Origin: Podarcis cretensis
Lineage: Eukaryota
Reading direction: 5' to 3'
DNA: 64,000 bases
NCBI GenBank assembly: GCA_951804945.1
Contig: OX638151.1
Coordinates: forward strand, 47,864,001 to 47,928,000
The translations under genes and the position numbers were made by a program. How positions within the stretch are numbered: position 1 is the first letter of the stretch; each line of letters opens with the position of its first letter. The notes beneath the pieces are model-generated. The model saw only the letters and a list, made by a program, of their open reading frames with translations, was not told the origin of the DNA and ran no database searches. Positions 1 through 64,000 of this stretch are shown piece after piece.

Positions 1-737
1 GTCTTTAGAAACTATGATAAAATTGTCTCAGACTTAGTTAAATTAATAGACAGCTGAAAACAACAAAATCTTTCAAAAACATACAAGCATGATTAAGTGT
101 TCCTATTCTATTAAATTTCATCCCTAGTATGGTAGGCTTTTTATTACAGGAGTATTGCATATTTTTTCACATTTTCTAAAGGGATTTCTAAACTAAGAGT
201 GGCCACTACTTTATCATTCTATTAAAATGATAAAAATAGTTGCTTGAAAGTTTATTTTAATAACATATGTCTTGTTTTTTCTTCTCTCAGTTTTAAGGAA
301 TCATCTAACAAAATCCTTGCTTTGAATAAATCAGAGTATCTAGCATTCATATTTTCTATGGCTGGACCCAAAAAAGGGATATGGCTATGCAGGAAAGGAC
401 CACACACACAGCTGCAACTTCACATCCTGCTTTTGCCACATTAGTTTCCACTGCCTTAGAGGCAAGATGCTTTCTAAACTGAACAGTGGTTTGCCTCTTC
501 AGTAGCAACTGCTGAGACAAAAGCAGCAAGCAAAGCTCAGGTTGTGCATGCGGTTTTTCCCCACATGGGTATGTCTCTTCTTTGGTCTAGGCCTACTTAC
601 TTTAGAGAATTTGCATTGAAGCAGGAAGCAGATATTTTAAGTTAATTCCACTTCATCGTTTAAAAAGTAAACATTGGTGTCTCTGGTATGTAAAATACAT
701 TGTGTAATATCTTGTTCTTGCTATTATTTTACTAAAG

Positions 738-845
738 CTTGTCCAGGCCAAAAAAGGCTCAAAGATGTCCAGGGAGGTGGTTCCTCAAAAAAGCAAAAAA
801 GAAGTCACAAAGCATCTGTGGTGAACAACAAAAAGAAAAGCAAAC
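738..845 (+). CDS. ARID4B: ARID4B internal coding exon (gene starts upstream of window)
   Basis: aag|CTTGT...AAAC|gtaag; encodes CPGQKRLKDVQGGGSSKKQKRSHKASVVNNKKKSK, matching the vertebrate ARID4B C-terminal region; phase 1 at both ends. Confidence 0.9.
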
Positions 846-1329
846 GTAAGTATAGCAAACTTCAGCTTCAAACTTTAGAAAATGTCTTTGCAACAGTTTT
901 GGGCCTGCTTTTGGGTCAAATCTTAATATCATTCATGTTTCTCACAACTGAGAATGAAGTGTTGTTGGAATGAAGAAGTTATAGAATCTGTACATAAAAA
1001 TAAAATAAAATTGTATACCCCCCCCCGAATGAGTTCTCATAAGTGATAAGGGCTGCCTAACCCATATCAAATTGTGGAATTCCTTGCCCTCTGGCACCAG
1101 GGCCAGGTACCACTTATCTCTATGGAAACAAGTGTTACGTTTTCTCTTCCAGTTACCTGTTTTAAACTGCCATTCTGTTTTTATTGGAAGATTGCAGCCA
1201 GATTGTCTGCGTCAAGATTAGTTTTACCCCACAGTAAGAGATGCGTCTTATAATTGGAAACAATCATTCAAAGGGGTGCTGAGATTTTTAGAAATATGCT
1301 AAACCTGTATTTCCTATGTGTTTCTTCAG

Positions 1330-1545
1330 CAAACAGCAGTGATAGTGAAGAACTTTCTGCTGGAGAAAGTATCATCAAATCTCAGCCAGCAAAATCAGTT
1401 CCTGCAGCAATGAAGTCTCAGAATACCAAATCTCCAGCAAGAACACAGTCTCCAGGAAAGTGTGGCAAAAATGGAGAGAAGGATTCTGATCTCAAGGAAC
1501 AGAACAATCGCTTGCCAAAACTTTACAAATGGAGTTTTCAGATGT
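1330..1545 (+). CDS. ARID4B: ARID4B coding exon
   Basis: ttcag|CAAAC...ATGT|gtaag; NSSDSEELSAGESIIKSQP...RLPKLYKWSFQM. Confidence 0.95.
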
Positions 1546-1777
1546 GTAAGTATGGATTTCTTGTTGCTGTGCCTGCACTTTTGAATGTGTACCTTCTGCA
1601 ACCCCAAGGTTGTTGGAGGGGCAAGGGAATGACCCATGTTAGCCTGTTTTGCAACAAAGGCAAAGACGTTTGTAGTATTTTAAAGACTTAAGAGATTTAT
1701 TATAGCATAAACTTTCACGTTGCATCTAATGAAGCAGACCCTTTGCCTTGAAATCTTATGGCAAAATAAATATACAT

Positions 1778-1820
1778 AGGTGGTTGGTTGGTTGGTTGGT
1801 TGGTTGGTTGGTTGGTTGGT
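1778..1820. repeat. (GGTT)n microsatellite
   Basis: Direct reading of the sequence. Confidence 0.9.
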
Positions 1821-2098
1821 TTTTGTGGGTGGTGATTATTTGATTCCTAGTGGCAGTAGCTACTGATACAAGAATAACCTTGATAAGTAGACTCATCCAG
1901 TCTTCCCAGTTTTCTATAAAGAATCATTTATTTCTTAACACTGCCCAATTTTTATTTAATTAAATCTAGAATTTGTATAATGCTATAAATTTGTTGCATC
2001 TCCTTCAGTTTTGGTCTATCCCTCATTTTGTGTTATTTTTCATAAGGTGGAAGAATTAAGATTTTGCATTGAGCTAATGAATGTTGCTTTCTCTGCAG

Positions 2099-2245
2099 CT
2101 GAGCTAGAAAATATGAGCAGCACAGAGCGCATAGCAATCCTACAAGAAAAGCTACAAGAAATCAGGAAACATTACTTGTCTTTAAAATCTGAAGTAGCTT
2201 CCATTGACAGAAGAAGAAAACGTTTGAAGAAGAAAGAGCGGGAAA
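2099..2245 (+). CDS. ARID4B: ARID4B coding exon (C-terminal coiled coil)
   Basis: ctgcag|CT...GAAA|gtaag; [48 protein letters not shown]. Confidence 0.96.
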
Positions 2246-3479
2246 GTAAGTAATTAGGTCTTGAACATGTTGACGTAGAATTTGACTCTAGGGTGTCTCT
2301 TAAAATATTAGGTATTATTTTGTGAGTATTAAGGGACCGCTTCAATCTTATCCTAATCTGAGCCTGAATGCTGTCCCTTGCTTCTCAAATTGTTATTTTT
2401 CACATGCTCAGTGGCTGCCTCTTTGATTCTGTACTTGAGCAAAGTTAAAAAACCAAACCAAACCAGTGCAGAATAAAAAGCGGAGGCATTAATAAAGCTC
2501 ATGCTCATCCCTTCTTTATGGGCAGGCATTGTAAAAGAAGAGTGTAGGAATTGCTCCATGTAGACCTATTTCCCATCCAGTGTACATTAAAATAATCACA
2601 AGGAAGCAAACACGTTTGTGAGAAAGTTAGGATTATCTCATTGCAACCGCTCAATCCACAAGTGCTACCTGATTGTACTGTTTATTAGGCCAGGAGGAGG
2701 AGCTGGCAAACTGATCTATATAATGATAATGCACAAAAAGGTCTTATTACAAAGCAACAGTGTGAGTCTATGTATAGTGTGTGATGGGAAGTAGATCTTT
2801 AGATCATATTTTCCTTTCCCTTGCTGCTCCTTCAAATGTAATGTCTAAACTGGGAGATAATGCAGTTATTGGAACACAGGACATGCCTCACCCAGCAGTC
2901 TTAAACTCATCTGGAAAATTAACTCTGAAACAAGTAAAACTACTATGTTTCAGACAAATACCCCAAACCTAAGTGCACTAAAATGGAAGCAAGTTCCTTT
3001 CATCTCAGTGACATTTACTATTTCACTTAAGATCAAAGGCAAAATCCTTCCAAAATACAAGATGGGCAAATTGGTAATCCTGGTTGGGCTTCTGTTGCAA
3101 GACTGGGCTTCATAAAGCTCTTTTTCAATGCAAAAATGAACTTGGTAACAGAAGTGAATCCATTAAAATGAAGTATACCTTCTTAAATTGTGGCAATCTG
3201 TGTGCACCAAAGTGAACTGAGGCTATAGTCTTACCCACTTACCTGTGACTAAGCCCCACTGAAATCCAGGGGGCTTACTTCAGTATAAACTTTTATATGA
3301 TTGTGCTGTAAATGCCCTTAAGATTGCTTAATAAAGCAACACATATCACTGAAGAGACGACCACAACTATAAAAGCACTCAGGAGGTAGTTACAAAATGC
3401 CGATATATGCCCTAAATGTTATTTGATTTCTGTAACTATTCTTTTCAGGGAGTATTTAATTTTTTGCTCTACATTACAG

Positions 3480-3610
3480 GTGCTGCTACCACGTCGTCAT
3501 CCTCTTCCTCGCCTTCTTCCAGTTCCATTACAGCAGCAGTTATGTTAAGTTTAGCAGATCCACCCATGTCGAGTTCATCACAGAATGGAATGTCAGTTGA
3601 GTGCAGGTGA
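3480..3610 (+). CDS. ARID4B: ARID4B last coding exon
   Basis: tacag|GT; AATTSSSSSSPSSSSITAAVMLSLADPPMSSSSQNGMSVECR*, the characteristic ARID4B C-terminus. Confidence 0.96.
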
Positions 3611-5250
3611 CAGCAAGACTTGCCTAAGCACTTTGCACTTAATGGCTGCTGAGGGCCACTTTTTATACTGCACAGTGGCACAAAATTCAGACAAGCACTA
3701 TTTTGTATTTAAATTTTTTCTTGACAAGCTAACTTTGCACTTAAGTGCACTTTTTTTGAAGAAAAAGTACAACAAACTGCTTTTCCTCAAGCAATAATTG
3801 TTTCCAACTTGTCTGGGAATTGTGTGGTGAGTTGAAGGCCTTCCACTGTGGCAAATGAAGGCTGTTCACTGCCAGTAGAATGGATACGGTAAGCATACAG
3901 TTGTTGGGTAGGCCTGATTAATGTGTTAAAAGTGGCTTACTGTTCACCTATTCCCTGGTATTTTGTTAAAGCTGGAGCATTTGATATTTTTCCATTATTT
4001 AGGAAAAATGAACCTATTTTCATTTTTACAAGACAATTGTTTTTTAACTAAGTCACCTTACGGTGGCTATAACTGTACAAGTCAAGCACATGTAATTTAA
4101 TTCCAAACCTGCCATCAATAGGATGTTTCTCATCAGACCTGATAACCAAATATAAGGATTCTGTTTAAAAGGCTGACTAATGTTTACAGGTTTGAATTAG
4201 GCTAAATAGGTTACTGTGGGTTTTTAAATAACCCAGGAATTGGAATGAAACTACTGTACTTTGCCATTTTTCTATGAATCAGTATTTTTTTTAATTTTGA
4301 TAAAAATACATTGTGAAAAAAAGAAGAAAATGGCTAACAAACTGTATTAAATCTTAATGTATAAAGATTGTATTTAGCCAGTTTAAAGTGTATATTTATT
4401 CATAATGAATTATAACACTTATATTTTTGTGTTTTCTTGTAAAAGTTTCTTTTCAGTTAAAGCAACAAATATTTCATTTGTAATGCTTATTTTATTATGA
4501 GCTACAACTGAGAGGTCTTCAAGAAGGAGTAAACTGTGTTAATATTATACATGGGTGTCGAGAAGAACATTGCCACAGAAGGGATAGTTGTTTATAATAT
4601 AAATAGCTAACTGAGTGGTAGATACTTTTTTTTTTTAATTGCCTTGTACAAAACCCCAAATCAACTCAACTGTTTTCACTTCTATTGACTTTATGTTGTA
4701 TGGATCCCAAGCCCTCTCTCAGTTGGCACTTGTATTTAATTACACAACTTTGTAAGACATTTGTATATTGCGGAGTGTTCATTCAAGCTATTTAATACCT
4801 GGCACTGTTAATACACAGTACTTTATTGTACAGATTGTTTTACTGTTTTAATTGTAGTTCTGTGTACTTTTTTTGGCTGGGCTTATGGGGACTGGCATGT
4901 TTTTCTTTTTTCGTTTTATTTCTTTTTCTGGCAATACAACATGTAAGAATTTCAAACCTTCTGTTTGTAGATGCTAGAGTGTCAGAATCTTTACATTCGA
5001 CTTTTCTAAGAAAAGCATTTTCAGTCTTAGTAGTGTGTGCTTAAAAGGTAACTGATTTTATTGGAAATGGTTTCAAGCTATTCAGATATGTACAGGACTG
5101 TAAAAAATTGTTGACAAACATTGAAGGAAAGACATATAAAGAAAAGCTATAAAATATATATTAGGTTCTGCAGACAATGGAATTATGTAATATATTGTAT
5201 AAATGTAAGCAAAGGCCTCCGAAATAAAATGCCATAGTTTGTGAATATTG
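3611..5250 (+). other. ARID4B: ARID4B 3'UTR
   Basis: AU-rich, repeat-free sequence after TGA; AATAAA at 5223-5228; end approximate. Confidence 0.7.
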
Positions 5251-8200
5251 GATTCTGTTTCTAACAGTTTAATTAAGACATTTCAATGTCTTCAGGATTA
5301 CCAGCTATAAATTCAGTTTAGCTAATATATTGGTGGTTACCTGGGGTTTTTTGTTTTTTTTTTTTTGGTAAACATTTCTATCATTTCCCTTTCGATTCCA
5401 TACAGTATAGAGAAAACAAATGAAATATAAAACCAGAGCAATAAAAAAAACCATAGATAACAAAAGTATTTTAGTCAGTTATACCAAGTGTAAGTTGGGA
5501 GCAGTTGTTTGGGAGCAAATCATCATACAAATGTACCTCTGAGCCAAATTTCAAGTTAATCTAATCTACAATGTTGGTACCATTGTCATTGATGATGCAT
5601 TAGATTCCACAGATCTTGTTGAGGCTTGCTAGGCAGCCATTATTTGTGCTTGCAATCAAACCCGCTTTTCCAATTCCTTTGGCATATGCAGAAGGCTTGG
5701 AGGAGAAACAAGAATTTCTCCCATGTGCACTGTGGCTAGGAGAAGGTAAAAAAACAGCAGGGTCCTTCTCACTGTTTATCCTCTTTGCAAAGCAGAAGTG
5801 AGACCTACACCTCTCTTCCAGGCCCTCTGGCACAGGCAGAGACATTTTTGCTGGGGCAATTTAACTTTTAAGTATCTGATGGGCTCTAATATTTACTGTT
5901 TTGGTTATTAGTTGGTAACATTGGATTCCATTGCAGACACTGATGTTGCACTCACTCACACCAGCACCTAACAGGATCTTTAACTGTAAAAATGTCTAAC
6001 ACACTACAAAATGCTGTTTCATGTGCAGTACACCTAGGAATGTCCCCTTGCCCAGCACACCATTGATCAGAACATACTATGGTTAAAATAGGCTGACACC
6101 TTCTTTACCTCAATGGACTGATAATGTTCCAGAACAGTTGTTGGTTATGGTTTTGTTCAGAGAGGCTACTTGCTGTAGGTTCTCCTATGGTTGGGCTCAG
6201 TCCTTAGAGCTCCCAAGAACAGAAGCACGGCTAGCGTTCTTGATTTGTAGAATTTGTCTCACACCCTTCATCATAGATCATTTGGGGGCAGGTGACAGCT
6301 TTTAAAATTACGTTTTACATTAACCCAGCAGAAGCATCAAACAAGCAAGAACATAAAACAAAATACAGTACTGCATATTGTCTTGAGATTTTAAATGAAT
6401 ATATATTTTTAATAAATAAGCAGTTCAGTACCAGAAAACAATCAATCCATCTGTCATCATGTTAATCCACAGGTCCATACATCTAAGATACTCGAAAGGC
6501 CTGGAAGAACGAGGAAGATTTTACAGCTGGCGCCGAAAGTGTAACTTAAACTGTTATTTGTGCATTGCATCTGTTTACAATTGTGGTATATAAAGAGCTG
6601 TCTTTTAATTAATTATTACAGATCCTCTTGATGTCACCTTTGCTTTTCTTGGCACCCTTCTGTTTAAAGCCAGATACAAGAGTGCTGGGTTGGATGAGAG
6701 TGTTGGGTCAGAAGGTTATGAAGAAGGTCTACAGTAGGTGTCCAGCCTTGCCATGTGTGGCCCTCAAGTACTACAGTGGCTACAAAGTCATGTGGTGTAA
6801 CTCACCAGGCTCTTACTGTCCCCACCCCCGAACAGGCACTGGCAGCAATCCTGTGTAGGTGCCACTCTGTTCTCATTCTGCTTGCGTGGCAGCAGATTAG
6901 AATCCCCAAAATGCATTGCCTAATGTGAACTTAATCATATTATCCGGTAGCCTAAAATGGTATCCACTCAAATGGGGATCTCGGGGGAAGGGGAGAAATG
7001 AAGCGACTAGAGGGGAAGAAAGGAAAGCTAGGAGGAAGAGGAGATAAAGCAGAGCAACAGGGGTAGGGGGACGGAGCAATCGGAGGGTGGCACAATGATC
7101 AGAAAAGAGGAGCAACAAGACACCCACCCACAGGTAGAAATGGAATCCCATAATATAGAGTCACTTGAACTTGTACAGTTTTTATATGGGATGTGCCCTG
7201 CCATCAAATCACATCTCCATGGACTGAAACATAAAAATTGCAGACCACCACTTTCAGCACCACTATTATCAAAAACATATGAGAAACAAGTCTTGATCAA
7301 TCCTCATGATTTTTACACCATCTAATCATATTACTCTGTTTCCATATGTGTTCTGTGATTTAATGGTGGTGATGTTGGCATCCTATGTAATGCTCATAAA
7401 GATCTACAAAGATCCACATTTCTGTGCCATAGTAGCACTAGCATGTACTGGATATGTGATTTTGCAGTTCAGTATAAGTTTTAATTTGATGGTCAATTGG
7501 GGGGACACCTCTTGTAAAAGACATGACAACTGAATATAATCAATTTTTAATCTACTTTATCCAACTTTTGCCTAGACTTCACAAAAAACGCTGTGTCTCC
7601 TCTGTCTGTGAGGGCATGGGATCAGTCACCCACAGTTGACTAGCTGAGCAACAAAGCCACTTCTCCCTCTTGCTCACTTCCTCTTCCCTGCCTGCCTGCC
7701 TGCCTGCCCACAAAGCAGAGGCAGCCCTGTTGCTCCATTCCTCACTTGGTGGAAGGGGTCCTTCCTCAGAGTGAGGCATTGTGGGTGAGGTCACCCAGTG
7801 ACTGCCTGTGCTGCCACCACTTAGTCACTATGACTGTGTCAAAAGATTGGTTTTTAAACTTCAGGTTCTGTCAAAAACTTGATTTGTTGTCATCACAGCA
7901 AAGCAACATCAGGGGGTATCTCTCGTTTCCACCAGCTCCCCTACCACATCACAGCCTGGGCCTGCAGGTCCCCCAGTTCCCATGGGTGGCTTTTCTGGAG
8001 CTGCGGCAGGAAGGAGGAAGCAGAAATGCCCTATTCTGTGAAAAGTTAAATTGAGGATCAAGCACTCAAATTTCCCCCCAAAGAATAGTATTTTATTGAA
8101 AATGAGTCCTAAAAATTCAGCCTAACTTCACAGGAGATTTCAAGTCTTAAGCCTATTACTGCAGACATGGCTATATATCACTCCTTATGCTAAGAAGTTT

Positions 8201-8764
8201 ACATCAAGTGGATGGTGCTCTTGCATCTTGCACTGGCCTAATTACAGCCCATGGCATAAGAGATAAACCACCGCCACCCCAATGCTTTTGTAGCTTAATA
8301 ACAGTTTAACCCAGTAGTTTCTATTATGCTACAATTAAAGACAAGAGCCAGCTTGAGGGTGATGTGCTGGAGCTACTGGCAATCCTTGCAGACTCTACCT
8401 GAGTGAGTTCCAAATATTTGTTTCTTTGCAACACAAGGAATCAGGAGCAGCCTGTTTTTACCTAAGTGTCCTCTCCAGCTTCCAGTTTTAATGCTGCAGC
8501 TAAGTCCCTATTATGACCATAGCTTAGATAGCTTTCCTCACTGGTGGTGGGAGGTGTGCTACCTATTACAAGATTCAAAAACATGAATGGGAAAATCTGT
8601 GCTTTCCTCTTAAACAACAAAACTTCTTTAATCCTACCACCACAAGTGTATATGTACCGTACTTTGTAGAGTATATGACTTACTAGCATCAGAAACTGAA
8701 TTTATTTTGGTGGGAGTAAAATGTATCTGATTTATGTGTGGGTAATTAACAAACCCTTCATGGA

Positions 8765-8892
8765 TCCCTTCATGGATCACTGCCTTGCCGTGGCGAAGGG
8801 GCTTGAAGAACTCAGAGAAGCTATGAACTATGCCGAGCAGGGCACCCAAGATGAACAGGTCATAGTGGAGAGTTTTGACCAAACGTGATCCA
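8765..8892 (+). ncRNA. HDV-like self-cleaving ribozyme at BovB 5' end (predicted)
   Basis: P1 (T)CCCTTC 8765-8771/GAAGGGG 8795-8801; P2 GGATCAC 8774-8780/GTGATCC 8885-8891; P3 GCC/GGC around L3 TTGCCGT; extended P4 (AACTC/GAGTT, CTATGA/TCATAG, TGCC/GGCA); J4/2 C-C-A-A-A at 8879-8883. Confidence 0.75.
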
Positions 8893-8943
8893 CCTGGAGG
8901 AGGAACCGGCAAACCACTCCAGTATCCCTGCCAAGAAAACTCC

Positions 8944-11900
8944 ATGGACAAAGACAACAGGCATATAAAGGTTATGACGCTGGAAGATGAGCCCCTCAGG
9001 TCGGAAGGCGTCCAACATGCTACTGGGGAAGAGCGGAGGGCAAGTACAAGTAGATCCAGAGCTGATGAAGCGGCTGGGCCAAAGCCGAAAGGACGCTCAG
9101 TTGCGGATATGCCTGGAAGCGAAAGGAAAGTCCAATGCTGTAAAGAAAAATATTGCATAGGAACCTGGAATGTAAGAACCATGAACATGGGTAAGTTGGA
9201 GGTGGTCAAAAATGAGATGGCAAGAATAAATATGGACATCCTGGGCATCAGTGAACTAAAATGGACGGGAATGGGTGAATTCAGTTCGGATGACCATCAT
9301 ATCTACTACTGTGGGCAAGAAACCCGTAAAAGAAATGGAGTGGCCCTCATAGTCAACAAAAGAGTTGCAAAAGCTGTACTGGGATGCAATCTCAAAAATG
9401 ATAGAATGATCTCGATACGAATCCAAGGCAGACCTTTTAACATCGCAGTAATCCAAGTTTATGCACCAACTACTGGTGCTGAAGAAACTGAAATTGACCA
9501 ATTCTATGAAGACTTACAACACCTTATAGAAGTGACACCAAAGAAGGATGTTCTTCTCATTATAGGGGATTGGAATGCTAAAGTAGGGAGTCAAGAGATA
9601 AAAGGAACAACTGGCAAGTTTGGCCTTGGAGATCAAAACGAAGCAGGGCAAAGGCTAATAGAGTTCTGTCAAGAGAACAAGCTGGTCATCACAAACACGC
9701 TTTTCCAACAACACAAGAGACGACTCTACACATGGACATCACCAGATGGGCAGCATCGAAATCAGATTGATTATATTCTCTGCAGCAAAAGATGGAGAAG
9801 CTCTATACAGTCAGCAAAAACAAGACCTGGAGCTGACTGTGGCTCAGATCATCAGCTTCTTATAGCAAAATTCAAGCTTAAACTGAAGAAAGTAGGAAAA
9901 ACCACTGGGCCGGTAAGATACAATCTAAGTCAAATCCCTTATGAATACACAGTGGAAGTGAGGAACAGGTTTAAGGATTTAGATTTGGTGGACAGAGTGC
10001 CTGAAGAACTATGGATGGAGGCTCGTAACATTATACAGGAGGCAGCAACGAAAACCATCCCAATGAAAAGGAAATGCAAGAAAGCAAAGTGGCTGTCCAA
10101 TGAGGCCTTACAAATAGTGGGGGAGAGAAGGCAAGCAAAATGCAAGGGAGATCGGGAAACATACAGGAAATTGAATGCAGATTTCCAAAGAATAGCAAGG
10201 AGAGACAAGAAGACCTTCTTAAACAAGCAATGCAAAGAAATAGAGGAAAGCAATAGAATGGGAAGAACCAGAGATCTGTTCAAGAAAATTGGAGATATGA
10301 AAGGAACATTTCGTACAAAGATTTCCATAATAAAGGACAAAAGTGGAAAGGACCTAACAGAAGCAGAAGACATCAAGAAGAGGTGGCAAGAATACACAGA
10401 GGAATTATACCAGAAAGAAACGGATGTCTCATATACCCCAGGTAGTGTGGTTGCTGACCTTGAGCCAGACATCCTGGAGAGTGAAGTCAAATGGGCCTTA
10501 GAAAGCACTGCAAATAACAAGGCCAGTGGAAGTGATGGTATTCCAGCTGAACTATTTAAAATTTTAAAAGATGATGCTGTTAAGGTGCTACACTCAATAT
10601 GCCAGCAAGTTTGGAAAACTCAGCAGTGGCCAGAAGATTGGAGAAGATCAGTCTACATCCCAATCCCAAAGAAGGGCAGTGCCAAAGAATGCTCCAACTA
10701 TCGCACAATTGCACTAATTTCTCACGCTAGCAAGGTTATGCTTAAAATTCTACAAGGAAGGCTCAAGCAGTATGTGGACCGAGAACTCCCAGAAGTGCAA
10801 GCTGGATTTAGAAGAGGCAGAGGAACCAGAGACCAAATTGCAAACATGCGCTGGATTATGGAGAAAGCTAGAGAGTTCCAGAAAGACATTTACTTCTGCT
10901 TCATTGACTATGCAAAAGCCTTTGACTGTGTCGACCATGGCAAACTATGGCAAGTTCTTAAAGAAATGGGAGTGCCTGATCACCTCATCTGTCTCCTGAG
11001 AAATCTCTATGTGGGACAAGAAGCTACAGTTAGAACTGGATATGGAACAACTGACTGGTTCAAAATTGGGAAAGGAGTACGACAAGGCTGCATTTTGTCT
11101 CCCTGCTTATTTAACTTATATGCAGAATTCATCATGCGAAAGGCTGGGCTGGATGAATCCCTAGCCGGAATTAAGATTGCCGGAAGAAATATCAGCAACC
11201 TCAGATATGCAGATGACACAACCTTGATGGCAGAAAGTGAGGAGGAATTAAAGAACCTTTTATTGAGGGTGAAAGAGGAGAGTGCAAAATATGGTCTGAA
11301 GCTCAATATCAAAAAAACGAAGATCATGGCTACTGGTCCCATCACCTCCTGGCAAATAGAAGGGGAAGAAATGGAGGCAGTGAGAGATTTTACTTTCTTG
11401 GGCTCCATGATCACTGCAGATGGTGACAGCAGCCACGAAATTAAAAGACGCCTGCTTCTTGGGAGAAGGGCAATGGCAGGCCTAGACAGCATCTTGAGAA
11501 GTAGAGACATCACCTTGCCAACAAAGGTCCGTATAGTTAAAGCCATGGTTTTCCCAGTAGTGATGTATGGAAGTGAGAGCTGGACCATAAAGAAGGCTGA
11601 TCGCCGAAGAATTGATGCTTTTGAATTCTGGTGCTGGAGGAGACTCTTGAGAGTCCCATGGACTGCAAGAAGATCAAACCTCTCCATTCTGAAGGAAATC
11701 AGCCCTGAGTGCTCACTGGAAGGACAGATTGTGAAGCTGAGGCTCCAGTACTTTGGCCACCTCATGAGAAGAGAAGACTCCCTGGAGAAGACCCTGATGT
11801 TGGGAAAGATGGAGGGCACAAGGAGAAGGGGGCGACAGAGGACGAGATGGTTGGATAGTGTTTTCGAGGTTACCAGCATGAGTCTGACCAAGCTGCGGGG

Positions 11901-11976
11901 GGCAGTGGAGGACAGGAGTGCCTGGCGTTCTCTGGTTCATGGGGTCACGAAGAGTCGGACACGACTAAACGACTAA
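8944..11976 (+). CDS. BovB ORF: APE endonuclease + reverse transcriptase (1010 aa from first ATG; frame open from 8875)
   Basis: EN motifs IGTWNVRT, GISE, IIGDWNA, IDYIL, SDH; RT motifs QAGFRRGRGT, FIDYAKAFD, GVRQGCILSPCLFN, YADD; no stops or frameshifts. Confidence 0.95.
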   Translation: MDKDNRHIKVMTLEDEPLRSEGVQHATGEERRASTSRSRADEAAGPKPKGRSVADMPGSERKVQCCKEKYCIGTWNVRTMNMGKLEVVKNEMARINMDILGISELKWTGMGEFSSDDHHIYYCGQETRKRNGVALIVNKRVAKAVLGCNLKNDRMISIRIQGRPFNIAVIQVYAPTTGAEETEIDQFYEDLQHLIEVTPKKDVLLIIGDWNAKVGSQEIKGTTGKFGLGDQNEAGQRLIEFCQENKLVITNTLFQQHKRRLYTWTSPDGQHRNQIDYILCSKRWRSSIQSAKTRPGADCGSDHQLLIAKFKLKLKKVGKTTGPVRYNLSQIPYEYTVEVRNRFKDLDLVDRVPEELWMEARNIIQEAATKTIPMKRKCKKAKWLSNEALQIVGERRQAKCKGDRETYRKLNADFQRIARRDKKTFLNKQCKEIEESNRMGRTRDLFKKIGDMKGTFRTKISIIKDKSGKDLTEAEDIKKRWQEYTEELYQKETDVSYTPGSVVADLEPDILESEVKWALESTANNKASGSDGIPAELFKILKDDAVKVLHSICQQVWKTQQWPEDWRRSVYIPIPKKGSAKECSNYRTIALISHASKVMLKILQGRLKQYVDRELPEVQAGFRRGRGTRDQIANMRWIMEKAREFQKDIYFCFIDYAKAFDCVDHGKLWQVLKEMGVPDHLICLLRNLYVGQEATVRTGYGTTDWFKIGKGVRQGCILSPCLFNLYAEFIMRKAGLDESLAGIKIAGRNISNLRYADDTTLMAESEEELKNLLLRVKEESAKYGLKLNIKKTKIMATGPITSWQIEGEEMEAVRDFTFLGSMITADGDSSHEIKRRLLLGRRAMAGLDSILRSRDITLPTKVRIVKAMVFPVVMYGSESWTIKKADRRRIDAFEFWCWRRLLRVPWTARRSNLSILKEISPECSLEGQIVKLRLQYFGHLMRREDSLEKTLMLGKMEGTRRRGRQRTRWLDSVFEVTSMSLTKLRGAVEDRSAWRSLVHGVTKSRTRLND

Positions 11977-12003
11977 ACAACAACAACAACAAATTAACAA
12001 AAG

Positions 12004-12110
12004 CTACCAGCATGAGTTTGACCAAACTGCGGGAGGCAGTGGAAGACAGGAGTGCCTGGCGTGCTCTGGTCCATGGGGTCACAAAGAGTTGGACACGACT
12101 AAACAACAAC
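12004..12110 (+). mobile_element. 5'-truncated BovB (3' end only)
   Basis: 8 substitutions in 100 nt relative to the adjacent full-length 3' end; (CAA)n tail; TSD AATTAACAAAAG at 11992-12003 and 12111-12122. Confidence 0.92.
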
Positions 12111-13691
12111 AATTAACAAAAGTATCAGCTGGGCGCCTAGATTCAAAATGTGATGCTTTGCATGTCTGCTTACAGTTCTTGGCTACTCTGCCTATCCCTC
12201 TTGCAATGAACAAATCATACACTGTTAAGTTTAAAAGCTTTACTTAACTATAGCCAAAGGTCTGGTTCATACATTATTCTGTGCAGCAGAAAGTAGAACA
12301 CTGGTAGATTACTCTTGGATGCAAAATACCGCATATACTGTAGTCTGAACTACATACTCTCAAGTTCAGACACATCCATCTATGGCAAGAAGAGATTGAT
12401 GAAAGGAACAGAAGCAGCTTCACTCCCTAATGGAGAAGAGGGGGCGTGGCCTAGCTCAGTCTGGGAACAGAACTCTCTGGTCTTAATCCCTTCATGCACT
12501 AATTAGCACTCCTGCATAGCTGTTTGACCACTTGCTTACCTTAAATAACTTTCTTAAGTTACTTCTTACCTTCACCTTTAAGCACCTCACTATGCTCACA
12601 GCCACACAGAGAGTTTTTGCTTATTTATTCAAATAATTTAAGGACCCCTGGACATTTAAGTGATTACCTATGACATCGCCTTACCCACACATGACCACTT
12701 GACTGTTTCAGTTGGTGGAATTGGCACTGCTACAGGTGCCAGATAATACGTGTCTCTTTTTGGTGCCTGCTAAAAACATGTTTTTAGACAAGTCTACTCA
12801 GACGCTTAGAAAGTTGAGGTTATTTTAATGTTCTGTATGTTGTAAAGTAGGGTTGTGATTTTTTTCTCAATTTTATTGTATTGTCCTTTTGTAAACCACT
12901 CCAAGGGTTTTTTGTTTTTGTTTTACAATCAAGCAATGTATAAATTTTATGAAATAACTAACCAGATGTAACAGCGTCCTTTAAAAATCCAGCCTGAGCA
13001 AGGAAGTTGTGGGAAGACCAAGATGGGCTGGGCCAGCTGGTTGGGGTTTGGAGTGCTTCCACTTTCGCAGGACAAGAGCTGACACAGGCTTCTGTTGACT
13101 TTTAACTATCGGATTTGTACTGTTCTGAAAGTCAAACAGGGACTGTGCCAGCGCACAGCTAAAGAAACTTTATTTGCATCATGGACTGCAGGGGACGTGC
13201 GAACAAGAGAAAACCTCCAACCCAGAGATCAGGAGACTCTGCTTATCCCTGAGATTTTTCCTCCCGTTTATGTCCAGAGGACGCAAGTGTGGTACTGCTT
13301 TGAATTAAACTACGGAGGCAAAAGCAGACGAAATAAAAGTAACATGGGCGGGGCTTATTAGTGCTGGAGGTTGCCGGTCAGAAGCATGCTGTAAAGTTAT
13401 GAAGAAAACCATCTTATTAATTGGATAGAGAATTTCCGGGTTTACCCTGGAAACCGTATGTTTGTCTATCCATTGGGATTTTGTGACTGGATAACACTGC
13501 CTCTACACAGAAACAGCGGCAAGTAGTGACAAAGATGGCAGCTCCTTCTAATTCGTATACTGTATTAAATTGTCCTGCTAGTGTCAGAACCAATGCAGTT
13601 CTTCATTGCACCCATCTTGCACTTTAGGACTGACGAAACCGTGGCTGGGGAAAATTGGCTTACAATAGCCCTGCAAGGCAGTCCAATCTTA

Positions 13692-14058
13692 GGTAAAGGT
13701 AAAGGTACCCCTGCCCGTACGGGCCAGTCTTGCCAGACTCTGTGGTTGGTGCGCCCATCTCACTCAAGAGGCCGGGGGCCAGCGCTGTCCGGAGACACTT
13801 CCGGGTCACGTGGCCAGCGTGACATTGCTGCTCTGGCCAGAGCCAGAGCCAGAGCCGCACACGGAAACGCCGTTTACCTTCCCGCTAGTAAGCGGTCCCT
13901 ATTTATCTACTTGCACCTAGGGGTGCTTTCGAACTGCTAGGTTGGCAGGCGCTGGGACCGAACGACGGGAGCGCACCCCACCGCAGGGATTCGAACTGCC
14001 GACCTTTCGATCGGCAAGCCCTAGGTGCTGAGGCTTTTACCCACAGCGCCACCTGCGT
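13692..14058 (-). mobile_element. Sauria-type (tRNA-derived) SINE, copy A
   Basis: Pol III A/B boxes on minus strand, (ACCTTT)n tail, TSD TCCAATCTTA. Confidence 0.9.
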
Positions 14059-14068
14059 TCCAATCTTA

Positions 14069-14425
14069 AAGGTAAAGGTACCCCTGCTCGTACGGGCCAG
14101 TCTTGACAGACTCTGGGGTTGTGCGCCCATCTCACTTAAGAGGCCAGGGGCCAGCGCTGTCCGGAGACACTTCCGGGTCACGTGGCCAGCGTGACATCGC
14201 TGCTCTGGCGAGCCAGAGCCGCACACGGAAACGCCGTTTACCTTCCCGCTGGTAAGCGGTCCCTATTTATCTACTTGCACCCGGAGGTGCTTTCGAACTG
14301 CTAGGTTGGCAGGCGCTGGGACCGAGCAGCGGGAGCGCACCCCGCCGCAGGGATTCAAACCGCCGACCTTTCGATCGGCAAGTCCTAGGCGCTGAGGCTT
14401 TAACCCACAGCGCCACCTGCGTCCC
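14069..14425 (-). mobile_element. Sauria-type SINE, copy B (tandem with A)
   Basis: Same family; TSD GTTCCAATCTTA at 14057-14068 and 14429-14440. Confidence 0.9.
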
Positions 14426-14750
14426 TTAGTTCCAATCTTAGTATTATAATAATAATTTATTATTTATACCCCACCTCTCCCAACAGATCATTAAAAACAC
14501 GATTAAAGATCAAACATTAAAAATAGTACAGGTTAGAGCCTGGTTCGGATTTCCCGTCAAAGCTCCCTCCTCCAAACACGCCTCAAGTTGCAGCAAAGGC
14601 CAACCTCCTGAAATTACACCTTCCCGGCCCAAATCCAACACCCAAAGTTACATGCTCGTGCCCCATTGGTTCCCGTACAGACTCGCCGTTCTTTTCACAG
14701 TTCAATCCAATGCAAGTTTCCTCGAAAGCTAGTCCCAGGCTGTTCCAATT

Positions 14751-14870
14751 GTGGGGAAACCTTTGGCCCTCCAGATCCTGTTGAACTGTAACTCCCATCA
14801 GCCCCCAGTGCACATGGCCAATGACCAGGAGTGATGGGACTTGTAGTTCAGCGACATCGGCAGAACCCAT
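14751..14870. mobile_element. Short palindromic hAT-type MITE (degraded)
   Basis: Similar to the 22610-22717 copy; inverted ACTACAANTCCCA-like motifs. Confidence 0.65.
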
Positions 14871-15111
14871 TGTACCTTGCTTGGGAGCACAGCTGTCAAC
14901 TTTTCCCTTTTCTTGCGAGGTATCCTATTCGGAATAAGGGAATTCCCCTTAAAAAAGGGAAAAGTTGACAGCTATGCTTGGGAGTCACAAGCGGGGGAGA
15001 GCGCTGTTGTGCTCCTGCTCTGCTTGCGGGCTTCCCCGAGTGAGACGAACAGGGCGCCGGGCCTGTTTTGCTTTAATTCGGCAACATAGTACTGTTTCCT
15101 TATGTTCTTAC

Positions 15112-15112
<1 letters not shown>

Positions 15113-15158
<46 letters not shown>
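15113..15158. repeat. (CA)n microsatellite
   Basis: Direct reading of the sequence. Confidence 0.95.
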
Positions 15159-15160
<2 letters not shown>

Positions 15161-15199
15161 AAATGATGTCCTCCTGAGGTTTTGAACTGCATCTCCTAT

Positions 15200-15620
15200 C
15201 CCCGCCCCCCCCCCCACAAACTGGCAGGGGCTGGCGGAAGTCTAGAACAGCTGGAGGGCACCACGTTATGGGGAGGCTGAAGTAAAATGGCGTAAAAGAA
15301 CCGGAAGTTTACGTCCGAGTGTTCCTCTGAGCTTCACGCGGCGCTGCGGGGGCGGAAGCGGCTCGAGCGGCGGCGATAGTGGGAGCGTGTCGAAGGCGAA
15401 GATGAAGATGAAGCAGTCCAAGGCGGCCAAGCTCCGCCCCGTTACCGGGTGAGGAACGCGGCCCGCGCTATGCCCTCTCTCCCCTCCGCCCCGCGGCTCC
15501 CATCCCCCCCCCTCACCTCGGGTGCTAGAGGAGTCCTGGGCGCCCGCCGTCGCGGTCCCTTCTGATCCCCTCCTGCCGCTGCGTTTGCCTGCCGACCCTG
15601 CGAGACTTCTGCGCAAGCTT
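15200..15620 (+). promoter_or_regulatory. RBM34: RBM34 CpG-island promoter
   Basis: CpG-rich; YY1 AAAATGGCG 15284-15292; ETS/GABP CCGGAAGT 15301-15308 and GCGGAAGT ~15234; GC boxes. Confidence 0.8.
15402..15448 (+). CDS. RBM34: RBM34 exon 1 (RNA-binding motif protein 34; 11 exons, 1278 nt, 425 aa)
   Basis: ATG in CpG island; MKMKQSKAAKLRPVT; GG|gtgag, phase 2 matches exon 2. Confidence 0.78.
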
Positions 15621-16063
15621 CTAATTGTGTGTGGCAGGGGATTTAAATTGTGGAATTGTGTTACAGCAAGCCTGCAGCTTATGAGGGGGTTACATTCCTG
15701 GGGATTGTGCCTAAAGCTAAAATCGTGTATAATCATAAACCCATTGGGTTCAGTGAAAGGTGCGATTGCCAAAATAATTTTCCCTGGCTCCCCACCACGT
15801 TTTTTATTTTTTAGAAATCTTTTTGACGTGTGTAAAACTGAATGCGCACAAGTTAAATGTGCATAAGTTGTGCACTTACTGTACTTCATTTCTGTCTTGT
15901 TTTGATTTTTCTGATTTCTATAAATTACCTAAATATAGTTAAATGAAGGAATTTGCCATACTTACTCAGGTTACTGTGTAGTTTAGGAGGCTTTTAGCAC
16001 TTTAAGCTAGAGGAAGTAAAATGCTAAGGCTACACATTAATCTGAGTATGTATGGCAGATATA

Positions 16064-16544
16064 TTGCAAGTGGTTTGACTTGCTATTTTTTAAATAACAA
16101 AACTGTAAAAACTGTAAAAAGTTATTTTGTTATGTGATATGACAAAGTTCAAGGGGTACCAGACTTGGTACATGAGGGAAGATTTATGCGCTTCTGTAGC
16201 CTTTCACTCTTGGCAAATATTTTTCTAACATTTATTTATTTCATTTATTAGATTTACATACCACCCTTCATCATAAGATCTCAGGGCAGTTCAGAGAATA
16301 AAATAAATAAAAAAGCAAGTAACTAAGTAAAACAAAGCAGCAAAACAATACCCCCCTTCTCACAGACATCTGCAGGACCTGCCTGCACCTGCAGCTGCAG
16401 TGGTGCGTGGATCTTTCCTAATATACCATCTTTCCTAATATACCAAGACTGGTACCCCTTAAATTTAATATTTGTCACATCACACAGCAAAATAACTTAA
16501 TAAAGTTTTGTTTTAAAAATAATTTTGAGACAAACCACTTGCAG
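16064..16544. mobile_element. Fold-back MITE with ~115-bp imperfect inverted arms, TA-flanked
   Basis: TGCAAGTGGTTTG...AAGGGGTACCAG (16065-16183) is the reverse complement of 16428-16543; a retroposon-tail-like insert lies between the arms. Confidence 0.7.
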
Positions 16545-17062
16545 TATTTTTGGAAAGACAGTATAATTGCTCCTTCTCTCAAATGCATACCTGAAATTGA
16601 TTTCTGGCAATGTATAAGTAATCATACAAGAATCAGAGCTGTCTCCTGTTTGTTTTTCTCCTCCTACATAGTGCTTATCTCCTGGCAGTCAATGATTTTT
16701 GCATTATATTTTCCTTTAATTGGAAAACTGCTGCGGAAATTATCTTGTAAGATTGAAAGGCAAGGTAGAAACATCTAAGCAAAAGTAGGAAAAACTGCAG
16801 GCTGTTGCTTGTGAAGTGCCATGTGTTTATTTTTCCAGAAGTCCATGGCCCATTGGCTCAGGAAGCAGACGTATGTGCAGAGACTTCTCCATCTGTATAC
16901 TTACAGCAAATGAACCACTCATATTGTACTAATTCTTCAAAAGTAATGACATGCACAATCTGCTTGGGTTTTTTGCATGATTATTGGTTTGTTTTACCTG
17001 TAGTTTATGCTTTATAGGACAGTACTAAATGGGATCTGATAACCAACTTATCTCTTTAATAG

Positions 17063-17234
17063 CAAAGCATGTGAGAAAGATGCTGCCACTGTATCAAAGG
17101 AAGATTATGTTGTGGGTCAAGTGGCCAACAGTCTGTTTCAAAATAAACCCACCGCACGTGTCACAGGTTCCCTGGTCCAGCTCTTCAGTGCTCCTGAGGC
17201 TGAAATACAGCCAGTGTATGTTGCTGTGCCAAGA
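17063..17234 (+). CDS. RBM34: RBM34 exon 2
   Basis: EDYVVGQVANSLF...LFSAPEAEIQPVYVAVPR matches the RBM34 N-terminus; ag/gt boundaries. Confidence 0.9.
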
Positions 17235-18362
17235 GTAAGCACATTTCTTTACCTATGTAATTCTCAAAATGTGAGTTCAGTTCCCAGTACTGAAGTATGC
17301 CAGCATTTGGAATGCTTGACGTCCCTTAAATAAGACTGCAAACTGTAGATGTTAACTGTTAACAGTTCCATATTTCAACTCCTTAACCAGGCTGTGAGAT
17401 TGTTGTTTGCATTCATGTTACAGACACTGAAGATGACAGATCATTTTGTTAACATAAGGATGGTCATAGCACCCTTATTTTTCACACTATGTTCTTGTTT
17501 GAAACTGTTGATACATCCTTTTTGGTGTTGCGGGTGGAGGAACAAGCAGCTGATATATTTTAGATTCTCAAAAACAGCAGCTGTGCCATCAGGATAGGTC
17601 TTGGGTGCCATAAAATAGTTTAATGATTGTTCCTTCATTGAAAGCTTATGAAACTTAAAGGTGCTCTTAAAATATATTTGTCAGCTGTCATTGGTAATGC
17701 TTCATCTTCTTTCTGACAGAGAAGAATCAACAGAGTGCTTTGCCACCAACAAGTATTATAGACAGAGCCTCTAAGTTACATTGGGCTTCTGAAAGCAGAA
17801 TTTTACCCAGATGTTCATCCCCCCCCCCTGGTGAAAATCCCCCACCCACCCAATACAGTCTTGTTGGTTGTGTGATTACCGGTCAAAACAACGTAGGATT
17901 TTCTTTTAAAAATAAATAAATGTGTTTTTCAGTTTTGGTAGAGGCCTGATTAATACTTCACCAGTGTTGCATGAGAACTGTTTTCACTAAGGCTGGTCCA
18001 ATGCTGCACAGTTTTTGTTTGTAGAAACTGCATTATAAACCCAACTCACCTGCTTCTTGTGGGGCTTCTGTAGTATGGGACTAGCCCATGTAGTATTGAC
18101 TCTGATTATACAGGTGCAACTTATGAAATGGCCCTTGTGTGAAGTAAAAAACCTTTAAAAGAGAGTCAATAAGCCCTTTAAACCTGATTCAGTTTAATTC
18201 TAATCATCAGTACCTTTTAAAAATTGCTGTTTAAAAATACCTTTCAACATAACAAAACAAGGTATTATGCTTGAGTGCCCTGAGCAATTATCTCCCATTC
18301 TAAAATTGCAAACTATTACAAAAACCATCTCAAAAGTGTGAGATCCTCAAGATTATTTTATA

Positions 18363-18588
18363 CAGTGGTACCTTGGTACTTGAACAGCTTGGCTCCTGAA
18401 CGCCACAAACCTGGAAGTGAGTGTTCCGGTTTGCGAACGTTTTTTGGAAGCCGAACATCTGTCGCGGCTTCCGATTGAGTGCAGGAAGCTCCTGAAGCCA
18501 ATCGAAAGCTGCACCTTGGTTTTCGAATGGTTTTGGGAGTTGAGCCGACTCCCGGAACAGATTAAGTTCCAGAACCAAGGTACCACTG
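18363..18588. mobile_element. pogo/Tigger-like (Tc1/mariner superfamily) MITE
   Basis: TIR CAGTGGTACCTTGG...CCAAGGTACCACTG; TA TSD. Confidence 0.88.
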
Positions 18589-18796
18589 TATCTGAAATCA
18601 CATGTGAGAAGTTGCTTAAGGTATTTTTTCACATAAAAATTACATGAATAAAGGAGTGGGATGGGGACATCTTAAAACTTAAGTTGTCCCCAAAGTACAA
18701 AGTATATTATCTTATTGCTGTCCGGTGACCTTGTATTTCCCCAACCCCTTGTATGACCACGTTCTAACTAATTCTTTAAAATCCCTTTTCTAAAAG

Positions 18797-18936
18797 GAAT
18801 GTAAGAAACGGAAGCTTACGGAAGAAGAAACTGCCACAGAAGTTAAGAGTTCGTCTAGTAAAGGAGAGCCTTTAAAAAAAACCCTAAAAGCTAAAAAGAA
18901 GGATATCTCTCTTGCAGAGGAAAGAGTAGCAAGCAG
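18797..18936 (+). CDS. RBM34: RBM34 exon 3
   Basis: ECKKRKLTEEE...SLAEERVAS; phases 0 and 2 consistent with neighbouring exons. Confidence 0.85.
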
Positions 18937-19127
18937 GTAAGTGAAACACTTAAAAACTGATTAAGTTCAGAATAATCTCTTAAAGGCAACCACGTGTCCT
19001 CACTCCCCCGTGGTCTGACTTGATGACCATTAGTAAGTCTTTCCAAATTCAATAGAACTTACTCCCAGATAGGTAGGGTTAGTATTACAGTCTAAACTGT
19101 TTGTTTTAGTTTGCAGCACTTAATATA

Positions 19128-19989
19128 CCGTATTTTGCGCCCATAGGATGCACCGGCCCATAGGACGCACCTAGTTTTTTTGGGGGGAAATAAAGAAATT
19201 TTTTTTTTATTTCCCCCCCAGGTGCGGGGCTGGAAGAACCAGGTCGGGGAACAGCGGGAAGGCGCGCTCCGCCTCCCCGCTGTCCCCCGAGCTTGTGGGG
19301 CTGGCGATGGGGAGAAGTGTGCTGAGCCTGGGACTGCAGGCAGCTCTGGGCAGCCACCGGGAGCCGGGGCGGGATTTCGCGCCCCGCTCCTGATGGCTGC
19401 GCAGAGCTGCGCTGAGCCCGGGACTGCAGGCAGCTCTGCGCAGCCACCGGGAGCCGGGCGGGACTTCGCGCCCCCCTCCCGATGGCCACGCAGAGCTGCG
19501 CTGAGCCTGGGACTGCAGGCAGCTCTACGCAGCCACCGGGAGCCGGGCGGGACTTCGCGCCCCGCTCCCGATGGCCGCGCAGAGCTGCGCTGAGCCCGGG
19601 ACTGCAGGCAGCTCTGCGCAGCCATCGGGAGCCGAGCGGGACTTCGCGCCCCGCTCCCGATGGCCGCGCAGAGCTGTGCTGAGCCCGGGACTGCAGGCAG
19701 CTCTGCGCAGCCACCGGGAGCCAGGCGGGACTTCGCGCCCCCCTCCCGATGGCCGTGCAGAGCTGCGCTGAGCCCGGGACTGCAGGCAGCTCTGCGCAAC
19801 CCTCGGAGCCGGTCTCCTGAGGGTTGCGCAGAGCTTCCTGAAGCCTGGAGAGCGAGAGGGGTCGGTGCGCACCGACCCCTCTCGCTCTCCAGGCTTCAGC
19901 GAAAGCCTGCATTCGCCCCATAGGACGCACACACATTTCCCCTTCATTTTTGGAGGGGAAATGTGCATCCTATAGGGCGAAAAATACGG
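19128..19989. mobile_element. Non-autonomous Tc1/mariner-pogo (Tc2-like CCGTA TIR) element
   Basis: TIR CCGTATTTT.CGC...GCGAAAAATACGG; TA TSD; subterminal CCCATAGGACGCAC repeats. Confidence 0.85.
19317..19800. repeat. 89-bp GC-rich minisatellite (~5.5 units) inside the MITE
   Basis: GCTGAGCC recurs at 19321, 19411, 19500, 19589, 19678 and 19767. Confidence 0.92.
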
Positions 19990-20214
19990 TAAACCAAATT
20001 TTATCATACTTGTCATTTCTGTTGATTGGTTATCTTCTCTGGGTACTAGGAATGAGACAGAATTTAGAAATATAGATTGATGTAAGGCACATAATACATT
20101 TTGGGTTTTCTCATTGAGCAGTGTACATTTTATAGAATGGCACTGTTGTAGAAGTAAAGGTACTCTGTCTTTGATTAAAACAATTTGAAGGCCAGCAATG
20201 ATTAATAGAAAAAA

Positions 20215-20425
20215 CTATGCATGTTCCTTCAGAATTAAACCCAACTGAGTTCAGTTGGACTTACTCTCAGGTAAATATGCACAGAATTTTAGCATAAGCA
20301 TGTGAAATATGCACTGGCTCTTAAGAGTATAAATTGTATGCATATCTACTCAGAAGCAAATCCCATTTAGTGCCATTCATTTCAGTGTGATTTACTCCCT
20401 TATAAGCGTGTAAGACTGTAGCTTT
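20215..20425. repeat. Two copies of a short palindromic interspersed repeat (related copies ~3225-3310, 19030-19092, 24310-24395, 61550-61610)
   Basis: Shared ..CTCAGAAGYAAGYCCCACTGA.TTCA.TGGGACTTACT.. imperfect hairpin. Confidence 0.55.
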
Positions 20426-20655
20426 CATTTAGGTCTTGCTTGGCCCCACTAAGGTTTGTTGACTGCTTGTTGCTTGAGTGACAGTAATTGCATGTTTTCA
20501 ATATAGTTGTTGTCAGTCTCTCTAGCAATGTTGTCTGTTCCCCACCCGCCGCTTCCCCAGACAGTGGTTAAGTAGAGTTAAAATATAGATTTTTTTGTGA
20601 CTATTAAAAAAACACCTGCTAACAAAGTTGTTGTACCTTTTCATGGTTTATCAAG

Positions 20656-20875
20656 GGAATGTGCTTTGGATGAAGCAGATGAAGAGGAGGAGAAAAAAGA
20701 AATAAAAATTAAACAAAAACTGAAAAATAGACGTTCTAAATTGGTTTCCCAAAAGCTTTCAGATGAAGATGCTGGACTAAAACAAAAGAAAACACAAGTT
20801 AACTCGGCTGAGGAAATGCTAAAGAATAAAAGAACAATTTTTGTGGGCAATTTACCTGTTAGTTGTAAGGCACAG
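20656..20875 (+). CDS. RBM34: RBM34 exon 4 (start of RRM1)
   Basis: ECALDEADEEE...KNKRTIFVGNLPVSCKAQ (RNP2). Confidence 0.93.
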
Positions 20876-21247
20876 GTAAGTTTGTGGGCAGAGGAGTTAT
20901 GGTCCCCAGTATAGCAAGTGTTCAGGAGTTTGTTGTCACATATGGTATCTCCATGCCCCCATTTTTTATCCTTATAGAAGTTTTAGCACCATATATTTTT
21001 CTGTGCTTCTTTGACCTAACTGAAGATTATATAATTCAGTTACAGATAAACCAGATTTCCCAGTTCTGTGTTTTACTACCCCCCCCATTAATTTTTTTAG
21101 AAGATGTTGTACTTCTTGTCCTTAATACCATGAGCCAGATAAAAGTTGTGTAGGGACCGTCACGCTGTATGAATGAAATATTTGCTGCTTATTATTTTTG
21201 CTCACATTTGCTCTGACAAATTACACCGTATGCTTGTTTCAATCTAG

Positions 21248-21307
21248 ATGCTGAAGGCGTTTTTCAAAGAATATGGGCAAATTGAATCAGTTCGTTTCCG
21301 CTCTTTG
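21248..21307 (+). CDS. RBM34: RBM34 exon 5
   Basis: MLKAFFKEYGQIESVRFRSL. Confidence 0.93.
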
Positions 21308-21941
21308 GTATGTTTTGGTCGTTGATTTTTATAATATTAGCTGCATGTATCGTCATGGGGAGAGAGTCTCTGGGTAAGAGCAAAATTGTGCTGTATGTGG
21401 GGAAAGTAGTGGCTCCTTCCACTTTACACATGAGCTATTGCCACTTGGTTCTCATACAGCTTCCGTAGCAAAAGGGTTAGTTTTGTGGCTGGCAATTTGT
21501 CACAGTAGAAAAGATGCTGTTTTTTCCTTGTTACCTACCTACTGCTTGTTCCATTATTAAAGGGCCACAACAGGCAGCTGCGATGGTGCTGCCTTTTGGA
21601 ACTGGAAGAAGTAAAGCTGGAGAAGCAAAGGAGGTGAGGGGGGATATGGCAGGATAGGAGCAGTAAAGCACCTTACCCAGTGTAAACCAGTTATGGCTTG
21701 GCTTAGCCAAGGAATAATTTCTAGTTAGCACACATCCTCCCAAGTTCTGTATCTACACTCTTTCAAATAGCGTTGGGCTTTGTAGCTAGCAGGAAGTGCA
21801 TCAACATGACCTCAGAAACCCATGTCCTTCCTCCAGCAAGAGATTAGGGAAGGATCTAGTTGGTGTTGACTTCATAATGTGATATGATAACGGAACAACA
21901 CCTACCAACTAATGCACTACTTTCCCCCCTTCCTTTTCCAG

Positions 21942-21985
21942 ATTCCAGCTGAGGCTACTGTATCCAAAAAAATGGCAGCCATAAA
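21942..21985 (+). CDS. RBM34: RBM34 exon 6
   Basis: IPAEATVSKKMAAIK. Confidence 0.9.
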
Positions 21986-22609
21986 GTAAGTTATAATTTT
22001 TTGATATATTTTTTTAAATAAAATGTGTTTAATTTTTAGAGTGGGGAAACTCTACACATTTTCACTTAATATTTTTTTTCTTTTTAGCAGTTAATTTTTG
22101 TTAATTGTTGTTATTTTCAAAATAAATACATTCAGTAGGTTTGCTAAAGACCAGGGTTTCTTTCTACTGTTCTGGAACAAATTGGGAACTGATGTTATTC
22201 TGCCATTCATTGTGTTGATTGGTATAAATGGTAGAGCAGTGAGTAGTCGCATAATAAAGCCACATCCAACTTCCTACTTGGAAAAGGTAGAAACTATTTT
22301 TCTACCCAATTCCTTACTATTGCTGATTGATTTCAACATCCATTGTGCCAAACTAGTGCATTTTTTAGCCAAATGAAGACTCCTTAAGATGCTTCCTAAT
22401 GGGGCAGGAAGGGGCCCTGTCTCATTCCAGCAAAATTGTCTTACCAGTTTGTACTGATGAAGAAATATCAGGAGAGACTGATCCTGTGTATTCCGGATGA
22501 AGAACGTATACAACTAGGCAGTTCCTTAAAATGTTTGCTAAGTGCCATTGAATTCAGTGGAATTTGTGTCTTAGCAAACATGCTGGGGATTGTGCAATAT
22601 ATTCTAAAG

Positions 22610-22717
22610 CAGGGGTAGAGAACCTTTGGCTCTCCAAATGTTGTTGGACTCAAATTCAAAGGAGGATGGGAGTTGTAGTTCAACAACAACTGGAGGGCCA
22701 CAGTTTCCCCACCCCTG
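22610..22717. mobile_element. hAT-type MITE (108 bp)
   Basis: TIR CAGGGGT...ACCCCTG; 8-bp TSD TTCTAAAG at 22602-22609 and 22718-22725; degraded relatives ~24040, 31050, 39275, 40100, 52700, 59840. Confidence 0.88.
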
Positions 22718-22801
22718 TTCTAAAGCCATCCATTCAGCTTGCAAACGTACATATGTAAATTGTAATTAAATGTATAGTAAACTTCATTTTTTCCCCTTTA
22801 G

Positions 22802-22885
22802 GCGAATGGTGCATCCTAATATGAAGTACATTAATGCTTATGTCGTTTTCAAGGAGGAATGTGCAGCCAATAACGCCTTAAAATG
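22802..22885 (+). CDS. RBM34: RBM34 exon 7
   Basis: RMVHPNMKYINAYVVFKEECAANNALK (RNP1-like NAYVVF). Confidence 0.92.
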
Positions 22886-23069
22886 GTATTTTTAAAAAAG
22901 AATACTTGATGCTGGATTTTATAAAGTGTTATGACATGCATTTAATTAAATAAATCTTAACAAAAGACATATCCTAAATTGTAAATACCTTTTCTGAAGT
23001 AACACACTGTGCAAACTAGGAAGGTAGCTGCTTTTTTCTGATTATTTTTTCCTGTTGTGGCTTTAATAG

Positions 23070-23133
23070 TAATGGAACAGAATTTACCAGTGGATTCCAC
23101 ATAAGAGTTGACCTTGCTTCAAAATCTGCATGT
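23070..23133 (+). CDS. RBM34: RBM34 exon 8
   Basis: NGTEFTSGFHIRVDLASKSAC. Confidence 0.92.
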
Positions 23134-23226
23134 GTAAGTAATTCAACTGCTGTAGGAAGAAACTCCCCGCCCCTAGCTGCTTCCTTAGACTGTTGATTCA
23201 ATTCTTCTTGTTCACTTGTTTTACAG

Positions 23227-23269
23227 CACGATAACAAGAGATCTATTTTTGTGGGAAATCTCCCTTATG
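23227..23269 (+). CDS. RBM34: RBM34 exon 9 (RRM2 RNP2)
   Basis: HDNKRSIFVGNLPY; preceded by a 93-nt intron. Confidence 0.92.
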
Positions 23270-23688
23270 GTAAGTGTTAGGTGAAATTTTACACTTCTTT
23301 TCAAATCTCTGTAGAATTCTCTTGCAGAAAAATGACAGTTTCAGAGATCCTTATGAAATACATTCTTTTTGTAGCTTTTGCAGACTATAAAAGATTTAGA
23401 CTGCATCTAGAAAGCTTTTAATATAAATGTATACTCATTTTTAAAAGCTGCTTTCAGATATATCAATAATAATTTGTTTTGCCACAAACAGTAAGATGAT
23501 GCACATGATTTATTGTTACAGCTTAACAGAAATATATATACTGTAACAGGTCACATTAAAGTAGTTGTTGCTGGTAGTAAAAAGTCCTACATTTAAATTT
23601 TAAATGAAAATATTTTGAATTTTTGGCACATACCTAAAATTTATGTTTTAACACCAGCATACTTTTTTAAAAAAATGTTTGCTTACAG

Positions 23689-23807
23689 AAATTGATGATG
23701 AGACAGTAAGAGACCATTTCTCTGAATGTGGAAATGTAATCAGTGTACGAATTGTGAGAGATCGGAGCACAGGCATTGGCAAAGGTTTTGGTTACGTTCT
23801 GTTTGAG
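23689..23807 (+). CDS. RBM34: RBM34 exon 10 (RRM2 RNP1)
   Basis: IDDETVRDHFSECGNVISVRIVRDRSTGIGKGFGYVLFE. Confidence 0.95.
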
Positions 23808-24990
23808 GTACGTCAATAGCTATTCAGTATCTGTGATGACAGAAACTTAACATTGTATTAACACTTAACACTTGCTGTGATTGAAGGGTAGCTGGTTTCA
23901 TATGCTCAGCTGTTAGCAATAATGTAATTAAAACTGTTATGGCAGTTACAATGATGCACCTTCTAAAGAGTTGATAGAAATTACTGCCAACTCCACCGAG
24001 GGTGACATCATAGCTAGACACCTCTACAACTGAATGGTGCAGCGTTGGGGAGCTGTCATCTGTGACAACTGACTGTGCTGACTGGAGATTTTGAGAGTTG
24101 GAGTCCAAAGCCCCACAGGTTCCCAATCCCTGGCGTAGGGAAGGCACCAGTTATCATGCAGTAACTTCTACAGAATTGAAAAGTTCAAAACAAGCAGTCT
24201 CACACAGCATGATTCCTGAGTTTTGCTGAGTATCACCTCTCTGCTCTGAAATATCTATAACTAAATTTGTAGTCAAACAAATAGAATTGTTCTCATAAGA
24301 ACTAAAAGCGCAGTCCTCATCATGTCTTATTCAGAAGCAAGTCCTACTGAATTCAATGGTCTTACTTCCAAGAAAGTGGGGTTAAGATTGCAGACGGAGA
24401 CAACAACGTTCAAATTCTGCTGCTAGCAGATGGTGTCTTTAATCTGTCTTACTTCTAACACCTTCACAGAGTCAGAATTTTTCAACACACTCCCAAGCTG
24501 ATGTGCCGGGCCATCTATATTTAATTTTTCAGTGACATGTTCATGGGGGGGGGGGGAGGATTAAAGGAAGAAAGTTGAAGTAGGAAACCTTGTTTGCAGC
24601 ACAGACCTGCTCACAGTTGGTGTGTTTGTAAGCAGGAAAATTTGCATCCGTTTCATGCTCCAAATAATAGTTTAATCCGAAAGAAGAAAATTGTAGGCAG
24701 TTGGATAGCTTTCCAGTGGCTATGTTGCTTCTGTTTACTGTGCATTTGGGGTAGACCTGTATTTGCCTAGTTTTAAAGTGGATGTGCTGACATGATTTTT
24801 TTTTATAAAAAAAACCCGATCCCCCCCTTTTAATTTAGCTGCTTTAAATATTTTTGTTTTATTGTTTATTGATTATGTTGTAAAGTGGTTTTTTATTTTT
24901 GTGAATTTTTCTGAAAGGAAAATAAATATTAGTTACTAAGATGTAAGATGAACGCCTAATTTTAGATGCTGCCCTTTATTTTCCTCAAAG

Positions 24991-25275
24991 ACTACAGATT
25001 CTGTACACCTTGCACTGAAGCTAAACAACTCTGAACTGAAAGGAAGAAAGCTACGAGTGCAACACTGTGTTCAAAAAGAAAAGGCTCCACAGAAGAGTTT
25101 AGTCAAGAATGTAAAGAGCCCTGTTGGACTGAAGTATTCAAAGTCTTCTTCACTGAAAAATGCAAAAGGATTATCGAGTAACTCTTTTGCTGGTGAGAAA
25201 GCAACCCCAATGACAAAGAGCAAAAAAACCAAGTCAAAACACACAATGAAGAAGAAACCGAGAAAATCCATTTGA
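24991..25275 (+). CDS. RBM34: RBM34 exon 11 (last)
   Basis: TTDSVHLALKLNNSELKGRKLRV...SFAGEKA...KKPRKSI*. Confidence 0.93.
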   Translation, partial: TTDSVHLALKLNNSELKGRKLRVQHCVQKEKAPQKSLVKNVKSPVGLKYSKSSSLKNAKGLSSNSFAGEKATPMTKSKKTKSKHTMKKKPRKSI

Positions 25276-25310
25276 AATAGTTATGCTGCAAGTTTTGAAT
25301 TGGATTTTTA

Positions 25311-25316
25311 AATAAA
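25311..25316 (+). terminator. RBM34: RBM34 polyadenylation signal
   Basis: AATAAA 36 nt after the stop codon. Confidence 0.65.
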
Positions 25317-26082
25317 AATTTTTTCATAGTCATTTGGGAGTTCTGCATATTCTGTCTCCAGAGTTTGAGTTTAGAAATTAAGCTGGATTAATTCATAATA
25401 TTAACAAGAGAAGTCACACTAAGAAAGTTCAACACATAACAATTCTACTAGCCCGTCTCCACTCACTATGTGGTGATTTGGGGTCTAAAAGGGAAAGAGA
25501 CAGTCTACTCCAGTAAAGTTTACTTAAAGAAGATTTGCTAACCCTTATATAGACATTTTTAATTTGCCACCCTGGAGTCCAAGACCACCCCCAGATACAT
25601 GAGAAATCTGAGTACATTGTTTATCTCCTGTCTGGCAAGTTACCTGATTTCATTATCTGGGTTTTGGCCACTCTTTTGTTATTAAAACTACTTAATTCCT
25701 GAATCTAGGTCACAGGCTCACACTTATCTCGAATGTGCCCTTAAGACAGGATTTGTGAGGAAAGAGACAATGGGGAGGTTTCCCACTTTGACCTTGCAGA
25801 GAAATATGAGGTCAATTTGTTCAGGACCTTTTTTGTGTGGGTTTCAGACATGGTTTATATATATAGTTATGAACATTTATATATATATGACCTTATAACA
25901 ACAACAATACAACAGGTACAGTTGCAAGTTTGAAATACAGGAATGAAGTAATATGCATTCTCTTTAAAAGTATTTTCATCAATTGGTTCAAATACGGGAA
26001 ATTTTTTTCCAGAAGCAGGAACATTTAAACTTGGACATGGAGATGCAATTTGATAATGTGGTGATTTTCAGCTTAAAAGTAT

Positions 26083-26548
26083 TGTTATGAGTTTTGGGGG
26101 GTGGAAGTAGGCTAGATGCAGAGACCCTTATAATTCTTGGATCCAGCAAGGGCTAAAAATCTAAGGAAGGATTCAAATTCCTGGAATAGTCAGGCTAGCT
26201 TCCTGGTTTGATAATGGCCCTCTAAATAAGTGGCTCAGCACCAGAGGACAAATAGGTGGGTCCTCTTCCTCCTGCGGGGGTGGGAGGCATCAAATGTTGC
26301 CAAAGGCCACCCAAAAAGGCCTTGAGGACAGCGGATTACCTTGAGCTAGAAGCTGGAAGACTCTCTTGGGGTGTTAATGCTGTGAACCCCTCCATTGTAG
26401 GCTCGTGGTATATATGTGTAAACAGACCATATATCATGAATACACCTTAGTCTCCACCTTAGTCTTTCCAATGGAAACACAAAACCTAGGTAAGCACCTG
26501 GAACCCCTGAAATCTTACACTGCTCGGAGATTGGGGTGGTGTGCAACA
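26083..26548 (+). mobile_element. Solo LTR (466 bp)
   Basis: TGTT...AACA termini; 4-bp TSD GTAT; homologous to 44542-45446 and 50765-51153. Confidence 0.8.
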
Positions 26549-27289
26549 GTATACTGCTGAAGGTTTGGAAACAAACTAAATGTAACAGTAGAAAGGACAA
26601 TCACTAGTAAAAAGAGGTTTGTAAATGATCAAATGCTTGTGGGTCCTCCTCTCTCCTGTGTGTGGGGGAGCATCCTGTTGCAACAGTTAACAAAGATCAG
26701 ACTTACTAGCTGCTTTGCTTCTCAATATTCTCTGGTTGCGCTGTGTTATTTTCTCCTACCTATAGAGAACCTACAAAAGGACTTTATATGGGCTCTTGGG
26801 TACCCTGCAAGGGAAAAGGAGCAGGTTTTTTAAATTTATATCATTATCTTTGCAGCAGGTATCCCAAAAAGGTCCATGTAGCATCCAGTCAGGAGAAATC
26901 TGGCCATGCTAATCATGGATTTTTGTGGGTTGTGTAACAGAACAGACTTTTTTGATAGACTTGGTATATGTACCCAAACTGACTCCCAGGTTGCCACCAG
27001 AGCTGGCTGAGATATGTAAACAATTTATTTGTGATTTTGGTCAGTTCAGTGACAGGTTATAGGGGAAATGAGTGTCGATTAACAAAAGTTAAGAGGCATT
27101 TGTCTAATGTAAGTAAACTTTGATTAGGCCATCTGTTTCTTTGAAGGCGACCTGCTAGACTTCTAATCTAGCACAGGAAACTACTGGGGAATTCTCTGTA
27201 CCAACCATCAAACATATTGCATGGAAACTGCAACAGTGCTGATCCCACAAGATTTGCTAGTACTGTATCCTAGCAGTTTTATGCCTGCA

Positions 27290-28050
27290 ACGTAAGAGCC
27301 CGCGACACCCTTACACAGAGGTTAGCCTGGGACGCGCTTAGAGTAAACGGACTCCCGGGGACGCTAAAACAGACGTGACTCCTTCCACATAGTTTAAGGG
27401 GGCGGGAGGGGGGGGAAAGGAAGAGTCCCGCGCGAACCCACCACGCATGCGCCACGCTCCAGCGGAAAGCGATGTGCGCTTGCGCAGTGCCGCTGGGAAA
27501 CGGCTAGCTTTCCTGCCCATGCGCTCGGCTGGCGGTCGCTGGCTGATGACGCGTTCCGCCCGCCGAAGGTAGCGTGTGTGTATGTGAGCTAGAGGAGCCG
27601 CGGTGGGCGGGGTCTTCCTCTTCTGCTGGCTCCAAGGTGGCTGTGAAGTACGAGGCGGGCTCGGCAGGCAGGATGATGGGGGGAAAGAGCAGCGCCATCG
27701 CCGCGGGCCTCTGCGGGGCTCTCTTCATCGGCTACTGCATCTACTTCGACCGCAAGAGGAGGAGCGACCCCAACTTCAAGAACCGGCTGCGGGAACGTGA
27801 GTCGCTCTCGGCCGCCCGCCCGCCGCCTCGTGCAGCCGCTTCCCCACTCCGCGCGGAGCCGGCCCTGGGTCGCCCCTCCGACCTGGCTCCCTCCCTGCCC
27901 CCCGCTCGATTGCCGGTCGGGCCTGTCAGGGTGGCCCTCCGGGGAAGCCCCGCTGCCTCCGAGGCTGCGGTTCCTTCCGCGGCGCGATGGAGGAGGGTCC
28001 TTGCTCGCCATGAGCGGGCGCGGGGATTTTGCGGGGCCCCGAGGACAAAG
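27290..28050 (+). promoter_or_regulatory. TOMM20: TOMM20 CpG-island promoter
   Basis: NRF1-type motifs ACGCATGCGC 27443-27452, TGCGCTTGCGCA 27475-27486, TGCCCATGCGC 27514-27524; GC box 27605-27612; pyrimidine tract 27613-27624. Confidence 0.82.
27673..27796 (+). CDS. TOMM20: TOMM20 exon 1 (mitochondrial import receptor Tom20; 5 exons, 146 aa)
   Basis: MMGGKSSAIAAGLCGALFIGYCIYFDRKRRSDPNFKNRLRE; C|gtgag. Confidence 0.97.
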
Positions 28051-28782
28051 CAAAACCAGGCCTCCCTCTTCTTCTGTAGGCATGCTTCTGTAGTGGCCTG
28101 TGGCGTGGTCGACCTTCTTCCCCTTGCTCCCTTGCATCGCCAGGCTGGCCTTCATTTCAAAGGTCACAAGCTGCAGGTTGTTTGGATGAGGATCGCTTCA
28201 CACGCTGTTAGGACCCACCTAGTGTGGTTTTTTTTTTTTACTGGATGCACTCAGAAACCTAATGTGTGTGTGCGTGCAGCAAACACATGCTCCCTGCTGC
28301 ATGAATCCTTGGGATTTGGGATGGGTTGTAGCATTCTGCGGTGATGTATATCTTGTTTCCTGCCACGTGTTTTGAGAAGGGTCCCTGGAAGTGCAGAAGC
28401 TTGTTGCATTTTTGATACTTTGTTTTGCACAGGTTTCCAAAAACTTAAGTATCTCAATCAAGCTGTTGAGATTTTTCCTCCTGCGTGGAAAAATGACTAA
28501 AGACCACCTAGGTTATTTTGTCCCATGTTCATCCCTCTCACGCTGTGATTGGGTTTGTCACCTTTCAGGTGTTGCAAAGTGAACATATGCAGCCTTTTCT
28601 ATTCATGTAGACTTCCCATGTGATTTAGAATCCTAGAGAGTTCAAAGTCCCCTATTACATAAGTACCCCCTGAAAGGTGATGAAGCCTCCAACGAGCCCA
28701 GATGGAGGAAGTGGACTCACAGGGAGTGGGAGAACGAATTTTGTAAAGTTAACCTGACTTCTTAGGTACTTACTATACTGTT

Positions 28783-28919
28783 ATGCATTCTCAAACCCTC
28801 CTGGTACTGTTGCTGTTATAACTTCCAGGATAAGAATGGATGCAAGAGAAAAATGTAGAGTTATCCAAAATGCAGAAAGTTCTCTCATACTTCTGCATTA
28901 TTTCACTTCTTCAATAAAA
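28783..28919 (+). ncRNA. SNORA14: H/ACA box snoRNA SNORA14 (ACA14) in TOMM20 intron 1
   Basis: TGCATTCT.AAACCCTC 5' end; H box AGAGAA 28845-28850; 3' pocket TCCAA/ATTTCAC complementary to 18S GUGAAAU-UC-UUGGA; AUA box 28914-28916 lies 14 nt from the pocket; same host intron as human SNORA14B. Confidence 0.88.
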
Positions 28920-29704
28920 AAACTCATATTCTTTAACGTGATCATTCTTCCTTAAAACACATGCTCACAGAAACTGTTTTAAGTGCCATATTGTGAAACA
29001 TGTTCTCAGAATTGAGCTGGTAGCTTCTCTGTGCTGAATTTTTTCAGGGATTCATACAAACAGTGTAAATATTTTGTGCTTTGTCTTCACTTCTTGATAA
29101 CATTTTCTTCCAGTACGGAAGCCGTTAACTTGTCTCTGGGTGATGGGGCAGTTAAGTGATGTTAGGACATGTGATATGTTAACTGTTTCTCTGTAGCTGT
29201 TCAGTATTCCTGCCATTCTGTCGCTATTCTTATAGGGCATGTGACAAATTGAGGCAGAATAGCTCCCCCACCCCAGAAGTGTTCTTCAAGGCAACATTGT
29301 ATTTAATTATGCCGCTAGGTGGTAGGGCTTCTTACAGTTATTAAAATGTTACCTCCACTCCTGGTAGCAGTGGTCCTCCTGCTGTATAGAGCCTGCAGTG
29401 AGCTCAGGGGGAAATAGTTTTATCCTAGGAAGTGTGTTTCCAGGGAGTATAAGATGTAAATTTGCATAAGTTCTTATAAATAATTCTCTATATACAGGCC
29501 TTTGTAGATGGTTGCTTATCCAAATATGGACCCCTAGCTGTATTATGTTTTATTTTTATATATTTCAAAATGTCCAAGTGTTGTTCTTCCCCCCACGTCA
29601 GTTTGGAGTGCAAATAGTATTGTGATTCAAAGATCAATATATCCTTTTTTCAGTAGATTACCAAAATATAGAACCTGAAAATGTGTGGTGTGTTTAATTC
29701 ATAG

Positions 29705-29751
29705 GACGGAAGAAGCAGAAACTCGCCAAAGAAAGAGCAGGACTTTCAAAG
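29705..29751 (+). CDS. TOMM20: TOMM20 exon 2
   Basis: RRKKQKLAKERAGLSK. Confidence 0.96.
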
Positions 29752-30460
29752 GTATTGATACCTTGTTGTCTTGAGTTCAGTTTTAGTTGTGGTACATTAT
29801 ACATGGTGTACAGAATTCATTTCAAATTGGATTTTGGCTTGAAATGATCGTACAGGCAGTGACCATTTTGCACAAGGGTTCGGTTCCTGACCCCCACACG
29901 CATCAACAAAGCACACATAAGCCTCCCCCATTCCACCCCATTTTGGGGCCACTTCCAGGTTGGCAGCGACAAGCATGTGTGTGATTGTGCAATAATTGGA
30001 CACGTAAAATGGTTGCTGTCTGTACTAACAGCTTTTTTGATCTATGTTAGTTAACTTGAATCCAGATAATTTCCTTCACCACTCACCAAAAGTGTATTTC
30101 GTGTTTTCTGGCAGTTGCCCTTGCTCCCCAATTCAGGAGAATTACTGACCCTCAGAAAACTGCTTTTTTGAGGGGGGAGTGTTGAAGGGCTGGGGACAGC
30201 ACTTTCCATAGAACCCCCTTCCTTGGATATATGTCTAAATTAATTATTTCCATGGAAAGAGGTTTCACAGAGTGTGGCTCAGTTCTGTAACAAATGCTGA
30301 TATGGAGGTGATCTCAGTTCAAGCATCTTGCCAATGCTTAAAAACCTAACTTTAAAAAAACCCTACTAGAATGCTCTTAAGTACTGTATTTAAAAGCATA
30401 TGTGAGGAACGGGTTGTTGTGACTTATAAATGGCTGATTGCATAAATGTCATTGTTACAG

Positions 30461-30542
30461 TTGCCTGATCTAAAAGATGCTGAAGCTGTTCAAAAGTTCT
30501 TCCTTGAAGAGATACAGCTGGGCGAGGAACTACTAGCACAAG
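30461..30542 (+). CDS. TOMM20: TOMM20 exon 3
   Basis: LPDLKDAEAVQKFFLEEIQLGEELLAQ. Confidence 0.97.
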
Positions 30543-30799
30543 GTTGTTGAATTTTTTACAAATGTGGGGGAATGGGGGAGTAAAAGATCTTACAGTTCAA
30601 ATAATGTTAAATTTTGAAATGGGACATAATGGGGAACAATAGTTAACTGAGGGCTTCCTGGTTTGTATGCATGTGAAGTGGCTATGTGCAAGGCAGTGAG
30701 ATTTGTTTATATTTCAGCTTAATAAGCCTAGATCTCATAATCCGGATACAGCTATTATTTAACAAGATAGCACATCTTAAATGTCATATAAATCTAATA

Positions 30800-31012
30800 C
30801 AGTGGAACCTCTACTTATGTTCACCTCCGGTTATGCATCCTTCGGGATACATATGTGGCAATCCCAGAAGTATTTTTCTGGGTTTCACTACATGCGCAGA
30901 AGCGGTCTACCACGCCACCCACATTCGCAGAAGTGGTCCCTCTGGTTGTGGAAACCTCAGGATCCAACTGGAGCTCTGGAATGGATCCTGTCCACAACCG
31001 GAGATACCACTG
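30800..31012. mobile_element. pogo/Tigger-like MITE
   Basis: TA-CAGTGG...CCACTG-TA termini. Confidence 0.8.
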
Positions 31013-32145
31013 TACAGATTTAGTACCCTATCCAGACTGGGAATCACCAGTGTACTGGCCAGGTGTGTGGACTACAACTTTTGTAGGCCCCAGCCAGCAC
31101 AGCCAGTGGTCAGGGATGATGAGCATTGGAGTCAGTAACGTCTGGAGCTACATTGCCACATTGGCTACCCTGATCCAGGCTGCCAAAGACCTGTCATATT
31201 TAAAATTGCTTTGTTAAAAGTCAGAAATTTCCTACCATGATTACATCACAACTACCCTATTTTAAAAAGATGACATAATAAATGATAAAATCTACCTGGG
31301 AATTTTCTGGTTGTAGTGTCCATTCCAGTACTCTGTGAAATGGTGTCAAATTGAGCATTTCTGCCTTTCTCAAAGTCTCAAGTCAATCATGTATTTTGTT
31401 ATCAGTCGGCAAATTGAGGTTTACTGTCCTCCATTTACTTGAAAAAATTATTCTAGTCGTAATGAGTACCTTGACCAGAAGTCCTTCTCAGTTCTGGGAT
31501 ACTAAGCCAAATATTGTCTGAAGGAATTATTTCTATTTTATTTTCTATTAAAAATGGCATCTGGGAATAAAGTGTTGGTAAATTGACTTAAATTCCCTTG
31601 GATATACAGTAAGATTTTCTATTAACTGAAGATGAGTGACAAATGAAAGTGCACAGCTAATGATTCTCCATTTTTCTGGTAACAAATCATAAACTGATTG
31701 TTTAATCAGTTTTGCTTTGAGATGAAAAATAAGCCCTCTTCAGCTTTTCAGAGGTTACATGGGGAACTAAAGCATGGAGGGGCTGCTTATGTCAACTCCA
31801 CTCCTAGCAGCCCCATGCCTGCCAGGACCTTTATGGGCTGATGCCAGAATTCTGAAAGGGTGTCTTTCCCAGTGTGTTTAGCTAGAATCCTCCTGAAGGC
31901 AGGGTAGAATCATGGTGGGATTCTGAGTATCTCTAGGCAAAAAGACAAAGAATCCCTCTACTGACCTTGCCATTTAATGTGAGAAGGTTCAGGGTGCAAG
32001 CTGGTGTGCTCTGCTTCACTATACTTTATTTAGTTCAGTTGTTCTAAATAGTCCATTTGTTCCATTGATGCTTCCAAATCTACTTTGAAGGTGAAGTTTA
32101 TGGCATGCAATTTTAAGCTAATTTAACATGCTTCGTATTTTACAG

Positions 32146-32288
32146 GAGAATATGAAAAGGGTGTTGATCACTTGACGAATGCCATTGCTGTGTGTGGACA
32201 ACCGCAGCAGTTACTACAAGTTCTGCAGCAGACGCTTCCGCCACCAGTGTTCCAGATGCTTCTCACTAAACTCCCCACAATTAGTCAG
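32146..32288 (+). CDS. TOMM20: TOMM20 exon 4
   Basis: GEYEKGVDHLTNAIAVCGQPQQLLQVLQQTLPPPVFQMLLTKLPTISQ. Confidence 0.97.
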
Positions 32289-32989
32289 GTATGGAAAGCT
32301 GTTTTTTGCACTCCTTTTCGTACTTTGAAATAGGAGTAGCCGCAATCAACATTGTTTGCCTGCTCCTGTGCATGTTTGTTCCCATTGATTTTTAACAGCA
32401 TTGCTGCTCCTAAGAAAATGTGCTCAGGATTGCAACTTTACAAATAGTTTTTGTTGGTTTTGCTGATATTGAGATAATTGCCTAATTCATCACATTGGTA
32501 GACTTGGCTTCAAAATCAGGGAGGTATTCTGACTGGAATTGAGCAAGTGGTGGCTCTGTTTTGTTTCATTTAGTGCAAATATATCCCATTTTTAACTCTA
32601 GTCCTCAAAGCAGCACAGAAGATACAATGGGCACTTGAAACAAAACAGCTTCACTTGAGCAGGAACTAGCATCCCACAAGGCAATGGTGTTAAAAGGCCC
32701 TGGGGATCAGTCCAGTGGGAACAGAAGCAGGCACCTGGTGGTGTTTTTGCCTTTCTCATTTTATGGCACGATTCTGACTTCTCCAGCAGCTCATGCAACC
32801 AGCGTTTCTGGCAATTGTGCCTACTGCCTGCTTGCTTGCTGTCCTTGAGACCAAGGACTGCTTGTCAGAACAACTGTAGCTCTCAAACCCCGTAATATTC
32901 ATTCCTACTATATGCAGCTACTCTGGGTTATATCCAGAAGTGTGTTTCTGTTAACTCTTTTGATGCCTCTGTGAATGGAAGGAGGGGGG

Positions 32990-33145
32990 AATTTATTTTC
33001 TATCCTGTCTTTCTTCCATTATGAAATCCAAGATGGCACACATGTGGTTCCCAGGCAGTCTCCTATCCAGCCACTGACCAGACCCAGACCTGCTTAGCTT
33101 CAGCAAGTTATTGGCCTCGTTTTGCCTTCAGGCCATCTCCTGGGC
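32990..33145 (-). mobile_element. 5S rRNA-derived SINE-like element
   Basis: Minus strand GAAGCTAAGCAGGTCTGGGTCTGGTCAGTGGCTGGATAGGAGACTGCCTGGGAA (33048-33101) resembles the 5S internal control region and is followed by a LINE-like AT-rich tail. Confidence 0.7.
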
Positions 33146-34673
33146 AGTGTGGAAGGGGGCTGCAGAGGGGGGCGGGGGAATTAGTTACCTCCTGCTTTCC
33201 ATTCACAGAAGCTTTCATTGAATCAGTGAGCCTTCTTTGAGTGGAACAACACAATTTGATGCAACCCTGTTGAAAGGGTTAAAGCAGATTTCCAATGTGC
33301 AAGAGCAATTATTTGCTTCCCTTTAATAAGAAGGGTTTACTGTCTCTGAACAAACTCACATATAACTCAGAATTAAAGGGAAAAGATGATCTAGCAGTTT
33401 TATATATTCCTAGCTCCCAAGATGTCCTCTGATAATGTGTTCTGTGAAAGGCTGCTTTTTAGGATTGTCTGTAATCTTCAGTTGGTTCATGATGCAGCTG
33501 TCCACCCAGCTCCCAAATCCTAAATGACTGGGGTTCAGAGCTTGCCCTTAACTTCATGCCCCATCATATCTGACCATTTGCTATTCTGGTTGGGGCTGAT
33601 GACAGTTTTAGTCCCACTTCCTGGAGGCCACCGTGTTTGTTACCCCTGTTCTGTGGTACAGTCTTGCTTTAATTGTCAGTGCCACCTGATACTAGTGCTG
33701 ACAACGGGTGGTATAAAGGGCAGTGATGGATTCCTCACTATAGAACTTTCCCTATACCATTTTGACAGCCCCATCTGTTCAGGCGGTTAGTTCAAACCAT
33801 ATTGTTCAGGTGAGCATATCTGGAAGTATGAATGGAACAAGATATTCCTGAAAGAGAGGACCTCCAAAAGTGGTTGTGGCACCGTGAGGAGCAGTAAAAA
33901 CCCTTATTTGCGCATGAGTTCCTGTGTTGGAAACCACTGGGTAACATTAGATGCCATGCAAGCAGGCTTCCCCTTTCTTCCCCATGCCCCCAACCTACTC
34001 TGGAGGGTCCCCCAACATTCATTCTTGAGTATATTTTAGGCAGCACTCGGTTGCAGAGGACAGGAAGTGGACTCCCATACCATGGCTGGATGTTGCTTCC
34101 TTCCACTGGCAAATGGACACCTCTGGATTTCACCCACAGCCTGTTGCTCGTCAGACATTTCTGACAGATCTAAAACTTGAATTAAAAACAAACAAAAACA
34201 AATCAAACCTGGGGTTCTTAAGAGCTTGCAGCTCCAATCAGAATTTGGAAAACTGCTAAAGGACTTTTTTCAGTGTTTTCATTCTGCCTTAACATAAGAG
34301 ACCTGCATAACCAAGATTTCTTGGTATTTGTTTCATTTAGTTAATTTCAAGCTAACTAAAGCAAGCGGAGTAAAATATTAACAGCAGCAATAGATGCAAG
34401 TTTAATAACTGGATCCCAGGTGCATCAAGTTTGGTTGATGTTCACTTGGCCAAATATTGCACAATTTCATTTTTATAAATGCTGTATTTTGATTAGGAAG
34501 CTTATTAGATCCTTGCTGCACTTGCTGTTTACCTGCTGTTTTCTTACTAATGTTGATTTTCACAGAAGAGGGAGAATATAAATTTAATTTTGCAGGTTGC
34601 AACTCATTCTGTAATTCACCTGACGAGAGAGAGTCTTATTACTCTAAGATGATTCAAATATTTTCTTTTACAG

Positions 34674-34718
34674 AGAATTGTAAGTGCACAGTGCTTGGCT
34701 GAAGATGATGTGGAATGA
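34674..34718 (+). CDS. TOMM20: TOMM20 exon 5 (last)
   Basis: RIVSAQCLAEDDVE*. Confidence 0.96.
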   Translation, partial: RIVSAQCLAEDDVE

Positions 34719-36162
34719 GAAATTTCAGCTGGAAAAACAAGTGTTTCCTTAGCCCAAAATATGAGCATCACTGGGGGGGGGGGGAGAGAGCAGGGTAAAG
34801 GAGTAAGCATAGAACTCATGAACTGTATACCACATTTGAACCAACCAAAGTTAATTTTAACTTTGAGTGGATTGGTTTGGCTGGACTTTATTTATTATCT
34901 AGTGCAAAGTGTATTTTGATAAATTCATTTTATAAATACACCATGTTGAGTTATAAAAAGTATCATTAATGTCATTTATTACCGATACAGTTGCAGCAGT
35001 GTACATATAAAAGATGTATTACTACAACATAAAAAACCCCTGTGCTCATTTTTGAAAAACCCAAAGCTAAGGCATTAAAAGACGTACCTGCCCTCCCATG
35101 TGTATGTGTGCTCATTCAAATGTCAAAAGGATAGTGACAAATTTCAGCATGTTTTGTACAGTGCCCAGGACTGTTTCAGATAGCTCTTATTAACTTTATT
35201 TTGTTTTTGGTTCTTTGGATCTTACACCAAGTAAAATAACAAAGAGAAACAATCATTTTGAAATCCTAAATCGTTTTATTGTAATCAATCTTGAAAAATA
35301 TAACTAAGAAGAAAAATGTATTATGGGGGGCACAACTCAGAGGTTCATAGAATCATTTTCCTATTAACTCGTTAGGACCTCACTACTAAATTATTAATAT
35401 ATAATAATATATTCATTTACCGGTAATTTCTATACAATTTATATTTTAAAAAAAAAATCTCAAAGCTTTTTACAGCTGAAGAAATATAAAGTATGCATTC
35501 AAAGCAACATACTTAATAGGAAACTAAAATATTATCTACAGAATATGATGTACAGAATCAACTACAGAATGTACATAAAATACAGCATATTATATATACC
35601 TTATACAACATTATACACACACACACACACATACATACACACACATACCTTAAAACATTTCAAAAGAAAACATTGCTAAAGGAAGTCAAATATAAAATTT
35701 ATCATACAGAAGTGTTTTACTTACAATTTTAAATTGTTTTGAAGCCATTCCTGGTTCTTTTTAATATAGGCAGAAATGTCAGGCAGTCTGATTTTTTTCT
35801 TTTTAAGAGAACGGAAATGTAAGAGAAAATATTTATGGTGGTTTTTTCCAGCTTGACTATTTCTTTACAAGTAATAGGGCTTTGTATTCCAAAGCTTATA
35901 GGAAGCCATGGCTGAATTTTTTTATATTGTTTGCCAAGCACCATGTCCAAATTTTACAGGATGCACAACTTTGCTGTATTTTTTTTAAGTGATAGAATTA
36001 CATACTAAACAACTTTGTTCTCCAGGAAATATTCAGACCATGCAGTCAACATTATGTACTTGTTTCCTTTCAGAATTCTTTATCATTGATTTGACCCAGC
36101 TGTGTCCATACATATTTCCTTTATAAAATATTTTTCTGCTTATTTAACATTACTTAACATTA

Positions 36163-36527
36163 AAGGTAAAGGTAAAGGTACCCCTGCCCGTACGGGCCAG
36201 TCTTGACAGACTCTGGGGTTGGTGCGCCCATCTCACTCAAGAGGCCGGGGGCCAGCGCTGTCCGGAGACACTTCCGGGTCACATGGCCAGCGTGACAAAG
36301 CTGCATCTGGCGAGCCAGCGCAACACACGGAAACGCCGTTTACCTTCCCGCCAGTAAGCGGTCCCTATTTATCTACTTGCACCCGGGGGTGCTTTCGAAC
36401 TGCTAGGTTGGCAGGCGCTGGGACCGAGCAGCGGGAGCGCACCCCGCCGCGGGGATTCGAACCGCCGACCTTCCGATCGGCAAGCCCTAGGCGCTGAGGC
36501 TTTTACCCACAGCGCCACCCGCGTCCC
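36163..36527 (-). mobile_element. Sauria-type SINE
   Basis: Full length; TSD ATTACTTAACATTA at 36149-36162 and 36529-36542. Confidence 0.92.
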
Positions 36528-36930
36528 TATTACTTAACATTAGCCAGCCAAATAAAATACACACATTGGGTTGCATCTAAAGCAGCAGTTGCCCAAGGGA
36601 AAATTTTCCATCCTCTCTCTCCACTGCCACCCTCATTGCCTCTAAGCCCCCCCATTGCCCTTAACCCCCCAAAAAAGGACATCTCCTGAAGGCTGGGTGA
36701 GTCTCGAAGGACTTGGAATGTGGTGATGCTTGGAGGAGGAGATGGTGAATGAAAGGTAATCTTAAACTCACTGCTTGAAGGGAGGGGTGATTACAGACTG
36801 CAGTGCAGCTGATGTGAGTCAAGCTTCACTATAATTCAGATTACTGGTTAGATGTGCTGGGTGAGGAAAGGATCACTACTAAATCCCTTAATGCTTTGCG
36901 GGCGTTGTAAACGCTGACCTAGTTTTGTTA

Positions 36931-37367
36931 CAGTTGCAGGTAGGTAGCCGTGTTGGTCTGCCGTAGTCGAAACAAAATAAAAAAAATAAAAATCCTTCCA
37001 GTAGCACCTTAGAGACCAACTAAGTTTGTTATTGGTATGAGCTTTTGTGTGCATGCACACTTCTTCAGATACACTGAAACAGAAGTCGCCAGACCTTTAT
37101 ATATAGTGAGAGGGTGGGGAGGGATATTACTCAGAAGAGTGGTGGGAATGGGTGATTGGCTGATAGGTGTGGTAAACCTGTTGACTTATTACCAAACTTA
37201 AAACCATGGAGAGACCTGGTCTGAATAGAGACATTGGATTCTTATCTCATTATACATGCTAAAGCTATTTTAAGCCATCTCACCCCTTGCTTTTTCCTGT
37301 AAGACCATTTGCAGTCGTTAAGTCGTCAACAGGTGCTACTGGAATGAATTTTTTTATTTTGTTTCAA
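36931..37367 (+). mobile_element. Penelope-like element remnant (inverted pLTR + ORF 3' end + internally deleted pLTR)
   Basis: Homologous to 56005-56750; TSD-like CTAGTTTTGTTA at 36919-36930 and 37368-37379. Confidence 0.85.
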
Positions 37368-38206
37368 CTAGTTTTGTTATGTTGCTGTAGCTACTACAAG
37401 CGATGGTGCATTGCTGGTACAAGAGCCAGAAAAGGAAGAGAGGTTGGGCTGCAGTGGGTCAAGGAGTTGAGACTAGTTGGAATCCTATACTCACACTGAA
37501 GTTGTGCTCACCTCCAATGCTGGTAGAAGGCTTTCCTTGTGAAACTAATGTTGCAGTTCTCCTACTGAAGTAAGTGGAGAACGCTAGCTCGATGGTCTGC
37601 CAGCTTCTTTCTGACACCTCCTGCCTCCAAGATGAACTCTATAGCTAATCATGACTTGGCCCTGCAGATGTATCAGTCCAAGTTAGGGTTAGGCACAGCA
37701 TGGGCATGTATTGTGGACTCGCATCAACTTGTCTCCTACTTTCTGTCTCTATATTTTTAAAAATCGTAACGTCAGCAAAAATATTGTTATTCATTACTTG
37801 CTTATTACCTAGAAAGGTCTCCAAATGACATGCATTTATAAACATAAAGAAAAATACATTATACCATGAAAGGAAGAAAAGCCACAAAATATGTAACTTT
37901 TTAATAAATTTATAGCAATCCCTCCCAACAACAGAAAGCTTTGGTTCTACACTAACAATAAAACATAACTAAGCCCAGCAAAGGCCGGAGGGGAAAAGGT
38001 AAGTTTATACCTGGTTCCAAAAAGATGTCGGTGAAGGTGCCAGGCAGACCCCACTGGGAAGGGTATGGCACAAGTGGGAGCTGCAACTGGAAAAGGCCCT
38101 CTTGTCATAATCCTCAGAGGAGCGATCTGGAGAGAGACCTGGGATGAAGATCTGAGGGTTCAGGTAGGTTCCTATCAATGATTGCTGCAGTTCAGTATAA
38201 ACAATA

Positions 38207-38557
38207 CAGTGGTGCCTTGCAAGACGAAATTAATCCGTTCCGTGAAGCTCTTTGTATAGCGGTTTTTTCGTCTTGCGAAGCAAGCCCATTGACAGCGGAT
38301 TAGCGCTATTAGCTGTTTAGCGGCTTTTAGTGATCAGCTGTTAAGCGGCTTATCAGCGGATCAGCTGATAAGCGGCTTAGTGGCTTAGGGAAAGGGGGGG
38401 AAAGGGGGGGAAAACCCGCAGGAACTCGCAAGACATTTTCGTTTTGCGAAGCAAGCCCATAGGGAAATTCGTTTTGCGAAGCGCCTCCAAAACGGAAAAC
38501 CCTTTCATCTAGCGGGTTTTCCGTCTTGCGAGGCGTTCGTCTTGCGGGGCACCACTG
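38207..38557. mobile_element. pogo/Tigger-like MITE
   Basis: TIR CAGTGGTGCC.TGCAAGACGAA / TTCGTCTTGCGGGGCACCACTG; TA TSD; internal short repeats. Confidence 0.87.
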
Positions 38558-40718
38558 TACTATTTTGGATTATTCCATCTTCCATCACAAATTGTTGCTG
38601 AGTGCCAGCTCATATAATTCCTTTGGGAAGTGGCTTCCTCACCAGGTGACTGGTTCTGGTGGTGGTTTTAGTTGCAAGGGATGTAGGGCTTGCCAACCAA
38701 TCTTACTATGTCTTAGCTAGTGCACACACCAACCCCCAATGAAATCCTGGTCACTGTATGTTATACCATGACCCACTTTAACAGGGGACTTGTGGCACAA
38801 ATACATGGGAGGGACAAGGGTATCAATGGCTATATATTGCCTCCATTATCAGTGGTAGCAGGCCTCTAAATGCCAGTTATCATTATCCCCACCTCTTCTT
38901 TCCCTGATTCTCTCCCCCACAACTTCACAATGTCTATGACAGCAGTAACTAAAGCTGAATATAACTGACCTGTAGAAAGGACTCTGGTTGAAAACAGACT
39001 TATGTACCCTTGTTATCCATGAAAATATTTCAATAAAAACTAACTAAAAATAAATGCCAGCTGCTGGGGAACAGGAGTGGGAAAAGGCTATTGCACACAT
39101 GCCCTGCCTCATGTAATTTGTGGAGTTATGTCATGCTCTCAGCTCATGTTAATAGAAATCTTATTTAAAAGACCAGTAAAGTTAGGCACTGTGGAAAGCA
39201 GGATGTTGGATTGCACAGGCTTCTTGGATTTTTATGTCGGACAGTAATGTAACCGGCCCAGCAGAACTCTATATCAGGTGTGGAGACCCTTTGGCCTTCC
39301 AGGTGTTGCTGAACTACAACTTCCATCAGCCCCAGCAACCATGGACAATGGCCAGGGATGATAGGAGTCCAGCAACATCTGGAGTGCCGAAGGATCCTCA
39401 CAACTGCCATACATGGAGAGAGAATGTTGTGGGCTGTAACTGTAAGGCTTTTTCTCAGCAGTCTGGACAGGCCAGTCATGCAGGGTAAATAGGCTCCCAC
39501 CGCAGGCCCCTTACATTCCCTCAGCCTCAGGGAAAAGTGAAGCCCCAGGGTGCAAGGCAATTTTTTACAAAGTAAGATAGAGCATCCAGCTCTTACCTGG
39601 GCACAAGGTAGCTTGCTTTTCTCTGTCTGACCCTACTGATAGACACACATAGTGTGAAGCCAAATAGCCTAGCCACATGAGGAGGAAATAATCCCTTTGT
39701 GTCCAGTCAAAATGCACACAAGAACCCCCACTACCCACTTTTATGATAATTTATTAAGAATAAGGCTTTGGTTGGGGCATAATGGTGCTTTAAGAAAATA
39801 AAGAGAACTAGCTAGTTTTGGAGAAATAGCTACGTCAGGTCTAGAAGCTGCATACTCATGCAAAGGGTCTTTCATCACAAGATATGCAGCTTCTTCAATG
39901 GTCAGAGAGGAGGGTGAAGGACCATGAGGGACAAAGGAATGTTAGCAACATCCCTCTTTTAAGAATCTGAGCCAGTTCACTGCATTTGACAGCTGTGACT
40001 GAGCTGGCTGTAAGGTAACTTAGCAGACAGGAAGTGTATACACAAAACCTGGTCTGCATCCTTTGTGTAGGTCATGGTGGAACAAGAAATCATAGCTATC
40101 CAAGGCACCATATGTCAATCACCATCCTGATCTCTTCCAGCTGTTTTGGACTATAATTCCCATCAGCCCAAGCCAAAGCTGGAGAGGAACAGTTTGGTGA
40201 TGGTTGGGTAGCAGATTTCCTCCTGAAATCAAAAGTGATGATTTGGCATGGGGGTGGGGGATGTATATGACAGTACTTGAAGAGTGGAAATCACTAGAAT
40301 GGAAAGCAAGTTTTGGTTCACCACAGAATTTTTTAATTCAGACTTTTGAAGGGGCTCCAGATACCCACTAGCTTTCGTTCACTTTGCATTATGTGCTACA
40401 GGCTGACTGGAAACATTATGTAACAGGGTTAAAACAAAATTAAAAATGGGTAGCCATGGCTGCTACCACTCCTGAAAGGAAAAAACCTAAATCAAGAAGC
40501 CCAGAATTTAAACAGAGTCCCCGCTGGTGAGGCAGTCTTGATAAAACTAGTAGTGGTGAAAGTGTTGGACTACATTCAGATCCAGTAGTTACTTCTCTCC
40601 CATTCTGGAGATGTAAAAATATGTGACAATACCCAAATCTTCTGGAAATATAAACATTGATATATCAAGGCCTGAGACCACTCCATAGGGAGGTTGAAGC
40701 AGGAGTTCTACACCTCCA

Positions 40719-40731
40719 CCACTAGATGGCA
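40719..40731 (+). promoter_or_regulatory. Candidate CTCF site
   Basis: CCACTAGATGGCA matches the CCACYAGRKGGCR core. Confidence 0.5.
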
Positions 40732-43700
40732 ATGTGGCACTCTTGCAGTTAGATAAATTATTTCCCCTCTTTCCTGTAAAACTCTTCCCACCCCCCTCAC
40801 TTTATCTCTCGCAAATTGATAATTTCATCCACTACCTTATGAAGACAGAGGGGGAAATTGTTTGATGATCCATTACAAATGTTGTAGTTTTGGACCCGTT
40901 CCCAGCGTTGTGTCTCATTGTAGGAAACAATGGTTCAAAATCCATCCTTGCTCCCTCTCCCAAAACAGGTAAATGCAACCCCCTTAGGAGCAATTAGTTC
41001 TGAGAAAAGCTTTTCTCAAACAATTGCCAGGAAATATTGTCCTGACCGATATTTCTGATGCAATGTCGGCTTTCTCAGCATTGTTATTCTGAGTGATTTC
41101 AAAGCACAGGGGTTCAAATCCGCATGCTGCCTTGGGCCTGAGGTATCGCAGCCCTGGACTAGAATCCTAGTGGAGGATTTTTGGCACCTCAGCCTACCTA
41201 GTTGGGGTACCTTAAAACATTAGACAATAATTAGTTTGAGCAAAGGTGGCTTTATCTTTGGAAACAATAATATATATTCCCAGACAAACTGACTGCTTCC
41301 CACCCTCTTTCCTTCCTCACCACTCTCTCCCAGCCTACTGGGGACAAAATTCGATGGAATCTGCTCTGGGTTTGCTGTTCTTTGACAAGAACATTTTAGG
41401 TATCTAAACTTAAAAGAAAACGTCTGCTGTAGGGACTCTTGTTCTGACATCACCTTCTGCCGTGTACAGCAGCCATACTGTACTACTTCTGGCCAGGAAT
41501 CGGGATAGATGTTTTAAATTGCACTCCAAGTGAAATATGGAAAATAAACCCCAAAGGATTCTTGGCGCAGCCTGCGGCCTATAGCAGACATTTGCAGTGT
41601 GCAGTACAAACAAAGGGAGGGAAATTACAGAAACTTTACTAAAAACAGGAAAGAGTAATCCAGTCCCAAGTTCAGTATTAAAGTCATGATCCTGTAAGTC
41701 CATTCATTCCGTCTTAAATGTCCTGGATCAACATGTGGGCTTAGCAACACAGTGAGAAGGTAAGGAACAGTGACTTGTTTATCTTTGACTATGCAGGGCA
41801 CACTCTGTTCAGCGCAGAATATCATATCATAGTTGGCACAGTGCTTGTCTTTAGTTTTCCCCTGGCTTTATTAGGTTGCTTCCAGATGACCTGTTTACTG
41901 AGCAGCCATCTTGATTTCTTTGCACAAAGTTCGGTGGGGAAGTTATACAATGCCAACTGTTTATTGAGCATTAATTGATTGCCGGAAGGTTATATGATGC
42001 CGCATCAAGCCATCGTTATCCCATGCTTCCAAGTGCATTTTCCCATCCCTTTGCTTATTGCAAAATGGCCAGTTTTATTGAAGCAGGTGTGGCCAGCAGG
42101 ACCGTCACATCTTCTTTAGTTGTGCAACCTGAATTGGCTGGCAAGTGATTGAATCCCACATTCAACATGGAGACACTGTGGAAGCGTCCTTACATCATGT
42201 TTTCAGACCTCATGATACACGTTTGAAACCATGCTGTTTCTGATGTTTGGCTCAGAGTTGTTAAGCAAGCCTGTGTGCATTTGATTAATCTGCTAACTTC
42301 CTATTGGGAAATTTTCCCAGCGTGGAATTAAAGCAGTGGTGGAATGCTTCATCTGCGTAATTTCTGTGCATCGTACTGGTGCTGAAAGCACTGGAGCAGG
42401 GCTTTGTAAAAAAACAAAAAAACTTGACAACCCTTTGAATATGTATATTTGGATGAGTTTTCTTCTACAGGAACAGTTATTGGGCTTCTCCAGACATCCT
42501 TTTTGCTGTGTTTCTCTGATGATTTGTGCTCATGGTGCTATTGGGGTAGCCACACACAATCACACTTGCCAAAGAGCTTGTGCCTGCAAAAGTTTTGGCG
42601 TTGTCATACTGCTTCACTGCCCATCAGTGCAGCTCTTGTAACCTCCTGCTGAAATCCTGTAAGTTTTTATTCTACAAAGGTTCTTGTTTATTTCTGTCCT
42701 GCTTTTGTTGTGCTCAAGTCCCTCTGGACAGCAGTAATGGGGAAACACAGGATACCAAACCAAACTAGAATAAATCTACCACTAAGGCACTATTATTGTA
42801 TTAAGAACTTGTTGCAGAATACATTTCCAATAAAGCACCCATCTGCAGGGGCCTTCACAATCTCAATCTCCCTCCCTCCCCACACATTTTGAGCATCCAA
42901 ACATGTGTATACACAAATTTACGGAGGTTTGAGAAATCAGCTTTGCTCTCTGGAACAGGGTGTGAACCAAAGCACATTCTGGAAGGCAGACAGCAGTGTA
43001 ACCCTTCCATTCAGTCCCGTCTGCAGCTGCTTTTTATAAACTTGGCATAAATAAGTACTTCGTGAGGCCAGGCCTGTGTATCTGGAAAATATTTTCCACA
43101 ATCCCCCACCCCACCCCCTCACCCTCCGAAAAAAAAAAAACTTGGACAAAGAGCCTAGGAATTGTGCATAGCGTGGAATGGCCTTGTTTGTGGTTATTTT
43201 CCATTACTTCCTCTCCTCATTTTTCTGCTGCCAGTTGTAGAAGCCCATAAGTCATCGCTGTTAAACTTTCTCAGTTAAAATGTAACTCTAAGAACAAAGT
43301 AATCTGATACATTAGAGCCAAGTAATCGTCCTTTTAGAGGCTCTGACTTGGGAAAGGCTCCAGTGTGCTGGCAAGCTCAGCGAGCAGCAGGGGCTGTGAT
43401 CCTGGGTCAAATGAGTCATGTGTGGGCCCCTGGTGTGTGGCTCCCATTGGACTGAATGGGGTTTTTTATTTTTATTTATTTTTTTGCCTCCTGCAGCACA
43501 GCCAGCCCTATACAGGGAGGATGGCAGCTTCCAAGCATTCTCATTTTTTTTTCCTGTCATGGATATTTGTTGCTATTCTGCTGCTTGCCATCCGCACTGG
43601 GGGACGGAGTCTGACAGGATGTCTCTGGGTTGTGTTTTACTTTGTTCCTCAAACAGTCCTTCTCTGCTCTACACTTCCTCTTCTCCATTACAGACACGCA

Positions 43701-43804
43701 TGCACAGGACACTTAAAAATAAAAATTAACAAAAAATCAAAGGAAGCGTGCAAGAGCAAATGTTACCAGCTATGGCTAACATGTTTCTCCCCCTCATAGT
43801 TAAT

Positions 43805-43928
43805 CCCCACAGCAGGTTAGGCTCAGAGGCAGCGATCAGCCCAAAGTCACCCAGTGAACGTCAACGCCAAGTGGGGATTCGAACCCTGATCTCCCAGATC
43901 CTAGTCTAACACTAAGCACTACACCACA
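43805..43928 (-). mobile_element. tRNA-derived SINE (Squam3/MIR-like), second family
   Basis: TGTGGTGTAGTG...GGGTTCGAATCCCC...GCCTAACCT on minus strand; related degraded copy ~49177-49320 (+). Confidence 0.7.
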
Positions 43929-44541
43929 TTACCTCTCATTTGGCTCCCGGGTCTGAGATGCCCACTGCTGCCCCAAGGCTTGCACTAGAGTGAATAAGAA
44001 GTCTTGTACAAGACCTCTGTATTTGTTTTTTGTTTTTTTAAGTTCAATGTATGTTCTGCAGTTACAGTCTCCATGCGTGTTGTGTGGAGATTTGGGGAGA
44101 ATAGCTCTGCCCAACCGGCTTGTTGAAGTTTTGAATGTGCCTTCCAGCCTGCAGTAGTTGGTGGAAATAGGCACCCTTGTATCATTTGGGCCATTGGAAA
44201 CAAAATGGCTGGGTTGTGCTCAGCTGAGGAGCAAACACTGGTAGGGGTGTGGCAATAGATGGCAGCCAGCAAAACATCACCACAGAGACAACATCTTGCC
44301 TGCCAAAAATGTTCTGCTAATGAGCTTCCACCCCAGCTTTGATTGCAGCTGTATAACAAATTAGTTTCTGTGGTAAGAGGAAATCCGGATTAAATGCGAA
44401 ACGTTCTGTTCTATTCCCCCCCCCCTTTTATTTTACTTGCGTTGACCACTGAAAATCTTTGCTATTGTGTTGTTTTGATTGATTGTATTAGTTGTATTAA
44501 TTGCACTGTATTCTTGTTGCATATTTCCTGTATATTGATAT

Positions 44542-45446
44542 TGTTGTATGCCACCCCAATCTCTGAGCGATGTGAGATTCCAGGGCTTCCAGGCACTTAT
44601 CCAGGATTCAGTGTCCTCAGAATGAGGGACAGCAGAGACTGTTGATAGTATGGTTTATTTACACACATATATACAACCTGAGCCAATGATGGAGGGACTC
44701 ACAGCATTAATACCCCAAGGCGGTCTTGTTTTTCCCATAGCCACAGCCTTAGATTCAAACAGAAATCAAGCATGGCTCTGTCTCTCCAGTTGCTGCTGCT
44801 TCTAGACCAGCTCTCACACATAGCTCTGCTTTAGTCATTCTAGGTAAAGGTAAAGGTAAAGGTACCCCTGCCCGTACGGGCCAGTCTTGACAGACTCTGG
44901 GGTTGTGCGCCCATCTCACTTAAGAGGCCAGGGGCCAGCGCTGTCCGGAGACACTTCCGGGTCACGTGGCCAGCGTGACATTGCTGCTCTGGCCAGAGCC
45001 AGAGCCAGAGCCAGAGCCGCACACGGAAACGCCGTTTACCTTCCCGCTGGTAAGCGGTCCCTATTTATCTACTTGCACCCGGAGGTGCTTTCGAACTGCT
45101 AGGTTGGCAGGCGCTGGGACCGAGCAGCGGGAGCGCACCCCGCCGCAGGGATTCGAACCGCCGACCTTTCGATCGGCAAGCCCTAGGCGCTGAGGCTTTA
45201 ACCCACAGCGCCACCTGCGTCCCTCTTAGTCATTCTAACTACCAGCCAATTGAGGGAGGAGGGTCCCCCCCCCATCTGCCCTCTTCCTTTGTTACGTTAA
45301 CGACCCATACTTAGGGGGCCATTGTCAAGAAGGTGGCCTGGTTATTTCAACAAGCAAGTCCTTGCTGGATCCAGGAATTACCGTAGAAGAGACTCCGGTA
45401 TACAGCCTACCCACCACTGCCTGCACCCTAAGTCCTGCTCACAACA
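44542..45446 (-). mobile_element. Solo LTR (~510 bp) interrupted by a SINE
   Basis: TGTT...AACA termini; flanks ATAT/CTAT; minus-strand TATA-like box and AATAAA; homologous to 26083-26548. Confidence 0.78.
44843..45223 (-). mobile_element. Sauria-type SINE nested in the LTR
   Basis: TSD TTAGTCATTCTA at 44831-44842 and 45226-45237. Confidence 0.92.
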
Positions 45447-46489
45447 CTATGTACTTGTATTGTTCACTGCACAGGAGCCTTTCCACTAAAAATGGTATAC
45501 AAATAAACCATGTTTTTAAAGTTTGGGCTGGTATTCTGGTGCTGTGGATGTGGCAAAACCTGCACATCCATGAGCAGTATTGATTCTGCAACAAACTCTC
45601 CTGGAAGCATCCTTACGGTAAAGCAACTGCATGCTGCTGCTACTTGTGGGACCATACATAGGGAATATTGAGCCCAAGATCCTTTTGAACAATAAGAAGA
45701 GTCTCTTGCCTTCATGAAGAAGACCCTCACCTAGAGGAGAAGTGAGTTTCATAAACATCATAAATAATTGTATCACACCAGACGTAATATTTTCCCCTGC
45801 TACCTTTTGATAGTAATTTGAACAACCCCTGCCCTTTGAAAAGACCAGTCCTTGAGGCACCATCTTCTATGAAAGACTCCTCCTCCTCCTTCTCATGGGC
45901 ACGCCAGAGCAGCCATTACAGATCTTCAAATTGCCCCCTCAAAAGCATCCAGTCCAGTTTTTGCTATTAACTCCATCTCTAATGACCACAGTCTTTGGTT
46001 TCTTTAGATTTTCTTGGTATCGGTCACTATGTGTCACATGATGGCCACGTTAAAAAATCATTCTGTGGAAGATCAAATCACTGCTATTAAAGTGGGGCGG
46101 GAGTGGTCAAGTATAGGACTGGTGAAACATCATGGGAGAGGGATGGCATTCCTCCCTGGCTTATTTCCTGAACATAGGACACCATCAAAGCATGGTGGAA
46201 AAACTTAGGAAGCTGCCTTATAGCAATTTAAACTACTGATCTATCTAGCTCAGCATTGTCAATACTGACTGACAGTGGCACTCCAGGGTTTTTGAAAGGA
46301 ATTTTGGCCAGTCCTACATGAAAATTCTGGGATTGAACGTGGGACCTTTTCCATACACTCCCCCTTGGTGTGGTGGTTGTGCTCATGGTCCTATCATCGT
46401 CCCTGGCAGTACAAGTACCCGTGTTGTTAGAGCCTGTCACATGCTTAGGCAGGTATCCCAACTGCATCCCTATCCAGATTCAGTTTCTG

Positions 46490-46760
46490 GTGTTCGTGCT
46501 GTGAGAGCCTCCTGTTTGGATTACATTACTGTGTTGCCTGTGGAACTGCCTTTGAAAGAGGTCCAGAAATTTCAGCTGGTGCAGAACATGGTGGGGGAGA
46601 TAGTTAACAGGGACTAAGGAATATGGACACATTACTTGAGTGTTTTCTCACTTTCGTTGGATTTCTGTTTGTTCCAGGCCCAATTCAAAGTGCTACAAAG
46701 CCCTACACAACTTTGGACCTCAGCACCAAAAGGAACACCTCTTCCTATCATTGTGGGGGG
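46490..46760 (+). mobile_element. Degraded L2/CR1-clade LINE ORF fragment
   Basis: ASCLDYITVLPVELPLKEVQKFQLVQN resembles the L2 motif SRLDYCN..L.GLP....KLQLVQN. Confidence 0.65.
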
Positions 46761-49700
46761 GTGGGGGCGGGGCGGCTGCTCCCTAAACCCAAGGAATTAA
46801 TAAATGGTAGGATTTTGATTATTTGAAGAGGGAAATGCAGGCCAGTAGAGAAATACGAGCTAAGCTTCCTTTCCAAGCCAGTTCCACACTTGGAATAGAG
46901 GCGTTAACATGGCAAAAGGTGTTGATGGCCCATCTAAGAGGAATCTTGGGCCTTGGCAGACAGAGGTTGCCAAGGTGATGGGGTGTGTGAGAGAGATGGG
47001 AAGGGAAAATAGTGTTTTTAGCAAGGTATGCTGGGAAGAAGATGGGAGAGAACCAAGATAGAGATCCTTTTAAATTTTTGTTTTGTATTAGTATTGGGCA
47101 TCACCTAGAGACTTCTTGCATGAGCTGACTAAGAAATATAACAAATAAATAAAGTAAATAAATGCCACCTAGCTCTGGCTCTTGTCATAATACACACAAA
47201 TAATTTTCATCACTGACCACTGGTCACCTGAATGGTGACCATTACCAATTTGCTGCAGCCACTTGGAAATTCAAGGAAGGAACAGGGTGTAGGTTTTTGG
47301 CTGGCAAGCCTGCCTCTGTCCTCATTGTTTTGGACCTGGGATAGCTAAGTTGGCTCAGAGATCTGGCAGATGCAAATGTTGGTCTCCAACTACTAGGGGT
47401 GACTCAAATTGGCAGAATCCTAGCATCAATCTGTTCCCAGTTCTCCATGTTTCATTTGCAGAATAGAGAGGCTTGGTGGGGAGGCTAACAGCTGCTCCTT
47501 CCCAGTTAATACTGCAACCAAAGCTACTCTACCACACAGTGATCTGCACATAGAATTACCTTTTTAAAGCTAGACGGTCCTGGAGTTGGTTCTGTCTGGC
47601 ATGTCCCAGAATAGTGAGGCAGGCAATAACAAAGGGCAGAAGGCCCACTTACAAAATAAGTTTTGAATTCTTAGCTGTGGGGTGGGGTTGACTCCTGCTA
47701 GTTCTCTGTCAAAAGTGCAGAAGATTAAATTCACTGCACCCAGGCTAAATTGGGAATAAATACAGTGAAATCAATGGGTGTTGTTTAGCTTTTAACCAAT
47801 ATAGTAAAAGAATCCAACACCGTGTAATTGCTGGAGATGAGGCTCCCTTTTCCAGCCAAAATGAAATCTCTTTTCAAAATTAGTCCAGTCTCCCCTGATG
47901 GTGAGGAAACAAACAAAGCCAATGAATATTGGCTGTGTGACATATTTTCCCAAAGTTAATTTTCAGGATCTTTCCTGATGTCAGTTCCTGGACCATGACA
48001 TCGTACACGGGAGGTGGTGGTGATTAATGCCTCCTGGTTTGGATAGGGTCACTTGCTCAACAAAGCAGGCAGGCAGCCAAAAAAGGGAGGGAGGGAGGGA
48101 GAGAGAGAGAGGGAGAGAGAGGGAGAGAGAGAGAGGAGCTAAGGCAGGACCCCCCCTTAACCATTCTGTATAATACGTGTTCTTCAATTTCCAGGTGATT
48201 TAATATGAAAGCAAAGCAGAAATTACCACTTGCATTTTCCTCTCCTTTTCCCTTTCCACAAAAAGTGTATTAATTTACCTATTTGCTCATCTGACATCAT
48301 TGCCTGTCAGCCAAGTTTTGTTTTCCTGCAGCAGTATTGTAAATAAATGCATTGTCTGTTTATTTAAACTATCTGTTCTTCACATTTGAGGTGGGCTGGA
48401 GAAGATTAGGAGGGCCGTGGGATAATACTGCCCAATTCTATTCACATTTTCTGCCTTCATTTTCCTGAACCCACCCACTCCAAATCACGTGACAAATAAA
48501 TTGCGTAAAATGGCAGCATTAATAGCAATTTTTTTTTTTTTGCTGAAGAGTTGCTTGACAGATTTTTCAAAGATCTTTTTGCATGAGCCATGCTCAGTAG
48601 GTCTCTTGGAAACTGACTTTGAAAAGAGACTTGCTTTTATACTCACTGTAATTTTGTACTCAATGATGCTGTATAAATCTGAGCCAGAAGCAAGATCATT
48701 AGATATTTGGGAAGGATGCAGGGCTCAGCAGTAAGGCTTTCCATTGTCATGAAGTACCAGTGGTGTGTTACAGATACCCTCAGGAGACATCCATCTGCAC
48801 CTTGCACAACAAAGGACTCTCCTATTCTTCCTGAATGATTTGCATCTTTTAAAAAGCTAGTGAAACAGAACTGTGCTATTCATAATTTTATCAATTGGCT
48901 ATGGGGGCGGGGGGACTACGACCATTGATATGCCAACTACCTGGAGCTTTTTAACATGTGCCTGATGTTTCAACATTTCCCCCCAAATCATTGATTCCTT
49001 CTCCTCCCCTTTGAACAGAACAAAATTGTGCATTAGTACTGTCAAATGAAGTAGGCAAATTTATTTTCTTCTTTTTACACATTTGTTTTTTTAAAAAAAT
49101 TAGGAATATCTTACACCAGGAATTGTCTTCCAATGAAAATGTGGTCTGTTCAGACAAGTCCATAATTCAATGGTCATGAGAGTTGGTACAAAGCAGTGAA
49201 TAAAATGTTGGACTTGGACCTGGGAGATTTGAGTTCAAATCCCAGCTTAAATTGGAAGCTCCCTTCATGATCTTAGGCCAGTCAGTATCTCTCAGCCTAA
49301 CCTATCTCAGAGGGTGCTTGTTTCATTTATTTGTTTTATGAATTTGTATGCTGCTCAGTTGTCAGAACCTCTAAGCAGTTTATGTGGAATGGAAAATATA
49401 CATTGAAGTCTGGAGTTCAAAACAAACTGCCCAAAATAAAATCAGTAAAAATATACCTGTAAAAATGCATATCAGCTTGACATATCTGGGTAGGCTTTTC
49501 TAAACAAAAGGATTCTTGGCAAGTACCAAAAACAATATGAGAGTGTAGGTATTTCCACAGATAAAATGTTATTATTTTATTGTTATTTGTACCCACCCAT
49601 CTGACTGACTGGGTTGTCCCAGCCACTCTGGGTGGCTTCCAACGTATATAAAAGCATAATTAAACATTACTTATTACACCTTGTATAAGCTGGTATTTAC

Positions 49701-50596
49701 ACTTCTTAGAGGGCAGGTGGGAATGTGATACATAAGCATTCGACATCATACTTCTTGGATGCCTGAGGTTCAAATAAAATGCTAGATCTATTATTTGATC
49801 CAAGCATACTTCTCCATGACTGAGCTTGTCAATTTCTCTTCTAGTGACCATGAGCTCAAATGCCCTCATCTCTAATCCCAAACATGCTACTCTGTGGCGA
49901 TATGCACCATTCTGCTGTCCTTCACCCAGCTGAAAGCAAACTGCCTATTGCTTCCCCTTCAGATTCCTTAGAACCAATTGGCACAGGAATGTGTGGTCCT
50001 TCCCACTGAATCTGAGCCTGAATTATCTCCAAACAACCTGGCATCTTTTCAGCAGAGCAAAGTGCGCATTTCTGTGGAAAAGCTCCTCCCATCAAATAGG
50101 ACATGAGTGGGAGGGGAGAGAGAGAGAGAAAATGACATTAAGCATATTAACACAGAGGCGTACCAAGTATTGCAGCAAGGAAACTGTGATGCTCTAGGTG
50201 TGGTGAGGTTAAAATTCCTTCTGGCTGGGATCCCAAGAGGCCCATGCATCTGTCCAAACAAAAAAGGTAGTAGTTGGTTTGTTGCATCTTATTGGCTGCT
50301 GTGTCTGAGGGTGGTGACCTTCAGGGAAACTTTTCTTTGGGGTGCAGCTGGAAAGGTTAGTTAGTTAAAAAACCCACATGTACCTGCAAGGTATTTTCTG
50401 TAATGCTTTGGGGTCTCAATGATAGCTGGGATAGTTAGAAGAACAAAGGCTAAGTTTATAGAGTGTGACATTATAAGACATAGAAGTAAAGCAACAAGCT
50501 GGTGAGAGGGTCAGAGCAAAGTTTGAGAGCAATGTTTGATTTCTGTTTGAATCCAAGGCTGTGGCTATGAGAGAAACAAGATCCTTTTGGGGTGGT

Positions 50597-50756
50597 GATG
50601 ATGATGATGATGATGATGATGATAATAATAATAATAATTTATACCCCGCCCATCTGGCTGGGTTTCCCCAGCCACTCTGGATGGCTTCCAACAGAATATT
50701 AAAATACAATAGTCCGTCAAACATTAAAAGCTTCCCTAAACAGGGCTGCCTTCAGA
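50597..50756 (-). mobile_element. LINE (L2-like) 3' end with (ATT)n/(ATC)n tail
   Basis: TTTATACCCCGCCCATCTGGCTGGGTTTCCCCAGCCACTCTGG; related copy ~49570-49670. Confidence 0.65.
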
Positions 50757-50764
50757 GCTTCATC

Positions 50765-51153
50765 ACAGGCTCAGGTTGTATATATGTGGAAATAAACCAT
50801 ATGCAGTTTCAGAACAGCCCTATTTATGAACTATTCGGTTTACGAACTCCACAAAACTGGAAGTAGTGTCCCGGTTTGCGAACTTTACCTCGGTCTAAGA
50901 ACGGAATCCAAACAGTGGAAGGGCGCCAGTGGCGGGAGGCCTCATTAGGGAAAGCACGCCTCGGTTTAAGAATGGTTTTGGTTTAAGAACGGACTTCTGG
51001 AATGGATTAAGTTTGAAAACCGAGGTATCACTGTATAATGAAAACACCACAGTCTCCACTGTGCCTCATTCCAAAAAGGAAACATGAATCCTGGGTAAAT
51101 GCCTGGAACCCCTGCAATCTCACACCGCTCAGAGACTTGGGATAGCATGCACA
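50765..51153 (+). mobile_element. 3' part of a solo LTR with a nested truncated Tigger-like MITE (~50803-51033)
   Basis: GGCTCAGGTTGTATATATGTG..AATAAACCATA and CCTGGAACCCCTG...GCACA match the LTR family; the insert ends GAGGTATCACTG-TA. Confidence 0.72.
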
Positions 51154-52204
51154 GTAGATATGGTCTTCCTTAACTAGCTGCTTTAATCTTACCAACTCAT
51201 CTTAAAAAACAACAACAACACATTACCATTACTTTCATACAGAATGACTCCACTATGGACTCAATTTCTCTTTCAGATCTGACCATTATGTTTACTGCAC
51301 AAGGGTGAGATCATGTCACTGATCTATATCACGGCATTGCTGGTCTAGTGTCATCCTGTGCCAAAGCTATTTTTTTTTCTGAAGGGGGTTCATTTTTTAA
51401 AAAAGAATTAGGAGGTCACTGATACTACTTTGCATATTTTCCATTCTCCGAACACCCTTTCACTCTTACAGATGCACAGATAACATCACTCAGAAAGCAG
51501 GGTGAATTATGAGACACACAGACAGCTATAATCCTTCCTCCAGGGTTGTTCAGAGTTTTTTTTTTTTTTTGCTGAGTCCAAACCTGTACCACCAGCCTCT
51601 TTTGCAATGTGGCTGAAGGGCGAACGAAAGCTCTTTCTGCATTCCAAGGTGCAGGCAACATTTGTGTTACATTTTATACCAGGAAGCCTACATGATGTGG
51701 GGGAAATCCCACAGCTCATGTGTTGTTTTTCAGTGGTGGTGGTTTTTCTCCATTTGTCTAGATTATTTGATGTGTTGGGATTAAGGTATTTAGCTGACAG
51801 AGGTACAAATGAAATGCCTGCAGCTTTACTGCATGCCATTTGTGTGGTGCTGTGTTACACTATGACCAAGTAGCTTGGAGGTAGGCTAGTGGGACTAGGT
51901 AACAACTTCACCTGATCCAATATGTCATTGCAAGCAAAATCAGCAGATGTAATGAAGCTGGTCTTCAATAAATAATGAAAAAAGTGTTTTTATTTGGAGG
52001 CAGAAGTTGATTATCTTGAGATGCAGCACAAGACCCTTTGAAGATGATACAGGTTACCATGTCCAGCATGATATAAATGATTGGTCTTGGGTGAGCATGT
52101 GGTCAGGATTTGCTTCTGGTTGTGATCGTTTTGTATGTGACCAGATAGTTTTGTGTAGGGAAGGAATAATAAGGAAAAGGAGTATTAGAGTGCAGTTAAG
52201 AATG

Positions 52205-52547
52205 TGGGTTAAAGCCTCAGCGCCTAGGGCTTGCCGATCGAAAGGTCGGCGGTTTGAATCCCTGCGGCGGGGTGCGCTCCCGCTGTTCGGTCCCAGCGCC
52301 TGCCAACCTAGCAGTTCGAAAGCACCTCTGGGTGCAAGTAGATAAATAGGGACCGCTTACCAGCGGGAAGGTAAACGGCGTTTCCGTGTGCGACTCTGGC
52401 TCGTCAGAGCAGCGATGTCACGCTGGCCACGTGACCCGGAAGTGTCTCCGGACAGCGCTGGCCCCTGGCCTCTTAAGTGAGCTGGGCGCACAACCCCAGA
52501 GTCTGTCAAGACTGGCCCGTATGGGCAGGGGTACCTTTACCTTTACC
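52205..52547 (+). mobile_element. Sauria-type SINE, slightly 5'-truncated
   Basis: TSD TAAGAATG at 52197-52204 and 52548-52555; (ACCTTT)n tail. Confidence 0.9.
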
Positions 52548-53059
52548 TAAGAATGGAGATGTATTCTTACTTTTGCTTTCATTGTTCTAGGACAATAATC
52601 TTCAACTTCCCCCATGTTGATTAATTCCAAAATAACTGCAGTGTCCACCATGGAAATCAGGTGTTGCAGAAGATTCTAGGGCATGTTCTTGAAAAGACTT
52701 CCCCAACTTAGTGCTCTCCAGATATTCTGGACTACAACTCCCATCAGATCCAGCCAGCACGGCCAACATCTGAACAGCATCAGGTTGGAAAGGCTATTCT
52801 AGGGTGTAGGTAAACTTATGAGTGCAGTCTATTATGCTCATCAGGGAAGATGAATGGCAAGTGGAAGGTTGTCTGCTATTGCTGATATTCAGTTCTCAGT
52901 TATTTTTTTCTCTCTGGAAGCCACTGTTTCAGGACATGTCATGAGGCAGTTTGCATTGTTGCTACACCTTGCCTATGGGTAGAATATTCTTAAGTTACAA
53001 TGCTGTCAACACAGATCCTTGCTCACTGCATTAAATCAATATTTCCTTTTTCTCAATAG

Positions 53060-53824
53060 GGTCTGTGGCTTCCAAGATACCTGAGATATTGAAGTAATTG
53101 GACAACTCATTCAAAAATAAAAAGGCAGCAATTACTTTTTATAGATATCTATTAACAATACACAAGTTCAATATGCAGACTGTAAGAGATGATTGGAATA
53201 AAGAATTGGAACTTTCCTTATTACCTAGACAGTGGGAAAATGTATTAGGTTCAATACCTAAGGTTTCATTAGATTTAAAATTAAGACTAATACAACAGAA
53301 AATAATATTTAGAGTTTATTGGACTCGTTTAAGGTTGTATAAAAAAAGGCTTAGCTAGAATAGCTCAGTGTTGGAGATGTGGCAAGGACAATGCCTCTCT
53401 GAAACACATGTTTGTACAGTGTTCTTTGCTTAACAAGTGTTGGGAGAAAGTGCTAGACTGTAATTATGACTGTGCAGAAAAAGTTAAATTTTTCAGCGGA
53501 GACTATTTTATTGAAGTATATACCTGCAGTACGGAAATTATCAATGGGACGACGGAAATGGATTTTCTGTGCCATAATGGTAGCCAAGAAACTGATCTTG
53601 AGGAATTGGAAAAATAAAGATATGATACTGGACTGACGCTATGACATCACTGACACAGACTCTGTGTGGAAAAAATGATAACATTTGCAATGAGTTTATA
53701 TAAAATATGGTAGGCTATTAGTATTTGCATAAGCACTAGGACAATAACACTATACCAATTTATACAAGAAGGTATGGGAATATCATATATCATATTTTCC
53801 TTTTTTTGGGGCGTATTTTTGCTT

Positions 53825-53856
<32 letters not shown>

Positions 53857-53960
53857 TGTTTGTTGTTGTTGTTTTTCTCCCTCTCACTTTTCCTCCCTCC
53901 CCCGTATCTCTTTATTTCTTTCAACTGAAATCACCTTAATAAAATATAAATATTAAAAAA
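53060..53960 (+). mobile_element. Degraded L1-clade LINE 3' portion
   Basis: W..EL...W...KIIFRVYWT and CWRC....HMF..C ORF2 C-terminal motifs with frameshifts; AATAAA and A-rich end. Confidence 0.75.
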
Positions 53961-55046
53961 GTAAGTTGAAATGTGCTGTCACTGTCCCATATCCATGCCT
54001 TTTTGCTAGTAGCCCCCTGCTGATGGAATGCCTTCATTGGTGAGGTGGGTGTGTCCCTCTCATTACTAACATTTAGAGTGGATTTTAAAATATTTCTGTT
54101 CACCCAGTTTATCTGTTGGCTGAAAGATGTTGTTTTGGGCAACTTTGACATTATTAGTTGTGAGATTACTTGGTTTGTTTGAAAAATGTTGTTTTTAATG
54201 TGTTGTTTGTATTACTTTGCTGTTTTTTGCTGGTTTCTTCTTCAGGAGGAAGAGTGGGCTAAGAATCCAGTGAGTGGGTATGGACTGCAACCCAAGTGAT
54301 GAACAAGTTTTGGCTGCTTCGCAATTTACAGCCTTGTCTTGGTTGCATCCAAAGCCTGTGAAAAACAAATGCCTATGAAATCCACAGTAAAAGAACAAAT
54401 AGCCAGCTTCTCCAAGCATCAGATTCCCCCAGGTTTCATCCCAAAGTAGAGAATTCACTTTATTCATGCAGGAAATAACTGTTTAGAAGTTTGAGGAAAT
54501 GTTACACATTTTACATACCTGCTGAGCCTGAGCCTTCTGAGTTTCTACATGACAAGCAATTGGCTTGTGTCAACACGCAGCCAACGTGCTGTTTTAACTT
54601 TGGGCTTGCTGCAAGATCCCAGCTTCCATTTTTATTAGAATGTGTAAGGCGTTTTTCACAGAGGAAAAATGATGATAGGTAAAGGAGAAACTGTGCTTCA
54701 TTTAGACATTTTACACTTTGGAATTGTCTTTGGCTATATTCTGTAATTTGCTCTCTGCAGGCCCAAAGTGCATCATGGCTTTCAGACTTCAGCTCAGTGT
54801 GGCATCAATTACTTCAGTCTTCCAGGAAGGGCAGTCACACTCACTCCATTTGTCCTCCCCATGTCTCCCAGGTTTCCTGCTATGAGAACACTGCAAATTA
54901 TTGAAGCGCAAAGGCTAACCTTGCCAGAAAATAAAAATTTAACCTGTTCCATTTACTTCAGCTGAAAAAACCTGCCACAAAAAATAAAATAAAAAATGTC
55001 TAGCTTAGCTCTTTTTCTCAGAACATTGGGCAAATAGCATTAAAAC

Positions 55047-55255
55047 CATAGGAACATCAGAGCCCAAAGGCCCATCTAGTTCTGTATCTTGTTCTCACAG
55101 TGGGCAACAAAATGCTTAAGGGAAACCCATAAGCGGAACATTAATGCAACAACACTCTCCCTACTTCCTGAGTCCCAGCATTCAGATGCATACTGCCCTT
55201 GACAGTGTAGGCAGAACGCAGCCATTATGGCAAGAAGTATCCACAACAGATATCT
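55047..55255 (-). mobile_element. CR1-like LINE 3' end remnant (related copy ~61268-61410)
   Basis: Shared CCCATCTAG....ATC.TGTTCTCACAGTGG segment. Confidence 0.5.
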
Positions 55256-55410
55256 AAAGCTCATAGCTTCCTGCATATAATCTCGAGAACTGTAGTTTGT
55301 TAAGAGTACTGGGAACTGGAGCCCTATGACAGGTAAATTATCCATTTTTCTATTCTCTTCACAGAGAATGGTCACCCCAAGTGCCATCAGCATCAATCCA
55401 TTTTAGAGGA

Positions 55411-55944
55411 NNNNNNNNNNNNNNNNNNNNNNNNNNNNNNNNNNNNNNNNNNNNNNNNNNNNNNNNNNNNNNNNNNNNNNNNNNNNNNNNNNNNNNNNNN
55501 NNNNNNNNNNNNNNNNNNNNNNNNNNNNNNNNNNNNNNNNNNNNNNNNNNNNNNNNNNNNNNNNNNNNNNNNNNNNNNNNNNNNNNNNNNNNNNNNNNNN
55601 NNNNNNNNNNNNNNNNNNNNNNNNNNNNNNNNNNNNNNNNNNNNNNNNNNNNNNNNNNNNNNNNNNNNNNNNNNNNNNNNNNNNNNNNNNNNNNNNNNNN
55701 NNNNNNNNNNNNNNNNNNNNNNNNNNNNNNNNNNNNNNNNNNNNNNNNNNNNNNNNNNNNNNNNNNNNNNNNNNNNNNNNNNNNNNNNNNNNNNNNNNNN
55801 NNNNNNNNNNNNNNNNNNNNNNNNNNNNNNNNNNNNNNNNNNNNNNNNNNNNNNNNNNNNNNNNNNNNNNNNNNNNNNNNNNNNNNNNNNNNNNNNNNNN
55901 NNNNNNNNNNNNNNNNNNNNNNNNNNNNNNNNNNNNNNNNNNNN
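55411..55944. other. Assembly gap (534 N)
   Basis: Run of N. Confidence 1.
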
Positions 55945-56098
55945 TTTTTAGTCCAAATGTGTCACAATAACCACTGAGCAAAAAACATGGTCAGGAAATT
56001 TGGTTACAGATAGGTAGCCGTGTTGGTCTGCCATAGTCAAAACAAAATAAAAAAATTCCTTCCAGTAGCACCTTAAAGACCAACTAAGTTAGTTCTTG

Positions 56099-56136
56099 GT
56101 ATGAGCTTTCGTGTGCATGCACACTTCTTCAGATAC
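56099..56136 (-). ncRNA. Minimal type I hammerhead ribozyme motif (inverted pLTR)
   Basis: Exact reverse complement of 56663-56700. Confidence 0.72.
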
Positions 56137-56248
56137 ACTGAAACAGAAGTCACCAGACCCTTCTATATAGTGAGAAGGTGGGGAGGGGTATTACTCAGAA
56201 GGGTGGTGGGATTGGGTGATTGGCAGATAGCTGAGATGAGCCTGTTGA

Positions 56249-56482
56249 ATAAACGGACATAAATCTGACATCAGGAATCACAAGACAGAGAAACCAGTAG
56301 GAGAACACTTCAATCTCCCAGGACATTCTATACAAGATCTCAAAGTAGCTGTTCTATTACAAAGGAATTTCAGAAATAGACTAGAAAGAGAAGCTGCTGA
56401 ATTGCAACTTATTACCAAACTTAAAACCATGGAGAGACCTGGTCTGAACAAAGACATTGGATTCTTATCTCATTATACATGA
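56249..56482 (+). pseudogene. Penelope GIY-YIG endonuclease C-terminal fragment (77 aa, open frame)
   Basis: INGHKSDIRNHKTEKPVGEHFNLPGHSIQDLKVAVLLQRNFRNRLEREAAELQLITKLKTMERPGLNKDIGFLSHYT*; conserved H..HF...E...I..L....GLN pattern. Confidence 0.85.
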
Positions 56483-56662
56483 CAAAGCCATTTTTCACCT
56501 TCTCACCCCTTGCTTTTTCCTGTAAGACCTATTGCAGTCGTTAAGAGTCGTCAACAGGCTCATCTCAGCTATCTGCCAATCACCCAATCCCACCACCCTT
56601 CTGAGTAATACCCCTCTCTACCTTCTCACTATATAGAAGGGTCTGGTGACTTCTGTTTCAGT

Positions 56663-56700
56663 GTATCTGAAGAAGTGTGCATGCACACGAAAGCTCATAC
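56663..56700 (+). ncRNA. Minimal type I hammerhead ribozyme motif
   Basis: GTAT-CTGAAGA-A-GTGTGCATGCACAC-GAAA-GCTC-ATAC; predicted cleavage after C56696. Confidence 0.75.
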
Positions 56701-57071
56701 CAAGAACTAACTTAGTTGGTCTTTAAGGTGCTACTGGAAGGAATTTTTTTAGGAAATTTGGTGTTCCATATTATGTTCAGATAACTAGACAGCACTTGTA
56801 GTGTTATTTAAAGGGGATGTGATAAATGTTTTTCCATCCAAATGCATCATTCCCTGATGTATTGTTAAAAAAACCTTTGATAGTATTTAATTATTGGATT
56901 CCAGAAAAATGGCATCCACACTATTTTCTCTAGTATTTGATCCCTTATTCTCTTTCTTGATAAGTCAGATGTTGTTTGTCTCATTGCAGTCACATTCTGT
57001 CCTATGCATTTAAGGGACTGGTTTGTGTTGATTTTTGAAGCCTCTGTCACAGTGATAGCACAAACTTTCTG

Positions 57072-58240
57072 TTTTTTTTTTTTAATAATAATATTTATTA
57101 AATTTTGTATAACCAATAAAAGGCATTCATAATAACATAATATTTTCCATTATCCACATTTCATTCTCAACTTTGGACTTCCTCACATCTCTTGTTCCTG
57201 CTTTCTAAACATAAATTTTACCAGCAAATTATTAACTTGATTTAATTCATATAATATAATTTTCCAATATTTAATGTCTCAAATTTTGGGATTTAACATA
57301 CTCTTATTGAAGCTTCATCATAAAATATTAATTATCCCAAATTTATCTTTTCATCTTCCGATTGAATTTAAATTTATATTCTTTATAACTAGTTTGTTGA
57401 AGCCATGTTTTTGCTAATCTTACATCTTTCTTAACAATCATACAATTTACAATATTTTTGTAGATAGTCCTTGAATTTCTTCCAGTCTTCCTCCACCAGT
57501 TCTTCTCCCAGGTCTCGGATTCTGCCCGTCATCTCCGCCAGTTCCATATAGTCTATCAGTTGCATCTGCCATTCTTCCAGTGTGGGTAATTCTTGAGCTT
57601 TCCAGCTTTTAGCGATGAGTATCCTTGCTGCTGTTGTAGCGTACATAAAAAAGGTTCGATCCTTCTTTTGCACACTCTGACCAACAATGCCCAAGAGAAA
57701 GGCCTCTGGTTTCTTAGGGAAGGTATACTTAAATACCTTTTTCAGTTCATTATACATCATTTCCCAGAAAACCTTCACTCTAGGGCAAGTCCACCAGAGG
57801 TGAAAGAATGTTCCTTCAGCTTCTTTACACTTCCAACATTTATTATCAGACACATGGTATATCTTTGCAAGCTTGATTGGGGTCATGTACCACCTGTATA
57901 TCATTTTCATAATATTTTCTTTCAAGGCATTACATGCCGTAAATCTCAAACCTGTGGTCCATAACTTTTCCCAGTCAGCAAACATGATGTTGTACCCTAT
58001 GTCCTGTGCCCATTTTATCATGGCTGATTTGACCATTTCATCCTGTGTATTCCATTTTAACAGCAAATTATACATTCTTGAAAGTATCTTAGAGCTGGGT
58101 TCTAACAGTTCAGTTTCTAACTTTGATTTTTCCACCTGGAATCCTACCTTTATCCAACTTGAAAACTTCTTTAATCTGAGCATAATGTAGCCAATCTCGC
58201 ACTTTATCTTTTATTTTATCCATACTCTGCAACCTCCAGT
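57072..58240 (-). mobile_element. 5'-truncated L1-clade LINE
   Basis: Poly(A) tail; 19-bp TSD TGATAGCACAAACTTTCTG at 57053-57071 and 58241-58259. Confidence 0.92.
57431..58183 (-). pseudogene. L1 ORF2 C-terminal fragment with CCHC zinc knuckle
   Basis: IYRWYMTP...CWKCKEAEGTFFHLWWTC; frame open for 250 codons. Confidence 0.85.
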
Positions 58241-58399
58241 TGATAGCACAAACTTTCTGGTAGGAACTGACATAGTGCTATTACCTCAGCTCTTTGGAGG
58301 TGTGGCTTTTGATGAGCTGTGTGATAAGAGTAGAACTCTGTCACTCTTTATTACATGTTTGCCTATTGACAATTAACCTGCCCTAATATGACATCCTAT

Positions 58400-58773
58400 G
58401 GGACGCAGGTGGTGCTGTGGGTTAAAGCCTCAGCGCCTAGGGCTTGCCGATCGAAAGGTCGGCGGTTCGAATCCCTGCGGTGGGGTGCGCTCCCGCTGCT
58501 CGGTCCCAGCGCCTGCCAACCTAGCAGTTCGAAAGCACCTCCGGGTGCAAGTAGATAAATAGGGACCGCTTACCAGTGGGAAGGTAAACAGCGTTTCCGT
58601 GTGCGGCTCTGGCTCTGGCTCTGGCTCTGGCCAGAGCAGCGATGTCACGCTGGCCACGTGACCCGGAAGTGTCTCCGGACAGCGCTGCCCCCTGGCCTCT
58701 TAAGTGAGATGGGCGCACAACCCCAGAGTCTGTCAAGACTGGCCCGTACGGGCAAGGGTACCTTTACCTTTTT
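58400..58773 (+). mobile_element. Sauria-type SINE
   Basis: GGGACGC 5' end; B box GGTTCGAATCC; TSD TAATATGACATCCTA at 58384-58398 and 58774-58788. Confidence 0.93.
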
Positions 58774-60869
58774 TAATATGACATCCTACTGCTGCAGAGT
58801 TCTTGCGACTGAACCTGCAGCTAGTCCCAGAACATGTTTCAAGATGAAATGAGGTGCAATTGACGAATATCTTTTCAAGTTCATTTTTTACCTACCTCAC
58901 AGTTGTACCTGGACTTCAGAGATGAATAAATAGTTCATCAATTTCATGTGGCAGAGGGAACTCAATCTGAGGAATGGCTTGGGATGGATGAAGTTTCCCA
59001 GTGTGGCTCTCCCCCTGGAAAAGAGGGATCCATTGCATAGGAGATGCACTTTGAAGGACTAGCACTGAACTGGGCTAAGGCTTGAAGAGCATTAGAAAAA
59101 GAATAGCTTTTTGTTGCTATCTAGAAGGACCCATTATTTCATAATTACACAAAGAAGCTAGAACTGGCTATAGGGAGATGCTCTTAAAGCTTCCTTTGAT
59201 CACAGCAATGTTTTTTATCCACTCCTTCCATCTTACGAGGCCATGTTTGCTTCAGTTTTATGGCAACATCTTGGCAGGGTGCCACTTGGACTCATGGTAG
59301 GGAAGGTATGAAAGAATGGCAAAATGAGTGAGAGGGATAAATGGAATCCGCAGCTGTTAAACCACAAGAAAAGAAAGTCTGGCCAAGACACACACACCAC
59401 CAGATGAGATAACGTGCCCACAGAGCTATACATGTGTGGAACCAGTCACAGAAAGGCTCCTATGCGCCAAACTTGGTGTTTGGCAAATTCTTATCTGTCA
59501 TCATCGCTTGTATAATTAGTCATGTGCTTCACTGACATAAACCACAATTAGTGCCAGCTCCACCAAATATCAACTGGGTTAAAAAGAAAGAAAGACGTCA
59601 CAGATTCAGGCCTAGACTGCAACATGGATAGGACTTTTATTTGGTTTAGCAGTGTGGAGCACCTCTTCAGCAAGGGTACACCAAGGCAGTTGACTTGCAG
59701 CTTGCTGAGGACACAGAGTGTAGCCTCTGTCCATTAGCAAAGCAGGTTGTTCACCTATGGAAGCCTTATAAGCCCTATTGAGGCACTGCGGTTGTGATGG
59801 GAAAACGTCAACAGAAAAGGGCTTTAGGGTCACGCCTCCAAGGGTGGGCGACCTGTGGCCATCCAGATGCTGAACTACAGCTTCCAACATCCCTGACCAT
59901 TGAACATGCTAACTAGGGCTGATGGGAATTGGAGTCCAACAGCATCTCGAAAGCCACAGGTTCCCCACTCCTGCCCAGGTGGAAGCTACTATCTATTAAA
60001 AACACCACCGCCAAAATGCCCATAGGGTGATTCTGCTTCTGTTCATCATATCTGGCAATAATACGTTTCTCATCTTCTTCTACTGACCAGTGAGGAATCT
60101 TAATTATAAATACTAGCTTGGAAACAACTGAGAAACCATTGTTCAAGAACAGGTAGGCAGAGATTCTCACACCTCCACAGGACGCTTGCTGCTTGATTTT
60201 AAAATAATGTAGTAGCCTGTGGGAGGGCAAGTTAGGGATTATGCTATAATTGGCATTATGTTATCTGGAAGAACTTGCTCTGCCCATGCAAGTCGAAGAC
60301 TCTGCTTCTTCAAACATGTGCTGCTTGTTGTGCATGTCTGGCTGTAGCGATTAGAGAGATAAATGATGAAAAGGCATGGGAGGTTTTTCCCCCTCTTCCT
60401 TTTTTATTTTTGCACGTATGGATGGATGTTAAAATACCAGCCCACATGGGCCCCTCAGCTCCTCAGGGTAGCTCACAATGATACTACTGAGAGAAACTGC
60501 AACAATGAAAATGTAAATAAAACAGAAATCAGGAAGGGAAAAAAAGCAAGCGAGTAGTGGGAAGCTTTGCAACTCTCCCCAAAATGCCCCCAAAAATCAT
60601 GCAAATAAGTTACTGGATAGTAACACCAACTGCCAGGTAAAATATAAAGCCAGATCAATTGCTGACCCTGTAAGACTGCAAGAACAGAAGGTTTTATGAT
60701 CCTCTTAATGCACATAAGTAGAAGTGCTGGGACTGGGAATTATAGAGTAGGTTCACTCCACAGCTGAGAAGAATGGGCTCCTTGTGCCAGGTGCCCTAGC
60801 CTCAGACAAAGTTGGCACACAGAGCTGAGCCTCACCTGGCAACCAAAAACCTGAATTAGATTTGAAATT

Positions 60870-61120
60870 GACGATAAGTGAGATTGAGGGAAACATAAAA
60901 TTTGTGGAGAATAGATTAAATTAACTGAACAAAATTTAAGAATATAAACAAGATGATAAATTGCTGGGAAAAATTTATAACGATGTAAGTGGGAGTGGGA
61001 GACGTGAGGGAGTCCAAAGAAGTTCTGAAAAATGTGTTATGATTCATGTTATATTGTTTATTATTTTTGTATTTTGTATTTAAAAAAAAAATTTCAATAA
61101 ATATTTATTAAAAAAAAAAA
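60870..61120 (+). mobile_element. L1 3'UTR fragment with poly(A)
   Basis: GA.GTGAGG.AGTCCAAAG...AATAAATATT..(A)n is similar to the reverse complement of 57072-57200. Confidence 0.65.
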
Positions 61121-64000
61121 GAAGAAGAGGATCACAAATTGGATCTAGATATTTCCCTTTCATCCAAACCTGGGATTGGTTACTGGAACTTTAAATATAA
61201 GCTTAGTCATGCCATCTACATGGACTCAATACATTATGTCAATAATAAACACTGTTATTGATATAATTACATAAAAATAACTCTGCTGGATCAGATCAAA
61301 ACCCAATCTAGCCCAGTATCCTGTTCTCACAGTGGCGAACCAGATGTATATGGGAAGAAGTTTTAGAAGAAGACCTGGACCAAAAGCACAGCAGAGTCTC
61401 TCTTCTGCAGAAATCCTATACAGGTGTGTGAGCACAGGTATGTTTTTCCTGCCAGAGAAAAAAATGCCTTACTAGGAGCTTAGCTCACCTTCTTTGTTCC
61501 TCTGCCAGCAGACTCCTTAACAATGCTTTTAATTATCCTGCTCAGTAAATTTCAGTGAAATGTATCCAGTCAGAAGTAAGTTCTGCTGAATTCAGTGGGG
61601 ATTTCACCCACTGTCAGCCTTTGTTTCCTTAATGCCATGTTCATCCTTGCCATTAGGCAGTGTACAAACTCCCATTTACTCTGCACCCAGTGCTCTCTCA
61701 CACTGGTTTGAGCCACAATCCATATCTATCCTGTAGTTCATATGCACCAACTCCCCGGGGTCGTGGGTGCCCAGGCCACAAAATTTTAAATGAAGGGGCC
61801 TCCCACATTTCCCTTCATCATTTCCAAAGCTCCATCATTTCCCTTCATCATTTCCAAAGCTTTCTTCGACTGCACATAAGCCAAACCCCACTTCATTTTA
61901 ATACCCCTGCTTATTCCTGGCCATCATTTGATAAGTCTGTGGATAAGTCTGTGGAGAAAAGATGGAAGTCCTCAGAAACTTCTGGTAAATAACTCTGCAG
62001 ATCCTGGTTTTGACAGTGCTGGCAACTCTTTGCTGGAGGCACTAGTAAGATCTGGGACACACGAAAACATAACACACCCATTTGGGAGCAGATCATGAAC
62101 ACTATTCAAATTTCACTTTCCCTGCAGCTACCTTGTGTAACAACATTAGTTGGCAAGTTACTCATTACGCGTATCTCATGAATCTTTCGTTGGTCCATGA
62201 TGAAGTTGCCAACACTGTTATTTTCCATATAGATTCATATTTGGAAGAATTTAATTCCCAAATGGAAGAAACAGCCTTGTAGTTATCTACAATTCTTTTG
62301 ACAAGTCTTGTTTCCTCATGTGTTGGTGTCTGTAAGAATGCTGCATTTTTCATTAACTTGCATCTTACACTGCAGTTTCAAATTGCTTGGTCTATCTGGT
62401 TGTAACAACCCACATTTGTAAAGACCGGAGGGTAATGCATTACACATGAAGATCTTTATCATGAAGCTGGCATAATGGTTTCTTTAAGAATGTAATTTAA
62501 AAGGAAAGTTAAAGCCCCCATCCTTCATTTGGCACATACCCAACATTCCTACAGAAATTCTACTTATATTTCTTCCCCACCCCCTTCAATGTAAGGTAAT
62601 GATATTTTTGTTGAACCAATACAGTATGTGTCAGAGTTTTTAGGCCAGAATTCTAATCATACTTATGTGGGAACTGGTTCTACTGGGTTCAGCCTTTGTA
62701 AATTTGCTTACAATGGCAGCCCTGTGTCTATATTAAATGTGGTAGATTAGGGTTCTAATATCACAGTCAATACTCTGCTACTAACTATGCAAAATGGTGT
62801 TCAGCCATTTAGAATTGCAGCTATGACCTAATTCTTAGGTACCATGCTTGCTGCCAAGAAACCAATCTGTGTGGGCTCCTATCAATGCAATAAGTTCATT
62901 ATGGGAAATGGTTCCAGCAATTTCCCACCACGCAAGGGAACCTCCTATTGATAAGTAGGTGTTTCCTTGGCGTAGTTGAAAATGGCCCAACCAGTGTGGG
63001 TGTTCACATGGATAGCCTACTAGGTAGATTAGAATCCATAAAGTTTGACTTCCTGGTGACAATCACACAGTTGGAGTAGCACGTAGGAGTCCTACAGTTC
63101 CCAGAGTTCCCTGGGAAGAGAGACTGGCTGTTAAGCTGCCCTGAGAATTGTAGCTCTGGCCTCCTAACAACGCTAATCATCCTTAACAAACTACAGTTCC
63201 CAGGATTCTTTGGGGGAAGCCACAACTGTTTAAATGGTGTGATACTGAATACTGAGGGGGCTCAAGTCAACATACGCTAGGTGACTGAAAAGCTTGGGCA
63301 AATAAAAATGTCTAAACACCTGCAACAAATAGAAAGGGAATTTAATTATTTGAGTGAAGTAAAACAACAACAACCATCTCCTCCTGTTAAAAGTATCAGA
63401 AAAAATGGCCTCACCTTAATCAGTCCCTGGTGTTTTGGCTTTTTGTTTGACCTATTATATGACTCATCAAGTGTGTGTGTTCCTCAAACAGTCTCAGATT
63501 TAGCTGGTGAGCACTAGGCAAGCTACATCCTTGCATGGCATATTGCAGTGTTGCCATAGCAACAGACACAGGATGAGTTAGCAAGCGCAAGGAGCCGCAG
63601 TTGGGCTAAGTAGGTTAGAATGAAATGGAGGCCAAGGATTCTCTTTTATCCTCTGTGAGACCCTGCCAGCAACCCCCACTCCTGCCTGGAGTATCAAAAA
63701 TATGATTACATTAACAGCACTGGCGTTCAGGCAGAATCCACCACAATATTATGCTATGTCTGGATATATAAGCTGGATACACACACACACACACACACAC
63801 TGTAATAATTCTGTGAAGGTTTGTTGAGGAATTTAATCACATAACTGGTAACAAGGATGAACATTCAACATATAGAAGCAGAAAAGGGCTGTATTTTCCT
63901 TGGAATGAGGAGAGGTGCATTCAGGACACATTGCGAATAATATGCAAAGGATTCCTGGCAGGAGATACTCTACACAGCGCCAACAGCTGGGGAGTCAGGA

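Follow-up and report, generated by a model that had tools for sequence, protein, structure and literature searches.

The first 127 nt of a full-length BovB retrotransposon of the lizard Podarcis cretensis probably constitute a ribozyme of the HDV-like type that cleaves itself, which would trim read-through RNA to the first nucleotide of the element. The element lies in a window of 64,000 nt (assembly GCA_951804945.1, contig OX638151.1, positions 47,864,001 to 47,928,000, forward strand), and all positions below refer to this window. The lizard form is atypical; as a reading of the sequence, its assignment as a ribozyme is well supported by the position of the fold, by covariation and by homology to relatives that Rfam models can recognize. 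Doubt about the activity of the lizard RNA arises mainly from the remodelling of its P4/J4-2/P2' module. The features of the element are listed in Table 1.

Table 1. Features of the BovB element and of its candidate 5' ribozyme (window coordinates)
Feature	Position	Strand	Remarks
5' target-site duplication (TSD) ATTAACAAA	8745-8753	+	exact copies at 11993-12001 and 12112-12120
Tandem repeat of element nt 1-12, CCCTTCATGGAT, private to this copy	8754-8765	+	identical to 8766-8777
Candidate HDV-like ribozyme, 127 nt	8766-8892	+	predicted cut directly 5' of C8766
P1 5' strand CCCTTC	8766-8771	+	6 Watson-Crick pairs with 8795-8800
P2 5' strand TGGATCAC	8773-8780	+	8 perfect bp with 8885-8892
P3 and L3	8782-8794	+	GCC 8782-8784 with GGC 8792-8794; L3 is the 7-nt TTGCCGT, 8785-8791
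P1 3' strand GAAGGG and P1.1 nucleotides	8795-8802	+	P1 strand 8795-8800, then G8801 and C8802, P1.1 partners of C8788 and G8787
P4 domain	8805-8878	+	constrained folds; base helix 8807-8813 with 8870-8876
P4 inner helix	8820-8826, 8860-8866	+	constrained folds; GCTATGA with TCATAGT
Possible tandem G.A closure of P4	8805/8806, 8877/8878	+	
J4/2 CCAAAC	8879-8884	+	candidate catalytic C is C8879, alternatively C8880
P2 3' strand GTGATCCA	8885-8892	+	pairs with TGGATCAC
Conserved 5'-UTR block, ribozyme to ATG	8893-8943	+	aligns in all sampled RTE/BovB lineages
Uninterrupted BovB ORF	8944-11976	+	endonuclease and reverse-transcriptase domains
(ACA)n 3' tail and 3' TSD	11977-12001	+	

The original prediction described the element as an intact BovB LINE, and this is borne out. 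The ORF contains no stop codon and encodes an endonuclease and a reverse-transcriptase domain (Exo_endo_phos, 7.5e-16; RVT_1, 1.4e-39), and its product shares 95 % identity with a protein of Podarcis muralis, 92 % with one of Zootoca vivipara and 74-79 % with bovine BovB-derived proteins. The features that define the BovB/RTE clade are all present, that is one ORF with N-terminal APE and RT, a simple-repeat 3' tail and a TSD, here of 9 bp on either side of the full-length element. The first ATG, placed about 50 nt downstream of the motif, lies 52 nt past P2. A third copy of ATTAACAAA begins at 12112, and a 110-bp 5'-truncated BovB 3' end (12002-12111), roughly 10 % divergent from the full-length element's tail, separates copies two and three. 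From this arrangement it seems that the same target was hit by two independent insertions.

To map the 5' end of the family, contigs from two DNA runs carrying two lizard organism labels were aligned to 8600-9100. Unrelated flanks begin before 8766 in 108 contigs (36 and 72 in the two runs) and before 8767 in a further 22 and 17. Consensus agreement among these flanks is only 0.40-0.46; they are therefore many and different. C8766 is accordingly the first base of the family, and the canonical motif comprises 127 nt (8766-8892), not the 139 nt (8754-8892) originally predicted. C8766 is also nucleotide 1 of P1, the position at which HDV-like ribozymes cut (PMC3774820). The proposal that the P1 5' strand forms the element boundary right after the TSD is not supported for the window copy: there the TSD is followed by the duplicated 12-mer CCCTTCATGGAT instead of the canonical start, and the P1 strand that had been written with a preceding T (T8765) belongs to the second CCCTTCATGGAT copy. 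The extra 12 nt are private to the window copy and supply a second, upstream P1 5' strand, leaving this copy with two alternative P1 strands. A duplication of exactly nt 1-12 would be the expected product of a second pass over an RNA whose 5' end lies at nt 1.

Direct reading of the sequence located each of the predicted helices and junctions, P1, P2, P3, P1.1, P4 and J4/2. The strand order P1-P2-P3-L3-P3'-P1'-P1.1-P4-J4/2-P2' is that of a nested double pseudoknot and is fully contained in 8766-8892, so that the proposed HDV-like topology is supported, and the fold moreover begins at the exact first base of the family. P1' directly abuts P3', and the 3-bp P3 around a 7-nt L3, together with P1.1 pairing, gives 8782-8802 the arrangement characteristic of HDV-like ribozymes. 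P1.1 consists of G8787-C8802, with C8788-G8801 also possible and the register of this second pair ambiguous. Constrained folding divides P4 into three helices. Both the 74-nt P4 domain and the 6-nt J4/2 are followed by a distal P2'; the sole proximal option for P2' is a 4-bp TCAC/GTGG pairing, weaker than the distal 8 bp, and was rejected. The choice of C8879 as candidate catalytic cytosine fits the G-R-C-Y-A-A of the Rfam HDV consensus (GGCUAA): the junction reads G8877 A8878 C8879 C8880 A A A C8884, so that GAC-C-AA-AC ahead of P2' parallels both the GGC-U-AA of Rfam and the GGC-C-AA of a rotifer-type relative, with the acting cytosine, C8879 or C8880, ambiguous from sequence.

Folding energies are compatible with the pseudoknot and do not single it out. 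The best pseudoknot-free fold, at -38.7 kcal/mol, is a competing nested fold, and the combination of P1, P3 and P4 (-28.4 kcal/mol) with the P2 duplex (-11.0) is similar to it in size. The z-score of the pseudoknot-free minimum free energy of the lizard RNA, -1.4, is not significant; across three folds these scores were -1.4, -0.8 and -1.5, a measure that is uninformative for pseudoknots.

A loose HDV descriptor with a P2 of at least 8 bp, run on both strands of the 64-kb window with dinucleotide shuffles as background, matched once, at the candidate site only, against 0.28 chance matches expected per 64 kb; taken by itself, the motif is therefore not significant across the window. Depending on descriptor stringency, chance expectation ranges from 0.28 to 5 matches per 64 kb. 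The position of the element start is more discriminating. An anchored minimal core, in which a 6-bp P1 starts at nt 1, P3 immediately precedes P1' and a C stands ahead of a P2 of 4 bp or more, turned up in 0.28 % of shuffled versions of the first 150 nt for the lizard, and in 0.22 % and 0.28 % for two groups of related elements, G1 and G2; it is present in all three. Among 88 related loci, generic HDV descriptors had a background of 0.4-1 match per kb and were only about 2-fold enriched upstream of ORFs. Given this high background, isolated matches in L026/36, L030/62, L044, L065, L066/67 and L076 were discounted. Within the window, a tRNA-headed SINE (GGTGGCGCTGTGGG...GGTTCGAATCCC) is found as three copies about 95 % identical (14200-14420, 36300-36520 and 45000-45220 (-)), and its matches to a relaxed HDV descriptor were ascribed to chance, by way of its tRNA-like arms. 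A GC-rich tandem array of ~89-nt units (…GGGAGCCGGGCGGGACTTCGCGCCCC…) at ~19300-19900 likewise gives many spurious descriptor matches on both strands.

Related elements were retrieved as metagenome and genome contigs by protein alignment; among viral contigs, the sole relative was a 5'-truncated fragment (L089). Group G1, of bdelloid-rotifer type (L009, L010, L052 and L074), shares 59-60 % amino acid identity with the lizard ORF and 91 % with a Rotaria socialis protein. Counting from the ATG, its four copies resemble one another from -185 on and diverge upstream of that point, which defines nt 1 of G1 independently of the fold. The four flanks are different, and each ends at nucleotide 1 of P1. 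At this very nucleotide, G1 carries P1 CTCTCAT/ATGAGAG, P3 ACC/GGT and L3 TTTACGT, and its P1-L3 region is visibly homologous to that of the lizard. Group G2 (L017/L020) is 52 % identical to the lizard ORF at the amino acid level. It has P1 GCCCCCC/GGGGGGC, P3 ACG/CGT and L3 TCCAAGT, followed by a GG able to pair with the CC of L3, and the L020 contig starts exactly at nucleotide 1 of P1.

Base pairs were tabulated by script, MAFFT cross-lineage alignments being found to mis-register P1. Among the lizard, G1 and G2, three related lineages only, double-sided changes with zero mismatch affect 6/7 P1, 2/3 P3 and 1/2 P1.1 pairs. In P3, G-C is replaced by A-T and C-G by G-C, and L3 position 3 pairs with the nucleotide next to P1' on its 3' side as G-C, T-A or C-G, depending on the lineage. 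L3 measures 7 nt and begins with U throughout; its position 6 is G in every lineage, save for an A in the G1 copy L009. The compensatory changes anticipated for the helices are thus seen between these lineages, and at one P2 pair relative to ruminant-type BovB; this covariation is between lineages and does not extend to variation within the lizard family.

Searches with covariance models gave no HDV family match for the lizard RNA, whole or core only: stretches of 351 nt and 65 nt matched none of RF00094, RF00622, RF01787, RF01788 and RF02682 at gathering score or at E <= 10. Both groups of relatives, however, score below the gathering score of 44. L020:1-87 reaches 30.3 bits with RF02682 (E = 3.5e-4), 27.4 bits with RF00094 (E = 0.023) and 15 bits with RF01787, and L010:643-720 reaches 26.3 bits with RF02682 (E = 3.4e-3); the RF02682 alignments of both begin at element nt 1. 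No HDV match was found with Rfam on 19 other RTE loci. A covariance model of the rotifer-type core (R1) proved too sequence-specific, missing both the lizard and L017/L020, and was abandoned. It gave one weak match, L012:191-236 (13.1 bits, E = 1.6), about 400 nt upstream of the ORF, which shares the GAAGTCGGA motif of J1/2 and could be a homologue that has degenerated or sits in a different place. Elsewhere in the window, a SNORA14 H/ACA snoRNA occupies 28783-28924 (+), with 96 bits against an Rfam gathering score of 36.

The lack of an Rfam match in the lizard is attributable to remodelling of the P4/J4-2/P2' module. According to the Rfam alignments, G1 and G2 are compact forms of about 80 nt with a short P4 hairpin, GGC-C-AA or GGC-T-AA, and a proximal P2', which in G1 forms 7 bp (ACGTGCA with TGCGCGT). 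In the lizard, the hairpin homologous to this compact P4 is unpaired, the GGCYAA motif is gone, and P2' lies about 60 nt further downstream than in the compact form, after GAC-C-AA-AC. At the place homologous to that of the lizard, G1 additionally contains a distal AAC-G-AA-GCAC... segment, and its P2 5' strand can pair proximally or distally.

Most genomic copies carry T rather than G at 8808, which renders the P4 base helix shorter or weaker. Core variants in the family are of CpG type only (8789, 8794 and 8884), and core, P4 interior and downstream UTR do not differ in variant density among family contigs. Immediately downstream, 8893-8943 and the homologous 5' UTRs (L004, L010, L012, L017, L021-L023 and L069) contain a block of ~45 nt just upstream of the ATG (…GGCAAACCAC…GCCAAGAAAA…). 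It is conserved in all sampled RTE/BovB lineages, and as its reading frame varies from lineage to lineage, conservation must be at the RNA/DNA level. In most lineages the block includes an upstream ATG (AATGGCAAAC), where the lizard has ACCGGCAAAC.

Ruminant-type BovB was represented by seven contigs (L001, L003, L004, L008, L027, L039 and L041), L008 being 95 % identical in amino acid sequence to the BovB portion within a protein model from Moschus berezovskii. These elements align to the lizard from the P4 region onward. Their P2, GGACCAC/GTGGTCC, differs from that of the lizard by one double-sided change, and they lack the ~21 nt that hold P3' and P1'. Upstream, they have several hundred nt of GC-rich repeated units; in L001, L004, L008 and L041 these units (…GAGGAGCTACCCCACGTCCAAGGTCAGG…) lie 5' of the part homologous to the lizard P2 strand. 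Ruminant-type BovB is the derived state with an added repeat-rich 5' extension. Since P3' and P1' have been deleted there, the ribozyme is not a constant feature of BovB, and any argument linking it to horizontal transfer needs qualifying.

Two bulk RNA-seq runs bearing the label of a lizard species that is also found among the runs containing this stretch, from libraries without strandedness information, show that BovB 5' regions are expressed. Read starts do not pile up at 8766. Most reads reaching 8766 continue into flanking sequence, and 61 and 93 reads in the two runs cross it into one dominant flank. These spanning reads are strongly strand-biased, and the majority belong to copies whose private core changes (8786G; 8794T with 8800C) are rare in DNA; they may be antisense or stem from inactive copies, and are taken as evidence neither for cleavage nor against it. 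Additionally, 36 and 30 reads depart from the element at 8964 and run on into sequence of the BovB 3' tail (agreement 0.98), indicating an expressed, internally deleted derivative made up of the 5' ~200 nt and the 3' tail. A bipartite non-autonomous form of this kind is discussed in PMC5786205.

A model that accommodates these observations would run as follows. The element would be transcribed within a longer host RNA, in which P1 would form beside the P3/L3 active-site core and P2 would close the second pseudoknot. With C8879 or C8880 of J4/2 serving as general acid, the RNA would be cut directly 5' of C8766, and the released transcript would begin at element nt 1, its 5' end being the folded ribozyme. 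In the window copy, cutting at the inner P1 strand would drop the 12-mer duplication in the next generation. Catalysis is inferred, and so is a role in vivo, namely promoter-independent processing and possibly 5' protection or translation, as reported for other elements.

The abundance of junction-spanning reads is what a different history would lead one to expect, in which the J4/2-P2' half of an ancestral compact HDV-like ribozyme degenerated in squamate BovB and cleavage ceased, an internal promoter at nt 1 drives transcription, and the helices persist as a structured 5' UTR for translation, RNP assembly or stability. The loss of the proximal P4 hairpin and of GGCYAA in the lizard and its missing Rfam match point the same way, as does the spread of ruminant-type BovB despite complete loss of the core. 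We nevertheless consider such a decayed state unlikely. The distal P2 consists of 8 perfect bp, a pairing that was kept through a double change in ruminant-type BovB, and is preceded by GAC-C-AA, like the GGC-Y-AA of known HDV ribozymes. Moreover, the family core has accumulated CpG-decay variants only, and the junction reads, which are strand-biased and in the main belong to two copies carrying private core substitutions, are hardly informative about intact sense copies.

Retention of P2 and of the P4-homologous region without P3' and P1' in ruminant-type BovB, and the choice between a proximal and a distal partner for the rotifer-type P2 5' strand, could also mean that P2 and P4 are a standalone 5'-UTR structure unrelated to cleavage, to which P1 and P3 were added in a lineage-specific manner. 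This is hardly plausible, as it is P1/P3/L3, not P2/P4, that the lizard shares with the two distant lineages, and as ruminant-type BovB represents the derived state. Likewise, the resemblance might be a coincidental fit to a permissive descriptor, noticed because the start of the element was being inspected; the number of descriptor matches expected in the window, the background in related loci and the non-significant z-score of the free energy leave room for this. Such a coincidence is very improbable when the anchored probability of about 0.3 % per lineage is considered together with the presence of the core in three lineages with different helix sequences, the independent Rfam HDV matches of the relatives at nt 1 and the visible P1-L3 homology with the rotifer-type element. 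An HDV-like ribozyme at nt 1 probably remains the better description of the lizard sequence.

Known ribozymes of mobile elements provide close parallels. HDV-like ribozymes of RTE-clade elements, and the processing of 5' ends by them that the original prediction had taken as known, have been reported (PMC5786205 and PMC6765202, citing Ruminski 2011). Those elements likewise have a single ORF with APE and RT, a ribozyme at the extreme 5' end and a predicted cut at element nt 1, and their ribozymes are likewise proposed to release promoter-less elements from co-transcripts. The lizard case differs in its vertebrate host and BovB lineage, in the absence of detectable similarity to the Rfam drz-agam models, and in its much larger P4 and distal J4/2-P2'. 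The R2 ribozyme (Eickbush & Eickbush 2010; PMC3774820) is also a double pseudoknot in which P1' follows straight on P3/L3, P4 varies and J4/2 holds a catalytic C, the lizard having a candidate C there, and the lizard dimensions fit its ranges (P1 of 6-7 bp, P2 of at least 5 bp, P4 highly variable; PMC3774820). Duplications at R2 5' junctions give rise to two alternative P1 strands, as at 8754-8777 (PMC3774820). R2, by contrast, is site-specific, relies on a restriction-like endonuclease and is transcribed together with 28S rRNA, whereas BovB inserts in many places; and P1 of R2 uses upstream 28S sequence in many lineages, whereas P1 of lizard BovB lies wholly inside the element.

The HDV genomic and antigenomic and F. 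prausnitzii ribozymes (RF00094, RF02682) share the topology, the 3-bp P3 and the 7-nt L3. The consensus L3 of RF02682 is UCUaCGU, and the lizard L3 likewise has U first and C-G-U at positions 5-7; G-R-C-Y-A-A before P2' is common to both as well. Unlike these models, the lizard has a P1 of only 6 bp whose first pair is C-G instead of G.U, and it lacks the GGGCAAC J1/4 motif; the models leave the lizard RNA unscored, only the rotifer-type and G2 relatives scoring, below gathering. Pr77 of the trypanosome L1Tc/ingi elements (Sanchez-Luque 2011, as cited in PMC6765202) is an HDV-like ribozyme at the first nucleotides of an APE-type LINE and sets the mRNA 5' end; it belongs to another clade than BovB and has promoter activity in addition. 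Our literature search found no paper linking BovB to a ribozyme, in agreement with the assumption that none had been shown for squamate BovB, while the 2011 lists of RTE ribozymes may include a BovB consensus. A ribozyme of BovB thus appears not to have been described before, the same trick being known for related RTE elements.

BovB is the textbook example of a horizontally moved retrotransposon, having passed among reptiles, ruminants, marsupials and invertebrates. Knowledge of ribozyme-mediated 5' processing in RTE, R2, R4, L1Tc and other elements dates back to 2010-2011, so that the BovB case is an extension of a known mechanism rather than a new principle. RTE-type elements are in use as RNA-templated gene-insertion tools whose 5' UTRs are undergoing empirical optimisation (PMC13708176), and the candidate lizard ribozyme bears on these elements as well. 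A 5' ribozyme would let any read-through transcript give a correct full-length template without a host-compatible promoter, and one may speculate that it helps the horizontal transfer of BovB. The contrast with ruminant-type BovB, which has lost the core and gained a 5' extension, renders this idea of promoter independence testable. Tentatively, and we regard this as doubtful though possible, BovB may have switched its mode of 5'-end formation: the squamate form would rely on a remodelled ribozyme with distal J4/2-P2', the rotifer-type form would hold both modules and perhaps toggle between P2 pairings, and after transfer to ruminants P3' and P1' would have been deleted and the GC-rich 5' extension, likely a promoter, would have taken over. 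If so, ribozyme processing without a promoter would be the mode by which BovB enters new hosts, and promoter capture the mode by which it settles in them.

Follow-up and report, generated by a model that had tools for sequence, protein, structure and literature searches.

The insert at 56005-56750 of the window, by which the whole 64-kb stretch of DNA under analysis is meant, derives from an abundant Neptune-like Penelope retroelement; it is truncated, has the head-to-head layout and is flanked by a TSD of 12 bp. Counts over the family suggest that an insertion is likely the product of two copying events, one on each of the cut DNA strands, with a template RNA that the hammerhead had likely left intact. 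The locus itself is ordinary and of a known kind, since publications already exist on the minimal hammerhead, on the inverted pLTR and on siRNAs that stem from inverted repeats of Penelope. Taken by itself it is of little weight, and the family counts are more informative. The family is young; with some 10,000 arms that can be scored, a one-tail rule that is sharp and a mapped, putative RNA 5′ end, its statistics yield predictions that bear directly on the in vitro assay already established for PLEs.

Architecture of the insert and its hammerhead motifs

The features of the insert are compiled in Table 1. Its two arms (56048-56248 and 56551-56751, 201 nt each) are 99% complementary with two mismatches, at 56617 and 56619, and a fragment of the GIY-YIG C-terminus sits between them. 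The 77-aa ORF fragment of the insert alone has no significant match in Pfam; longer sibling copies match both GIY-YIG and RVT_1. The codons for MADQHGYLSV in the left-arm tail correspond to the start of the 910-aa ORF of the full-length copy L137.

Table 1. Features of the insert and its immediate borders (window coordinates).
Feature	Position	Strand	Remarks
Left TSD copy	55993..56004	.	12 bp
Left-arm tail	56005..56047	-	contains opening ORF codons, ATG 56034-56032, MADQHGYLSV
Left pLTR arm	56048..56248	-	inverted, 5′-truncated
Left-arm minimal type I hammerhead motif	56099..56136	-	predicted cut 3′ of C56103
Head-to-head junction	56247..56248	.	arms overlap by 2 nt
RT/GIY-YIG ORF end	56249..56482	+	77 last codons and stop
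Right-arm 3′ UTR / pLTR	56483..56750	+	without tail
Promoter-like motifs, right arm	56576..56662	+	motif positions; mirrored on left arm; putative function
Putative template-RNA 5′ end (likely transcription start)	56660..56667	+	pile-up of sibling-arm starts
Right-arm minimal type I hammerhead motif	56663..56700	+	predicted cut 3′ of C56696
Right TSD copy	56751..56762	.	12 bp

The complete copy L137 comprises an inverted pLTR, a direct 5′ pLTR, the ORF, which begins in the tail, and a 3′ pLTR; the right arm of the insert is identical to it at 491 of 504 positions. Its single ORF harbors RVT_1 (E 2e-11), a CX4CX2C linker (CNKPRCQLC, residue 770) ahead of the EN, and, at the C-terminus, a GIY-YIG domain (E 3e-5). 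The family fits the Neptune clade with respect to domains, linker and pLTR layout, as described in the excerpts of PMC8557442. The PLE features, namely pLTRs, an inverted 5′ copy and a one-sided tail, are all present in the family. Judged by sequence features and by the ORF domains of siblings, the sequence-only reading was correct in identifying a Penelope-like element with minimal hammerheads.

Within the genome, the 3′ pLTR 21-mer has 10,934 exact matches, a 25-mer across 56649-73 in the start region 2,828, and a 24-mer close to the ORF start 69. The sample employed for the family counts consists of 30 loci of the core 29-mer and of 74 stretches of contig C1 (0-8 Mb), the latter taking in every locus among the first 100 listed matches on that contig of either the core 29-mer or the 3′ 21-mer; 10 overlapping loci were removed as duplicates. 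Sibling positions are given in window-equivalent numbering. The insertion census used matches of at least 85% identity and comprises 107 insertions, that of the window included.

The hammerhead core CTGAAGA-A-GTGTGCATGCACAC-GAAA-GCTC is located at 56667-56696 on the plus strand and at 56132-56103 on the minus strand. Stem I of the right arm is formed by GTAT (56663-66) and ATAC (56697-700) over 4 bp, stem II by the 14-nt perfect palindrome at 56675-88, and stem III by AGCT without a loop (56692-95), with the CUC triplet ending at C56696. CUGANGA, GAAA and the NUH core of the metazoan PLE min-HHR (type I) are present, as are the additional base lying between 9 and 10.1 (A56674), the G10.1-C11.1 pair (G56675-C56688), a short helix I (GUAU/AUAC) and the palindromic 15.2-16.2 (AGCU); the position in a PLE pLTR is likewise that of the metazoan PLE min-HHR. 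Core, stem I, palindrome, AGCT and CUC thus stand in both pLTR arms as the earlier reading had claimed; the TSD, the one-sided tail, the GIY-YIG fragment and the promoter-like motifs had escaped it. Of the checks that it proposed, the scan with hammerhead covariance models gave no match to any Rfam model, neither across 12 kb at E<=1 nor across 111 nt at E<=10. The core 29-mer is found 8,485 times as an exact match in the 1.5-Gb genome and its reversed control not once, so that the motif is not a product of chance. The insert lacks the tandem head-to-tail hammerhead units of a non-LTR retrozyme, as the locus contains no direct repeat of the unit.

At a CpG site of the motif, G12 is replaced by A in 12 of 144 family arms and C11.1 by T in 6. 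Conservation of the motif within the family was dropped as a test of selection, since the copies are young and decay neutrally. At the locus L034, G12A is found on both arms; a hammerhead-dead template was perhaps retrotransposed there, or the arms were homogenised later.

A genome-wide search with a motif pattern carrying U at position 7 returned 51 matches (control 0), of which 28, chosen mostly as non-family variants, were inspected. Pairing of the stems was scored at those positions which the search pattern leaves free and amounts, with kinship ignored, to 69% for stem I (shuffled 55%, maximum 67%) and 62.5% for stem II (shuffled 47%, maximum 62.5%); position 17 is never G. A tblastn match to the ORF, and with it linkage to a PLE, was obtained at only 1 of the 32 variant-motif loci searched. 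By eye, a perfect palindrome of this kind, here of 14 nt and serving as stem II plus loop, is not found in the 27 other variants. According to folding calculations, the palindromic stem II duplex reaches -33 kcal/mol versus -12.7 kcal/mol for the active dimer, and dimers in trans may for this reason be trapped as the stem II duplex. A sister PLE family with a 15-nt variant of stem II was encountered at G000:C3:120554381-120730831 and at C12:4005087 (L179), with 85% amino-acid identity across the last 143 residues; the distances of 39-50 kb from one to the next of five copies point to segmental duplication in tandem.

Paired arms, tails and the template RNA

Head-to-head insertions account for 52 of the 107 sampled and single-armed ones for 55. 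Exactly one of the two arms is tailed in 48 of the 52 pairs, where 26 would be expected if tails were independent (p=6e-11). TSD-like matches of at least 9 nt are found at 42 of 52 head-to-head and at 21 of 55 single-armed insertions. Among 13 long loci, 8 possess an arm in the opposite orientation, and each of these 8 carries a single tail. The 3′ ends of arms are bimodal, at about 56760-62 and about 56797-98, the modes lying 38 nt apart. Of the 45 tight pairs with one tail, 25, among them the insert at 56005-56750, have a tailless arm that extends further 5′ than its partner; in 15 the tailed arm does so, and in 5 both are equal. Of 48 informative sites, 28 have the minor allele on both arms of the pair, against a mean of 5.5% in shuffled pairs (maximum 30%), and 20 are discordant, six of them representing the CpG at G12. 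The arm lengths of 17 long pairs show no correlation (rho 0.02).

These scars are most readily explained by a single event, and it is probable that the insert was made by nicking of both target strands and synthesis of two target-primed cDNAs on an RNA whose hammerhead was uncut. The element protein would nick both strands, each nick priming one cDNA. One cDNA would begin at the tail end (about 56798) and the other at the pLTR end (about 56760), and the growing ends would be joined via short microhomology, here the 2 nt at 56247-48. Short arms would represent run-offs at the 5′ end of the RNA; long arms, such as those of the present insert, would depend on a template jump or else on priming from the 3′ pLTR copy. 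The two hammerheads would merely be passengers, and being on opposite strands they cannot form a tandem dimer in cis. This model is based on insertion scars sampled within the initial 8 Mb of a single contig, and it is supported by RNA reads of a related species that break off at the same boundaries as the genomic arms. The TSD, the one-tail rule, the frequent longer tailless arm, the alleles shared by paired arms, the pile-up of 5′ ends described below and the in vitro work on Poseidon speak for it; the discordant sites, the missing length correlation of long pairs, the single-armed insertions with their few TSD-like matches and the ORF-5′ pieces that reach beyond the putative RNA start speak against it.

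Fold-back has been proposed for the PLEs of Adineta (excerpts of PMC3846280), and the tail has been ascribed to EN-mediated resolution (PMC8557442). In such a scheme one cDNA or an antisense template self-primes and is copied back, and the endonuclease later trims one tail. The alleles common to paired arms and the many junctions that overlap by few nt within the GTGT/palindrome region speak for it. Copy-back of a target-primed cDNA, however, cannot bear a tail that is absent from the first arm, and the simple form is disfavoured since the tailless arm is so often the longer one. Fold-back is viable only via a hypothetical free hairpin DNA intermediate with later trimming and is regarded as unlikely.

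Breakpoints vary among the 52 pairs and recurring junction types are short only, which led to rejection of a self-propagating foldback/MITE family. L015 and L016 exhibit the same junction without stem II; as their flanks differ and the tails are on opposite arms, this junction recurred independently. At L135 and L136 the inverted arms exceed 1 kb and are 100% and 99.8% identical within the locus, compared to about 99.3% between loci.

The right arm contains CCAAT at 56576 and 56584, TATA at 56630 and the Inr-like TCAGT at 56658; the motifs are mirrored, facing outward on both arms. Their spacing matches that of the core-promoter consensus. Of 135 arms with at least 90% identity, 40 have their 5′ end at 56660-67 (5.0 per nt), i.e. 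at the first bases of the hammerhead and about 30 nt downstream of TATA, as compared to 2 in the predicted cut region 56694-700 (0.29 per nt) and a density of 0.04-0.18 per nt at 56201-56640. A stricter sample of 99 arms, picked on the 3′ 21-mer and not on the hammerhead, gave 31 ends at 56660-67 and 2 at the cut site. The genome-wide exact counts, 2,828 across the start against 8,485 for the core and 10,934 for the 3′ 21-mer, agree with such ends. A non-templated G stands before seven of the nine arms that begin at G56663; in front of the 13 arms beginning at 56661 there is always a T, possibly caused by GT microhomology.

Similar ends are observed for the 5′ part of the ORF, for which 30 of the 69 loci with an ORF start were inspected and their layouts read by eye. 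The ORF-5′ piece starts at 56659-66 in 10 loci (three seemingly duplicated); a single locus has its start at the predicted cut site, and in at least 6 the piece reaches upstream of the putative RNA start. A pLTR arm in the same orientation follows directly in 21 of the 30 loci and begins at 56658-66 in 15 of these 21 (L188 and L189 seemingly being duplicates). The resulting tandems look like the product of RT jumping from the 5′ end of the RNA. Judged from these ends, the RNA likely starts about 30 nt 3′ of TATA with the hammerhead as its first 40 nt. Templates would usually contain an intact hammerhead, because arm and ORF-5′ ends cluster at 56660-67 and rarely fall at the cut site.

A 3′ splice site, composed of a pyrimidine tract and CAG at 56659-61, or a stall of the RT could in principle produce the same pile-up in place of a transcription start. 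The letters at 56659-61 are indeed acceptor-like, and in D. virilis an intron ends where helix I starts on its 5′ side (PMC4209133, in part). Splicing, however, needs one common upstream exon, whereas upstream of the arms only unrelated flank or the inverted arm is found. An RT would reach the 3′ side of the structure first, yet ends are rare there. Both readings are improbable, as the spacing to TATA suits a start and the non-templated G before arms beginning at G56663 is expected from a copied cap.

The model put forward in PMC4209133 assigns the hammerhead a different role: both pLTRs are cleaved by it in vivo and ligation turns the unit into a circle, with long arms resulting from rolling-circle RT and short arms from uncut linear RNA. 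As this concerns the template, it is compatible with twin priming. L137 exceeds one unit and regains the promoter, as a circle would permit, and the stems covary across older motif families of the genome. Furthermore, both arms are short in 29 pairs and long in 20, with 3 mixed pairs instead of the 25 expected, although trimming at the junction could inflate this concordance and priming at the 5′ or the 3′ pLTR copy yields it as well. Tandem pieces arise without any circle if the RT leaves the RNA 5′ end and lands at internal sites that vary, and 5′ ends are not in excess at the cut site in either arm sample or among the ORF-5′ pieces (2/135, 2/99 and 1/30). Cutting and circularization are thus considered rather unlikely. 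As a tentative and broader proposal, which may well prove wrong, the insertion scars would be an in vivo record in which a protein dimer primes both strands from the two start sites that bound the tail, capped RNA from the first base of the hammerhead is copied uncut and RT jumps build partial tandems; the hammerhead would then act as an off-switch that takes away the cap, or stem II with its palindrome would signal RNA dimerisation, and circle processing would not be its role.

Masking, transcription and silencing

RNA reading through the insert is predicted to fold into a 201-bp hairpin of -472 kcal/mol, in which the probability is 0.9995 that the bases of the hammerhead are paired to the opposite arm and 0.00 that stems I and II form. 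The sequence-only reading had held that such a hairpin masks the ribozyme in either direction of transcription. The masking geometry is borne out by the folding model, and it applies only to read-through from outside, since each arm keeps its outward CCAAT/TATA/Inr-like motifs. RNA from these promoter-like motifs would begin at the hammerhead and would not include the other arm.

Four raw RNA runs of a related species were mapped to the repeat-free L137 unit. Reads of the pLTR are about equal on both strands, and 66-85% of them continue into unrelated sequence; the loose read ends gather at positions equivalent to 56661-64, 56752-60 and 56796-98, in agreement with the genomic boundaries. ORF reads are strand-biased in two bulk runs, probably sense. 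Some fold-back RNAs exist in this species, as opposite-strand joints occur in all four runs. Over the element, A>G/T>C changes did not exceed G>A/C>T in the four runs, and a pile-up of molecule ends was seen neither at the cut site nor at the putative start, so that the start at 56660-67 receives no direct support from the RNA-seq of the related species. For the insert itself, the RNA of that species (6-12% of each run) shows no sign of read-through where the left flank is unique. It is probably intergenic, as the MAS20 exons are far upstream and the unique left-flank bins are of near-zero depth.

According to the earlier reading the inverted structure might silence itself, acting as a unit that masks its ribozymes and yields dsRNA or siRNA against the family. 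The predicted hairpin with its full masking is in line with this, as are the opposite-strand joints in 4/4 runs of a related species, where some head-to-head copies are transcribed through. Moreover, siRNAs map to inverted Penelope regions in transgenic Drosophila (excerpt of PMC3681739). On the other hand, unique bins of the left flank have zero or near-zero depth and the covered bins match repeats (one related species, 6-12% of each run), and the last detected exon of the MAS20-domain gene lies about 24 kb upstream of the insert. Self-silencing is plausible as a side effect at the level of the family but already known as such, and for the insert it is doubtful. The notion of a self-silencing device gives way to that of a routine insertion by-product, as head-to-head copies make up about half of the census (52/107).

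Further features were noted in the window. The MAS20 exons (TOMM20-like) are located at 27703-27813 and 32142-32264 on the plus strand; a second MAS20 gene lies on C1 near 8.13 Mb and a stop-containing copy on C7. An uninterrupted frame of 1036 aa with APE endonuclease and RT domains (8866-11976, plus strand) resembles an RTE/BovB-type LINE, and a 259-aa frame without Pfam match (57431-58210, minus strand) resembles the 3′ end of an L1/Tx1-like LINE. A SINE-like repeat of about 360 bp, similar to Sauria SINEs, occurs three times (44848-45223, 52203-52548 and 58400-58771; 93-98% alike); going by this similarity, a lizard is the probable host. A small inverted-repeat element with 34-nt arms at 59839-59973 gives weak, sub-threshold matches to miRNA models.

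Comparison with known systems

In the twin priming of L1 elements both target strands prime, which leads to a 5′ inversion, and the two cDNAs span different parts of one RNA. Both strands would prime in the present family as well, whereas here both cDNAs span the same pLTR. No proposal of twin priming for PLEs was found in the titles and abstract openings of the papers that a literature search listed.

Minimal hammerheads with low activity as dimers have been described in the pLTRs of metazoan PLEs, reptiles (turtle, snakes) included, and opposite-strand pairs of min-HHR lie 100-700 bp apart (PMC4209133, in part). The motif of the insert has the same core, extra nucleotide, G10.1-C11.1 pair, 4-bp helix I and loopless palindromic 15.2-16.2 as those in the excerpts of PMC4209133. 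It differs in that stem II and its loop constitute a perfect 14-nt palindrome, and activity is here a prediction. Motifs from Neptune elements of lizards may already be contained in the supplements of PMC4209133 and PMC11167929.

For EN+ PLEs an inverted 5′-truncated copy, a one-sided tail and TATA/Inr motifs have been reported together with the idea of self-priming (excerpts of PMC8557442 and PMC3846280). The inverted pLTR, the tail with the first ORF codons, the TSD, and TATA and Inr are shared with the present family. In contrast to the self-priming and EN resolution considered in these excerpts, the counts reported here favour two primed cDNAs.

The closest functional parallel is the in vitro work on Poseidon of Anolis carolinensis (PAc), where, according to the excerpts of PMC11167929, both target strands are cut and extended, two internal RT starts bound the tail and uncleaved RNA is the main substrate. 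The hammerhead is protein-assisted there and dispensable for insertion, and no RNA ends occur at the cut site. A term search of PMC11167929 returned neither 'head-to-head' nor a passage on inverted insertions. PAc belongs to a different PLE family: the family described here has the CX2-5CxxC linker ahead of the EN, a feature of Neptune that is also found in Nematis (PMC8557442, in part), and its ATG lies in the tail, downstream of the hammerhead, whereas that of Poseidon is at stem II. Common to both are the RT starts bounding the tail, the extension on two strands and the uncut RNA, observed in vitro for PAc and read from insertion scars in the present family.
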